Source of the DNA: Paramecium tetraurelia
Lineage: Eukaryota
Direction: 5' to 3'
Length of the DNA: 64,000 bases
Assembly (NCBI GenBank): GCA_000165425.1
Contig: CT868010.1
Span: 186,001-250,000, forward strand
The notes under the pieces: model-generated
What the model saw: the letters and a program-made list of their open reading frames with translations, nothing else
The model's database searches: none
Told to the model about the DNA's origin: nothing
Translations under genes and position numbers: made by a program
Part shown: in pieces, positions 1 through 64,000 of the stretch
Layout of the letters: every line of letters starts with the position of its first letter
Position numbering within the stretch: position 1 is the stretch's first letter

Positions 1-930
1 GTTATACCCATGCAACCATATTTGTTTAAATTCTGATTGCATTTCGCTTTCGAAATGTCATTGATTTCGTGACATATAGAATCGAAAATGCATAAAGCCT
101 ATGTAGCCACATGTGTGCTTATCTACCTAGTACACAATTTAACACTGAGATTTTAATCGCAACCCTACATTAGATCATCTGATATCCTGCAATATCGCTA
201 ATGCGGAAACCATCTACCTAAATGAACTAAATCTAATTATTATACAATATTCAGTTTTAGACGCTATGCATGTTTCGTAAGTGTTAAGTTGCCTACAAAT
301 ATCCAAGGAGTAAACTTAAGTTACGATCAATAATGTAAATAACATAATTTTTTAATTATTTTTTGTTTATTGCACAGATCACTCCATTACAATTTGCATA
401 ACCATCTCTCCATCAAACCAAGAATCAATAATTCTTTAAATGAGTATTCTGTACTATCGAACAGAGATTATAATTATATATGTTCATACACAAATTTATT
501 ATTCGATTATTCAAAATACTAATAACACTATGCCCTTGATGATACCCCAAATTACATCAGATGTCAAATTATCCACTGCTATTTTATAATCATTTTAAAT
601 TTCATTTTAATTCAGTCTCTCTTATATTTACTTCAACTAATCCGTGTTCTGAACAATCTTCATCCGCTTCTCTTGAGATTTGTGATTTGCATCTCTCAAT
701 TTCACGATGTAATCATTCTCCTCATTTATTTGGAAAGTCTCTATCGTAACTTGAGATTCAGAAATATGTGTGATATCTATCATCCTGTCTGTGCCCACTT
801 CCATTATCTCCTTCACGTAACATTCCGACTGAATGAGAATGACTTCCTTAGGTGATTCGAACTTTTGGATTTTCAAATCACATCCTAAGCCCAAGCAAAA
901 TAGTATTGAAATTAGCAATATGTTTTTCAT
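1..930 (-). CDS. Secreted/surface protein with signal peptide and Cys-containing C-terminal part; runs off the window edge
   Basis: ATG at 930, MKNILLISILFCLGLGC... hydrophobic leader; frame continues through TAG=Gln; 3' end not resolved. Confidence 0.6.
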
Positions 931-1008
931 TAATTTATATTATTCATGAATCAATTAAGTTATTCATGAAGGCATATGAATTTAAGAAATAATAAATAAT
1001 TTAAAAAT

Positions 1009-2770
1009 ATGGAGAAAACAGAAGCAGAAACATTCAAATAACCTTTGATTAATGAAACCAGCCAATAGTTTAGTGTCAAATCAAAACAAACAAGAAAAAA
1101 CTCTTAACTATCAATTTTGACTGAGCATTCAAAAATGGACACTCATTTATATGAGATACCAGATTTAACTTAGATAACTTAGAAGGTACTTTGTCGTTTG
1201 ATCGTTGTTTCAGTGGTTTGTATAATATTCCTGGTGGCTGAAGTAAGATAATTTAATCCTATAAAAGGTCATTGGAGGTATGTGGGCTTAGTCATTGGCA
1301 ATCCTATCAGATGCAGCTCATATGTTTTCAGATATGAGTGGCTTTTTCATATCCATATTCTCCATCTGGCTAGGACAGAGACCAGCTTCATAAAAGATGT
1401 CATTCGGATACCACAGAGCTGAAGTAATCGGAGCGTTGGGTAGTATCATATTGATATGGGGGTTGACAATCCTATTATTCTACGAGGCCACGGTTCGAGT
1501 GATTGAGGAGGCCATAGTTACTGACCCATTAATAATGTTGATTACAGCAGGATTTGGATTATTTTGTAATTTGGTTATGGCAAAAGTGTTGCACTCTTCT
1601 CCCACAGGAGGACATGATCACGGAAACATTATGCATCAATGTAGTGGACATAATCATGGTCATGGTCATGATCATGGCCATAATCACAATCATGATCATA
1701 GTCACGGGTCTGATGATGGTCACTCTCATGACAAATAGAAATAGCAGCAACAGAAGAAGAAGAAAAAGCTTAATATCAAATAAAAGAGACAACAAGTTAG
1801 TGAGAATGGAATCAGCATGTTGGTTGTGGAGCAAAGCATTGAATCAGAATCTAGTGAATAGAATTTAACTATCAAAGAAGAAAGCGAAAGTTCTTCTAGT
1901 TGTACAAGCAATTAATAATAAGATCTTGCATAAAAGTAAAAATAATAATCTCGTGAACACAATCATTCAGAAAATTGTGGTCATGATCATCAATAAATTA
2001 CTATTACACCAGATGTCGATAATAAAAAGGTTCAGAAATCATAAAAGAAGAAGGTTACAAAGGAAGATGATCATAGTGGTTGTCATGGAAAAGAACATAA
2101 TCATGAACAAGATCATAAGCATGAACATGAACATAATCATGAACATAATCATGAACATAAACATGATCATAACAATAAATCAAAAAAAAATAAATTAAAA
2201 AGTAAAAACCTAACTGAAATTAATGAACATGATAACTATAACCTTAAAGCTGCTATGATACATGTTATAGGTGATATTTTATAATCAATTGGAGTATTAA
2301 TTGCTGCCGTTTTGATATACTTATTTGGATAAAAGAAAGATGAAAATAATCAAATTGTTTTTACTTATTGGCAATATGCTGATCCTTTATGCACATATCT
2401 TTTTAGCATTCTTGTTCTCTTCACAACCTTTGGAGTTGCAAAAGAATGCTTAAGAGTTCTAATGGAAGGTACCCCATAAAGTAAATTATTTAATAAATAT
2501 TTAGATCTAATAATTGAAGAATTTAATGATTAATTAAAAGCTATTCACAGAGTTAAAGAAGTACATGATTTACATATATGGTCCCTTTCAGTAGGAAAGC
2601 CAGCAATGTCTGCACATATAGTATGTATTGAAAATCCAGAATATGTCCTCAGAAAAGCCACTAAATTATGCAGATAATTCGGAATCTATCATTCTACCAT
2701 ATAGATTGAGCTATATGACCGATAGGGAGCAAACGATTACATTAGGTGTAATCACAATATCCATAAATGA
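1009..2770 (+). CDS. Cation diffusion facilitator (ZnT/SLC30) zinc transporter with a very long His-rich loop
   Basis: SLAILSDAAHMFSD, SFGYHRAEVIGAL, NLKAAMIHVIGD, VHDLHIWSLSVGK motifs; two tiny introns; TGA 2768-2770. Confidence 0.95.
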
Positions 2771-4166
2771 AAAGATTGTTATAATCTGTATATTAGTTAT
2801 TGTTATAAATTATTTATTAAATTTATTTTTTGATTATTAGATATATTCAAATGATCAATTTTTATACTATTTCACATAAATTTTCCATCCTATAAATTAT
2901 TAAAATAGTATCATTAAGAGCTAAGTTTTATTAAAACTAATAGTAATTAAAGAATTACCTTGATAGCCTTATGATTAACAATTATTATATATGTTAGGAA
3001 TTTTAGAGCACACTAAATTAAATTTTTACTAATTTCCTTATATTTATAAAAATTTAATATTTCGAAATTTCACCATCGCAGTTACTTTAAGTTTACTTGA
3101 GAAAATAATAGAATTATTTCGGATTTTCCTAAATAAAATATTAATTAATTAAATTATTAATATCATAAAATTTTGAAACCAATGTTTTGTAGGTTTTTCT
3201 AAAAAAAGAATATGTCTTTAAAAATAACTGCATTTCAACAACTACTACAATTACTTATAGAATAGAAACATTTAGAATAAAAGTTTATAAATAAGATTTT
3301 TCAGCAATTTTGGCTTTGCTTATGTTGAGACACTTTGAGAGTTGTTTGTAATTTCTTGTTTCTAAAGAATTTATTGAACGTCTAAAAGTGTTCATCTTTC
3401 TGGATATCATAAGGCTATGAGTAATCGATTTAATCCTCAAATTGAACAAATCTAGAGGGGAAATATTTTTTCAATAATTTTTTACTTGACGATGCATAAG
3501 AAATGGCAGTTTTTATCACCTCTTCATTTTGAATAGGTTGTTTTTAACCTGGAAATCCCCTTGAATAGACATATATGATACCCATATCGAGCTTTATACA
3601 ATTATAGGAACTGGCTGGTAGAAGATTATTTATCATCTAATACTATTTTTTTGACTCTTAGATCCTAATTATCATCCCATATCTCAAATTCTTCATCTGA
3701 ATTTATCTGACTGTCTGTTACTGATGCTATGGACTGTCTGCAATGGATGTTAGTATATTTTTGTACAACATTTGTTGGCTAGATATAGCTAAACCTCTTT
3801 TAGATTTTTTCTTATTATTTTTAGTTCTACTTATTAAAGAGTAACACTTGAGACTCATCTATAGCGATTTATATTGATTTTTATGATTAATCGTAGTTTT
3901 ATGGATTTAATACTGAATGTCTATGAGGGTTTCATTTATTTATAAATTAAAATTAAATATATCTCTATTACTTGAATTGGGTCTTCTGGCAAATCAAATT
4001 GTATGTTTAATATTCTCAGTATTTGAGCATTTAAATAAGTAGCAAGGTTTATAACCAATTAATTTTGAAAGATCTATCCAAATTTTATTGATAAAACCCT
4101 TTCAATTATTTGTTTATTTTACAAGTAAGTTTAAGTTTTTATATAATTTATAAGTATTATTAATAT

Positions 4167-5068
4167 ATGGGCAAATTCACAAAAGACAAAAGAGTATAAA
4201 GAAATTCATCATATTCTAAATAAGTATTTTATAATATACCTACGACCTATATATTTATCACTATAACAGCACTTTTCACCATATTTAGGATATTTATTAT
4301 AGGAAAGCAAAAGAAGATTAATTTAGAGCCAGATCTGCCTATAAGTTATTACAGATAGATGATTCCTTCTAAATATTTAGATAAGTAGAGAGAGCAATTG
4401 ATTTATGTGCTGCACCTGGTAGTTGGTCATAAGTTTTGGTTAAAAAGTTGAGCGAAAAGAATTACCTTCCATCAGAAAGTTGTAGAATAGTATCAGTGGA
4501 TTTGCAAGAGATGGCTCCATTGGATCATGTCACATAAATTCAAGGAGATATAACCAAAAAAACGACTGTGGATGAGATCTTGAAAAAGTTCAATTATTAA
4601 AGAGCAGATATAATTGTTTGTGATGGAGCACCTGATGTCACAGGGTTTCATGATATTGATTATTACATTTAATCATAATTGATAGTTGCTGCATTAAACA
4701 TCTGCTTGATGACATTAAGAGAAAATGGAATTTTTGTTGCTAAAATATTTAAAGGCTCAGATATCAAATTGTTGTATTCACAGTTTAAATTGTTCTTCAA
4801 TTAAGTGTATTTTATGAAACCAAAATCAAGCAGAGCTTCAAGTGTTGAATATTTTATTATGTAAGATGTTGTTAATAAATTTAGATGTCTTCAATACACT
4901 CCCAAAATATAAACTCAGAATTTCCACCTCTATACATTTTTAAAAGAAATTGAAGAAGCAGAAAAATAGAAATAGGAAGAAATAATAGATAAAGAAACAG
5001 AGAACGAATAGTCCAAATATTACAAATTTATTACATGTGGAGATTTATCTGGATTTGATGAAAATTGA
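4167..5068 (+). CDS. TRM7: tRNA (Cm32/Nm34) 2'-O-methyltransferase, Trm7/FTSJ1 family
   Basis: MGKFTKDKR|DIYYRKAKEDQFRARSAYKLLQID, DLCAAPGSWSQV, CDGAPDVTGFHDID, KPKSSRASSVE; introns 4194-4288 (95 nt) and about 4861-4884. Confidence 0.95.
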
Positions 5069-5089
5069 GTATAAAATATAATTTCAGAT

Positions 5090-5383
5090 TCATTACTCCG
5101 CTTTAAAATATTTATTCATAATGTCTTTTAGAAGTTTGGGTTCTAATTTGGTGGGGATTTAAGCTTAAGGAGTTGAAGGAGTGAAAGATTCAATATTCGA
5201 TTCAGAATTAGTTTTCTAAATTGATTCTTTTTAGGTGGTTAGCCATCGTTAGTAATACTCATTTTTTTTCTTGACTTATTTAGTTTCTGAGGTTTATATT
5301 TAATCAACAGATGAAAATCTCTTTCTTTTCTGTATAGCTTTCATATGAAACCTATTATTCAATATTCCTAAGTCATTATTCAT
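5090..5383 (-). CDS. Hypothetical 97-aa protein
   Basis: Uninterrupted code-6 ORF MNNDLGILNNRFHMKAIQKRKRFSSVD...MNKYFKAEQ*. Confidence 0.6.
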
Positions 5384-5970
5384 TAGATATTAATATTATT
5401 ATTTTTAAAGTTTTTCTTATCATCAAATCAAATGTTTATAAAAACAATTGATAAGTTTATATAGATCTTGAAAATCTCTAATTATTTATTGTTATAATAA
5501 TGTTTAAAAGGTATGAATTGAATTATAGATAGAAATAAGAGATATTATTCATGAAATTATTTCTTCCTTTTAATGGATATAACAATATTAAGATCATAAA
5601 ATCCATTAATTCATATAAATATTTAATATACTTAATTGATTTCTCCCAAATTTAATTAATAGTAAAATTATACGAGAACGTGGTTGGGTACTAAAATAAT
5701 AATGATAATTATGTTAAATTTCTATCATCATGTATCATACCATTATTATCACATGAAATCATAGTATGATCAGGCTTGTATTTAATTGATGAATCATATT
5801 AAATATAAAATTATTTATAAATATAATACTTTATACTGTTAATTCAAATATGAGGAATAATAATAAAATTTAATTATTAATATTAATTGCAAAATAGCGA
5901 TTTAATGTTATATATACGATTTAAAAAAAAGGGAAATTGGGTAAAAAAAAAAACGAAAAATGCATAAGCC

Positions 5971-7628
5971 TCATTATTTTGATTCAAATTTGGTGAAGGC
6001 ATATTTGAATTTTATCTCTTTATTTTTTACTTTGGCCTAATCATCCTCAGTCTAATTTGTGGTATACAAATTATCGAAAGGGAGAGGATTATGGACGGAA
6101 GAATTATATATATTTGATAGTTGAGCGAGAAAAGCTTATCCCTTTTATAACTTTTTTTAATAGACTAAGTTAAATTGATTAAGTTACCTGAATTATATAT
6201 CTAAGTTGCTATTGGATAATAAGATTATAAAGCGTAAACGTTTTTGGACATGCTTGTGAGTGCATAGTATTTATCGCTTACTTTTAGAGCCTGAAATTCA
6301 TTGGTTGAGAATATTTAATTGTTTGACCATAAAGACAATACTTTAATTTGACCATCCAAATAATTTTGCCATTCTAGTTGTAATTGAGACAAGTTTTCTT
6401 GATCTAACAGTTAAATATAGTCAATAAAGTATTGCCTGCATTTTTCAGCCTAAGTGTTTTTGAGTTTGAATTTCTTTAACCCATCCAAAATCGAGGAATT
6501 AGATTAAATGATCATTCTCTCCTTAGGGGTGAGATGTGTGCAAAAAATAAACCAAGCCCTGGACAGAGTGTCCTCTTCTGTCTTGTATGATTGAGTGAGA
6601 TATCTTAAGAATACAGATAATTTTCTGATACGTAAGAGATGCTTACTGTGGTTTTCTAGATAATTAGAGATGATGAAAAATGAGTGATCTACACAATTAC
6701 ACCCTGTCCATCTGACACGGAATGGGAATTTTTTGACTCCTATTCCAATATCATCTCCAAAGGTCCAAGCTGGTTTGAGTGTCTTTCTCTTTTCTTTCTG
6801 CTTATTTTGTATGTCATATTCGATCTCAGACCTCATTTCACCATGATAACATTATTCCATGATGAGATTAATTTTTACTTTCATGCGATACTTTTGTCTA
6901 TCGTTCATTTGTTTAGCTCCAAATTTTTAGTAAAGCTTCAATCCTTATTCATCTGCTGATTCGCCAATTTGCAAGTATTTTTATTTGAAAATTTCAATTT
7001 CTTCATTGTATTACATGATTCGAATATAAGCAATTTTTGTGAAGGCCAAGTTAAATTTTAACAACAGCATATTGTGTTTGAACACCTGATTCTTCTCTTT
7101 TAAGTTAGATCCAAGATGGTTGATCTTATCTTATAGAAATTTGAGCTATTCAATTATTATTGGGATACAAGCAGTAATATCAATAATTGCTTTAAAATAG
7201 TCATTTAAAACTTCCCCAAACCATTGCAATTTTAAATCACCGTTAAGACCCAAATTGTAACTTAGATTGCGACCTAAAACTCATTTTCGAATCAAATACC
7301 ATCTTCTACTAGTTTGTAAAATACTCCATTGGCCTTGCCTTGACCTAAATTGCATATCGATACAAATCTTGTCCAAAATCCAAATGCATCAATCAAACTT
7401 TAATTTGCTGTAAGAGAAACCTAAACTAGATAAGTTTGTAACCTTTGTAATGCGGAATAGGATGATTCTATCACTTTCAACTTATTTATATAATAGATGA
7501 ACTTCCCTTATCAAATTGTTCACCACAAAAATCAATTAAGTGAGCTCAATTGATAAAGTTCCTGTTTTCAAAAATTGATAATCATCAAAAGCCAAAGCCT
7601 TAGTCTCTTCAGAGGAAACGCACCCCAT
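5971..7628 (-). CDS. Hypothetical protein with N-terminal MGCVSS (myristoylation/palmitoylation) motif
   Basis: ATG 7628 MGCVSSEETKALAFDDYQF...; long code-6 reading frame including the 6504-6836 ORF; stop placed at 5971-5973, internal introns not fully traced. Confidence 0.7.
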
Positions 7629-8133
7629 ATTTTATTATTATTTATGCTATATCTCACATCAATAAATAAAATTTCACTATGGATTTATTAAATTGTCATT
7701 CAAATCTTACTATATTATGTTATTAAGACATGTGTGAAAATATCATTAAAATTTATACAACTCATTACTTAAATTATAATCATACTAACTGTCCAATTTA
7801 ACATTATCACTTAACAATATTATATCATAATAATAATACAAAAAAAAACACGTTTAATCAGTTAAGAAATAAATCAAAGATCACGAATTGAAATTGTCTA
7901 TCCATCCTCAACAATTAGCGATACATAAGACAAACACCAGGTTGTTGAAATTATGCACCATCCAATATGAATCATATTAATATTATTTTAGTAAAATGCT
8001 CATAAATAGCCATAATTATAAGTGTTTTCAATTATGACGTTGTGAACTAACTAATTCCTTAAATTAGCCATTACTTATCTGTTAATTGCTAGATTATTTT
8101 ATAATTAATATTAATAATTATACACATATCATT

Positions 8134-8549
8134 TCATTACTATTTTTTACCCTCTTCTCTCTATTTAATAATCTCCATGGTTTCTTTTCCGAAATACGGA
8201 AAAATGACATTAGTCTTACTAATATTTTACATATATAGTCTTGCAAGATTGCTCTCTTTTGAGTCCTTCTGAACAAATCTCTCAAAGTCCTTGTTTAGAT
8301 TGTAATGGAAAATCATTAGACAAGAGATTACACTGCCAAATCTAACCTTAAACATTAGAGGTAATCAAATACTGCATTTTTCAAGACACTTTATCTGAAG
8401 ATATAGTACACATTCACTAGGGAAGGTACAAACACCAAAGCTAATGTTGAATAGAGAGAGTTTCTAAAATCCTATTCCAAAGAATTTCTAGTATAGACTT
8501 TCCATAATTAAGTATAATTTTCTAATTCTCTCTTATAATCTTCTTACAT
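8134..8549 (-). CDS. Small hypothetical membrane protein
   Basis: MQEDYKRELENYTQLWKVY...YSTLALVFVPSLVNVYYIF hydrophobic segment; one tiny intron. Confidence 0.6.
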
Positions 8550-8820
8550 TATTAAATAATAATATTAATAAATATTTAATTATATATCATAATAACAATT
8601 TGAACTCCAATGGACATCTAGTCTAATATATATAATTATTTTAGTTATTAAGTTATGCTTCATTTTTTGAGACGGATTTTCATGCTTCATTTTTGACTGC
8701 ATGTACTAATTGCAGTACACTTGTAATTAGGGGTAACATTTGCATGGTTACATCAACATTAGAATTTCGATGTAGTAATTAATTAATTAAAGAAAGTTAT
8801 ATAACATTAATTTATTAACG

Positions 8821-10432
8821 ATGAAACAAATTTAGATAAATTTCTCTGATCTCAATGATGATGCCAAGAAAAAGTACATTAAATTTTTTGCAGAAAATCA
8901 TATAAGTGTAGAAAACCAACCATTAAAGAAATCTTCAATGCCCCAATAACAGCGTGCTAGATAATTTAGTACATTGAGTGATATTGCAAATAGCAAGGCT
9001 TTCACTCCTGCGAGTAATTGCTTTTATTTATTTAGGAAGAGTCGCAGAAATAGGTTTCTCAGCACATTAAGACGGATCATTCAGTTGGAGCCAAATTCAG
9101 TGATTTGGAAGAGACATACCCAAAAATAATGAACAAAATATCAAATAAGGATCTATTATCAAGGCCTTTGAAATTAAGTTTCAATGAACTCAGTCTCCTG
9201 ATAGAAGAAATATATTAAAAGAAGTTCATTGAAGATTCTAATCAAATTGCCAAGAATTAGAAAGTTTAAGAATTAGCTTTTGTTGATTATGTCTACGAAT
9301 TCCTATTAAATAAATTTAAGCATTCTAAAAACCAAGTAAGAGTAGACTTATTTTAGTAAATAATCAATTTCTTGGCATCTGTTGATTTGCATGCCTTAAA
9401 AAGGAAGGATGTGAATATTTTCTAGTAATTTTTGAAATTCAATAAACAAGAAGTATTGACATTTTACTTGTTTACAAGGGCGGTTATTTAGAAGGAATTG
9501 AAATTATCATTCTATCATCGTAAGTTATTTTTGTTATATAATTATTAAAGCACTCAGAAAGCAAGGGATAGATAGCAATCAATTGCAATTAAATTAAAAA
9601 TAAGTTCAATCAATTTCGTTACTTTTATATGGGTCATCGGATAAATATTAGGAATTTAAGAAATACATTCCTGCCATTGGTAGTATATCCGTAAGTGAAT
9701 TTTCGTTTGCAGCAATCTTGATTTACGAAGCCCAAAACTAAACAATTAAGCAAAGACCATTTCAACAATAACCAAGATCATTATCACCTCTTCAATTCGC
9801 CAGTTATACTGATACCTTCGAATAGAGACAACCTGATTCTCCTTTGTTTATGCAATCAGAAACCACTGTAGAGAATAATAAATAGTAAAATGAAACATTC
9901 TTCTCTTCTGTTGTTGTTTAGAGTGTTCATAGTCAAAAGAAACCACGATGGAAAGTGCAAATAAAGTTTCATCGAATGCCAAGTGCTGTTAACAATGTGT
10001 AAAAACTAATTAATGAGAAATTGGAAACAAAATTATCTGATTTTATTGAAGAAATGTTATCAGAAATGGAAGAATTAACAGATGATTAAAAAAAATAATG
10101 TGTAAGTGGCATAGAGGAAAGAATCGTTGATACAGTGGCTATTCTTTTGGAGGCGATCTATAAATTCGATAAGTTGTTGTGGTATAATTGATAAATTTAT
10201 AAAGGTTCAAGAAATTGAATAAATAGCCAGATGAAGTTGGATTGGAGTATATAGAGAATTTGCAAAAGCTCTATCGATCCTTAGTTAAGGCAAAACAGCC
10301 CTTGGATGATCAATTGGAACAGCTTTGTCAACAAATGATGCAAGTAAATATTTAATTAATAATTTAAAGACTCCAGATTTGGCGAAATAAATAGGAAATG
10401 AATTATTGCAATACTTCTATAATTGTGAATGA
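8821..10432 (+). CDS. Hypothetical protein (multi-intron)
   Basis: ATG 8821 MKQIQINFSDLNDDAKKKYI...; several GT-AG micro-introns; TGA 10430-10432. Confidence 0.7.
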
Positions 10433-10453
10433 TACTTAATAATTAAATATAAA

Positions 10454-11106
10454 ATGTCATTAATGAATTGGGGTAATCCATACAACTGGGGTGCTGCAGA
10501 TTGGTAATAGGCTACTTGGGGTGAGAGATTCATGTTCATTGATCCCTACTTCTGGAGGTAATGAATAAATTCAATCCCCAATTTTAGTTATTTCGGAGTA
10601 GGTTTGGCTTTGGCTACATCAATCATCGGAGCGTCATGGGGTATATTTGTCACTGGTGTTTCATTGTTGGGCTCTACTGTCAAAGCACCACGTATTCGAT
10701 CTAAGAATTTGATTTCTGTCATCTTTTGTGAAGCTGTCGCTATTTATGGTGTAATTATGGCCATCATTATGATTGGAAAAATTCAAACCATCGAATCATA
10801 CCCAGATGGTTAACAAGATGAATGCTACACAACTGCACTTTTTAATGGTTATTCCTTGTTTTGGACAGGAGTTTCTGTTGGATTGTCAAACCTAATTTGT
10901 GGGTAAAACTTGATAACGATATCTCTTATAGTATTGCAGTTGGTGTTACTGGATCAGGCTGCGCTATTGCTGATGCCCAAACTCCAGAAACTTTTGTTAA
11001 AATTTTAGTCGTTGAAATCTTCGGATCTGCTCTAGGATTATTTGGAGTCATTGTTGGAATCATCCAGTGTTCAGGAGCAACTTTTCTTAAGAATTGTACC
11101 TCATGA
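10454..11106 (+). CDS. VMA16: V-ATPase V0 proteolipid subunit c''
   Basis: [41 protein letters not shown] and [23 protein letters not shown]; two tiny introns. Confidence 0.95.
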
Positions 11107-12622
11107 TATTGCATATTAAAATAACATATATAATATATATAATTATTCTATGTTTTAACTTTGATAATTTTAATTTTAATTAAATAATTCGATTTAACAT
11201 TAATATGAATAACTAAAATAATAATATTGACAATAATAACGAAAAAATCACAGATAGTATTTTCAATTACTATCAAGACTCCTTTTTCAATCAAACCATC
11301 AACATCATAAGAAAAAACAAAAAAGTTGAGAAAAAAATCACAATCTCCATATGTGGCACTCCTTTATTTAATTGATATTTATATTTAAATGTTTAACTAA
11401 TTTATCTAACTTTAGATAACACTTTAATCATCAACAAATAAAATATAATTAAATTAAATCTCTTTTGTTGTTAAACTAATCCGTTTTCAACTAGTATTAT
11501 GTACAACAATTTTAGATTTATTTTATTGAATCTATCCTATTGAATGAATATCAAAAACCCACCAAATTATTGGAAGCATTGCTCATTAGCAGGTAAAAAT
11601 AAAAAATGGGGTTATGAGATTTTGGATGACAAATTGATACTTGTACTAAGAAAATTGGAATTTATTTTTCATTTTCAAATTAATTTTTACTTAGATTGTT
11701 ATTACTAATAAATAGCTTTAATTTTATGTTAAATAATCTTTTCGAAGCACAAAATTTTATGAGCGAGAATTTAATTAGTAAAATACACTCTTAAATTTGA
11801 TGAAAGAAACCGACTAAACTTATTTTCCTTATTTTCATTTAAATGAAATCATAAATAATTTACAATAATGAATTAAAAACTTAAGTTTCTTAATTGAATT
11901 TCAATGATAAAACTGTTGTAAAATCTTTCAGGTAAGATAAATACTTTGCCATATTTGACTTTCGGTTTGATTTAGCGTATCTAGCATGATCCAATTAATA
12001 TACATGTGAAATAATTGAAATCAATAAAAAACGGTATAATTTTCATATGTAATAATATCAACTAAGTGATTTTTTTTCATAGATATTGATAACGGTTTGA
12101 ACTATTTTTTTGTAATTGAAAGAAAACAGAAAATTTATATTATTAAACAAAATTATTTTGTCTTCATATGACAAGCCCTTTTCTAATAGATCATAAATAA
12201 AAATAATATATTATATTTTGGGTCTTTATTTCATATTGGTGTCACTGTTATTTTCCCACACTTGCTTTATGAATAATGTTGTAATATTTTTGTTTAGTTT
12301 GTTTGAAGTAAAATAAGAGAATATTCTTCATTGTCCACATATAACTTTAATTGGGATTTTACAAACGATAGCCCACATCTAAAATGGAAAGGAGTGGCAG
12401 AATAATACAAGGATAATAATAACGAGTATGAATTATATAAATTTAAAATGTTAATTTTCTTATAATTTCTGTGGAAAGGATGTAAGGTATTAATAATCAA
12501 TCGGTTTGCGATTTAGATTTGATCATATTAATTATAATTGTATAGTATATTTTTATGGGATTTAAAGTTGATTGAGTGTAATGAATTCTGATTTAATAAA
12601 AATATTAAATAAATCATCACAC

Positions 12623-13294
<672 letters not shown>

Positions 13295-13316
13295 AATTAA
13301 GATAAATTATTAAATA

Positions 13317-15361
13317 ATGGGATTTAAGGAAGCATTCACGAGACAAGGCGATGGAGAGAATTTGCTCTTCGATGATGATGCATTCATCTATTTCGCCATT
13401 TCCATTCTTACTCTAGTTATTCTTCCTCTGGTTTACTCCGTTATCAAGCCACTGTTCACAACATACGTGTTTGGAGAAGACAGAAGAAAATTCGCACGTG
13501 TTCCCAAAAGCTCCAATGATCAGCAAAATCTACAACTAGCTAAATAGGAATTGAGACTTAAATGGCTTACAAAAGGGTTTGTGGTTAAGGTAATATGTTG
13601 ATTCTTATCTTAGATCATAATACTTGTGGCTCTTTTGTTATTGCTCAATGCATCTATTTAATCGTTGCCAAAGGCTGACAAAATTAAAGGGTTTGATCCC
13701 TATGAGATTTTAGAAATCGATCCAAGTGCAACGGAATAAGAAATTCGTAAAGCCTATAGAAAGATTTCATTAAAATTGCATCCAGACAAAAATCCTGATG
13801 ATCCTTAAGCAAATCAAAAATTTATTCTTCTGACAAAAGCATATGAGTGTTTGACAGACGAAGACAAAAAATCATTATGTATGAAATATGGAAATCCAGA
13901 TGGACAATAAAGTTTATCTGTGGGAATAGCTATGCCATCATTTCTTCTAAAAAAAGAAAATAGAGCTGCCTTCTTAGCAGTCATTTTTCTGTTGCTTTTG
14001 GTTGTAGTGCCCATTATTGTTTTGTATGAATTGAGATCAATAGGGAAATACGATCAAAATGGAGTCATGCTTAGTAATCAGGAAAAATTCGAACGAGGCT
14101 TAGAAGAAAACCTATTAATCAAGAAAGGAGTAGAACTATCTAGTTGCAGTGATGAATTATGCAGATTGAGATTGAAAACTGAATAACAAGCAATTGCTTT
14201 GGAGAAATTAGTTAATGAATTAAAAGAAGAAGCTGAATTAAGAAAAATATAAAAATTTGAGATTACAGAAGCACTTGAACAATCCAAAAAATAAAAGAAT
14301 AAAAAAAGAAGAGTGACCATTTCTATTGCCATGATTTTAATATATGCTCATCTCTTTGGTAAACCAATTCCTGACAGTGTTAAATCTTTATATAGATCTA
14401 CTATTAAGATCATTCCAAAGTTGGTAAACTCTATGGTAAGGTTGGCTTTTGAATTCTCAATGAAATACAAAGTAATCCAATGGAGATAAAGAGGGAGATT
14501 CTAAACTAAATTTATGGGTGCAAGATGCATAAACAACATATTATAATTCTCTCAATGCATAGTATAAGGAATATATGAAACCGATAACCCAATAAATTAA
14601 ATTGAATTCTTTGCTAATAAAGCCAAAGATTATATTAAAAAAGGAAAGATGCCAATATTCCAAGAATTAGTTCAAAAATCAGTTGATTAAAGAGTGGTAA
14701 TTCATTTAATTCAATAAATTAGTTACCTAATTGGGTACCTGAAGAATTCAAAGACCAAATTATGAATGAAATAAACATGTTTCCTTAATTGGATATCAAA
14801 CACGAAGTCACTGTCGATGACGAGTCAATTGTTGAATAATGCAATGAAGACATCTTTAGTGTATACAATATTTCATATGTAGATTAAAATCACCTTAACA
14901 AGATTGAATACTCCTGAAGGAGAAGACATTCCCTTTGCTCATTCAAACAGATATACATATGTGAAGGAAGAGGGATGGCACATTTTGATCACCTTCCAAA
15001 ATGAGGTCTTTTATTATGCTTAATTGAATGGAGCGAACAGAGTGTAATCTACTGAATTCAAATTTTAACCCAAAATGTATTTTGGAGATGTAGTCGATTT
15101 TGAATTTGTTTTATTCGTCATTTCTGATTGTTACAGAGGGTTGGATGCAGAAATACCCATCAAATTCAAAGCCAAGAAAACCAGTCAAATAAGCAGGGTA
15201 TATTTGTAATGTAATCATTTAAGGCTGTTGAGTATCACAAGGAAGATCAAGAATTAGACAAGTCCCTTCCCTTTATTCAATCTATGTTGTTCCCCATGTA
15301 AAATAAGGTTGAGGATAGTGATTCAGAAGATGAAGATCAAGAGAAGAAGGAGGATGAATGA
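13317..15361 (+). CDS. SEC63: ER translocon J-domain protein Sec63
   Basis: N-terminal TM segments, FDPYEILEI...LKLHPDKNP J-domain, YGNPDG, Sec63 Ig-like end (SDCYRGLD), acidic tail. Confidence 0.93.
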
Positions 15362-15488
15362 ATTTGAGAAGTAGAATATTATACACATATTGTTATCTTT
15401 TGTTATTATTGTTAAATGCATTCCCAAATAATAGTAGTAAATAGAAGTAAAAAATTTAAATGACTTCTTTATTAGTTTAATATTAAAA

Positions 15489-16205
15489 ATGAGCGCATTC
15501 AAGAGCTGTCCTTCTTGGTAAGATTTTAACCTATAATTCAGTTTGGAACAAGTGTTGTCCACCAACTTCTTGCTCCATTCACTTTATTGCGAAAGAAATA
15601 TTGTCCAATGTGAATTATGCGATCAACGTATAGATCTAAATGAGAAAGAGGACCACATGATTTTACATAAAAAAGTATGTATATTAACTCTTATCACCCA
15701 GAAAGCATGTCCATACTGTCAAGAAAACTACGAATAGCAGATATTGGAGAAGCATTAGATCAATTGTCCCAATAAGCCATTATTGTGCTGCTATTGTGAT
15801 TTGATGGTAAACCAATTAGAAATGGTGTAACATCAAGTCAAATGTGGTGCTAGAACTGAATAATGTCCTCTTTGTAAAAAGCACATTCAAAAGAAAGGTA
15901 TAAATATATAGAGGCTTTTAGAATATGATATTCATGTATCTATTTGTTAATTGCCATCTCCATCTTCTCCTAAAAGAGCAAGACTACAACAAGTTCTTTG
16001 TGATAGCTCAGATGATAATTCAGTTCAAGAAGTCAAATAGAATCCTTAAAACAGGCGTCCACTTAAGAAGGAACCCAAAAGTTATGCTCTAAAGTAGAAA
16101 AAAGAACAGAAGGATTAAAAGCAGCAATTCTAGAAGCCTTTCCTAGATGATGATGAAGATGAAGAGCTTCAAAAGGCATTATAGTAAAGTTTGAATTAAA
16201 AATGA
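15489..16205 (+). CDS. TRAF-type zinc-finger protein (XAF1/TRAFD1-like) with C-terminal UIM
   Basis: Repeated CxxC...H...C units (CERNIVQCELC, CPYC, CCYC, CGARTEQCPLC); DEDEELQKALQQSL UIM-like tail; three introns. Confidence 0.85.
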
Positions 16206-16932
16206 ATTAATAAAGTTTGTGCGTAAGATTTAAAGCATTGCATCAGCATAGGCATCTCTCTCATCCAATCTATCACACACCTAAATCTCAATTGCAACGC
16301 AGTTTCAGTTTGCCTAAATTCTTTGTCTTTAATCCCAGGAAGCAATTCCATGGCATCCCTCAAAAAATGAGAAGGAAAAGTTGTGATTGTAAAGAATGCG
16401 GGCAAATGACTAACTTTCAATATAGAAATATGAATGTCCCATTTGTTCTTAAACCCTTTAGAATCAGAAGACAACCATCTCTAAAAACTAATCGATTATT
16501 GACTGCATAAAATACAAGTATACACCTGCACTCTTTATATTTTTAGAAAAACTCTTTCGCAAATTCTCTGCTTCCAAATAAGACACTCTGGTTTGTACAT
16601 CTTCTTCTCAATTAATCCTCACTTCTCTCCGTAGAGCTTCAGCAAGAACCACTGAAAAACTTATTGAAGATACTCAAGTTCGAATACTTGAACCTCCTAA
16701 ATCTTGCAAAAGTCATTTATTATAAAATACTAACAAACCAGAAATGACAAAGATAACTTTATAAATCCCAAAATCTTTAAGAATTATCAAAACTCAACCC
16801 TCAGAGCACTCAAAAATCAAACTACCTCAAAACCTAAGAAGCTTGTAACAAATTTACAACAGAAACTTTCTTTGTACATACTTAACTAAATATAAGAAAT
16901 CTAAAACCTAAATCAATTTATCAAAGTATTGA
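16202..16932 (+). CDS. Basic hypothetical protein with RRKSCxCxxCG motif
   Basis: ATG 16202 in frame with the 16217-16510 ORF; intron 16518-16546 restores frame to TGA 16930-16932. Confidence 0.7.
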
Positions 16933-17671
16933 ATCTTAATAAAATAATTGTTCAATCAAAATTAAATACAATCAATACAATTCTACAGTCCTATCAATAT
17001 ATATTATGCTTTAACTAAATTTCAATGCATTCTCAGTATCCTTGATCGAATTCTTTATTTTATAATAATAACTGATATAATATTTTCTTATAAGTTGAAA
17101 TCTAATATGCGTTGAGGAATTCACAGTTCAATTTAATACCTTTAGTTATATAAATACTATTGTAATGGATATGCTTCATGACCTTTGTTAATCATAGACA
17201 TATCATTAGATCCCAGGAGAGCTGATATTTGTTGATTTAAAATATTAAATGCCCAAAAACGAATTAAAATTAGAAAATTATTTAATCTATCTAAAAACTT
17301 GCTTAAATCTAAAAATCACAATTGAATATTTTTCATTCAGTTTTTGCTTAAATGTATTCAAATATGCTTTTTTCCTTTGTGATTGTAATGAGATTATGAT
17401 TAAACAGAAGCAAAATGTTTGAAGTTAAATCTCTGATTTAAAAAATGTCCTAACACTCGTAAAGGTTGACTTGTAAATAAGGCTAAGAGAATGTTGAGAG
17501 GAGGGGTGATAACAAATCGATGGTATATTAATTAAATGATCAATTAAAATTGACTTAGGATGTGAGAATGACAGAATAAATATTTTTAATATAAAATAAA
17601 AACTTCAAAAACGCATAGTTTGTGTAATTTTAAGCCAATGAAGGGTGATCAAGAAAACATTAATAATATTA

Positions 17672-18736
17672 ATGAAAGCTTTATTGATCTTAGGATTAGT
17701 GATCTTCACACAAGCCGTCTTCGTCAAGCATGCTTCTGAACCACATGCTGCCGTCTTCGCTTAACTCGAAGCCCTTGAAGACCACCCATTGGGAAAGAAA
17801 ATTTTGGACACAATCGCCTTGTAAATGAAGAACAAGTCACCACTCTCTGACATTGCCAAGATGCTCTAAGACTTGAGAGAAAACTTAGTCCTCTAATAAC
17901 AAGATGCTGAATTAGTCCACGTCGCTTAAGAAGCTGACTGTGAAGCTGAAATCTATGGATATAACAGAAGAATCGACTTCGCATCCAACGAAATCACCGA
18001 AGCCACCATCGATATCAACAAGTACACCGCTGATATTGAACTCTTGGAAACAGATATTGCCAACAAGGAATAATAATTAGAAATCTTAGCCAACTAAGAA
18101 GAATAACTCAGATAAAAGAGAGCTGAAGACCACGCTTCATTCGAAGAAAGATAAATCACAACCCCAAAGGTCGTTGAAGCCCTCGACGTCATCGCCGCCA
18201 AATTGAGCGCTATCCAACCAGAAGCTGATGCTGAAGCAGTCCTTGCTGAATTAGAAAGAGTCGGTGGAAACAACCCCATCCTCGCCCTCGTCCAATTGGC
18301 CTCCACATTCTCAGCTGAAAAATTATAAAACGTTTAAGACAAGATCGCTGAATTGAGAGCCTCATTGGAATAATCCATCATTGACGACTAAGAAGAAGAA
18401 GTCTAAGCTTAACTTAACTTCGAAGCTTAAATCGTTGAAATCAATGAATAAAGAGCTGCCCTCTAATCCGAAAAGGCTGACTCCGAAACCAAATTAGGAT
18501 AAGCTTAAGTCTAATTGGCTGCCGCTAAGAAGAGAAAGTATGATGCTGGAAGAGAACTCGACTCAGCCACCAGAGGAAAGGTTGCCAAGGAAGCTGAATG
18601 TGACGCTTGGAGAACTTAATATGCCAGAGACACCGAATAAAGAACCGTCGAAATCGGTATCATCAGATAAGTCGAATAAATCCTCGCCACCAAGTTGGAA
18701 GGTGCCTCCTCATACATCAAAGGAAGAATCAACTGA
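17672..18736 (+). CDS. Trichocyst matrix protein precursor (TMP family), 354 aa
   Basis: Signal peptide MKALLILGLVIFTQA, HPLGKKILDTIALQ pro-region, acidic coiled-coil heptads, intronless, strong high-expression codon bias. Confidence 0.9.
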
Positions 18737-19227
18737 ACTTGATGATTATAAACCATTATTCAAATTCTTCAATTTTTTATTTATTTTTCCCATCAAGAAC
18801 CAATCCCCAAGGCGTTCTTCTAAAATTTAAAGGACCCTCCTCCTTTAAGCATTTAAACCTCTTGAAATGCTATCTAGACATAAAAGTATTTAATATATTT
18901 TAACTTTTTTCATTTGAATTAATTTCTATTCAGATCAAAATCTACTAATACAATTTTCCTTGACTTCATAATCATTTCATATTTATCATGAATAAGATAA
19001 AAATTACAATCATAATTTTTTTTACTGGAAATATGAGCTAGCTTACTAATTGATTTCACAATTTCAATTAATACCATTTCCCCTAATTAAATTAACTGAA
19101 TTTTGTTTAAACTCTTTTGAATGAACATAAATGATTCAAATAAATCATTCAACATAAGCTCGTTAATAATAAACTATGTCAAATGTAATAAAAACAAACA
19201 AAAATATTGTATCACAACTTGATTTTA

Positions 19228-19614
19228 TCATTCTCTAAATTGCACTTTTTTTTAATGTTTTTCTTTACCATTTATAGAACTACATGATGACTCAGGGTAT
19301 TGGTCATAAGTTCTTGCACTTAGTATTCCTTTCATGCCTTCTTACTAAAATTTAATTTCTTCTTCTTTGACAATTTTTGGTTCTAAGTATATAATGACAT
19401 GTTATTAGCGAGGGGAAATTGGACGAGAAGATAATAAAATGTCTCCATCCTGGTATGTGTATAATTGGCAATGATCTTATATCAATTCTTTAAAGTTAGC
19501 TATTTGCAATGAGTCTCCCAATGATTTCGTGATGCTCTCTTGTTAATTTGAGGAGACTATCTCTTCCTCAGTTTAAGTAGCTGGAATTGAAGTAGAACAG
19601 CAATTATTACCCAT
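19228..19614 (-). CDS. 128-aa protein, MGNNCC N-terminus, KGIL and C-terminal KKVQF motifs
   Basis: Uninterrupted code-6 ORF ending GKEKHQKKVQFRE*. Confidence 0.75.
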
Positions 19615-21622
19615 AATATATAATAATAATAATGTTATATGAAAACTCCTCCTAATCTATCTTTAAATTTAATTAAGAAACAAAAAGGATTTAAGCCATT
19701 GACAATATATAATATTAATAATCAAATCTATAATCTTAGCTACTATCAGATATACTTCAATTTATTTATATTTATATGGTAATTAATTTAAAATATTGAT
19801 TTTCGGCTTTAAATTTACTAAAGTAAAACAAAGTCTTAGTTGTATGTCATTTAGCAACTTTGGAATACACCACATCTAATTCCTATTATGATATACCCAA
19901 TTGGAATTTAAAAATAACTCAAATCAATATTGACAGTTGTTGAATTATTTTCAGTCAAATATAATCATATTGAGATGATCAACAAAATTTCATGTCTTTT
20001 ACATTTGACATATTTACCTCCCTAATAGCAGGCTAATACTAAATACATCATACAACTTAATCATCATTAATAATAATTTAGAATTTCTATTAATTTACCT
20101 TATAAATGGTAAATGATTAATTGATCATTCACCTTTTTGTCTTAAAATTTTATTTGTTATTCATATTCATACCCCTTATTTATTTGTCCCAAAGTTAGAG
20201 AAAGATTTAGAACAATAATGATATAGAATTCTTAAAATATAGAAGAAATTGTATGTCTAAAATTCAGTTAGCAATTATTCCTGTATTTGATTCAATTTTA
20301 TCAATCATACTAAGAGTACTTAAATTTAATTTTTATTGATTGTATATTTATTATGAGGAAGAATGATTTACATTTTAGTTAACATCTAAATTCCGAAATG
20401 AAATTTATATAAAATTTTCTTCGAGTTTGCACAATTTTCTAAAAAAAGAACTAATTAATTTTTGATCATATCATATTTTTCGATATTTATCTAACTTCAT
20501 TTTGAATGCATTAAATCTATACTCCAATATAGATACTATAAAATAATGCTAAAAGTTTAAATTAAAATATATTGAAAGAGAGTTTCCTCCTTTATTTTAG
20601 AATTGCTTGATTAAGCAAAAATTGTGAAAAACTAAATTCTCTTATTGCATTTGTTGACAACACACAATATTAAGTATTTCTGCTTTAATAAAACTTCAAC
20701 ATGTTATCTTATTTTATAAATGTCATTGATTTTCTATAGATATTTATTTTTTTTAATAATTGTAATTATTCTATAAATAAAAATTTTAGTGACAGATTGA
20801 ATAACAATTACAATTTGTTTAGTTTTAAGTATTTTTTGTGTGTTTAATTATTATTTTCTTTGAATTATGTTATCCAAAATTTTTCAAAAGATAGATTTGC
20901 TTGATCTATTTGAAAGATGCTAAGTGTATTGATTTGAAGTCAAAAATTTTGATTAGAGACTTTCTACCTTATTAGAATGTATTAACTGTAAATGGATTGA
21001 ATCACAATCCTTCTATTTGCTACTGACTGGTTATTTATTGAACTTTTTATTTTTCCTTTATTTTATCTCATTTGTATTCTTTTTGAAATCCGTTGTATTA
21101 GAATAAGATAATTGTTAAATAACATTTACTTTAAAATTATTTATTATCTTATTTCGTCAAAAGATTTATAGGTAGATCAATAAGAATAAAATAAATGGCT
21201 TAACAAATGCAACATTTAAATAATTTGTAAATGATTTATATAATCACTATTAAATAATAATTTAATAAACCCTATTTGATAGCTAAGTAATTGTATAAAT
21301 TAGAAAAATACAGCTAATAAGTCAATTTTTAAGTATAAAATATGGCCAAGAATTAAACACCTCAGAAATCAATATCTTAACTTCGTCCAAAATGACATTA
21401 AATTTTATCGATTTTACATAAAATGAATGTTCCAAACTAGAAGACAAATAAAATTTATAAATTGATCAATAAGAATTAAGTATTTAAATAAAATCGTAAA
21501 CCCTATATTTAAAGGAAATAGAATAATCAAGAGAATTCGATTTAAGAATTAAAAATTTAATTTTATATTTAATTCTTATTTAAATTCTAGAATTTTTGTC
21601 AAATACACGTAATAATTAAAAT

Positions 21623-23021
21623 ATGAAATCGCTTCTCTTGCTCTCTTTACTTGCTTTTGCTGTTGTTGCTGATTACGAATATGATGGAGATGTTATGGTA
21701 CTCACAGAAGAAACATTTGATTAAGCCTTCAATGAATTCGATTATTTGATGTTTGAATTCTATGCTCCTTGGTGTGGTCATTGCAAAGAACTCGCCCCTA
21801 AATATGCTGAGGCTGCTACTGCTCTTAGACCTGAAGGAATAGTTTTGGCCAAGATCGATGCCACAGTCCAAAAGAAATTGGCTGAAAAGTATGGAGTCAA
21901 AGGATATCCAACTATCAAATTCAGTGCCAAATAAGCTGTAAAGGATTTTGAAGGTGGAAGAAATGCTGATGGCATAAAGAATTGGATTTACAGCAATCTT
22001 AATCCAGAGAGTGAATTACTTGATACTCTTGAATAAGTCAATGAGGCTATTGCTCAAAATAATGTTCAATTTGTCTATTTTGCAGAGGAATAAAGCGAAA
22101 AGGATAGAGAATTGAGAAAATACAAAGAATTCTCTTTCACTATGAAATAGCATTTCGCCCATACAACAAATAAAACAATCAGAGAAGCTCTCAACGTACC
22201 AAAAGGAACCTACTTTGTTGGATTTAGAAATCAAAAGCCTTATTACTATTAAGGAAAGCTTTCATTCCCAATTATGAAAACCTTCGTTGAAAATGTTGCT
22301 CACGAAAGAATTCAAGAGTACTCTGACAAAAAGGAATAACTAGATGAAAGAATAACCAAAAGCAAACCATTTGTTGTTGTCTTTTCTGATGAACCTGAAG
22401 TTTAAGCTGCTGCATAAGCTTGGTCTTATTAGGACGAATTACTTTTCATCAAGAATGTTGATGAGGAATTCACTAGAAAGATTCAAGTCAGATCTCAAGA
22501 TTAAAAAGGAGTTTTTATCATCAAGGGAGATTAAAGATACAAAAGGGTTTAAGGTCAAAGCGTTAGTGAGTTCTTGGAAGCATTCTAATCAGGAAATGCA
22601 CACAAGTACCTTAAATCATAAGCTGCTCCACAATAATAAGGATTGGTCAGAATCCTCATCGGAGATACTTATGAAGCTACAAGATCAGTTAATGATTCTG
22701 TAGTCTTATACTTTGATTCTCAAAATGAAGAACAGTAATACATTAAATTAATTATTTAGCAATGCGGTTTAAGAACAATTCTTAAAGGTGGCTGAAAGAC
22801 TCCAACAAAACAAGCAATTGACTTTCCATAAAATCGATTTGTCATAAAATGAAGTTAGCGATTTGGCTGAATCAGTTGAAATCGTTAAAATCAGATTATA
22901 CAAAAATAACCAACCAATTAAGTTTGTAATCAGGGCAAATAAAATCTAAGAAGAAAGATTTGTTAAATGGATTGTAGATAACGCAGCTAGTTAAGTTGTG
23001 GACCCTAAAGTTGAATTATGA
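21623..23021 (+). CDS. Protein disulfide isomerase family protein with a single active thioredoxin domain
   Basis: Signal peptide, [17 protein letters not shown]-terminal KVEL; one intron near 22735-22759. Confidence 0.93.
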
Positions 23022-23129
23022 TTTTGTGTAAAATAAAATAACATTTTTAAATTTCCATATAGAAACTTCTAATTGAACTATTACTTAGTTTATATCCAAA
23101 TTTAATTCGTTATTGGGAAATTAATAAAA

Positions 23130-23824
23130 ATGGCAGATCAACTTGTTGTAGGATATTGGGGAATCAGAGGATTGGCTCAACCATGTAAGTATTCATATCA
23201 TCCCTCTAGTGAGATATTTGGTAGAGTACTTGGGATTACCATACGAAGAGAAAAGATACCTCAAGCCTGAAGAATGGTTCGGTGGACTCTGTGAAACACC
23301 ATTCAACATCCACGTTCTTGTCAACCTCCCTTACATCAAGGATGGTCAGAAGTACGTCTACGAGATTGCCGCCCTTTATGTCTATTTGGCTCATAAGGCT
23401 AATAGAGCTGATCTCTTGGGATCCACACCAGACGAACAAGTAGCTGTGGCTTAAGTGAGAGGTGTTATCTAAGATGCCTTGAAAGGTTTCTTCCGCCTTA
23501 TCACCCTCCCTGAAGATCAATATGCTACATAGAAGGAGGAAGTCTTTGCAAATGAAGTTGCTTGGTTGATAGAAAGATTAGATAAATTCATTGGTGACAA
23601 GATAATGGGCTGCTGGAGCCAACCTTACTTATATTGACTTTGATAACTTCGAATTAGAGGAGACATTGAAAGCTTTCAATGCTGAGGATTGGGCCAAGTT
23701 TCATAACCTCCAAAAACACCATTAAGAATTTTAAAACCTTCCTTAAATCAAGGATTACATGGCTTCTGGAAGATTCTTAGCTGGTCCCTTCTATCCACCA
23801 GGAAGATTTAGATGGGGATTCTGA
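23130..23824 (+). pseudogene. Mu-class-like glutathione S-transferase with a frameshift (pseudogene or assembly error)
   Basis: GYWGIRGLAQPLRYLVEY, NLPYIKDG; reading frame shifts near 23602, after which WAAGANLTYIDF...IKDYMASGRF continues in another frame. Confidence 0.8.
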
Positions 23825-25030
23825 TTATTAAATTCATAATTTAATACAAATATTATTGGAATTAACAACCAAGAACATTCCAAAAAATACAATTTCTTTA
23901 AGTCTTATTTATCCATATGTTCTTTATATATTTTACAATGTTTATTAAAATTTATTAAATTAATTTTTTAAAATCATTAATAAATAATTATTTATTTAAG
24001 ATAAGAGATAAATTTAATAATAAAAGAAATGTCAACTATTATTAATATACTTACATAGCTATTATAATTATATTAGGATAAATGAAATTTACAATCATTT
24101 CATCAAAATTTAAAGGACCAACTTCAATATTTTCCCGTTTCTATAGTCAAACATTCAAATTCATTATGTTTAACATTAAACATTTCTCCATTAATATTTT
24201 TTGTTCATCAAAATAATACTAGAATAAATTGAATGAGAGCATCGATTTATCTAAATTCTATTTTCTTATCCTCGAAATAAATAAATGACTATTCAAAATA
24301 TATAAAACAAAAACCCTTTTTTATTACTCTTAAGAAACGAATACTCTAAAATATGAGTATAAAAGTATCAATAAGTCAATATTATTCATCAAAATCAGCA
24401 TAAGCAATGATCAAATAATAAATAAAGTTGTTTTCTGTTTAAGTTACTTAAAATTATTCAATAAATCTAAATAGTTTTCTGAATATTAATTTAATAATAT
24501 TAGATCATTTAGCATAGTGTTATTTACTAAATATGAAGATAAGTTGTTAAAATAGATAAAATTATAATAATTAAGCAGCAAATTTGATGTATTATCTAGG
24601 GATAGTAAAATATAATTTTGATATATATTGTTCTATTAAAGCATATCGAATGGTCATAAGGATTAATTTAAATGCAAAAATCAAGAGATTAGAAGCTATA
24701 TCTCCAATGTCCATGTCATATGTCTACCAATAAGACTCAAAGTAGACCCACTTATTTTATCTAAATTTCGATTTATGACCATCTTAAGAAATTACAATAA
24801 CATGTCTAGCATCAAATACTAGTGGTATTGGTATTATCAAATATGACAAATTCTTGAAAAAGCTTTGCCTACTTATTTTATAATTTCATATGTATCAAAG
24901 CTCAAATATAAATGACAAGATTTGGCATTTCTAGAATTAATATCCCCTAAAAATAGATATATTAGAACTGTAATTATAAAGTTTGATTGACTTTACAATC
25001 TTAAAAATTAAATTAAACAAATTGGTTTCT

Positions 25031-25563
25031 ATGGCGAGCGTAACACATTCAATAGAAAACTCTCCAACATCCACCATGTCTTAGGCTCCTAAAATTAAAT
25101 AGGAATCTATTAGTATTGGCATGAGCTGGAAAGCCATACTTAGAAAAAAAAATTAGACTAAACGCCCCAATCAAAAACTAACTCCAAGGCTATCAGAATC
25201 GATTAAATCAAAGAATATACCCAAGAATGTAGCCAAAGCCATCATACAATAAATCCTTAATAACAATGTATAGGAGTAGATAGAAGAAGAGGAGGAGTTC
25301 TTGAAATTCATCAATAAACACAGAAAAATTTAGAATCTAGCTTATCTGATGAAAATAACAAGACCCCATAAATTAGAAAAACTAAACAAATTACATAAAT
25401 AGTTTAGATAGATTTGGTATATAATAGATGTATTCATTTTTTTAGTTGGAATTTTCTGAAAAAGTAATATGTGCCATATATATTCAATTCTAGAATTAAA
25501 AATCCAGAAGGCCATTTACAATACAGGAATCAATTAATGAAAGTGTTTGCTTAAAAATAATGA
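25031..25563 (+). CDS. Hypothetical protein with KNIPKNVAKAII...YIFNSRIKN motif (probably a ciliate-expanded family)
   Basis: Code-6 ORF with one micro-intron near 25417-25445; TGA 25561-25563. Confidence 0.8.
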
Positions 25564-26099
25564 TTTAATATATGTACGACTTAATAACAAATCCATTCAT
25601 CTAATGATTCAATTCCTGATTTGTGACCTAAAAGAGCACCAGTCATAGAAATTCTTAATTTCATACCTTCTGATCTATATTTTTTTTGAATATAACGAAG
25701 AAAGTAGCTTAATCAATACTAATTTATTAGAATAGCATATTTTCATAAATAAAATAATCAAATTTAGACAATCATGTTTTTCAAACTTGTAATGAAAGTT
25801 GGAATTCAGAGTATGAAACATCAAATAAGACCCTCTATTGCAGCATATAGAACTCTTGCTAATAATCACTTAAACTTGCATAACTTGAATACTTTTTATC
25901 TTAATTAGCTAACAAGTTTCACAGAAGAAGAAGAGAATGATATTAACAAAGTTAATATAATCAACTGTTTGTCGGAGGTGAAATCTTCGAATTGAATTGA
26001 GTATATGAATTATAATTACATTATTCCCATTCGTTAAATAAATTAACAGAAAGCTATAAGTTAATAAATGAAAATTTATTGTTAATCATAAATATAAGA

Positions 26100-26994
26100 T
26101 CAACATCTTCTGCCCATTGATTTTTTGCGGTTCATATCCTTTTTATCTTTAGCATCTTTTTCATTCATTTTCTTTGATTGCCCTTTACCTTCATCTTTGG
26201 TATTTTTGGTTCCTTTTTTACTAATCCTATAATTATAAATAGCTACTTGTCTTTGTCATCCATCTTTTTATCTTCCTTCTTCATTTGATCTTCCTTCTCA
26301 TGTTTCTATTATGCAGTTTCTTCATCATCCTTCATTTTTTTGGGACCCCTCTTATAAGGAGGCAGTTCCTAATACTACAAGTCTTGTCTTGTAGCCGATC
26401 TTTTAAACTTCTCCTCTATCAACTGGTCAAATTGCTCTCTCTTTTCTGAATACTTTCTAATCAATTCTATATTTATTTGTATTACTTTGACCATTCATCC
26501 ATTTGTTTATGGTAATGTTCTAGTTTCTTCTCGAATTCATCATCGTACTTCTTTCTATCCTTATTTGAAAGTTAGTTATATCGATCCACCAATGCCTTTG
26601 TTACTTAACCAAAGGATGCATCAGGATTCTCTTCAGAATACGCTCTTCTGTTCTCAGCTATATATACTAAACAACCTGATACTGGTTTCTTTGGTTTCTC
26701 AGGAATTTCCAGTAAGGCTTTGTACTTTTTCAAATCTTATGCACTCCCGCCATAATATAAAAGTAAGTCTTCCTTGTACTTTGCCTCCATTTTTTCAAAT
26801 TCATCATCATATTTCTCTTTCTCCTCCTCATCTATTTATCTCCACATTTCGGCGATTTTGCTTTGGATTTCCTTACCTTTCATCATCCCATCTTTTTTCA
26901 TTTAAGCAGCCTTCTCAGCATAGAATACCTGATATGAAGACATGCAAATTCTGGCAGGGGGTTTCTTTAATGTTCCGCTTCTTAACTACATCAT
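26100..26994 (-). CDS. Two-HMG-box protein with basic/acidic tail
   Basis: KKPPARICMSSYQVFYAEK...IAEMWRQIDEEEKEKY and PEKPKKPVSGCLVYIAENR...YNQLSNKDRKKY. Confidence 0.88.
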
Positions 26995-27586
26995 TTGACA
27001 GCAATTTTTTCAAATTTAAAATGTAAATATATATAAAAATGTTGTATACAATTAAAATAAAATTGAACTTAAATGAAAGAAATTCTGAATAGATTATATT
27101 TATTCAAAGAATTAAGTAATATCATTTTAATTTCCAATTTTATATGCAAGACAATCGACTTAATAGTAATTTAAAAATCATTAATTATATTAATAATTAA
27201 AATATGTAATAATAAAATACTAAGGTATTGTCTTTAGAGGAACTTTATTTTATATATCTCAGTAAGTTCCATATTCTTATTTTAAGGATTAATAAATTGT
27301 ATTATTTTAATTTGATAATATCATGATCATACTTAAGCCAAAATTATAAATACATTTTAAAGAGAATAATCTTGTTATTGTATCTAAATAAAACCTTGAA
27401 ATGTTTTCAATTTCTCTTAATAAAACCTCATTTGTTATAAAAAAATTATGTAAGAATTTGATTGAGAATTTTAATACTTTTATAAAATTAATAACCTATT
27501 CTAATTTCTAATCTTATCTTAAATTTCACCTCTTTCATTATAAACTTAAGCCTTAGACTCTACATCCTAACAATATATATTACGTA

Positions 27587-28034
27587 TCAGACAGTCTACT
27601 CCTCAATTTTGCGACTCAACATAGTAAAATAATTGAGAAATTTTTCAGAGAGAAATCTTTTAGTAAACAATAATTTATTCTAAAAATACTAGAGTTTATT
27701 AATCTATTGGGTTTCAAAGTCAAAAATGTGGTTTTGAATTAGCAGTCGAGTCAAGAATTAAAAATTTCTTTTTTTCAACAATTTAAGTTAAAATAAGTTT
27801 GTATAACGTATAAGATCATTTAACTTTTTAAATGGCCACCAATGATGGAAATATGAATTTAGTTGGACTGAAAATTGGGATTGATAAATGAGGCGAAGTT
27901 GAAGTGTTTAGGTCATCGAAATCTTCTTCTCTGATTTTTATTAATAAAAGTGGATTTGAGGATATCTTATTTTGGGATTTCTTCTCTTTTGCCTTCTTCA
28001 CGTATTTATTCTTATCAATATTAAAGGTGTTCAT
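27587..28034 (-). pseudogene. Hypothetical protein interrupted by a +1 frameshift in an A-run
   Basis: ATG-to-TGA span is 448 nt (3n+1); removing one A near 27826 gives a continuous 148-aa ORF. Confidence 0.45.
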
Positions 28035-28290
28035 GCTGATTTATAATTATTAAAAAATAAAAATTCATATCTATGGAATACTAAGTTATTTAGCCACAAG
28101 GAAATAAATCCTATCATGACGGTAGCTGATTCTCACAATAGATTATTAGGATAATTAGATTAAAAAAAAACTTGTAATATTTTTAAAAAGATTTTTGATT
28201 TTCTTAGAAATAATAAATTATATATAAAAATACATTTATTAACTTTTTAGACAACTTATGTGTGGTATATTTATAAAATTTGATAATTAC

Positions 28291-29481
28291 TCAATTTTCT
28301 TTCTTCTTGATTGTGAAACAACTAATATTAAGGTATGTGGTTATTTAATTTATGACATTCTTAATAAATAAGAGAGTTAGAACAATCGTGGAAATAAATT
28401 AAATCCAGAACAATATTTTCAAATGTTCCAAACTGAATGGAATAAAGAAGGTTAGTAAACTAATGATGATGAAGGGCAACATTTCCAAGTGGAATAAGGG
28501 AGTTTAATCCTGGGATAAAAATTGTATAATTTACCTTGGTTGTTGAACAAACAATTGTTTTGCAGACAATTGATGATAGAATAATTCCAAAATTAATCAG
28601 GAGTGGACCAGCAAGTTGACTATAGATTGGGGATGAGAACCAAACAAACTCTAAGGGATAAGACTAATTCTTACATAAGGTCCAAAACAAAAACAGAGGT
28701 ATCCATTCGCTGAACACTCTAAGTGGTTTTTAAGATTTGAAGATATTTGAGAAAAACAAGAAAATGTCTGAAATGACAGCGGCTCCCAAAATAGTTGTTG
28801 TGACTATTTTATATAGATTGAATCCGAATATTTTGTTGTGCCAAGCGCTTTATCCAAAGATTGCTGAAAACTATGGGATATATAAACTGATGATACCAAT
28901 TGGACTGAAATCGCTACTAATTCCAATTCAGTTACACCAAAATTAGCCAAATGAGTATGCAAAACTCCAGTGTAATATTCTTTTTGGTTTATTGCCCAAA
29001 GTCCTATTTGACAAAAGAATTAAAAATAAAATAAGGTGTCTCTGTCCATCAAGGTTGCCTATGCTGCTCCGATAATGAAAAATTGCATAATGAATGAATC
29101 ACAACCATGATCAAACAACTGACCCAGAGGCGAGGATGATTGTGTTCTTCTGGCTTGTTTTCCATCGGTCGCGTCAAGAGTTTGATATGCAAAAATAGCG
29201 AATGCCATAAAGTAGAATGTCCAAGAAGGGATGTCTTAGGTTAATGTCATATCGCCAAAAACCTAGAATATGCAAGCCAAGATCATTGTTATGAATCCAA
29301 TGAAGGTAATCAGATTTGGAGCAAGCCACTATGATAATTATGTACTCAAATTTACAGTAGGGTAGAGTTCACTTACAAATATCCAGAATGGATTAATCTT
29401 ATTGTCCAAATATGAGTATCCTCCAGAGACGTATTTATATTTTTTTAGGTTTTCCAATCCAGTATCGGAGATGAATGCCAT
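28291..29481 (-). CDS. Choline/ethanolamine phosphotransferase (CDP-alcohol phosphatidyltransferase)
   Basis: [41 protein letters not shown] signature; C-terminal KKKEN*. Confidence 0.95.
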
Positions 29482-29601
29482 AATAATTAATTATTGAAAA
29501 TCAAAAAGAAATATCTAGAATTAAATGTAATCTTATTGAGAATAATTTTCGAAAGGTAAGGAAAACCCCACACACAAAATATTTATAATTTAATTAAAAA
29601 C

Positions 29602-30156
29602 ATGATTAGAAATCCTCAAAATCCAATTGTATTCTTCGACGTAGCTATTGCTGGTCAAAAAGGTTGGTCGTATCAGAATGGAATTGTATGCTGATGTAGT
29701 TCCAAAAACAGCTGAGAATTTCAGATAGTTGTGTACAGGAGAATACAAGAGATTTGATAAACCTTCTGGTTTCAAGGGTTGTTAATTTCACAGAGTGATC
29801 AAGGATTTCATGATTTAGGGAGGTGATTTTGTGATGGTATCCATTCTTAATTACAATAGGGAGATGGCACTGGATGTGTTTCAATTTACGGAGACAAATT
29901 CGAAGACGAGAACTTTTAATTGAGACATGATGAACCTGGATTATTGTCTATGGCCAATTCTGGGCCCAACAGTAATGGCTGTCAATTTTTTATAACTTGT
30001 ACCAAATGCGATTGGTTAGATGGAAAACATGTAGTGTTTGGTAAAGTAATCGATGCAGGATCAATGCAAGTGATAAGAAGAATTGAAACCACTCCAGTTG
30101 GTCCACAAAATAAGCCAAAATAAATCATCATTATAGAAGAGTGTGGAGAGTTGTGA
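29602..30156 (+). CDS. PPIH: Cyclophilin, PPIH/CypH-like (spliceosomal)
   Basis: [66 protein letters not shown]; one intron. Confidence 0.88.
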
Positions 30157-30259
30157 CTAAATTACATTAACATTCTCAAAGAGTTTAATATTATTATAAT
30201 CAAATTACTATGTAAAGGGAAAATTTATATTAATGTTATTTTTATGCGTATTGAAAATT

Positions 30260-31793
30260 TCAAAATTTGCCTTAGTTTGATATCAAACTAAGAAGTTCGT
30301 CACCACAGTGCTCGTCGTATTTTTTCTCAATTTTAATTGCAGCTAAAGCTGAGATAAGTTATGTAATCTATTATTCAGTGAGATTCAGTTATTTAATTTA
30401 TTGATCTCCCATTTGCATTAGCTTCTATTCAGATATTTTGAGTCCTTACAAAATCTTATATATATATTCCCCCTAATATAAAAATATTTAAATTTACCTC
30501 GTTTAATTTAAGAATTTCTTCATAAAGTTTTTTTGAGTAAGTAAGATGGGAATTACTTTAAACAGTTTGTTAAACTTTCATTGTGTAATTGTTGCCCATT
30601 ATATGCAACTGCTTTTAATCAGGTGTAGTAGGTGCTGTTCGATGTTTCTTTTAAGATTAAAATTGTTGTTGCGCATTATGTTTTTTCTTTTGCATTTTGG
30701 ATCCATCTGAAAAATCAGAGCCTCTCCTTGAATTAGAGTCAGATGTCTTTGTATTTGTAATGGATTATTAACAAAACGGTTACCCAATTTCCAATTTCTC
30801 TTTGCTCATATAATCTTGGGGAATGTAATTGGGGATTATAGGACCTACATAATTCGATGTAGGCTTATATGGTTGTCTTTTTGCTTCAATGTGCACATTT
30901 GGTTCTTCTATGACCCATGAATTATCAGGCAATTACTTACGAACTCTAATAAAATTTAACTGAAAATTGTACCTTCTCTCCTGATCTGAATGGTAGAATG
31001 CACATTCACCTAACTTCTTAGTGCAATTAGACTAGGTGCATGGTTTAGTTTTATAGATTAGAGGATGATATTCAAATTCTTTCCATCCATGACAATATTT
31101 GCAGTCTTCTTAATCTGGACATCCTCCTTTATCATAATTTAAAATCTGATTGGTTTTGTTCCAATGTGGACATTCCTTTGGCTATAACTTCCTTGGATCT
31201 CTGCGAAAGTCCTAAGCGTTATGAGCATAGACACAGGAAGCCCTATCATGACTAAAAATGTTTTTTAAGATTAAGATGTTACTTGATTGTAAGAGGACAC
31301 CAAACAGTTTTGTATTAAAACATCCAGAAGTTTTTGTCTTGAACCATTCCATCCAACTTAACTGGAATGATCAATTCTTGATCATTATGAGCAAATGAAC
31401 AATATACTCCATAATCACATTCCTTTATGTGAGTGCAATATTTGGTCTTGTATCTGTTGGGATGGTACACTTGCTCCACTTTATTGTGAGCAAATTGACA
31501 TTCATCCCCTTATGGACAATTGTCAGCTTGCGGGCATAATTAGCATCTGAAAATAAATATTCAGATTTAAATTACTTGTAAGAATAATATTTGAGATCTC
31601 TTCTCCTGTCAGTTTCGTCATGAAAAAATGGGCAATACTTTTTTTAGTTAATTTGATGTTGAATCTAACATTTTTGAGTTTTAAATTGATGATGGTCTAT
31701 ATGCTGTTAAACTCTAACTGGTGAATTTGGATTGTAAATATCTAAATTAGTAAGTGATGATTCGTGAGAACGAACTCTTCGACTTCCTAGCAT
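30260..31793 (-). CDS. Unkempt-like tandem CCCH zinc-finger protein
   Basis: FKTQKC...CPFFHDETDRRR, CQFAHNKVEQVYHPNRYKT, YKTVWC...CVYAHNAQDFRR, CKYCHGWKEFEYHPLIYKT. Confidence 0.88.
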
Positions 31794-31940
31794 TCGTTAA
31801 TAAACTATTTTTTATAATAACTATTAAATCAACTCATCATCATCATAAAATTTATAAAAATGTTAGTTGTACCAAAATTTGAATTCAAAGAAACACACGT
31901 TTATCCCAAGAACAAGAACAATTTTTAAATATATATTATT

Positions 31941-32586
31941 TCATAACTTAATTGAGTTTATTGCATTCAAATTAATGCTACCCATACCTTAAAATTATCT
32001 ATTCTTTAACTTCCCCTTCTCCTTCTTGAAGTTGTCTCCCCTTGTGAACTTCAACTTCTCATTTCCAAACTCACCGTATTCATCCCCCTCTCCAAACATC
32101 TTTTTGGCCTCAAAAGCATTGACCTTGAAATGTTCAGGCAATATATCATATACTGAGTCATCACACTTTTGGAAAAACTTCTTCTTTTCCTTCTGCTCCA
32201 CAACTTCCTCATTGATTTGTGCAACTTAAATTAAAATGCCTTATTACTATCTATTTTAGTGAATGTTCTTTTATCTAATAATGGTTTTGTTCCTTTTTTA
32301 TTGCTCTTCTCCTCCTACTTCTATTATTCAGTTTCCTCTTCTTATTCCTCAATCTCTGCCTCTGCAACAAATTTTCTCGCTAGCTTACTAATCAATGTGC
32401 AATTAATTATTACGGGTGTCCGTCAATATAATATTTGATAATCTTTGATAAATCCTTATTGGCCATTGGAGTTTCATCATGTTCATATAAAGAATCAATT
32501 TGCTTAGCAGATTTCTTCAATCCGATGGATTTCAAGTATTCCACTATCAAGGGTAACACATCCTATGGAGTCAAGTCTCTTTGCAT
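31941..32586 (-). CDS. Nucleolar Srp40/Nopp140-like protein (LisH plus SRP40 C-terminal domain)
   Basis: VLPLIVEYLKSIGLKKSAK LisH-like start; KLKFTRGDNFKKEKGKLKNR...GSINLNAINSIKL end. Confidence 0.85.
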
Positions 32587-32995
32587 CAAAATAATAAATG
32601 GAATTTATTTTAATCACACAAAAATCTCTATTAAATTTTTATCTAATAATATCAAAAAACACACCCTATAGTGTAGCTACAATAAATTAACAATATGAAT
32701 AAGGACTAAACTCAAAAAATAAAATAAGAAATAGTAGTCATCTAATTACTAGATAATTCAATAATCTTAAATACTCTAATAACAAAATTTATTAAATTAT
32801 CTTTAACATTAAAGATGAAAGAAAATGACATATAATTCAAATGAATAAAAGATATAGAATCAATTAGGATGTCATCAAAATTAAACAACTAAAAGAAAAT
32901 GAGATAAGAGATTAAAAACAAAAAATACAATTAACATTTTCGATATGATCAATAATTTTAACAATTTATAAATTTAATTTTATATCCATTATTAT

Positions 32996-34370
32996 TCATT
33001 AATTTTTAGCTAATTACAGTAATGTATTTAATTTATTGAGTCTTACATCTATACTCTATAAATCTTCAGTCGTAGCTTCGATTTTGCTTTAAGGAGTAGT
33101 TATGATTGTATTCTCTTTATTCTTTTCTCTTAAATCTCTTAATCTTTTAATTAAACGCTATTCTTCTGAATCCTCGAACTTATTCGAATCTGATGGTTTA
33201 ATAACATTTTTATTTTTTTGTAGTTTTGAATTGGATTGTTTAGGTTAGAATGACTTTTTTTTTGATGAACTTGATCTTGCTGAGGGACTTTATTCAGTTC
33301 TTTTAGAATTGGATTTTCTTCTGTAAGAAGACTCTGTATCACTATCCAAACTATCTTTTCGCAACTAATGATATTAATATGAAAATTACTCTAATTGGAG
33401 TTGTTTTCTCAATGCTTTTTCTTTTGGAAGGTATATTACTGGTGTTGAGTTAGTTTTTTTATTTATTGTTAGATTTTGAAACAGACGGAGATCGAGAAAG
33501 ATTCGAATTATATTTGGACTTTGATTTATTTAGAGTTTACTGTAATTCAGATTCCAATGAGTTTATTCTTTATTTATTCTTTTTATCTTAGTTCTTCAGT
33601 ATTACATTTTCATCTATCAATTATTGTAAATAGTCTTCAAATTCGATCATTTTTTTTGATAATTCTGAATTTGTATTTTCACTTTATAGATATTTTGATC
33701 TTAGGTCATTGTATTCTTATCTATTTATCATTGTATTGGAATATTGATGATTCATATTTTTTAATTCTAAAATTTCACTTTCCTTTTGATCAATGATGTT
33801 TCTTAACATTTCTAATTCTCTTATTTATTCATTCAACAAAATTGAAGGGTTGGATTCGTTTCGTTTTTAATCCTTGTAAAATTAGAGATTTTTATGCAAT
33901 GATTCATTTTCTTTCCTTAATCTAATAATCGTATTCTTCATTTATTATAAATTTGGTTATTCATTAAAATTTAATGGTAAAGGATAATGCACTTTATCAA
34001 ATTCTACAACATAACTAAGGATAAGGTAGCGTTTATTATTAGGAGCTAGGTTTTGAGTTGGTTATTTATTGGACCTCTTATTTTTTATTTGCTCCAAATC
34101 TTAATAGGTCAGGATGTCGATATACACGGTCTCAGTTTAATTATTCAACGCTGACTAGAGCATCTTTATGAACGTGGCATATTTCTTATAATTTCCAGTT
34201 TTTGATGCAATATCTTCAATATATTGAGCTTAGAAATTGGCAATCCAAGAGTCACCAGATTGTTTCGATTCAATTTCAATATTTAGAGTCTCAACATTTG
34301 CATTAATGTTGATAATGTAATTGACATCATGAAATTAGCGTTCAACACAGATATCAAGGAGATCTTCCAT
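32996..34370 (-). CDS. VFL3: Basal-body protein CCDC61/VFL3 (SAS-6-like head plus coiled coil)
   Basis: YIEDIASKTGNYKKY..F.KML.SAL, DILTYQDLE, KRYLILSYVVEFDKVHYPLPL match the CCDC61 head as I recall it. Confidence 0.9.
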
Positions 34371-34399
34371 TTTGAATTATAAATCAGTTAATTTATTAA

Positions 34400-35784
34400 T
34401 CAGATTTCAAAATCAGGAATAATAACATGTACTTATCTATTGGACCAATAGGGCAATTCTTCTGCAATTTACTAGGCCTTGATTATGAGTTCTATATTAT
34501 CAATATGATTGCTATTTACATTCTCCTTCTCCACTTCTATTGGGCATCTTCTTCAACATACTTCCAAGCAATTGCATACATAATACTTTATTATATGAAT
34601 CTGAATTCTCAAGCATTTACAATACTATTCTATACATGCTTTCTGCTCTATCAAACTGAAAATTCATCATAATTTTATACATATTTATTAGTACTGCACA
34701 TCCAAGCTAAAAATAAGAGAGATCTATCCATATTGGTTGGATCTTGTTCCTCATAAAAATTGATTGTAGTTTTCAACCAAAATTGTAATTCAGCCCTTTT
34801 TGATGGTGCTTTATTCAAAACAAATTCACTTAGATTGAGCAATGGTTTTCCAACATGCAAACTCTTAAATTGGGTTTTGGTTAGATTGGTTCTATCTTAA
34901 GGTAGAAGATCTTCATTCAGTAACCATTCCAATCCAGTTTTAATTTGATTGTTTGAATGCTCAATGTAATAAATTGACTTTTTAAATAGAGGTATCACAT
35001 TTTCAAAATCGGCATCTATGTTTTCTGCTGGAATATCACTTTATTGAGGTCCTGTCTCTTCTTCGTCATCACTTACAAATTCTCTAAGACTTGGGAACTT
35101 GTGCCACCATGAAGCCACAGCCAAACTATTGTAAGCCCATCCTTTCAATTGATTGGAGGGGTCTGAAGCCAGACACTCTCTCAATCTTGATTTGGCATCA
35201 GTGTAATTTTCCTTCAATAAATAGGCTGTCTTTTAATAGTGATTAAATTTGATACGCCCAAGAAATACTAGAATTGTTTCTAATACCCTAAGGGTACATT
35301 TTCTCGCTGCATTTCGCTTAACAAAGCCTTGCCCAAGAGTATTGCCTTGTTGAGATTATACTTCAAACAATGAGTCAATAGATCACTGTATGCAGAATAC
35401 ACAAGGGCGTAATTAGCTTTTTATCTCAAAAATTGTCTGATTATTTCTTCCAATTGAGCTTCTGCATCCTCGTATCTTCTGAGTTACAAGTTGGAATAGA
35501 CGATTCTATTGAATGATGGACAAGATGTACCTCCTTGAAACATCAACCCATTCCTTATCTTTTAAGTTGTTGGTTTCTAAGAAATTCTTAAATCTTCCAA
35601 AAAATTGAAGGGCCACTCGATATTTACCATGTTGCATTTGTTCAAGGCCATATCAACCACAAATATAATTAAATTTGTACTTGTATTATTCTGTTGCCAA
35701 TACTGTTGAATACATCTCATCCGATTATGATTGTGTGGGCTCGATGGTTTAATTGAAATAAAATCTGGGAGTGGATTTTTGCAT
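34400..35784 (-). CDS. Hypothetical helical-repeat (TPR-like) protein with an apparent 1-nt frameshift near 35287
   Basis: ATG 35784 MQKSTPRFYF...; RRYEDAEAQLEEI and ENYTDAKSRLRECL helices lie in different frames; ends ELPYWSNRQVHVIIPDFEI*. Confidence 0.6.
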
Positions 35785-35983
35785 AGTGATCACAGCATTC
35801 CTCACAATTTTAAAAAGCATTGAGCAATAATAATAATATTATATGATAGCAAGTAAATGAATTAGATGATTTTTATAAATAAATCCTGCCAAAAAGTATA
35901 AACATAAGTAGAGTGCCTTAGTTTGAGTTTGCTGTTTATTGGATTGATTGGAGATATAATTAAAATAATTTAAAAAAAAAACA

Positions 35984-36960
35984 ATGACTTAGGATGAGTT
36001 TTTAAATGAATACATATCAAAGAATCATCGAATTAGCGAGGGATATGCATATGCTATACAAGCAAGCTGGTATTATCGAGTGTGAATACTAGGTACAGAT
36101 AATTTGAGAGATTCCTATAAAATCCATCTGGTGTGGATGTTACGAGATTTAATAAAATTTAAAATAGTCAAATAGCAGAAGGGACCATCGATATGTCAGT
36201 CTCATTAAAATAATATTCTCTACCTCCCTATTAGCAAATAAATTATTCGCATGTTTATGGATTGAAACCTGATGCTAAATTCCAAACTGATTTCTACATA
36301 GTTTCAATCGACGTGTGGCACTTCTTTAAACTCTATTATGGTTCAGGTATGTTTACTGATTGAAGTTGTTTTAGATTATGATGTAATTGTTTTTGTTACA
36401 CAGCAGCATCCTCAAATGAACAACTATTTAATTTGCGATAACTTCGAGGAAGGATTGTGTATTTGCAGAGAAATCATAAACGTTCTCTTTGTAATTGTAT
36501 TTCCAAGAAACATCTCTGTAATGCAAGCCATCTTAACACCAATAAGTCCTTGGATGGATTTAATCAAATTTCGTGCGTTTCTGTTTGCCATGCACAATTT
36601 TGGAATCGATGCCATCAAATTTATTAATGAAGGCTTCATTTATTTTAACAACAAAAAAGTGCCCTTCAAAGGAAATCGAAAACTTTATGACATTGGCATA
36701 AACAAGGATATCCAAATTGTTATGGCATGTCAAAACTTGTTAATGTAAGACATAGAGGAGGAGATTGAAACTGACGGAGAAGAGCAAAAATTGGAATAAA
36801 GTAATTATTATCTCTATTATTTTGAGATTTACATAACAAACAAGAATTCTTAGAAATATTAGAAAAAACTCTAAATGAACAGTCCGTCATTCAATTGCAT
36901 ATAAAATCAATTGAAGAAATTCAATAATCTATAGATCAAAATGACTTCTTTTAAGTTTGA
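35984..36960 (+). CDS. DUSP-like domain protein lacking a USP catalytic domain
   Basis: YAIQASWYRQFERFL...IQNSQI...LKPDAKFQTDFYIVSIDVWHFFKLYYG resembles DUSP; followed by a ubiquitin-like segment (KLYDIGINKDIQIVM). Confidence 0.65.
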
Positions 36961-37685
36961 ATTTATTATTATTATTATATAAATATTGATATCTATATTT
37001 TGGATTGAAATACTACAACTAAAAGTAAATATCGAATATAATCCAAATTATCATATTACAATGATTAATACAATATATGGTAAGATAATCAATTAGTTTC
37101 TCAAAAAATAAACATGGAAATAAAAGAATTATTGACAAGATGGCTAATTCGATAATTCAAATATTCCAAAACTATCTTAGAACTCAACTACCATAGACAT
37201 ACTTTCCAGTTCTTAGCAAAAAAATGGTTTTCTCGAGAAAAAATTTTCCTTTAAGCAGATGTGTATCAAATTAGCGTCAGTTGCATATGAATTACTTATA
37301 ATTTAAATGATTTATATAAAATCCATTAAATAATAGAATAAAAGATAATCAATATACGAGTTCCTATATAGGGTCTATTAAATGACCTATTTCAAAGGTA
37401 GTTTAATTTAATGTCTTGATCCTTTAAATACTTATAAAATCAATATTCTAACTATATATTCTCAGAAGTCGAGTCTTAATAAAATTAATGCAAATAGTTA
37501 TGCATTATCAAATAATTATGGATATATTTTATATATTTCAAATATAAATATAAATATAAACATAAACATAATTTTTAATGATTTTATATGCAAAATATTG
37601 ATATCTTAAATCTTATAATAATTTCTAGGTATAGTCATTTTCTTGTGTTTTTGATTTTTAATAATGTTTATTTAAATAAAAAAAA

Positions 37686-37759
37686 TACCTTCCAAGGGAT
37701 TCGAACCCTTGATATGCGGCTTAAAAGGCCGACGCTTTAACCAACTTAGCTAGGAAGGC
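37686..37759 (-). tRNA. tRNA-Lys(UUU)
   Basis: GCCTTCC TA GCTAAGTTGGTTAAAGC G TCGGC CTTTTAA GCCGC ATATC AAGGG TTCGAAT CCCTT GGAAGGT A; cloverleaf followed by oligo-T terminator. Confidence 0.9.
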
Positions 37760-37843
37760 AACTTGATGAATAAAGGGGCGAATTTGTAAACTTTTAAAAT
37801 ATGATATGAAATTATTATTTTGTTTAATTTTTAAATAATTTTA

Positions 37844-39134
37844 TCATTTAATAGGCTTATTGATTTCAAAAATTTTAATGTTTAATTCATTTGATATCTG
37901 TCTTGCAATATTGTATAGAAAATGAATATGGATGAAAATGCTTGATAAAGCAATGAATTAAATTAATAATCCTTCATTTAGTATTGGCTGTCCTAATAGT
38001 TATCCTGAAATTGTATTTATTAAGAGAAGAATAAAGAAATAAATAGAATTCAAATATGCTGGCAATGGCGTATTACAAACATGATTCAAAGCTACAATAC
38101 CTACTGATTTTGACATAGTAAAACCAATTGTGTACATATAAGCTCTAACATGCTGTTCAATAGCATTAGTTTTTGAGAAATATATATTATAGAGTATGAC
38201 AGCATTGCAAAACAGGAAGTATCGAAGTTATTTAAATAAAGATGATGCTGTGGTGAATTTGCGTATTTTGAATATTCTAAAATGATAATATGAGAAGCTG
38301 TTACACTGAAGGCATAGTGATTAAGACAGATGAAGCAAAAGCAACTAGAACAAAGTGGTTGACTTATAGCTCATAAAGAGTGGGTAATTTAGTCAGCCAC
38401 CAATCACATCCTATTAATTTATGGATAATCACATATTACCGAAATAAGCAGTGATTGCAAAGAAAATGGCTACACTAATGGTGCCTTCTGCTGCAGCATT
38501 AATGATTGGCAGATTCATTTCATGTGTATAATATTCTTCATGAGCAATTAAATAAAATGGTATGGATGGGATGATATAAAGAACAACTGAAAAAATATTA
38601 TTTCCAACTTACATGGCGGTGGTTAGATTTGTACCTAAATAGTGATTTACTTGTTACCTTATAATAAAATAATCATAGAATCAAAATTATGGTCTAAGAT
38701 CATCCCTAGTGGTGAAGAATTTCCTGATAAAATTTATATTCAATCATACTTGTTCTTCTAGCTTACTTTCCATCTAAATTATCAAAATTCTGGGATACTG
38801 ATTATTATTACCATATAAAGCATATGGAGAGTGGCTGTAAACCACAACAACCAATTTGGGATGAATCCATTAAATGTGTCACCCATAACAAAATAGAAAA
38901 CAATGTGTGGAATTATCACGCATATCAATCCCAGTAATGTGAGCACATTAGGCCTAAATGTATGGTTTGCTTAAAATAGTACGCAACATTCAAAGGAACG
39001 AATTTTAAACAATATTCAGCAATCGGTGAAAGTATGTAATTATAAAGCAATGATAGATCTGATCCTTTATAACGATAAGTATGAAGGTATTTTAAATGAT
39101 CAGAAGAGATGAAGTCATAATTTAGGTATTTCAT
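37844..39134 (-). CDS. Second choline/ethanolamine phosphotransferase
   Basis: [51 protein letters not shown]; several micro-introns. Confidence 0.92.
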
Positions 39135-39753
39135 TAATATTTTTTATTTTTTTAACTGTTCCTTAAAAGTATAATTCTAATTCTTAAAGAATATTCTTAA
39201 ATCAAAAGATTTATTTTTCAAAGAAATCTCAGAGATACATTGGGCAAAACTAACAAAAAGCGAGAGAATTAGAAAATATACTATAATAAAGAATCTGAAA
39301 GTGTAATCAATCGATTAATCTAACCATTATTTTATATAAATTTCAGTAAAACAATAGGTCCTGATTCCTATAGCCTTGTGACTTCAACTTCAAAATTCTA
39401 TATAATCAACTCCTATAATTTGTTTGTGTCCCTATACAATAATTCAGTTTGGCTGGTATTCTCTATCTATAAATTAAAAATGTCTATAATCTCTGCATAG
39501 TCCACTTTTATTAAGTCTCAAAAATATCAATTACTTTAAATTTTATGCAATGATTCATGAATCTCCAATTATTATAAAAATGAATGCTAAAACTTGCACA
39601 AGGGAAACTACGAAATAATTTTTACCATTGTTTAATGATATAGATTTATTCCATTTAGTAGGCATGTTTTTGGACATTCTTTAATTACATTATACATACT
39701 AACAAATTATTAACAATAAAATTAGCTCATTCAATTAATAATTTCAGGATATA

Positions 39754-40720
39754 ATGAATTCATGGAATTTAATTAGAAATACAATTGGACTATTTGGTTC
39801 TGCTGTCCATGAAGGATAAACAATAATTGGAACTGAATTAGCACCTAGAGTACTTCGAAAAGGGGGATTGATATCGGCTCTCTATAATTTAGGATGAGAA
39901 ATATGTAAGGGAAAGGTTTTAGGACGAATAATGTTAAGAGTAAGTTGTTTAAGAACAGCCAGCAATTTGGGAATATTAATGGAGAAATACGCAAGAGAGT
40001 ATATGAAATAGCCTCTAAACAAAGATTCATGCTAAATATAGGAGGAGACCATAGTGTGGCTTGTGGATCTCTACATGGGTTGCTTGAACATTACAGTTAT
40101 GAATTAAGGGTCATTTTGGTGGATGCTCATGCAAATTGCAATTATGAACTTGATTTAAATAGGAATTCTCATGGGATGCCTTTAGGACATCTTTATGGAG
40201 CTATCACTGAGCAAATTAAAGGATTTGAATGGTTGAAACAACGATTGGATACTAAGAATATCATATATGTTGGAATTTGAGATATTGATTATATGGAGAT
40301 AGAATTCATCAAAGATCAGAAGATTGTACATTATGGAATGGATGAGATAATTGAGTTGGATATAGGGCAATTAATGACACTGATTCTAAAATAATTTGAA
40401 GGAAAACCTATTCATTTGAGTTTTATGTCGATTCAATTGATCCAGAGTTTGCTCATGGGACTGGAACCTTGGTAGACAGAGGGATCAAATCAAGGGAAGT
40501 TCATAAAATTTGCTGAGTCTCGATATTTGATAGACATGGATTTAGTAGAAATCAATCCTTAATTAGAAAAGACTCCAGAACTAAGAGAGGAATTTTTGGG
40601 GATTTTTAATAAGTATGACGTATTGCTCTTATTAAGATTGGCAGGATTCAAGGTACTTAGAGAGTTGCCTTGGGTATAGAATTGATAGCTTCAGCATTAG
40701 GCAGAACTTTGGTGTTATGA
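39754..40720 (+). pseudogene. Arginase pseudogene
   Basis: GGDHSVACGS, DAHANCN, SHGMP, MDLVEINP motifs; in-frame TGA at 39895-39897 and 40278-40280, frameshift near 40424. Confidence 0.9.
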
Positions 40721-40814
40721 AATATTATTATGTGTATTTAATTTTATATCAAAACCATCCTTGAAATATAATAAATCTTAGACTTTTATAAAAGAAAATT
40801 TTGATGAATTTCAA

Positions 40815-41855
40815 ATGAGAAATGAAATCGATTATTAATATAATTTCAAGATGCTACAAAAAGAACAACAAGACAAATTTAAAGAATTCCTTGAGAAAAG
40901 AAATAAGGGAAAACTCTACTCCAAATATAAAAAGATAGAAACTGAAGCAAAGATATGTGATCTAGTATTTGATGACCAAAATTTAATTGCAGCACATGAT
41001 GTAGACATTGCAATTTATCATATTGATTAAAAAAATCAACTTTAGTCAGAATTAATTGAAAATCTACATTCCTATTTGATATACTCTATATGTTTCAGCA
41101 AATCAAGCAATATGTTTTTTACAGCAGGATATGAAAAGGAGATAAAATTATGGTAAAAATATGATAATCAATGGAAATGTGTATAAATACTAAATGGTCA
41201 TAAAGACTCTGTTATAGTTTTGCTGTTGAACAAAGATGAAAATTAGTTGTTCTCTAGAAGTAGAGATAAAACGATTAAAATATGGCAGAAACAAGATGAG
41301 ATCTGGAGTTGTATTTAAACAATACATGCCCCTTCTGGAATTATCGATTCTTTATGCGTAAGTCCATAAGGAAACGCACTATCTTTTGGATGTAAAAATA
41401 ATTTATTTATTTGGTACAACACAAATTTCAATAAGTGGAGAAAGTATTAAGCAATAATATCTGCTCATACCTAATTAATAGAATCTGTTTGTTTTATGTC
41501 GGATGATGCATAAATTGCTTCAGGGGCAAATGATATAAAATTATGGAAGAAATGTGCAGTAAATCAATAGTATAGATTGACTCAAATAATTTCCACTTTG
41601 GGTAATGTCTCAATAATGGAGTATAACAACTTTAACTCACTCTTGATAGCCGTAACCAATAAAAAGTTTGTTTAAATCTGGAAGGCAGAGGATGATTCCA
41701 TCTTTTCGCCTTAATAAACAATTCAAGTTGAGAAATCGGATATTTTTTATGAGGAAACTCAATTTTATGAGGTTGTTACTATGTCTCAAAATGGATAATT
41801 CTTAGCATTAAAAGATAATTACAACGACTATGTTGATATTTGGAAATTGAATTGA
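40815..41855 (+). CDS. WD40-repeat protein
   Basis: TAGYEKEIKLW, GHKDSVIVL...SRDKTIKIW, AHTQLIESVCF...ASGANDIKLW; start codon uncertain. Confidence 0.85.
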
Positions 41856-41982
41856 TATAAATTAAATATTATATTAGATGGTTGTTTAATATTTATATAG
41901 TTAATTAATAATAATAGTGTTAATAATTATACTGATGGTTTCTGATAAGAGAACACATCTCTTTCCTTCGACTCTTGTTTTC

Positions 41983-42089
41983 ATTGGTTGATCCTGACTC
42001 AAAATGAGTAAATCATTCGAATTTTGGATAAGATTTCTTGGACTTTCAAAAAATACAATGTTTCAAACAAATATTCTTAGTCAACCAAT
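41983..42089. promoter_or_regulatory. Inverted pair of TCAACCAAT (CCAAT-box) motifs upstream of histone H3
   Basis: ATTGGTTGA at 41983-41991 and TCAACCAAT at 42081-42089. Confidence 0.4.
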
Positions 42090-42169
42090 CATAATACAGA
42101 ATTAATATTTTAATAAACTTAAAACCCCCTCGATATAAATTCAAAAATTAAATTAAACAATCAAATAAA

Positions 42170-42592
<423 letters not shown>

Positions 42593-42844
42593 TCAATTAA
42601 TATTATATTCAATTAAATGTGTTTCATCTCTTAAAAGCAACATATTCTCTTTATTTTTTTTAGAAATCTAGAAATTTAGAAATTTTTTATTATAATTCTG
42701 AATTGGGATTTTAATATATGATTGAGTATATTTTAAAATGAGTTTGATTAGGATTTTTGGAATTATTTTAATTTATTTCCTAAATCTATCAGGATGCCAT
42801 TTGCGCATTAAATTTTACAATATAAACTATAATTTTAATACTTT

Positions 42845-43563
42845 ATGAAAAAACTTGATTAAATTATTAAAGGCTTAAACAAAACTGAAGGAAGGGATAG
42901 AGTTTGTAAAACACTTTAATATGGGGCGAGGTTTTTATCTTGGTACTTCGAAAAATATAGCGAGCTCGATAAAGCAACATAATTTAATAATTTATTTAGT
43001 ATGAATGAATATCAAATAATAAGTGGCGATTAGAGAAGCTAGAAAAATATTTAGATTAGCTAAAACTTTAAATGAAATTTAATTTATCATAGAAATGATC
43101 AAAGAAAATTCAGAAAATCTAAATCAGATAACAAGAATATTAAAAATATTTGCGAGAATCTGGTATTCACTATTTTGGTATCATATCTCAATCTACTAGG
43201 CTTTTCGATAATCTAAGCATCCTGGCAAAAATTTAGATAATTAATTCTAACCAAAAGGTCTTAAATAAAATTGCAATGACTTTTTGGACCATTGGAATAC
43301 TTACAAATCTCTTTGAAATATTGAGAGATTTAATTGGAAATTTTTCATCATTGAAGAAATATTCGAAATCTGCTGAATACAAGGAAATACATAGGAGAAT
43401 CAATACGAATTGCTTGAATCTTATAAAAAATTTCTGTGATTTAATTCCAGCAGGGACAGGCAGTGAGTTTTTCTAAAAGATTTTTGCCTCTCATCCAAAT
43501 CATGGAGTTGTTGGATTTGCAGGATTTTTAGCAGGTGCGATATCAACATATCAAACCTTTTGA
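42845..43563 (+). CDS. PEX11: Peroxisomal biogenesis factor 11
   Basis: LNKTEGRDRVCKTLQYGARF, ARKIFRLAK, NLIKNFCDLIPA, VGFAGFLAGAISTYQ; two introns. Confidence 0.9.
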
Positions 43564-43591
43564 AATAAAGTTAATTAATTATTTTATATTA

Positions 43592-45376
43592 ATGAATAAT
43601 TATCCTTAAAGTGGAAATTTTTAGGTTTTTCCTATTCCAGAGAACATTAAAATCTTACAAAATTTTAAGAGATGGAGGAGAACTGGCGAAAATCTGAATG
43701 GAGCTATAATGATTGGCTTACTGGAGCATTTTCAAATCAATAGTCAATCTGAAAAAATATAACAAATGATAAATAATATGCAAAGCGCCTCAGATGAACA
43801 GATCATAAAAATGAGAAATATATTAAACAACTCATTGCAATATTCGAAAGGACAATAACAATAAGATTATTTAATAGATTAACTAAAATAATAGGACCCT
43901 TTTAATATTTTCCCAAGTAAATTCATTTTGGAATACCTTAAAAGAGTAAAAGGACATGTTTCTGATGAAGCAGTCATACCAGTTTTAAAAACTCATTTTT
44001 AGGTTAACATACTAGTCATCAACGACGATTATGAAAAAAAGGCTTATACAATATTAGATCCAAAGGACAGGGATCAAATAATTTTATGCAATTTTGATAG
44101 ATATTATTATGTGATACAAAAAGAGCCTGGTCCTTAGTTATATAAGTGCCAATTCTGTTAAAAGCAAATCTCTGAGGACTATCATAAAATGAAATGCAAT
44201 CAAATTATTTGCTATTAATGCTTAAAGAAATTTTTTGAAAAAGGTAATAGCATTGTGCAATGTAAGGAGAAAAACTGCACTTAATCAATAACATTAAAGG
44301 AATTTCAAAATATCTAGAATAAACAGAAAGAAATGGAGAAATCCTAAATAAATTAATCAAACATATAAAAAACTGAAGAAAGTTAGTAATATTACAAAAC
44401 ATATTGTAATAAATGCAAAAATAGAATGAGTCAGGAGAGCTTGCTTTTACCTTTGGGTTGCTCTCATAGCTTTTGCAAAAGTTGTCTGTAACAATGCTTC
44501 AGTTTGCTTCCAAGCGGAATCGTTACATGTATCTAAACAAGCTGCAAAGGAAAATTCATTCAAAAAGATTTGGATTCTTTTATCAAAGGTTAGAGTTTTA
44601 AACCAATAGAACCACCACCAACATAAATAAATAAAAATTAAACCTAAAACATGAGTTAATATATAACTCCATTAGGTAATTAAGAACCGGTTTATTAATG
44701 CGAGGGCTGCTTTAAGGATTATTAGTAATCATCTATTTATACATCTGAATGCTTACACAAGTTTTGTAAAATATGTTGTGATAAGGAGATTTCCAAAAAC
44801 ATCAGTTGCTTTTAATGTTACAAAGTAAATTGTGGGTATAAGTTAAAGATTGAAGATATTTAAAAATACTTTTATAAAAAAATTAAAGGCAAGACTTTTG
44901 GTGAATGCGCTAATTGTAAATAGGAATGCAAGATTTTTGAGTCCTTTCAAAATAGCTGTTATCATTTAATTTGTTATAGTTGTGTCAAATAGATTTACAC
45001 AGAGGGCCTTAATCCACAATGTAGGTAATGCAAAGCTTCGATCATTTCAAATGATTTAGACGATTACTATCTACCACAAGCTTCATAAGAAATTCAATAA
45101 TTCGAGACTATTGAAACCAATATCAAACCAGCTTCTTGTACATTTTGCAATTCTCCTTTTACGGATTACAATTTATAACAAGACATACCTTGTTCACTTC
45201 ATACTCTAGGATCTTGTTGTGTGATATTTCCATCAAACTGTCCATAGTGTCAAATTGGTTCTTTGATTATTGAGAAATGTAATTTGCATATTAATTTTTT
45301 AGAAAAACTAAAATTTTATTTATTGCAAAATACTATGGATAGATTTTATTTTGCCTCTGAGAGCTCGATTAAATGA
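43592..45376 (+). CDS. Protein with five tandem RING-like zinc fingers and a degenerate OTU-like N-terminus
   Basis: CNKC...CSHSFCKSC...C, CEGC...CLHKFCKIC, CANC...CYHLICYSC...CRQC and two more Cys clusters; TGA 45374-45376. Confidence 0.8.
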
Positions 45377-45850
45377 AGAATTCTTTGTTATTATCATCAT
45401 TTATTTTTATTAATTTATATCATTAAAAATAGTCAGCAATGAAATTTATTGATGTTCTAGCCTACATTAGAATTGGGTATTAGATAAATAAACCCAATTT
45501 GAGAATTTAAGATTGGAGATCCAAATTGTAATTTAGATAGAAATACATTTATTATATTAATTAATAAATTTCATAATATAACTAACAATATTTTTTACAT
45601 AAATACAATCTTTCATTGTCTATTATTTCACATTTTTTTATTTCAAAGCCTAATAGTTAAAGTCAGGAATTGATTTAATTCACTGCCATATATGTTGTAA
45701 GCATATTAGAAAACATATAAATGATTTTAAATGATAAAATATTAAAGAATTTATATTTTGTAAAAATGCACAAAATAAAAGAGAACCAATTGATTTGATG
45801 CAAAAATAAATTATCTACACTTAATAATTATTATTATCAAAAAATAAAAA

Positions 45851-45918
45851 GGGATTGGAAAGAGTCGAACTTTCTTATTCTTTATGAGGACTAATGAATG
45901 CCACCTTGGCACAATCCC
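45851..45918 (-). ncRNA. tRNA-like element, copy 1 (68 nt)
   Basis: GGGATTG TGCCA-AGG-TGGCA TTCATTAGTCCTCATAAAGAATAA GAAAG-TTCGACT-CTTTC CAATCCC then TTTTT. Confidence 0.75.
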
Positions 45919-46653
45919 TTTGTTCTGATTTAAATTCTCTTTCAAGTGTTTAAATACATTTTTGTAAACAATTCTCTCTCATTATCCACTCCAACAAAAG
46001 TAAACGCCGATAATTATGCGTGCCTTTGTATTACTAAAACTTTATTTACTATTTTATTCACTAAATGTTGTTTGATGCATTTAAAGTATCCATCATACAA
46101 TTATTTATTGATCATGTTATAAATTGATAATCTGTATATTATATTGATTTTAAGCTATCAACCTAAAGTATTTGTGTTGTTGAGAGTTTTTTCAGTTGAT
46201 GAGGACGAGAAAACTGTTGACACAAGTTGTAATAAAAAAAATTGGAAATAATTTATTTTTCTGGTTTCTTCTGATCAGGGAAAATTTATTAATAAATATC
46301 AAATGATTGGCCTAAAAGGAGAAAATCAAGGCTGAATCTGGTAATTATGGAAGGAAAGAATGATGACATTGCATTGTTTATGGTTCTATAATTTTTTAGA
46401 GTAGTCAGATAAATTCGATAATGTTTATATCTTAAGAATTGAAGGGTTATAACTTATAGTATACTATCATGGTATAGACTAATAGGATTATTACAAGAGT
46501 TATTAAAAGAAGGTGGGAGCATGATTTATAAAAATATGTTTTGTTTTGAGTTAAAAAATCAATTTTATTGCTTGAATACTCGAATATCTTAAATATCTAA
46601 TTAAGATATAAAGGATTATCGAGGGTAATTAATCATTTGGAGCAAAATAAAAA

Positions 46654-46722
46654 GGGGTCGGAAAGAGTTGAACTTTCTTTTTTATTCTTTGGACTAATAA
46701 ATGCCACCGCTGGCACAACCCC
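46654..46722 (-). ncRNA. tRNA-like element, copy 2 (69 nt)
   Basis: GGGGTTG TGCCA-GCGG-TGGCA TTTATTAGTCCAAAGAATAAAAAA GAAAG-TTCAACT-CTTTC CGACCCC then TTTTT. Confidence 0.75.
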
Positions 46723-46877
46723 TCAATATCCTGTTAAAGAAGTAAGAAATGAGTATATATAGTTTTGTTGTTATGTTGCAAAAGAGAAGCGAAATAGAAG
46801 AGCTTATAAGGTAAGGATGAGATGGGGGGGTGACAGAATAAGTATTGGAAGGTGTAATTTATAATAATAATATTGTG

Positions 46878-49362
46878 ATGATAAAAGATGATAATTATGA
46901 AAGGGAATTTGAGTTAAAAGAGTTGGAAATTGAGACAAGGAACGCAGTTCAAGTAGATTTATAAGATTTAGCTAGTTTCAAGACCTGCTAAATGGTTGTG
47001 TAGCTCATAATCTGACGAAGAGAAAAGAGCTTTTTGAGTCATTTGAAGTTGAGGTGGAGGAGAAGGTTCCGGTTTTATAAGACTTGGATTCGGTTCGAGT
47101 GATGACGGAGTAGATGCAGACGATGCAAAAGAATCTATAGAGTAAGTACACTTTGATAAAGAGAACGAAATTGCTGTTTGAAAAGAGGGTAAATTAGTTA
47201 AGGGAAACTTTGATGAATATTCGAGTGAAGGATTTCGAAGTGAATGATGATTCAGTAATAAAGGAATTGCATTAAGCGAATAAGAGGATGTTGGAGTTTT
47301 AGTAATTGTCGGAGAAATTCAGAAAAAACTAACTGAAGCGCTAGGAGATGCAATAGAAGGAGTTGGAGCATGAATAGGAGTAGCTTCGAAAGTAGTAACA
47401 ACATATCTTGGAATTGAGAATGGAGAATTAGAAGTTACTAGATAAAATATAGTAATTGGATTTAGAGGAATAAGAAAAAAGAAGGAGATTGCATGAATGT
47501 TTTTAGACAAGTGAGTACATTGAGTTTTTTACTGAGGTGCAAATGTTATAATAAGACAAGGAGGTTTCGACAAACTCGAATGATCAATCTAGATAATTAG
47601 GCAGAGATAAATAATCGACGAGACATGAGATAGTGACGATGATGGATGAATTTTATAATAACTAAAACATCCATCAATTGAGTGAAGAGATAAAGGAGTT
47701 TTACAGATCCATGGTTGAGTAATTGAAGGTTCAAACCCAAACATACAATGCTTTGATTGAAGAGAAAGCTCTGAGGAAGTTACAGTTAGAAGAGGTGGTT
47801 GAGGAGATTAACAGATTGAAAGAATATAATTGTAATACATCTCAGCAAGATATAAGTGTGATCAATTAGGATGGTTCGATTACTGCAACCAACATGGAAG
47901 TGCCCTAAGTGATCCACGATAATAATCAATTAAGTAACTATGTGAAACAAAATCAAATGTGTTTATTAACCATCCATATGAAGGCCATTGATATGATTTC
48001 AAGACTTTGTATTGGATTGATCTGGTTGAGTGAGACATCCAAAATGGTGCCAAAATCTCTGGACAATCTATGCTCCAATTATCTGAAGGGACACTCTAAA
48101 GCGGAAATTAAATTATTTATACCCAAGAAATACATGGGCAATCCAAAACCTTAGAAATATGGCTCATTTATATCCATTATCAATAGAAACAAGAATGAAA
48201 TCAGTCCGAAAGGCAGCAGCACTAATATTATGACAACAACCATGAACAATTAAGATAAAACGTTTGAGAATGAATAGTTGATTCAGTGTTTGGCTAGATT
48301 TAAGCAATTGAAGAATGGATACGAATAGATCTAGCTTACTTGGATGGCACTGGTTAAGAATGATTTATTAACCTATAAATTTGTTAAGGATTTCAACTTT
48401 GACTAGATTGAGATCAATCAGCCTGTTTAAGATATTATACTACAATTGCATATTGTTTATGCTGAATTGATTTCCAAGATCAATTACTTCCAACATTATG
48501 AATACTAATTTGCATATTTCAGAGACATCGTGAAGATGGCGAATCAATCCAAATAAAAGATCAAAACCAATATCTTTAATAACAGTCATAAACTATGTGA
48601 TTCTACCCATTTGAGTAGTAGTTACACTCCGAATAAATACATTGAAACAACTTACAAGGGACAATTGAAAAGATTAACCAATCCTCAATTAGAGGAAGAT
48701 GAACCTTTATATACCCAAGACAATGTGAAGAAGATCTAAAAAACTAGTGATGAAACCAAATTCCATTAATTTTTTATCTAACAATCCAGCATTATCTAAC
48801 GTAAATCTCCATTATTGCATGAAAAACTCATATCTTAAACCTTATAAACCATTGATTAGATGCGCAAAAAGGAATTAGATGACAATTACCAAACCTCAGA
48901 TTAAGCTGCTTCAGACAACGATTATCTCAATTAAGAACGTAGAAATCTTAAAGGCATGCTGAGCAAGAAAATCCAATAATAACAATAATATATATCAAAA
49001 TCAGAAGAAAAGGATCTCATCTCATCAAGATCAATAATGAAGTAGGTTAGTCTGTTATCCAAAATTTCACATTGTAATTTATTTAAAATATTATAGTATC
49101 TAGAGTGAATTCCAATTAGAACTATACCCAAGTCAATAAGTCCATTCAGAGATTGAATTAAACGGTTCAAAAGAAAATGTCTGAATACTTTACTTAAGAT
49201 TAGAATTACTAGGAGAATAGGATAAGGTATCCACCTATTGAGAAGAAGGTATCATCTCGCTCTCCAGAATAAAAAAAAAAATCAATCATCGACACTTTTC
49301 ATAAGGATCTTTCTTCAATGATCATGAACTCTACCTCAAATGGTCGATCATTCCTGGCCTGA
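46878..49362 (+). CDS. Large coiled-coil hypothetical protein; 5' end uncertain
   Basis: MIKDDNYEREFELKELEIETRNAVQ|FQDLLNG... long code-6 frame with micro-introns; TGA 49360-49362. Confidence 0.7.
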
Positions 49363-49547
49363 TGAAAAAATAGTTAAATAATATATCTAAATCCAGAATA
49401 TTAATTTCATATTATAAATCTTTCAAATAATCTATGGATTATAAGTTAATTAATGTAATAAAGCATTTTTTTTATGATTAATTTAAAAGAATTTGATTAA
49501 CATTATTTGATATTTTGGATAAAATTAATTTAATATTATTATTACTT

Positions 49548-52500
49548 TCAACTTTCTTCTTGTACAATCTTTATTTATTATTTGTTCTTCTTCTTCTCCA
49601 AATTTTCAATAAACTTTGCGATTCTCTATTTTAGTTCAGGTTACTCTATAACCATCTCAATTGTTAACGGAGTTCTATCGAATGGGTCTACCTATTGATT
49701 TAATAACTATTTCTTTATTGTTAACCTATCAAGGACTACCTAAAATTGAATTAACTTAACAATTACATTGGAATGTGGCAATTTAACTGGATCAGTCATT
49801 AAGGAATAGCAAAGAGGATCTAAAAACTCATCAGGGACATCATCAGGCAATTAATTGATGATCTTTTATTTCTCTTCATATTCTTAGAGCTTAAAAATCA
49901 AGTCTCTAAACTATTAAATTCGTTCATATGGTATTATATGGTGTTTGTCTAATAAATTGATGGTCACTTGGAACAATTCAATAGAAAAGCACCTATATTT
50001 AAAATAAATTATAACCTGTCATCCTTAACAACTTGCATCAAAAATTTCTCATTTTGACTGAAATTGATATACAATTCTATGACATTTCCCATAATTAATT
50101 TTGGATCAAAATTGACGGATTCTAAAGATTGGATTTTATATTGAATAGCCTATTTACCATTCAATTGCTCCAAGGTGTAATTTAGATTGTTAGCTAATTT
50201 GTCTCTAATTTCATCAGTCAAAAATGCCTCAGGTTGGACTTCACTGAAAACTTAAATGTTTTTGTAGTATTCCTATAAGAAAATAGTGTAGGTTTTTAAT
50301 TCTTATTAGATTTTTAAGTATTCTTATTTATTATCCATAAACTCTTGTTAATTTGATTCTAAATTTTTCATTCTCTTCATTCTTGTTAGACACTCATCCA
50401 ATAAGAAAATCATATCATTTAAATAGTAATTGGCAAAGGCCAAAAACATTTCCTTTTCTTTTTCAACAGTTTAAGTTAACAATGAATTATACCTATCCCT
50501 GTGTTTCTCGAGTAGAAATCTAATCAACTTACAAAATTGGTATCTGAAGTTAAACTTCTCATAGAACTAATTACCCTCACCTGTTCTTTCACAATCAATG
50601 AATACCTTTAATATTCCACCAATCATGTGTTTTTCAATGATCTCATTGTACCTAAAAATAAAATCATAAGATTGAGGTTGCACTATTCCTCTTCTGTTCA
50701 TTCTGCCTTGGTCGAAAATATGGAACAGTTCAATGCCTTTTATTCTTAGATGGGGATTGGTCATATTTCTAGTATTCATAGCAAAAATGGCAAATTCACA
50801 ACATTTCCCTAATTCATTTGAATGCTTAAGGATTTCATCATTATAATTGTACACGACAAAGAATGAGTGAGTATCATAAACAAAACTAGACGGTAATAAA
50901 CCATAAGGATATTTTGGCTTATCATTTTCATCCACCATGCTCAGTGCCAATTGGCTTGAAAAACTTAGGAATTGCATTGTATTTGTAATAGTCTTGGGAT
51001 GCAAGATTTAAGCATCAAATGACATTTTTAATTTCAAGATATCTCTAAATTAAGGAGACTCTTGACCATACTATTGGGCAATGTCTCTCAATTTGCTTAA
51101 GACTCTATTGTAATAAAATTAATCGATGTTAGTGGCTACAATGTGATTGATTCTTTAACTGAGCAAAAACATTATAGTCATGGGATCCATTCTAGTCTCA
51201 AGTTCTTAAAGTTCTTGGAGTGGTGTCAAGTCTGGGGCAAGTAAATCAATATTCTAGTAGAGGGTGGAAAATAGGGGATGCTCCTTTAGAACAATGATCA
51301 TTTAGGTTTAGATGTTTTTGATTCTCGAATTTATTTTGTCTTGGGTATCAATCCAGGGATTAAACATTTTAAGTAAAACATAATGTAAATTAAACACCAT
51401 TCCAGGAGAGCTACATTGTTATTGCAATCCCTGATTGAATTACTTCTCTAAGTTGAGATTCAGAGTAATGATAGTTGATATGAAATTGTAAAAATTCATC
51501 TTAAGTACATTTGATTTGTGTTTCAATATCCTAGTGAATAGATTGCAAACATCATCATTTAAATTGAATATCCTTGTTCTGTACCTATCTCTCAATATTG
51601 TCATTGAACTGTAATCTCCAGTAAACTTATTGACTATCATAGAATCAGTGTAGAAACAACTTCCACTTAGGATTTTCCCAATAATACTGTAATTTTAGAA
51701 TTGCTTACCAATTTAAATTAACTTGAATTTTCCAAAGGCCCAACTGTTCAATAAAATGACTTCGATGACGTTTGGATATTCTGCTATTATTAATAATAAC
51801 TTCAAGGTCTTTTATGGCTAATCCAATGAATCCAGAGTCCAATTCGCATTAAGTTCTAGCTCTCTCTTAAACATCAGATCCATAAATTTTTGAACATCAT
51901 CAGCACTGACTTTTGAATTCAAATACTCTAGTAAATTGCTCACAACCTATTAGCAAAACAATAATTGGTTTGAATTGAATATTCTATCATAAAAATTAGT
52001 TGCTCTCAAATTTCTTTTATCATCCATTCTATTTGAATCCTCGTCAAACTTCTCCCATTCCAACCCTTCTGGATAGAGAATGCAAGTTATTAATTGTCCT
52101 TACACATAATTGAGAATCTCGAAATACTTGGTTTTCTCAATATTCCCAGCCCAAACTAAATTGACTTGATCTGAATGATCTGAAATTGAAACATCTGTAA
52201 TATTGGTGAGAACTTCCATTATATACTCAAACTTCTCTTGCTCTTTAAATTAGGCGCATGTCAAAAATGAATAGCATAATTCGTCAATCAAATATTGTAC
52301 AGTGATGCGTTTATCTTTAGGAATAAAGTCAACCATTCTGTCATTCATAACCTGATTATTTGAGTCAATTTTAAATATTTTCGAAAGCCAGACATGCTCC
52401 ACTTCTTCAGGAGTTAATTGAATCATTTCATTTTAAGGCTCTTTCACTTGATTTTCGAAATATTATTCAATTTATTCATCCTACACCTATTATTATATTA

Positions 52501-52798
52501 TTTCTTATTTAATGAATTGCTAAGAACTACTTTAATCGTGATTAATTAATTCCTCTTTCTCCTCGATTTCATTCACTTTCTAGTATTGGTGTTGCTATTG
52601 TTAAACTTATTATTAAGAGGATGTTTCCTTTTGATTCATCGATTCCTCCTCATTTACATTAGATTGTATATTTTTCTCAGCTTCCTTCTACTTACTAGCC
52701 CAATATTTTAACGCTCTCTCTTCTGAGCTAAGTTATGGTTAAGATGGTTGTTCTCGCTACTACTACTATTATTGCTAGGCAGATTAAGATTACCCCAT
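49548..52798 (-). CDS. UFD2: U-box E4 ubiquitin ligase Ufd2/UBE4
   Basis: TNPHLRIKGIE, VFIDCERTGEGNQFYEKFNFRY, FANYYLNDMIFLLDE, U-box DVPDEFLDPLCYSLMTDPVKLP...DPFDRTPLT. Confidence 0.95.
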
Positions 52799-53330
52799 TA
52801 ATTATTTATAAAAATTATCAAGTTATTACTCTACATATAAATACTATAGGAATTTAGAAATTAAAATTAAATCAGCAGATAACTTAATACTGTAGGCAGA
52901 TGCACATAAGAATAATAATACTCAAAATAAGATCATTTAAGAAATCTTAAGTGAATAGAACTTTATAATTCTTAAATACTTTAAAATTTGATACACCTTA
53001 ATTAACCTTTTGAAATTCTTAATTAGTTATATCATTCCATTCTCAGAGAATCTAAAATCCACGTTACCCTCTTATATCTAATTGTTGAATTATCTTAAGA
53101 ATAATCTAAATTATTATATTTGTTCTGTCATTCTTCTATTATTGTATAGTATTTTGAATGAATAAAAATGAATACGTATTTTTATTGAATTTGTAAAAAA
53201 GTCAAATACACTTATTATTCATCATAAAATTAATTAATTATGTTTAATTAATCTTCCTTATACTCAATAAAATATTTTGCTTAAGAAAATAATTTTTATT
53301 GTTAAAATTAAACATATATAAACATTTATT

Positions 53331-54532
53331 ATGCAATTTCATTTAAGGCATTCCTCTTTCATAGAGAGCTTTCTAACTCAGTTTGGTCCAGAGAAGTAAA
53401 ATTAAGTCATTGAATACTTGATCATCATGGGAATTGACTTAGCAAATAAAACTGGAACAAGAAACTCAAAGGAATTATACCAATTATTAAAACAACTTTC
53501 AAGTATTAATATTACATTATAAATCACAGAAAACATTCAAGAACAAACTTCAGGTGATATAAAAAACGAAATAAAAACAATTCAAAAATAATTGAGAGAC
53601 TTGAATGATCTAATCTAAATCTCCCAAAGAGAAAATAGAAATGTTCAGGGAACTCATAAAAAATATAAATAAGTGAATGAAAACAACTCAAATCGATATG
53701 AATAATATGAAAATAATCACCTTCATCCACCTGATTACTAAAACACTTATCACACATATAACACTCAGAGATCACAATCTAAATCTCCAGTCCATCATAA
53801 TGACCGTACTCCCCATAAATTAAAGCATTCGAGATCTCATTCCCAAAGAAACCTAACTCCTAAGATTACTGAATCACCTCCTCCTCCCTAAATTGTTTAC
53901 ATCAACAAAATGCACAACAAATTCGACATCAAACCCTAATTTGACGATCGACAAATGTATTATTTCAATAATTTCCTAGCAAAAAATTGATGTATGGAGA
54001 TCCCAAAAACTAAGACAGAGGTAGGTACTATGGTAAAAGTCCTTCGCCTCAATAACTAATTTATTCCTCTCAAACTAGTGGAGGTCTATCATATAGGCAG
54101 TATCCTGGGCAAGTCATTCATAATTAGGCAGACAAACAGAAATAGAATACTTCACCTAAGAAATTGCCTGCCTATTTACAGAATGTGGAATCTAAAATCA
54201 AGCCTTTGGTTGATTAGGATAAGCTCTAATATAAGGAGATTTAAAAAGATAGGGAGAATAATAATAATCATAATAATAAACAAGAAGGTACTGTAAAAAA
54301 ATTAAATAACAATTCCCTACAACAATAGAATAGTGCTGAAACTGATACATTCTTCGATATCCAACAATATATTTAGGATTAGAAAAAATACTAGTTTTCT
54401 CCGGTCTAAGAAATGAATGATGATGGGAGAAACGAAGATGAAGAAGCAAGTGACACTTTCTCTAATTTCAGTCCGCCAAATGAAGAGGTAAAGGAATTCT
54501 TTCAACAAGAATATCTTTAATAACGTAGATGA
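53331..54532 (+). CDS. Hypothetical Q/P/S-rich protein
   Basis: MQFHLRHSSFIESFLTQF...; ends FQSPPNEEVKEFFQQEYLQQRR*. Confidence 0.7.
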
Positions 54533-54564
54533 TATAAGATTATTGAATTTCTAATTATTTTTAT

Positions 54565-55182
54565 TCATTAATTAGTTGCTCTAGATAATACATCGTAAAA
54601 TTAATCCTTTGTCACATACCCTTAACTAACAATGATATTTCAAAGTATTCTACCTTGGGTTTTTGCTATTCGCTTCTTGAATCATTAACTTTAATTCATC
54701 ATCTGACATGGTTTCTCCTAATTCAAGAGCTACTTTTTTTAAGTTTTCAAAAGTAATGAAATTGTCATTGCCCTGAGAAAATAGATGAAAAGCCCTTTCT
54801 ATTTCTTCTTGAGATTCCTTGGCATTCTAGAGTTTTTTAGTAAACATTAATGCATACCATCTTCTCTGTCATTATCTAAAGAAACTCATTGAAATCAATA
54901 GTGTTTTTATTTTCCTTTGAATCATTGTTGTTGTTGAGGTTTTATTTGAGGTTTTAGATTTCTTCCTTGCCTGGTTCGAAGCCTAAAGCACGCAAGGCAA
55001 CTTTTAATTCTTTCTCATCAATAGTGCCTATAAGGGATAAAATAATTATAACAACCTGATCCATCGACATCGAATAAGTCAAAAGCTTCCTTAATATCCT
55101 TCTTTTACTTTTCACTGAGCTCTTAACGGAATGAATGACCTGCCTTTGCTTTCCGTTATCCTTTTTTTGCTTTTCCCTACAT
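54565..55182 (-). CDS. Divergent centrin (EF-hand)
   Basis: [59 protein letters not shown]; three introns. Confidence 0.9.
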
Positions 55183-55358
55183 TTAATTTATTATTAATAT
55201 GATGATTATAAGCAATATTGATAAGTTTGACAAAGAAATTTTTTATAACAAAACATATATATGGTTATAATTAATAAATAAATCTTTTAGGAACCCAGAA
55301 ATTTCCAATTCTTGTTTTTTAACAATATCCTAACAATTAGCAATAATCAATAATTATT

Positions 55359-56406
55359 ATGGCAGAATTACCAAAATCTTATTTAGGAGCACAAGTTATT
55401 GAACCTGGAAAACCAATAAAAGTCAATGAAGTCCAGACTCCTGAATTGCACTAGGGCGAAGTATTGATAAAAGTGGAGGCAGCACCAATTGATTAACTTG
55501 ATCTTGTGAGTGCTGGACCTGTTAATTATATGCATAAACAATATCCTTTTGTGCTTGGAGCAGAAGGTTCAGGTGTAATTGTGGCTAAACAGTATATACT
55601 ATCATTCATATAAGTGAGTCGGTATAGAATCTAGAGATAGGACAGAAAGTATCATTTCTAACGCTTTCGTAATTCGGAGCATATGGATAATATGCAGTGG
55701 CTCACATTTCCTTGGTGTTGCCTCTTCCAGAGAACCTGAGTTTTGAGTAAGGTGCCTCAGCCATTGGAAATCCAGTCACAGTGATGTTGATGTTGGAGGA
55801 AGCAAAAGAATTGAAAGCCAAGGCTGTCATTAACACTGCTGCAGCCTCATCCTTAGGTAGATAGTTGCTTAGATACTTTTAAAATAATGGAATTGAAGTA
55901 ATAAATATCATCAGAAGAAAAGAATAAGAAAATACCTTAAAATAAGATGGAGCCAAATATATTCTCAATTCATCAGATCCAAACTTTTTCAAAGATTTGG
56001 AATAATTGATAGCTTAGTTGAAGTATTCAATAGGATATATTAATTTAGTGTATCTCTCTTTTTTGATGCAATCGGAGGAGAAATCACAGGCTAAATCTTT
56101 AAATTACTTCCAAGTGGGTCAGTGACATTAATTTATGGAATGCTGTCAGGCAGTAATTTCGAAATAGATGCAAAAGAAGTCCTTCTAAGAGGGAAGACCA
56201 TCAAAAACTTTAGTTTATTAACAACTAAACATGCTTTCAATCCTATTTCAAATAAAGAAGCATTAGAAAAACTCTATGAACTATTACAAACTCAACTACA
56301 GACTCATTACCATAAATAATATACCTTAGATCAAATCAATGAAGCATTAGAAGATTAAAGGCAAAATGGATCAATAGGCAAAGTCTTAATACGTCCAAAT
56401 AAATGA
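55359..56406 (+). CDS. MDR-superfamily NADPH:quinone oxidoreductase-like protein
   Basis: GEVLIKVEAAP, YPFVLGAEGSGVIV, NTAAASSLGRQL, FDAIGG, GKVLIRP. Confidence 0.9.
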
Positions 56407-56659
56407 ATATGATTCTGAATAATAGAATTGCATATCCTAAATTATTTATTCGATTAAAATAATTAGGCCTAATCTAGTTAGGATCTACTTTACCTAAGTT
56501 TTCATATTAATTACTAAAATTATAATTTATTTCTTAAAATGAGGATACTGCATTTTAATACAGACATTAATAATCACTTTTTAATGTCATGTATGTTCTT
56601 ACATACTTACCAATCAAATACTTATTAAATAATAGAATTATAAGAATAATATAAGAAAA

Positions 56660-57391
56660 TCACAATTCACTAAGTTGTAATATTTTTCTAGGTCTGACTT
56701 TTGGAACAGGTCTATCTATTACCTAAACTATTTGCTCTTCCTTAGGATCCTTAGTCTCTTAAACACCTAATATTTTTCTTTCGAGAGCTCTTAGAAATAT
56801 TTAGCTTAATTTTCCTGGAACCTATCTTGCTTTTAAACATTATTCAATTTTAGACACATTTGTTTAAGACACTGTGTCGAAATTACTTGAAAACGATATT
56901 GATTCAGATTCTAATTTATTTTACGTCAGAATTTAATCGATAAGTTCATTTTCAATTGATTTAGATGGAACAGCTGGTTATTGAATAACAACTTATGATA
57001 TTGGTGTATTATTATTCTCATTTATATTTTCTCGCTTAATCTCAACAACTTGCTATTCTTTTTCCTTCTAATTCTCCTCTTACTCAGGGATGGCACAATT
57101 CTTTTCTTCACTTTTCTCTAATTCTATCACTTGTTAGTCATTAGTTGGCACATTTTCTTCTTAATTTACAACTTGAAATATAGGATTTTTATTCGAATTA
57201 TCTATTTATTCTTCCCTATTGTCCTTGCCCTTATTTTCCAAGCAATCATCGACATTTTCTACTATTTCCTCTTCATAAATATGACTTATTCTTTTTTTAA
57301 CTTCTTATATGCTTTTTCTATAAGAAACCCCATTTACTAATCCTAGAGATGATTATTCATGCCTTCTTTAGCTACAACAATCTTATCCCAT
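56660..57391 (-). CDS. Acidic hypothetical protein with MGQDCC N-terminus
   Basis: Code-6 ORF MGQDCCSQRR...RPVPKVRPRKILQLSEL*. Confidence 0.7.
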
Positions 57392-57852
57392 TTTCTAATA
57401 TTTTAATTAAATTTATTAACATTACAAGATTTACCAATTGCCATAATAATATTGAGAACGCGAAAGAAATGGAACCTTAGGATTGTTAAGTAACTCTATT
57501 CTGATATAAATGGCTAGTTACTTAATGAATAAAAATAATAACAATTAGATTCTAATCAACATGATACAAATATCGGGTATAATTAAAATTCTAATGAATA
57601 TTAGTTGGAATTAATATAAATGTTAGGTTTCCTATAAGTAAATCAAAAATTTATGAATTCACGTTATATTGAATACTGAACATTTTAATTCCTGATTATT
57701 TGATTGATTAATTATGACTGAGTTAATTAGAATAAGTATTCAAAATCTAATAATACATATTATTAATCCTTTAATTAAGATTCTTGAATTAAAAAATGAA
57801 GTATTAACATATTTCATTGCACATAATTTATTATAAATCTTACATTTTAAAA

Positions 57853-59515
57853 ATGATGTCATCACATAACCAAGAATAATTGGTCCGATCTAGAGTTTAA
57901 ATCCTAATGGTTAACTTAAACATCGCCTTAGGGTCATTAAATATTGGGTATGTTGTTACATACTTGACATTGTCCATTGATACGCTATTCGCAGTACTGT
58001 AAAAGCCTATTCTTTGAATTTAGAGACATTAATGAGGAGGAAAAAACAGAAAAACTTAGTCTGCTTGCTGGGATACTTCCATTAGGTAACGTAGTTGGAG
58101 TGTTTGTTGGCTATTTACTTAAATAAAAGTTTACAAACAAACAATGTCTCCATATAGCCGATCTAATAGGAATAACTAGTTTATTAGCGGTTATCTCAAA
58201 CTACTATCTTATTGTTGTCATAAGATTTATTCTCGGAGTCTCGAATGGAATATCAAGCTATTTGATGCCAGTTTACATAAAGTCTATCTGTCCATAATAA
58301 TATTTTGGTTAGTTTAGTATGTTTATTGGATATGGAATAAATACAGGATATGCCATAGGTTAATTAATGGGGATTGGTTATATAGAGTATTTAAATAAAA
58401 TATACTGTTTTAGATACTCAGGACCATCTTCGAATTGGTGGAGAGTAGTTTTTTTGTTCCCGACGGTTATATGCGTCATTCGTTCTTGCATAATGCACTT
58501 TCTTTACAATTATGACAGTCCTGAATAATTGATAAAGAGGGGAAACTTAGAACAAGCAAAATATGTAATTTAGCATTAATATTTAAGGTGATTTGTTAGA
58601 TCTATAAAGATTAATATGTAGATGAATAATTTGAAAGGTACAAAATATTGGCTGCTTAATTATAATTATAAAATAATTAATCATTTTATCACATTTTTGA
58701 AAGAAAGAAACTAATTACTTTATAGACTGGGATTATATCGGTATTTCGTAACTTAATAATTAGATGTTAGTTTAAATATGGTGTGGAGTTTTTGCAGTCT
58801 TCTATTACAGTGCTTAAATCTTTTCGGATATGACAAATGATGATGTAGTTTAGAAAACCATATATACTTGTTGTTTAGGATTATCAGGATTTGTGTCTCA
58901 GTTTTTTACAATATGTATGGTCAATAAATTGGGGAACAAATATATCTTAAGTATTAAATTCTACTATTCAAAAGTGATTGGATCTTTTGTAATTGGGTCA
59001 CTCAATTTAGCTGTTTCCATCCTATCAAAACACGCTTCAGAAGGAAATGACGTTACTATTTTTGTTCTCTTATTACTCTTAATAATGACCTTTGGTTCGA
59101 CGCTAGGTCCTGCAGCTTGGGTATTGATATTTAATTTACATATCATTAGAGCATTGTACCACAACTAAATGACTGTGAAGGAACCTTTCTTGCCACAGAA
59201 CTCCGATGGGCATTCTAAGCTATTGTTGTATTTTGCTATCCTTTTATGGAAAAGAATCTTAATATATTTGGATCCTTCTTATTGTTTGCTATTATTGACT
59301 ACATGTATTTCATCTATTGTCATTTCTTCTTAATAGATGGCAGAGGGAAAACCAACAATGAACTAATAGCAGCCTATCATAAAAAATTTTCCTATCCAGT
59401 TGTTCCAATAACAAATGAATAATCAGAAAATCTACAATCAGATTTACAGTCAAGACAAAATTTACAATAACCTAACTAATAATAAGGTAACTTTACTAAT
59501 CAAAGAGAACTATGA
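57853..59515 (+). CDS. MFS sugar-porter family transporter
   Basis: LGSLNIGY, RFILGVSNG, WWRVVFLFP, DSPEQL, GSTLGPAAW, DGRGKT; about six micro-introns. Confidence 0.88.
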
Positions 59516-59954
59516 TTAACTAATATAATATAATTCTATTGAATAATTTGCATTTTATTGGTGCAGAATAATAATATATCCTAATTGAATATTTAAAGGG
59601 TCTAGTTTCTTTAATTTAATATAGTATTAATCACCTACACTCTAAATCATTCCACATCTACTATTTTTTATTATTGATTATTCTCATAAAATAGAATAAA
59701 TATTTATTTGAACACTTAGATTATGAAATCTTTATCACATTTCAATATTTTTTATTCTATGCCATAATTCTTTAATAAATTACTAATTTCTAATTAAATA
59801 TAACATAATTAATACAATTATGCGTTAATTTTATAGATATAATTGTCTGATAGGTTGTTTAAATAAAAAAAGTCTTCCCATAAATTTGTATTTTATCATT
59901 CTTTTCAGATGACTAATCAAATATAATTATTAATACGATATAATTAAATATTCT

Positions 59955-60722
59955 ATGATTGGTGTTTTAGATATCGGAAGGATTTAAGAGTAAAGAGATA
60001 AATAGAAAATTCCTCCCAAAATAAAAGAAAAAACCCATGTCTCAACTGAAAGATTACGGAAACTTGATGTCAAGGATATACCTCTATGTGCAATTTGTTG
60101 TTTATACATGACGGAGAATTTGGCTGCTTTAGTTCCTTGTGGGCATACTTTTCATCAAAAATGTTTAAAACAGTATTCAAAACTAGAATGTCCCATATGT
60201 AGAAAATAGAATTAATAATCAATCCTTCTACATTTTTCAATAGAATTAAATAAAAGTCAAAGCCAAGAAATGAAATAGAATAAATAAATTTAAAATAAAG
60301 CACCTAATTAATATAATAAATAAAATTAGGAGATCAATAAGCTTAAAGATTTAATTAATAAAGGAAAACAATCGATTGATCTTTGTATTTCTTAAAGCGC
60401 AATTTCCTAACAAAATGATACAATTTAAAATTAAAGACTTAAATCTTGTGAGCTTCAACTCAAAGAAATCAGCAAAACTCTAATGGACATTAGAAACTTA
60501 ATGGATAACGGTGAGAATTCAGAGAGATAAATAAAAAAAGAATAAACTCTGCCCTAATTGGTATAGAAATTCAACAAAACTGAACAATCAGGATTTCACC
60601 CTAATAATAATGATCGTTATGCTAAATTTGACCCCTTCACTAAAATGCTTAATATAGGCTAACCATCAAGGAGCAATTAATTTGAAAATCCTCCGAGAAA
60701 TAATAACTATGTTAAAAAGTGA
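59955..60722 (+). CDS. RING-H2 finger plus coiled-coil protein (TRAIP-like architecture)
   Basis: CAICCLYMTENLAALVPCGHTFHQKCL...CPICRK; TGA 60720-60722. Confidence 0.85.
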
Positions 60723-60784
60723 ACAATATTAATACAAATGATATAAATCAATAAAACAATATTATTATCATAATTATATTCTAA

Positions 60785-61230
60785 ATGGAACCACATAAAT
60801 AATATTGTAAAATCTCAAAGTAGGATAGAAGGTAAATTATACATGAGGTTCTTGTAAATAAGAAATTAATACTGGAAGTAATTCGTTAGAGTCATCATAG
60901 GTTGCAAGAGAATTCAAAGTTTTGCCTTCAACTTGCAAATCCATAATAAATACATACATTAAAGAGGGGAGGATTGGCAAAAAAGAGAGAAGAATAAGAA
61001 AACTGAAAAAAGTAACTGCTATTTACACCATTACATTAAACCCATTAAATCCACTTTCCTCAACCATCACTACTGAATGCGAAATTGCTGAAGTAGAGTA
61101 ACCGTCTCTCCAAAGCAATTTCTAATAATAAGAGCTTCCTTAGAAAAAACCATTTGATTTTCTGAGTTTATGGACTGAAAACTACGTTCAAGATTACAAA
61201 AAGTACAAGCTTGGTGCAAAATATCATTGA
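60785..61230 (+). CDS. Small helix-turn-helix (paired-like/psq-type) DNA-binding protein
   Basis: YCKISKQDRRQIIHEVLVNKKLILE|VAREFKVLPSTCKSIINTYIKEGRIGKK; one 23-nt intron. Confidence 0.75.
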
Positions 61231-61277
61231 AACTTTATTGTAATAATATAACACATATAGTAAATTCTAAAAAGTTC

Positions 61278-62259
61278 TCAATATTTTTATTTTTGAAGCA
61301 AGTTCATTTTTCTATCAAATTCCTCTTTCAACTAGTTCTTCCTCTTGTCGACCATTACTCTTATTTCCCTTTCCTATTGCTACAACAACTGCTTCTCCCT
61401 TCTAAAATAATAAAATTAAATGATTCTTACATCATTTAATCTAACTTATTCATTTTATATTCAGTCATAGATTTTTTCATATTCAAATTCTATTCAAACC
61501 TTGCCTTTGCATAATCTGCATTTGATAATCCATTTTCTAAGGATGCTTTTTGAGAAAATAATTTGTTGTTTAATTTCCTCTCATTTTCTATTTAAATTTG
61601 CTATGACAATGAATCCTTTTAATTCAATTTATTCATAGTTTTATATATTCTTTCATTTAAAATATCTTAGGCCTTTTTATAATTTGAATCATTCAATTCT
61701 TATTTGATTTAAAAACTCATTGATTTTTCAAGTTATTTTATATTCTTTTCACTTTGCAATTATGATAAGTATTGGTCCTTACGTGTTTATTAATAGTTAA
61801 AATAATTTATCTTATCTTAGTGAATTTAATTTGCCTTTGTAATTGCCTAATCAACTGAGTCTCTTAGATGAAGACTTCTTAAAGTAGCTTACTCTTCCCT
61901 TTTTATTTTGGCTTCTTGTAAAATCTATTGATGCTTTTACTCTTAATTAAACAATCTCTATTCAAGACTCTGAAAATTAATTTCTTAATTACTTTGTTCT
62001 TCATCGTTAGAGATTCATCATATTTTTCCCTGATTGTTGACAATTCTAGTTACTTTAATCGAGCTTAAAATTCACGTGCCTATTTCATTTCTGACCTTTA
62101 ACCAAGTATGATTGATTCTTTCTGTTTCATTCTAAATTCTTTCTCTTTGTTTTTTTCAGTTACATCATTTTGTAGCTCCAGATATTTTATAAATTATGAT
62201 AGTTCTTTGTCCTACTTGATTAATTGTCTTGAGTAATTTTATTCCTCTATTTTTAACAT
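61278..62259 (-). CDS. Coiled-coil hypothetical protein
   Basis: MLKIEEQNYSRQL... E/K/Q-rich heptads; ends RKMNLLQKQKY*. Confidence 0.65.
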
Positions 62260-62285
62260 TCAATATATATATTAATAATAATAAA

Positions 62286-62767
62286 TCATATTGTATTAAA
62301 TAATTCTTTTAATCTGCCGTCTTTGTGCATTTTCATTATGTTTTCGGTTCCACCAAGTAACTCTTATTTAACATACTAATTAATTATATTACTACAGCAA
62401 TACCAATTATGGGAATGTTGACCAATTTGAATATATCTTGATTTCTTATCTCATCAAATCGTCAGGAAGGACATCAACAGAATGATAATTTTAGACTTAG
62501 TAAAATTCAAGAATCTAAACAGCATAATACGAAAATCCACACCTTGGTTGGGCTGGAGTTCCCTTCATGAATAACACAACTTAGTTTGATTTTATGATCT
62601 ACAAAATACTTCAATCAATTTACATTATCTATTTCCTTATGTTTCTATTAGATCTATTCTTGCATGCTTTATGGCTAAGCCTTTTGTTATGGCTAAACGT
62701 CTTGATCAGAATGATCGTGATTGTGATTGTGATCGTGATTATTGTTAAGCTAAGAGGGTGAAGCCAT
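62286..62767 (-). CDS. GRX5: Monothiol CGFS glutaredoxin (Grx5-like)
   Basis: VVLFMKGTPAQPRCGFS, IKIYSNWSTFPQLYV, LGGTE; two introns; true start uncertain. Confidence 0.85.
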
Positions 62768-63169
62768 TATTTTTTACTAAAGAATTAAAGTATTCTTAAT
62801 ATCTGCTTTGAAATTCTTTAAATGATTCTTAAATTTAAATACAAAAAAGTATCTTACTTTGATTTAGATAAACTATTCCTAGAAATTTCATAATTATTAA
62901 CCTATTAAATTCTTTCCCTAGTAATATTCTTAATATTTACAGTATTTAGATGATATTTAATTCAATTTCTATCAGGATCTTACAAATATAAACAGGATTA
63001 TTCTAAAAATCTTACAATGTCACTATTTTAATGCTTTAAGTGCTTTAGTTTGTGTAATTATTTTTGAAATATAGAAATGGTATGTTTAAGTTGGAATCAA
63101 ATATATAACTATATGAGATGAAGAATAAAGATTAAATTTAGTTTATAAAATATATTTATTAAGCTGTTG

Positions 63170-63775
63170 TCATTCAAACTAATTATTTATACTGTTCGAT
63201 TCTAGATTTCTATAATGATATTTGAATGTATACCAGATATTGTATTGAAAGATCTTGCTACTTAAATAGGCTTTCTCCTTAGGATATTGCTTTTTGTTTC
63301 TATTTTTTTTCTTCAATTAATTAATTCATAACAGTTTAAATTTCTACTCTTAATATAAGCATATATTAATTTACTCTAGATTCTTTTATTCCTTAATGTT
63401 TTAAGCATCAGCATCATCCACCAAGGAGTCAACTAGATTATTAATATTCTGCATCTTAGGACAAGGAACAGAACATGATCGAATATGAAAAAATTTATGA
63501 GTAGTTTTGGTTTTATGTTTCTCTTTAATCATTTCAGCAGCAGTAATACATTATTGAATAAGTTAATAAGTGGGATTATTACAAATGTGCAGAGATTAAT
63601 GAGTGTTAATAAAACTTTGGGTATGTCTCCCTTACTTTCTGATCAATTTTATAGGAGATGGCTAAATATCCTTAGTAACTATCATATGCTATGATTTGCA
63701 AACTGATTTGTACTAGCCATTTAGATTTTTGAGTTATAATTCAGGGTTTACTGAATGTCTCTTTTTAATTTGCAT
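63170..63775 (-). CDS. Hypothetical basic protein
   Basis: MQIKKRHSVNPEL...NSINNQFE*; one micro-intron. Confidence 0.65.
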
Positions 63776-63811
63776 AAGTTAATGTTATATTATTTTCTAA
63801 TAAATTTATTT

Positions 63812-64000
63812 TCAAGATCTTTTGCCCCCAATTCCTTCCCAAAATGCCTGCATATTCAGTTTCCATTCTCCACTGATGTCAAATTCCCTCATCAAATAAT
63901 ATTGTTCCTGCAATGTTAAATTGAACCCTAACTCTTACAACCCAGCAGCAAGTTCCTCAAACTCAATCTGGCCTTTCAATTACTTGTCAAGTTTCCTAAG
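63812..64000 (-). CDS. 3' end of an EF-hand protein (partial)
   Basis: LRKLDKQLKGQIEFEELAAGLQELGFNLT...MREFDISGEWKLNMQAF...GGKRS*. Confidence 0.75.

What the first reader, a model, noticed from the sequence alone, without database searches (positions are those of the whole stretch)
45851..46722. Tandem pair of tRNA-mimic ncRNA genes with intact acceptor and T arms but no anticodon arm
Seen: two 68/69-nt minus-strand elements about 800 bp apart, with unrelated 5' flanks. Each has a 7-bp acceptor-like stem, a TGCCA/TGGCA hairpin whose tiny loop keeps GG, a perfect 5-bp T stem with TTCRACT loop (B box), and an immediate T5 run. Stem differences preserve pairing (A-U to G-C at pair 4; U-A to U.G at pair 6). 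The middle segment is 24 nt in both despite indels, shares ATTAGTCC, and cannot form the same anticodon stem-loop (best folds give CCT vs CCA). Known: B box plus oligo-T is the Pol III type-2 signature, and D-loop GG with the T loop forms the tRNA elbow recognised by RNase P, CCA enzyme and elbow binders. Inference: a selected, non-decoding tRNA mimic family (conceptually like mascRNA or tRNA-like Y RNAs) rather than random tRNA decay.
Basis: partly seen in the sequence, partly recalled or inferred. Interest (0 to 1): 0.85.

Follow-up and report, generated by a model that had tools for sequence, protein, structure and literature searches.

The report
tRNA-derived small RNA genes in Paramecium
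Two short Paramecium genes look like transfer RNA genes that kept their ends, elbow and stop signal but lost a proper anticodon arm, so they probably make a non-decoding tRNA-shaped RNA, though no such RNA has been shown.

Summary
Two minus-strand elements, A (46722..46654) and B (45918..45851), are 803 bp apart. Both have an intact 7-bp acceptor stem, a mini D hairpin that keeps GG, a canonical T arm and the same TTTTTATTTT trailer. Their flanks are unrelated.

The window is macronuclear DNA of a Paramecium aurelia-complex species. ARAGORN at default settings and Rfam at gathering score do not call the elements. On 86-nt slices the Rfam tRNA model matches both end to end at 24.3 and 25.6 bits, below the cut-off of 29, and skips the anticodon arm. 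They are therefore tRNA-derived.

All 16 arm pairs are kept in both copies, through one double and one single change (P about 0.01-0.06). Contigs of a DNA-like run indicate at least two more A-type copies. One differs at 1 of 79 element-plus-trailer bases but at 10 of 55 flank bases (P = 6e-4).

A spliced, apparently non-coding transcript lies between A and B and ends inside B. This confounds the RNA evidence for B.

Best reading: a small, selected family of Pol III-type tRNA-like genes. No discrete small RNA, CCA addition or orthologue could be shown.

The parts
46654..46722 (-). Copy A of the tRNA-like element (69 nt): 7-bp acceptor stem, U8, 4-bp D-type stem with 4-nt loop GCGG, 24-nt middle segment, canonical T arm
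   Evidence: Sequence; cloverleaf is the MFE fold; Rfam tRNA 24.3 bits on an 86-nt slice; own model 99.8 bits; ARAGORN only at -ps80 or in mitochondrial mode, as Trp(CCA)
46644..46653 (-). Trailer of copy A, TTTTTATTTT: discriminator U plus a likely Pol III terminator
   Evidence: Sequence; identical in copy B; lies inside the 65-nt contig at about twice the baseline depth in run X16
45851..45918 (-). Copy B of the tRNA-like element (68 nt): same plan, D-type loop AGG, T loop UUCGACU, 24-nt middle segment with a 4-nt insertion and a 4-nt deletion relative to A
   Evidence: Sequence; alignment; fold; Rfam tRNA 25.6 bits on an 86-nt slice; own model 95.8 bits; ARAGORN at -ps as Arg(CCU)
45841..45850 (-). 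Trailer of copy B, TTTTTATTTT
   Evidence: Sequence; first 10 bases of repeat family D1
45866..46545 (-). Spliced transcript between copy A and copy B whose contigs end inside copy B (at 45866, 45876 and 45883 in three runs); probably non-coding or an orphan ORF
   Evidence: Contigs of X17 (45866..46545) and X20 (45876..46218) lack 26 nt; X19 covers 45883..46239 unspliced. Longest ORF is 136 aa, with no Pfam family and no homologue
46024..46049 (-). 26-nt GT..AG intron of that transcript; it sets the strand
   Evidence: 26 letters left out at 46023 in X17 and X20; the minus-strand sequence starts GTA and ends AG

Best explanation
A and B belong to a small multicopy family of tRNA-derived genes of RNA polymerase III type in a Paramecium aurelia-complex macronuclear genome.

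Inferred mechanism:
1. TFIIIC binds the internal B-box (T arm) and the weaker A-box word.
2. Pol III starts near G1 and stops in the T5-A-T4 trailer.
3. The roughly 70-nt product folds into a tRNA-like L shape. The acceptor stem stacks on the T arm, and the two Gs of the mini D loop meet the T loop to form the elbow.
4. It is trimmed, and probably CCA-tailed, by the tRNA end-processing enzymes.
5. It cannot decode in the normal way. The connector is 1 nt, the D loop is 3-4 nt, and the anticodon region differs between copies in both stem and loop.

Selection therefore acts on the acceptor/T-arm/elbow module and on the terminator, not on an anticodon. The product would be a non-decoding tRNA look-alike that occupies or titrates a protein recognising the tRNA top half, or that yields 3' fragments.

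Shown: the sequence, its tRNA homology, intact arms, pair-preserving changes and element-limited conservation. Inferred: transcription by Pol III, processing and any role.
For: - tRNA homology. RF00005 matches both copies over model positions 1-71 at 24.3 and 25.6 bits (E 0.0016 and 0.00068 for those slices). Acceptor and T arm align; the anticodon arm is skipped.
- Gene-like boundaries. Likeness between A and B begins at G1 and ends after the shared TTTTTATTTT. Flanks are at random identity: 30% and 26%, against a shuffle mean of 28%.
- The genuine tRNA-Lys(UUU) gene of the window is followed by the same kind of T-run/A/T-run trailer.
- B-box words score 8 (A) and 9 (B) of 11, and A-box words 8 (A) and 9 (B) of 11, against consensuses recalled from memory. 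tRNA-Lys scores 11 and 10.
- Arms are intact: 16 of 16 pairs are standard in both copies. All three stem differences preserve pairing, one of them a double G-C/A-U change. In a simulation, three random stem substitutions keep all pairs in 1-6% of trials.
- The T-loop difference is A/G at the position that is a purine in tRNAs. The D-loop differences spare GG.
- More copies. In run X16 a 65-nt contig over 46644..46708 has depth 121.6 against about 65 beside it. A 695-nt contig (depth 32) matches 46679..46777 with 11 other letters, only one of them (46709, D loop) inside the element. A 1485-nt contig (depth 20.5) joins 46297 to 46644.
- For that second copy, 1 of 79 element-plus-trailer bases differs against 10 of 55 5'-flank bases (Fisher P = 6e-4).
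Against: - No discrete ~70-nt RNA, Pol III occupancy or CCA end has been seen.
- The only RNA contigs over an element (copy B) belong to, or cannot be separated from, a spliced longer transcript.
- An 80-nt contig of run X20 (45858..45911 followed by adapter-like letters, depth 10.5) is only a hint of a short cDNA.
- Covariation rests on two sequences and is not testable by the shuffle control (245 of 500).
- The extra copies are inferred from contig depth and pieces of one run, not from assembled loci. Gene conversion between copies could mimic selection.
- The middle segment carries indels, as a decaying pseudogene would.
- No orthologue from another species could be examined.
- A-box and B-box matches are weaker than in the real tRNA gene.
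Confidence: 0.5

Rival explanations
1. Dead tRNA genes. A and B are non-functional pseudogenes of an ordinary tRNA gene. They were duplicated after the anticodon and D arms had already decayed, and are kept alike only by youth or gene conversion.
For: - Sub-threshold tRNA scores of 24.3 and 25.6 bits, below the gathering score of 29, and no default ARAGORN call.
- Indels and different 'anticodons' (CCA against CCU) in the middle segment.
- C at the position 3' of the CCU triplet in B, where tRNAs have a purine (the rule is recalled).
- No small RNA shown.
Against: - Both copies share the same derived architecture, yet their flanks are at random identity. Either the split is old and the arms were maintained, or only the element was copied.
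- All 16 arm pairs are kept, with one compensatory change.
- The terminator is identical in both copies.
- A further copy differs at 1 of 79 element bases against 10 of 55 flank bases.
Confidence: 0.22
2. DNA or cis-RNA elements serving the neighbouring Pol II unit. The elements would act as TFIIIC/Pol III-bound boundaries or roadblocks. Alternatively B would act as a mascRNA-like 3'-end processing signal, framing the spliced non-coding transcript that starts about 100 nt after A and ends inside B.
For: - Contigs of three RNA-type runs from three studies end at 45866, 45876 and 45883, at or just before the T arm/B box of copy B (45874..45858). They start near 46545, about 100 nt downstream of copy A's trailer.
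- The transcript is spliced.
- Its longest ORF has no family and no homologue.
- It would have a 3' untranslated part of about 220 nt, against a reported mean of 44.6 nt in P. tetraurelia (PMC5485702, passages read).
Against: - Contig ends are not RNA ends, as states.
- The contigs run about 35-50 nt into the tRNA-like element instead of stopping at its 5' end, as RNase P cleavage would predict.
- The compensatory change lies in the acceptor stem, outside the A and B boxes. That points to selection on an RNA fold rather than on a protein-binding DNA word.
- Each element has its own terminator.
- No match to the Rfam mascRNA-menRNA family at E up to 10.
Confidence: 0.12
3. Atypical but decoding tRNAs. 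The A type would be a tRNA-Trp(CCA)-like molecule with a weakened or extended anticodon stem, and B a tRNA-Arg(CCU)-like one.
For: - ARAGORN at lowered thresholds, and for A in mitochondrial mode, draws cloverleaves with these anticodons.
- The loop of A reads G-U-CCA-A-A, with U before and A after the triplet.
- The stretch between D stem and T stem is 25 nt, only 2 nt more than in a standard tRNA (the standard numbering is recalled).
- A preprint reports one 4-bp-anticodon-stem tRNA-Trp(CCA) among eight Trp genes of P. biaurelia (10.1101/2023.10.09.561518, whole text read). Its figure and supplements were not visible, so identity with this family is unknown.
Against: - Closely related copies carry different triplets on non-equivalent stems.
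- The connector is 1 nt and the D loop is 3-4 nt, without the usual conserved D-loop bases.
- The loop-closing position of A is an A.G mismatch.
- B has a pyrimidine 3' of the triplet.
- Scores are below the thresholds of both callers.
Confidence: 0.08
4. A tRNA-derived SINE-like mobile element.
For: The element carries an internal Pol III promoter-like head. Copies have unrelated flanks, so only the element appears to have been copied.
Against: - There is no tRNA-unrelated body or tail; likeness stops at the terminator.
- No target-site duplication: the longest words shared by the 40 nt upstream and 60 nt downstream are 5-6 nt and not adjacent to the element.
- One further copy shares about 82% identity over 55 nt of 5' flank, which indicates DNA-level duplication.
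Confidence: 0.03

Closest known systems
Canonical cytosolic tRNA genes (Rfam RF00005), for example the tRNA-Lys(UUU) gene at 37686..37759 of this window
   Same: 7-bp acceptor stem; 5-bp T stem closed by G-C; UUCRACU T loop; GG in the D loop; internal B-box word; oligo-T trailer directly after the discriminator.
   Different: One-nucleotide connector; 3-4-nt D loop; no conserved 5-bp anticodon stem with 7-nt loop; 24-26 bits instead of 68.2 bits for tRNA-Lys.
mascRNA / MEN-beta tRNA-like small RNAs of vertebrates (Rfam mascRNA-menRNA; properties recalled, not tested here)
   Same: A tRNA-shaped RNA with good acceptor and T arms and a poor anticodon arm. Copy B sits at the 3' end of a spliced, apparently non-coding transcript.
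   Different: No sequence or structure match in Rfam at E up to 10. The elements have their own B box and oligo-T terminator. Copy A is not inside any transcript seen. Release by RNase P is not shown.
tRNA-like partner RNA of the trypanosomatid signal recognition particle (sRNA-76 / sRNA-85), and gammaherpesvirus tRNA-like TMER heads (both recalled)
   Same: Pol III-made, non-decoding tRNA look-alikes in a protist or a virus.
   Different: No homology was tested or expected. Those RNAs have known partners or downstream miRNA hairpins; none is seen here.
tRNAs with compact cores: tRNA-Pyl and mammalian mitochondrial tRNA-Ser(UCN) (recalled)
   Same: One nucleotide between acceptor and D stems, a very small D loop, an anticodon stem that can extend beyond 5 layers, and a short variable region.
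   Different: Those tRNAs have a fixed anticodon and a dedicated synthetase. Here the anticodon region is not conserved between copies.
tRNA pseudogenes
   Same: Sub-threshold tRNA scores and a degenerate anticodon arm.
   Different: Arms, terminator and pairing are maintained while flanks are randomised or about 18% diverged.

Membership tests
tRNA (Rfam RF00005, canonical cloverleaf) | 7-bp acceptor stem plus an unpaired discriminator | tested here: met
   7 of 7 standard pairs in both copies, with U after the stem
tRNA (Rfam RF00005, canonical cloverleaf) | 5-bp T stem closed by G53-C61, with a 7-nt loop U54-U55-C56-R57-A58 | tested here: met
   GAAAG-UUCRACU-CUUUC, exact in both copies
tRNA (Rfam RF00005, canonical cloverleaf) | Two-nucleotide connector (U8, N9) and a D arm with a 7-11-nt loop carrying A14, G18G19 and A21 | tested here: not met
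   One connector nucleotide; loop of 4 nt (GCGG) or 3 nt (AGG); only GG is kept
tRNA (Rfam RF00005, canonical cloverleaf) | 5-bp anticodon stem and 7-nt loop with U33 and purine 37, the same in related copies | tested here: not met
   The stems are not equivalent between A and B. Loops are GUCCAAA and GUCCUCA. The Rfam alignment skips the arm in both
tRNA (Rfam RF00005, canonical cloverleaf) | Score at or above the curated threshold, or a default caller's call | tested here: not met
   24.3 and 25.6 bits against a gathering score of 29. No hit at gathering score. ARAGORN at default makes no call
Pol III type-2 (tRNA-type) gene | Internal B box and A box | tested here: inconclusive
   B-box words score 8 (A) and 9 (B) of 11; A-box words 8 (A) and 9 (B) of 11. 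tRNA-Lys of the window scores 11 and 10. The consensuses are recalled and their N positions count as matches
Pol III type-2 (tRNA-type) gene | Run of four or more T directly downstream | tested here: met
   T5-A-T4 after both copies, like the T-run after tRNA-Lys
Pol III type-2 (tRNA-type) gene | Pol III/TFIIIC occupancy and a discrete primary transcript | not testable with these tools
   Only contigs of public runs could be laid; they cannot show starts, ends or levels
mascRNA-type tRNA-like RNA | Match to the Rfam family | tested here: not met
   No such hit at E up to 10
mascRNA-type tRNA-like RNA | Lies at the 3' end of a Pol II non-coding transcript and is released by RNase P | tested here: inconclusive
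   Copy B is overlapped by the 3' end of a spliced transcript. The contigs run into the element, and copy A is not in a transcript. Cleavage is not testable here
tRNA-derived SINE | tRNA-related head followed by an unrelated body and tail, flanked by target-site duplications | tested here: not met
   Likeness ends at the terminator. There are no flanking direct repeats beyond 5-6-nt words
tRNA pseudogene | Changes accumulate without regard to pairing, at the rate of the flanks | tested here: not met
   The 3 stem changes all preserve pairing (P 0.01-0.06). One further copy has 1 of 79 against 10 of 55 differences (P = 6e-4). Few sequences, so the result is provisional

The most novel reading that the evidence does not exclude
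Paramecium maintains a dedicated family of Pol III-made, CCA-tailed tRNA mimics without an anticodon function. These engage a tRNA top-half-binding factor. One member doubles as the 3'-end or termination module of a spliced non-coding Pol II transcript. This would be a ciliate counterpart of the MALAT1-mascRNA arrangement that arose independently from a tRNA gene.
Probability: 0.15. Interest if true: 0.75.

Novelty: new member of a known kind. Interest (0 to 1): 0.45.

Why it matters
Non-decoding tRNA look-alikes with a proven role are few, and I found none described for ciliates. Six full-text searches turned up no such family. The paper most likely to bear on it, Chen et al. 2009 (RNA 15:503), is not held.

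If the family is expressed and conserved across the P. aurelia complex, it offers three things:
- a compact natural example of selection on the acceptor/T-arm/elbow module alone;
- a probe for what reads that module in a ciliate;
- through copy B, a possible link between a tRNA-like element and the 3' end of a Pol II transcript.

If it is not expressed, it is an ordinary tRNA-gene relic, and a caution for annotation thresholds.

Tried and rejected
- Whole-genome search: no genome is held for this window.
- Metagenome scan with the pattern TGGCA, a 20-30-nt gap, then the T arm. It returned 40 loci. In 36 the match lies inside an ordinary bacterial or phage tRNA gene of many isotypes: Leu, Ile, Trp, Met, Arg, Gln, Lys, Pro, Asn and one undetermined. 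The 4 without a tRNA call (L014, L017, L019, L040) and L007 were read, together with two Trp loci, and none shows the family's D hairpin or AUUAGUCC. The T arm sequence itself is therefore generic and no family member was found.
- Scan of prokaryote genome contigs with the D hairpin plus AUUAGUCC pattern: 0 matches.
- Earlier notes of this scan, by place, sequence and words: nothing relevant.
- The Rfam search of the 1.2-kb region at E up to 10 missed the tRNA likeness; its best hit was SNORD19 on the opposite strand at 21.5 bits, E 0.51, judged chance. Only the 86-nt slices showed the tRNA match.
- No contig of runs X17, X19 or X20 covered copy A (46580..46835). Contigs cannot show absence, so this counts neither way.
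- The 136-aa ORF of the spliced transcript as a real gene: no Pfam family and no homologue among proteins of 74-238 residues. An ORF that crosses the intron runs on without a stop past the last covered base, so it was rejected.
- A plus-strand reading of the 26-nt gap was rejected: there is no GT..AG on that strand, but there is on the minus strand.
- ARAGORN at lowered thresholds also 'finds' overlapping plus-strand tRNA-Ile and tRNA-Ser at the same sites. Those settings are too permissive to assign an isotype.

Full report
**Source.** The window reads as ciliate nuclear DNA. Long ORFs open only when TAA and TAG are read as Gln. A 944-aa E4 ubiquitin-ligase ORF is 82% identical to a Paramecium pentaurelia protein and 72-74% to P. 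sonneborni proteins. G+C is 26-32%. No whole genome is held for it.

**Observation.** Reading 45700..46900 on the minus strand shows both elements exactly as described.
- Copy A runs 46722..46654 and copy B 45918..45851.
- Each has a 7-bp acceptor stem, a single U, and a GCCA/UGGC stem. The stem can be extended by a U-A pair. Its loop is GCGG in A and AGG in B.
- Then follow a 24-nt middle segment, a GAAAG/CUUUC stem with loop UUCAACU (A) or UUCGACU (B), the 3' acceptor strand, and TTTTTATTTT.
- The alignment gives 91% mean column identity over 70 columns.
- The 80 nt on either side are at random identity: 30% and 26%, against a shuffle mean of 28%.
- The ungapped repeat found mechanically is 45841..45905 against 46644..46708, spacing 803.
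- A covariance model of the two copies finds nothing else in the window with filters off.
- Both sequences fold into the cloverleaf as their minimum-energy structure, with z -2.4 and -2.1.

**Relation to tRNA.**
- ARAGORN at default settings and Rfam at gathering score find only the genuine tRNA-Lys(UUU) at 37686..37759 (68.2 bits).
- A 1.2-kb Rfam search at E up to 10 also missed the elements.
- On 86-nt slices, where the filters are laxer, RF00005 matches each element over model positions 1-71. Scores are 24.3 bits (A, E 0.0016) and 25.6 bits (B, E 0.00068), below the gathering score of 29.
- In those alignments the acceptor stem and T arm are aligned. The D stem is aligned in B, and the anticodon arm is replaced by an unaligned insert.
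- ARAGORN with lowered thresholds calls B tRNA-Arg(CCU) and A tRNA-Trp(CCA). It also calls A mtRNA-Trp in mitochondrial mode. The same settings produce overlapping plus-strand calls, so they do not assign an isotype.
- The elements are therefore tRNA-derived. They have a compact core and no conserved anticodon stem-loop.
- In A the middle can form six A-U/U-A pairs around a 9-nt loop, or a 7-nt loop GUCCAAA closed by A.G.
- In B a U-to-C change, a 4-nt insertion in the loop and a 4-nt deletion next to the T stem force a different register, with loop GUCCUCA.

**Gene-likeness.**
- The shared sequence begins at G1 and ends after T5-A-T4.
- The real tRNA-Lys gene of the window is likewise followed directly by a T-run, an A and more Ts.
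- Against consensuses that I recall (TRGCNNAGTGG and GGTTCGANTCC), the elements score 8 (A) and 9 (B) of 11 for the A box and 8 (A) and 9 (B) of 11 for the B box. tRNA-Lys scores 10 and 11.
- There are no target-site duplications.

**Constraint.**
- All 16 pairs of the three arms are standard in both copies.
- The three stem differences are one double change (G-C to A-U, pair 4) and one single change (U.G to U-A, pair 6).
- With only two sequences the tool's shuffle control is uninformative (245 of 500).
- A simple simulation of three random stem substitutions keeps all pairs in 1.1-5.7% of trials, depending on transition bias.
- The single T-loop difference is A/G at the purine position, and the D-loop differences spare GG.

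**More copies.** I laid contigs of four public runs on 45300..47200. Run X16 covers everything at about 65-67 and behaves as DNA.
- A 65-nt contig over 46644..46708 has depth 121.6.
- A 695-nt contig (depth 32) matches 46679..46777 with 11 other letters. Seven are listed. Only 46709 (the second letter of the D loop, C to U on the minus strand) lies in the element. The others lie in the 5' flank.
- A 1485-nt contig (depth 20.5) joins 46297 directly to 46644.
- The depths add up (65 + 32 + 20.5), which suggests at least two further A-type loci identical to A over 46644..46708.
- For the first of these, 1 of 79 element-plus-trailer positions differs against 10 of 55 flank positions (Fisher P = 6e-4).
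- This is indirect: one run, contig depths and partial pieces. Gene conversion is an alternative to selection.

**A transcript between the copies.**
- Contigs of X17 (45866..46545) and X20 (45876..46218) lack 26 nt at 46024..46049. X19 covers 45883..46239 unspliced.
- The missing piece is GTAAAT...CAAAG on the minus strand and has no GT..AG on the plus strand. A spliced minus-strand transcript therefore starts about 100 nt after copy A's trailer, and its contigs end inside copy B, at or just before the T arm.
- Its longest ORF (136 aa, 46522..46115) has no Pfam family and no homologue, in a database that does hold Paramecium proteomes.
- That ORF would leave about 220 nt of spliced 3' untranslated sequence. 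P. tetraurelia 3' UTRs average 44.6 nt (PMC5485702, passages).
- I read it as a non-coding or orphan transcript.
- The intron at 46953 (23 or 30 nt) is GT..AG on the plus strand. The plus-strand gene to the right therefore starts near 46883, and copy A sits between two divergent units.
- As a result, RNA contigs over copy B do not show a small RNA.
- An 80-nt X20 contig covering 45858..45911 followed by adapter-like letters (depth 10.5) spans the element from U8 to the end of the T stem. It hints at a short cDNA but is not decisive.

**Relatives elsewhere.**
- A metagenome scan for TGGCA, a 20-30-nt gap and the T arm gave 40 loci. In 36 the match is an ordinary bacterial or phage tRNA of many isotypes. 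The other four, and L007, lack the family's hairpin and AUUAGUCC.
- A scan of prokaryote genome contigs for the D hairpin plus AUUAGUCC gave nothing.

**Literature.**
- Six full-text searches found no description of such a family in Paramecium or other ciliates.
- I read passages of the Oxytricha ncRNA screen (PMC3177221). Its Arisong RNAs are PSE/3'-box snRNA-like dumbbells and are unrelated.
- I also read passages of the Tetrahymena ncRNA survey (PMC3273799).
- I read the whole text of a preprint that notes one 4-bp-anticodon-stem tRNA-Trp(CCA) in P. biaurelia, and tRNA-like paralogues in Blepharisma (10.1101/2023.10.09.561518). Its figures and supplements were not visible, so I cannot say whether that gene belongs to this family.
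- Chen et al. 2009 (RNA 15:503), the genome-wide ncRNA survey of P. tetraurelia, is not held and may bear on novelty.

**Verdict.**
These are tRNA-derived, Pol III-type genes whose acceptor stem, T arm, elbow and terminator look maintained while the anticodon region drifts. That fits a non-decoding tRNA look-alike better than free decay.
- Expression, processing and orthology are not shown. One copy is entangled with a Pol II transcript.
- I put 0.5 on the selected tRNA-like RNA family, 0.22 on plain pseudogenes, 0.12 on a cis or boundary role for the neighbouring transcript, 0.08 on an odd decoding tRNA and 0.03 on a SINE-like element.
- Novelty: a new member of a known kind (tRNA-like small RNA genes).
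- Interest is moderate, 0.45.

Noticed in passing
window 45866-46545 (-), intron 46024-46049: A well-covered spliced transcript with a 26-nt GT..AG intron. Contig depths are 32 in X17 and 46.3 in X20, above the neighbouring genes' contigs. Its longest ORF (136 aa) has no family and no homologue, so it may be a ciliate long non-coding RNA or an orphan gene.
   Followed up: partly
window 46953-46982 (+): Two forms of one plus-strand intron: 23 nt left out in run X17 and 30 nt in run X19. Both are GT..AG with the same 5' site. The 7-nt difference would shift the frame if this part is coding. It lies in the 5' part of the gene whose long ORF starts at 47102.
   Followed up: partly
window 46257-46297 and 46644 onward: A contig of run X16 (depth 20.5) joins 46297 directly to 46644. 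A paralogous locus therefore lacks the 346 nt that here hold the start of the spliced transcript.
   Followed up: no
window 42170-42592 (+): An intron-less histone H3 ORF (140 aa) with seven TAA/TAG codons read as Gln; recognised by eye from the translation.
   Followed up: no
loci L001-L040 (metagenome contigs): The T arm GAAAGUUCRACUCUUUC, preceded 20-30 nt upstream by UGGCA, recurs in dense bacterial or phage tRNA gene arrays (up to 13 tRNA genes in 1.25 kb, for example L004) across at least nine isotypes. It is therefore a generic A+U-rich T arm, not a family signature.
   Followed up: partly
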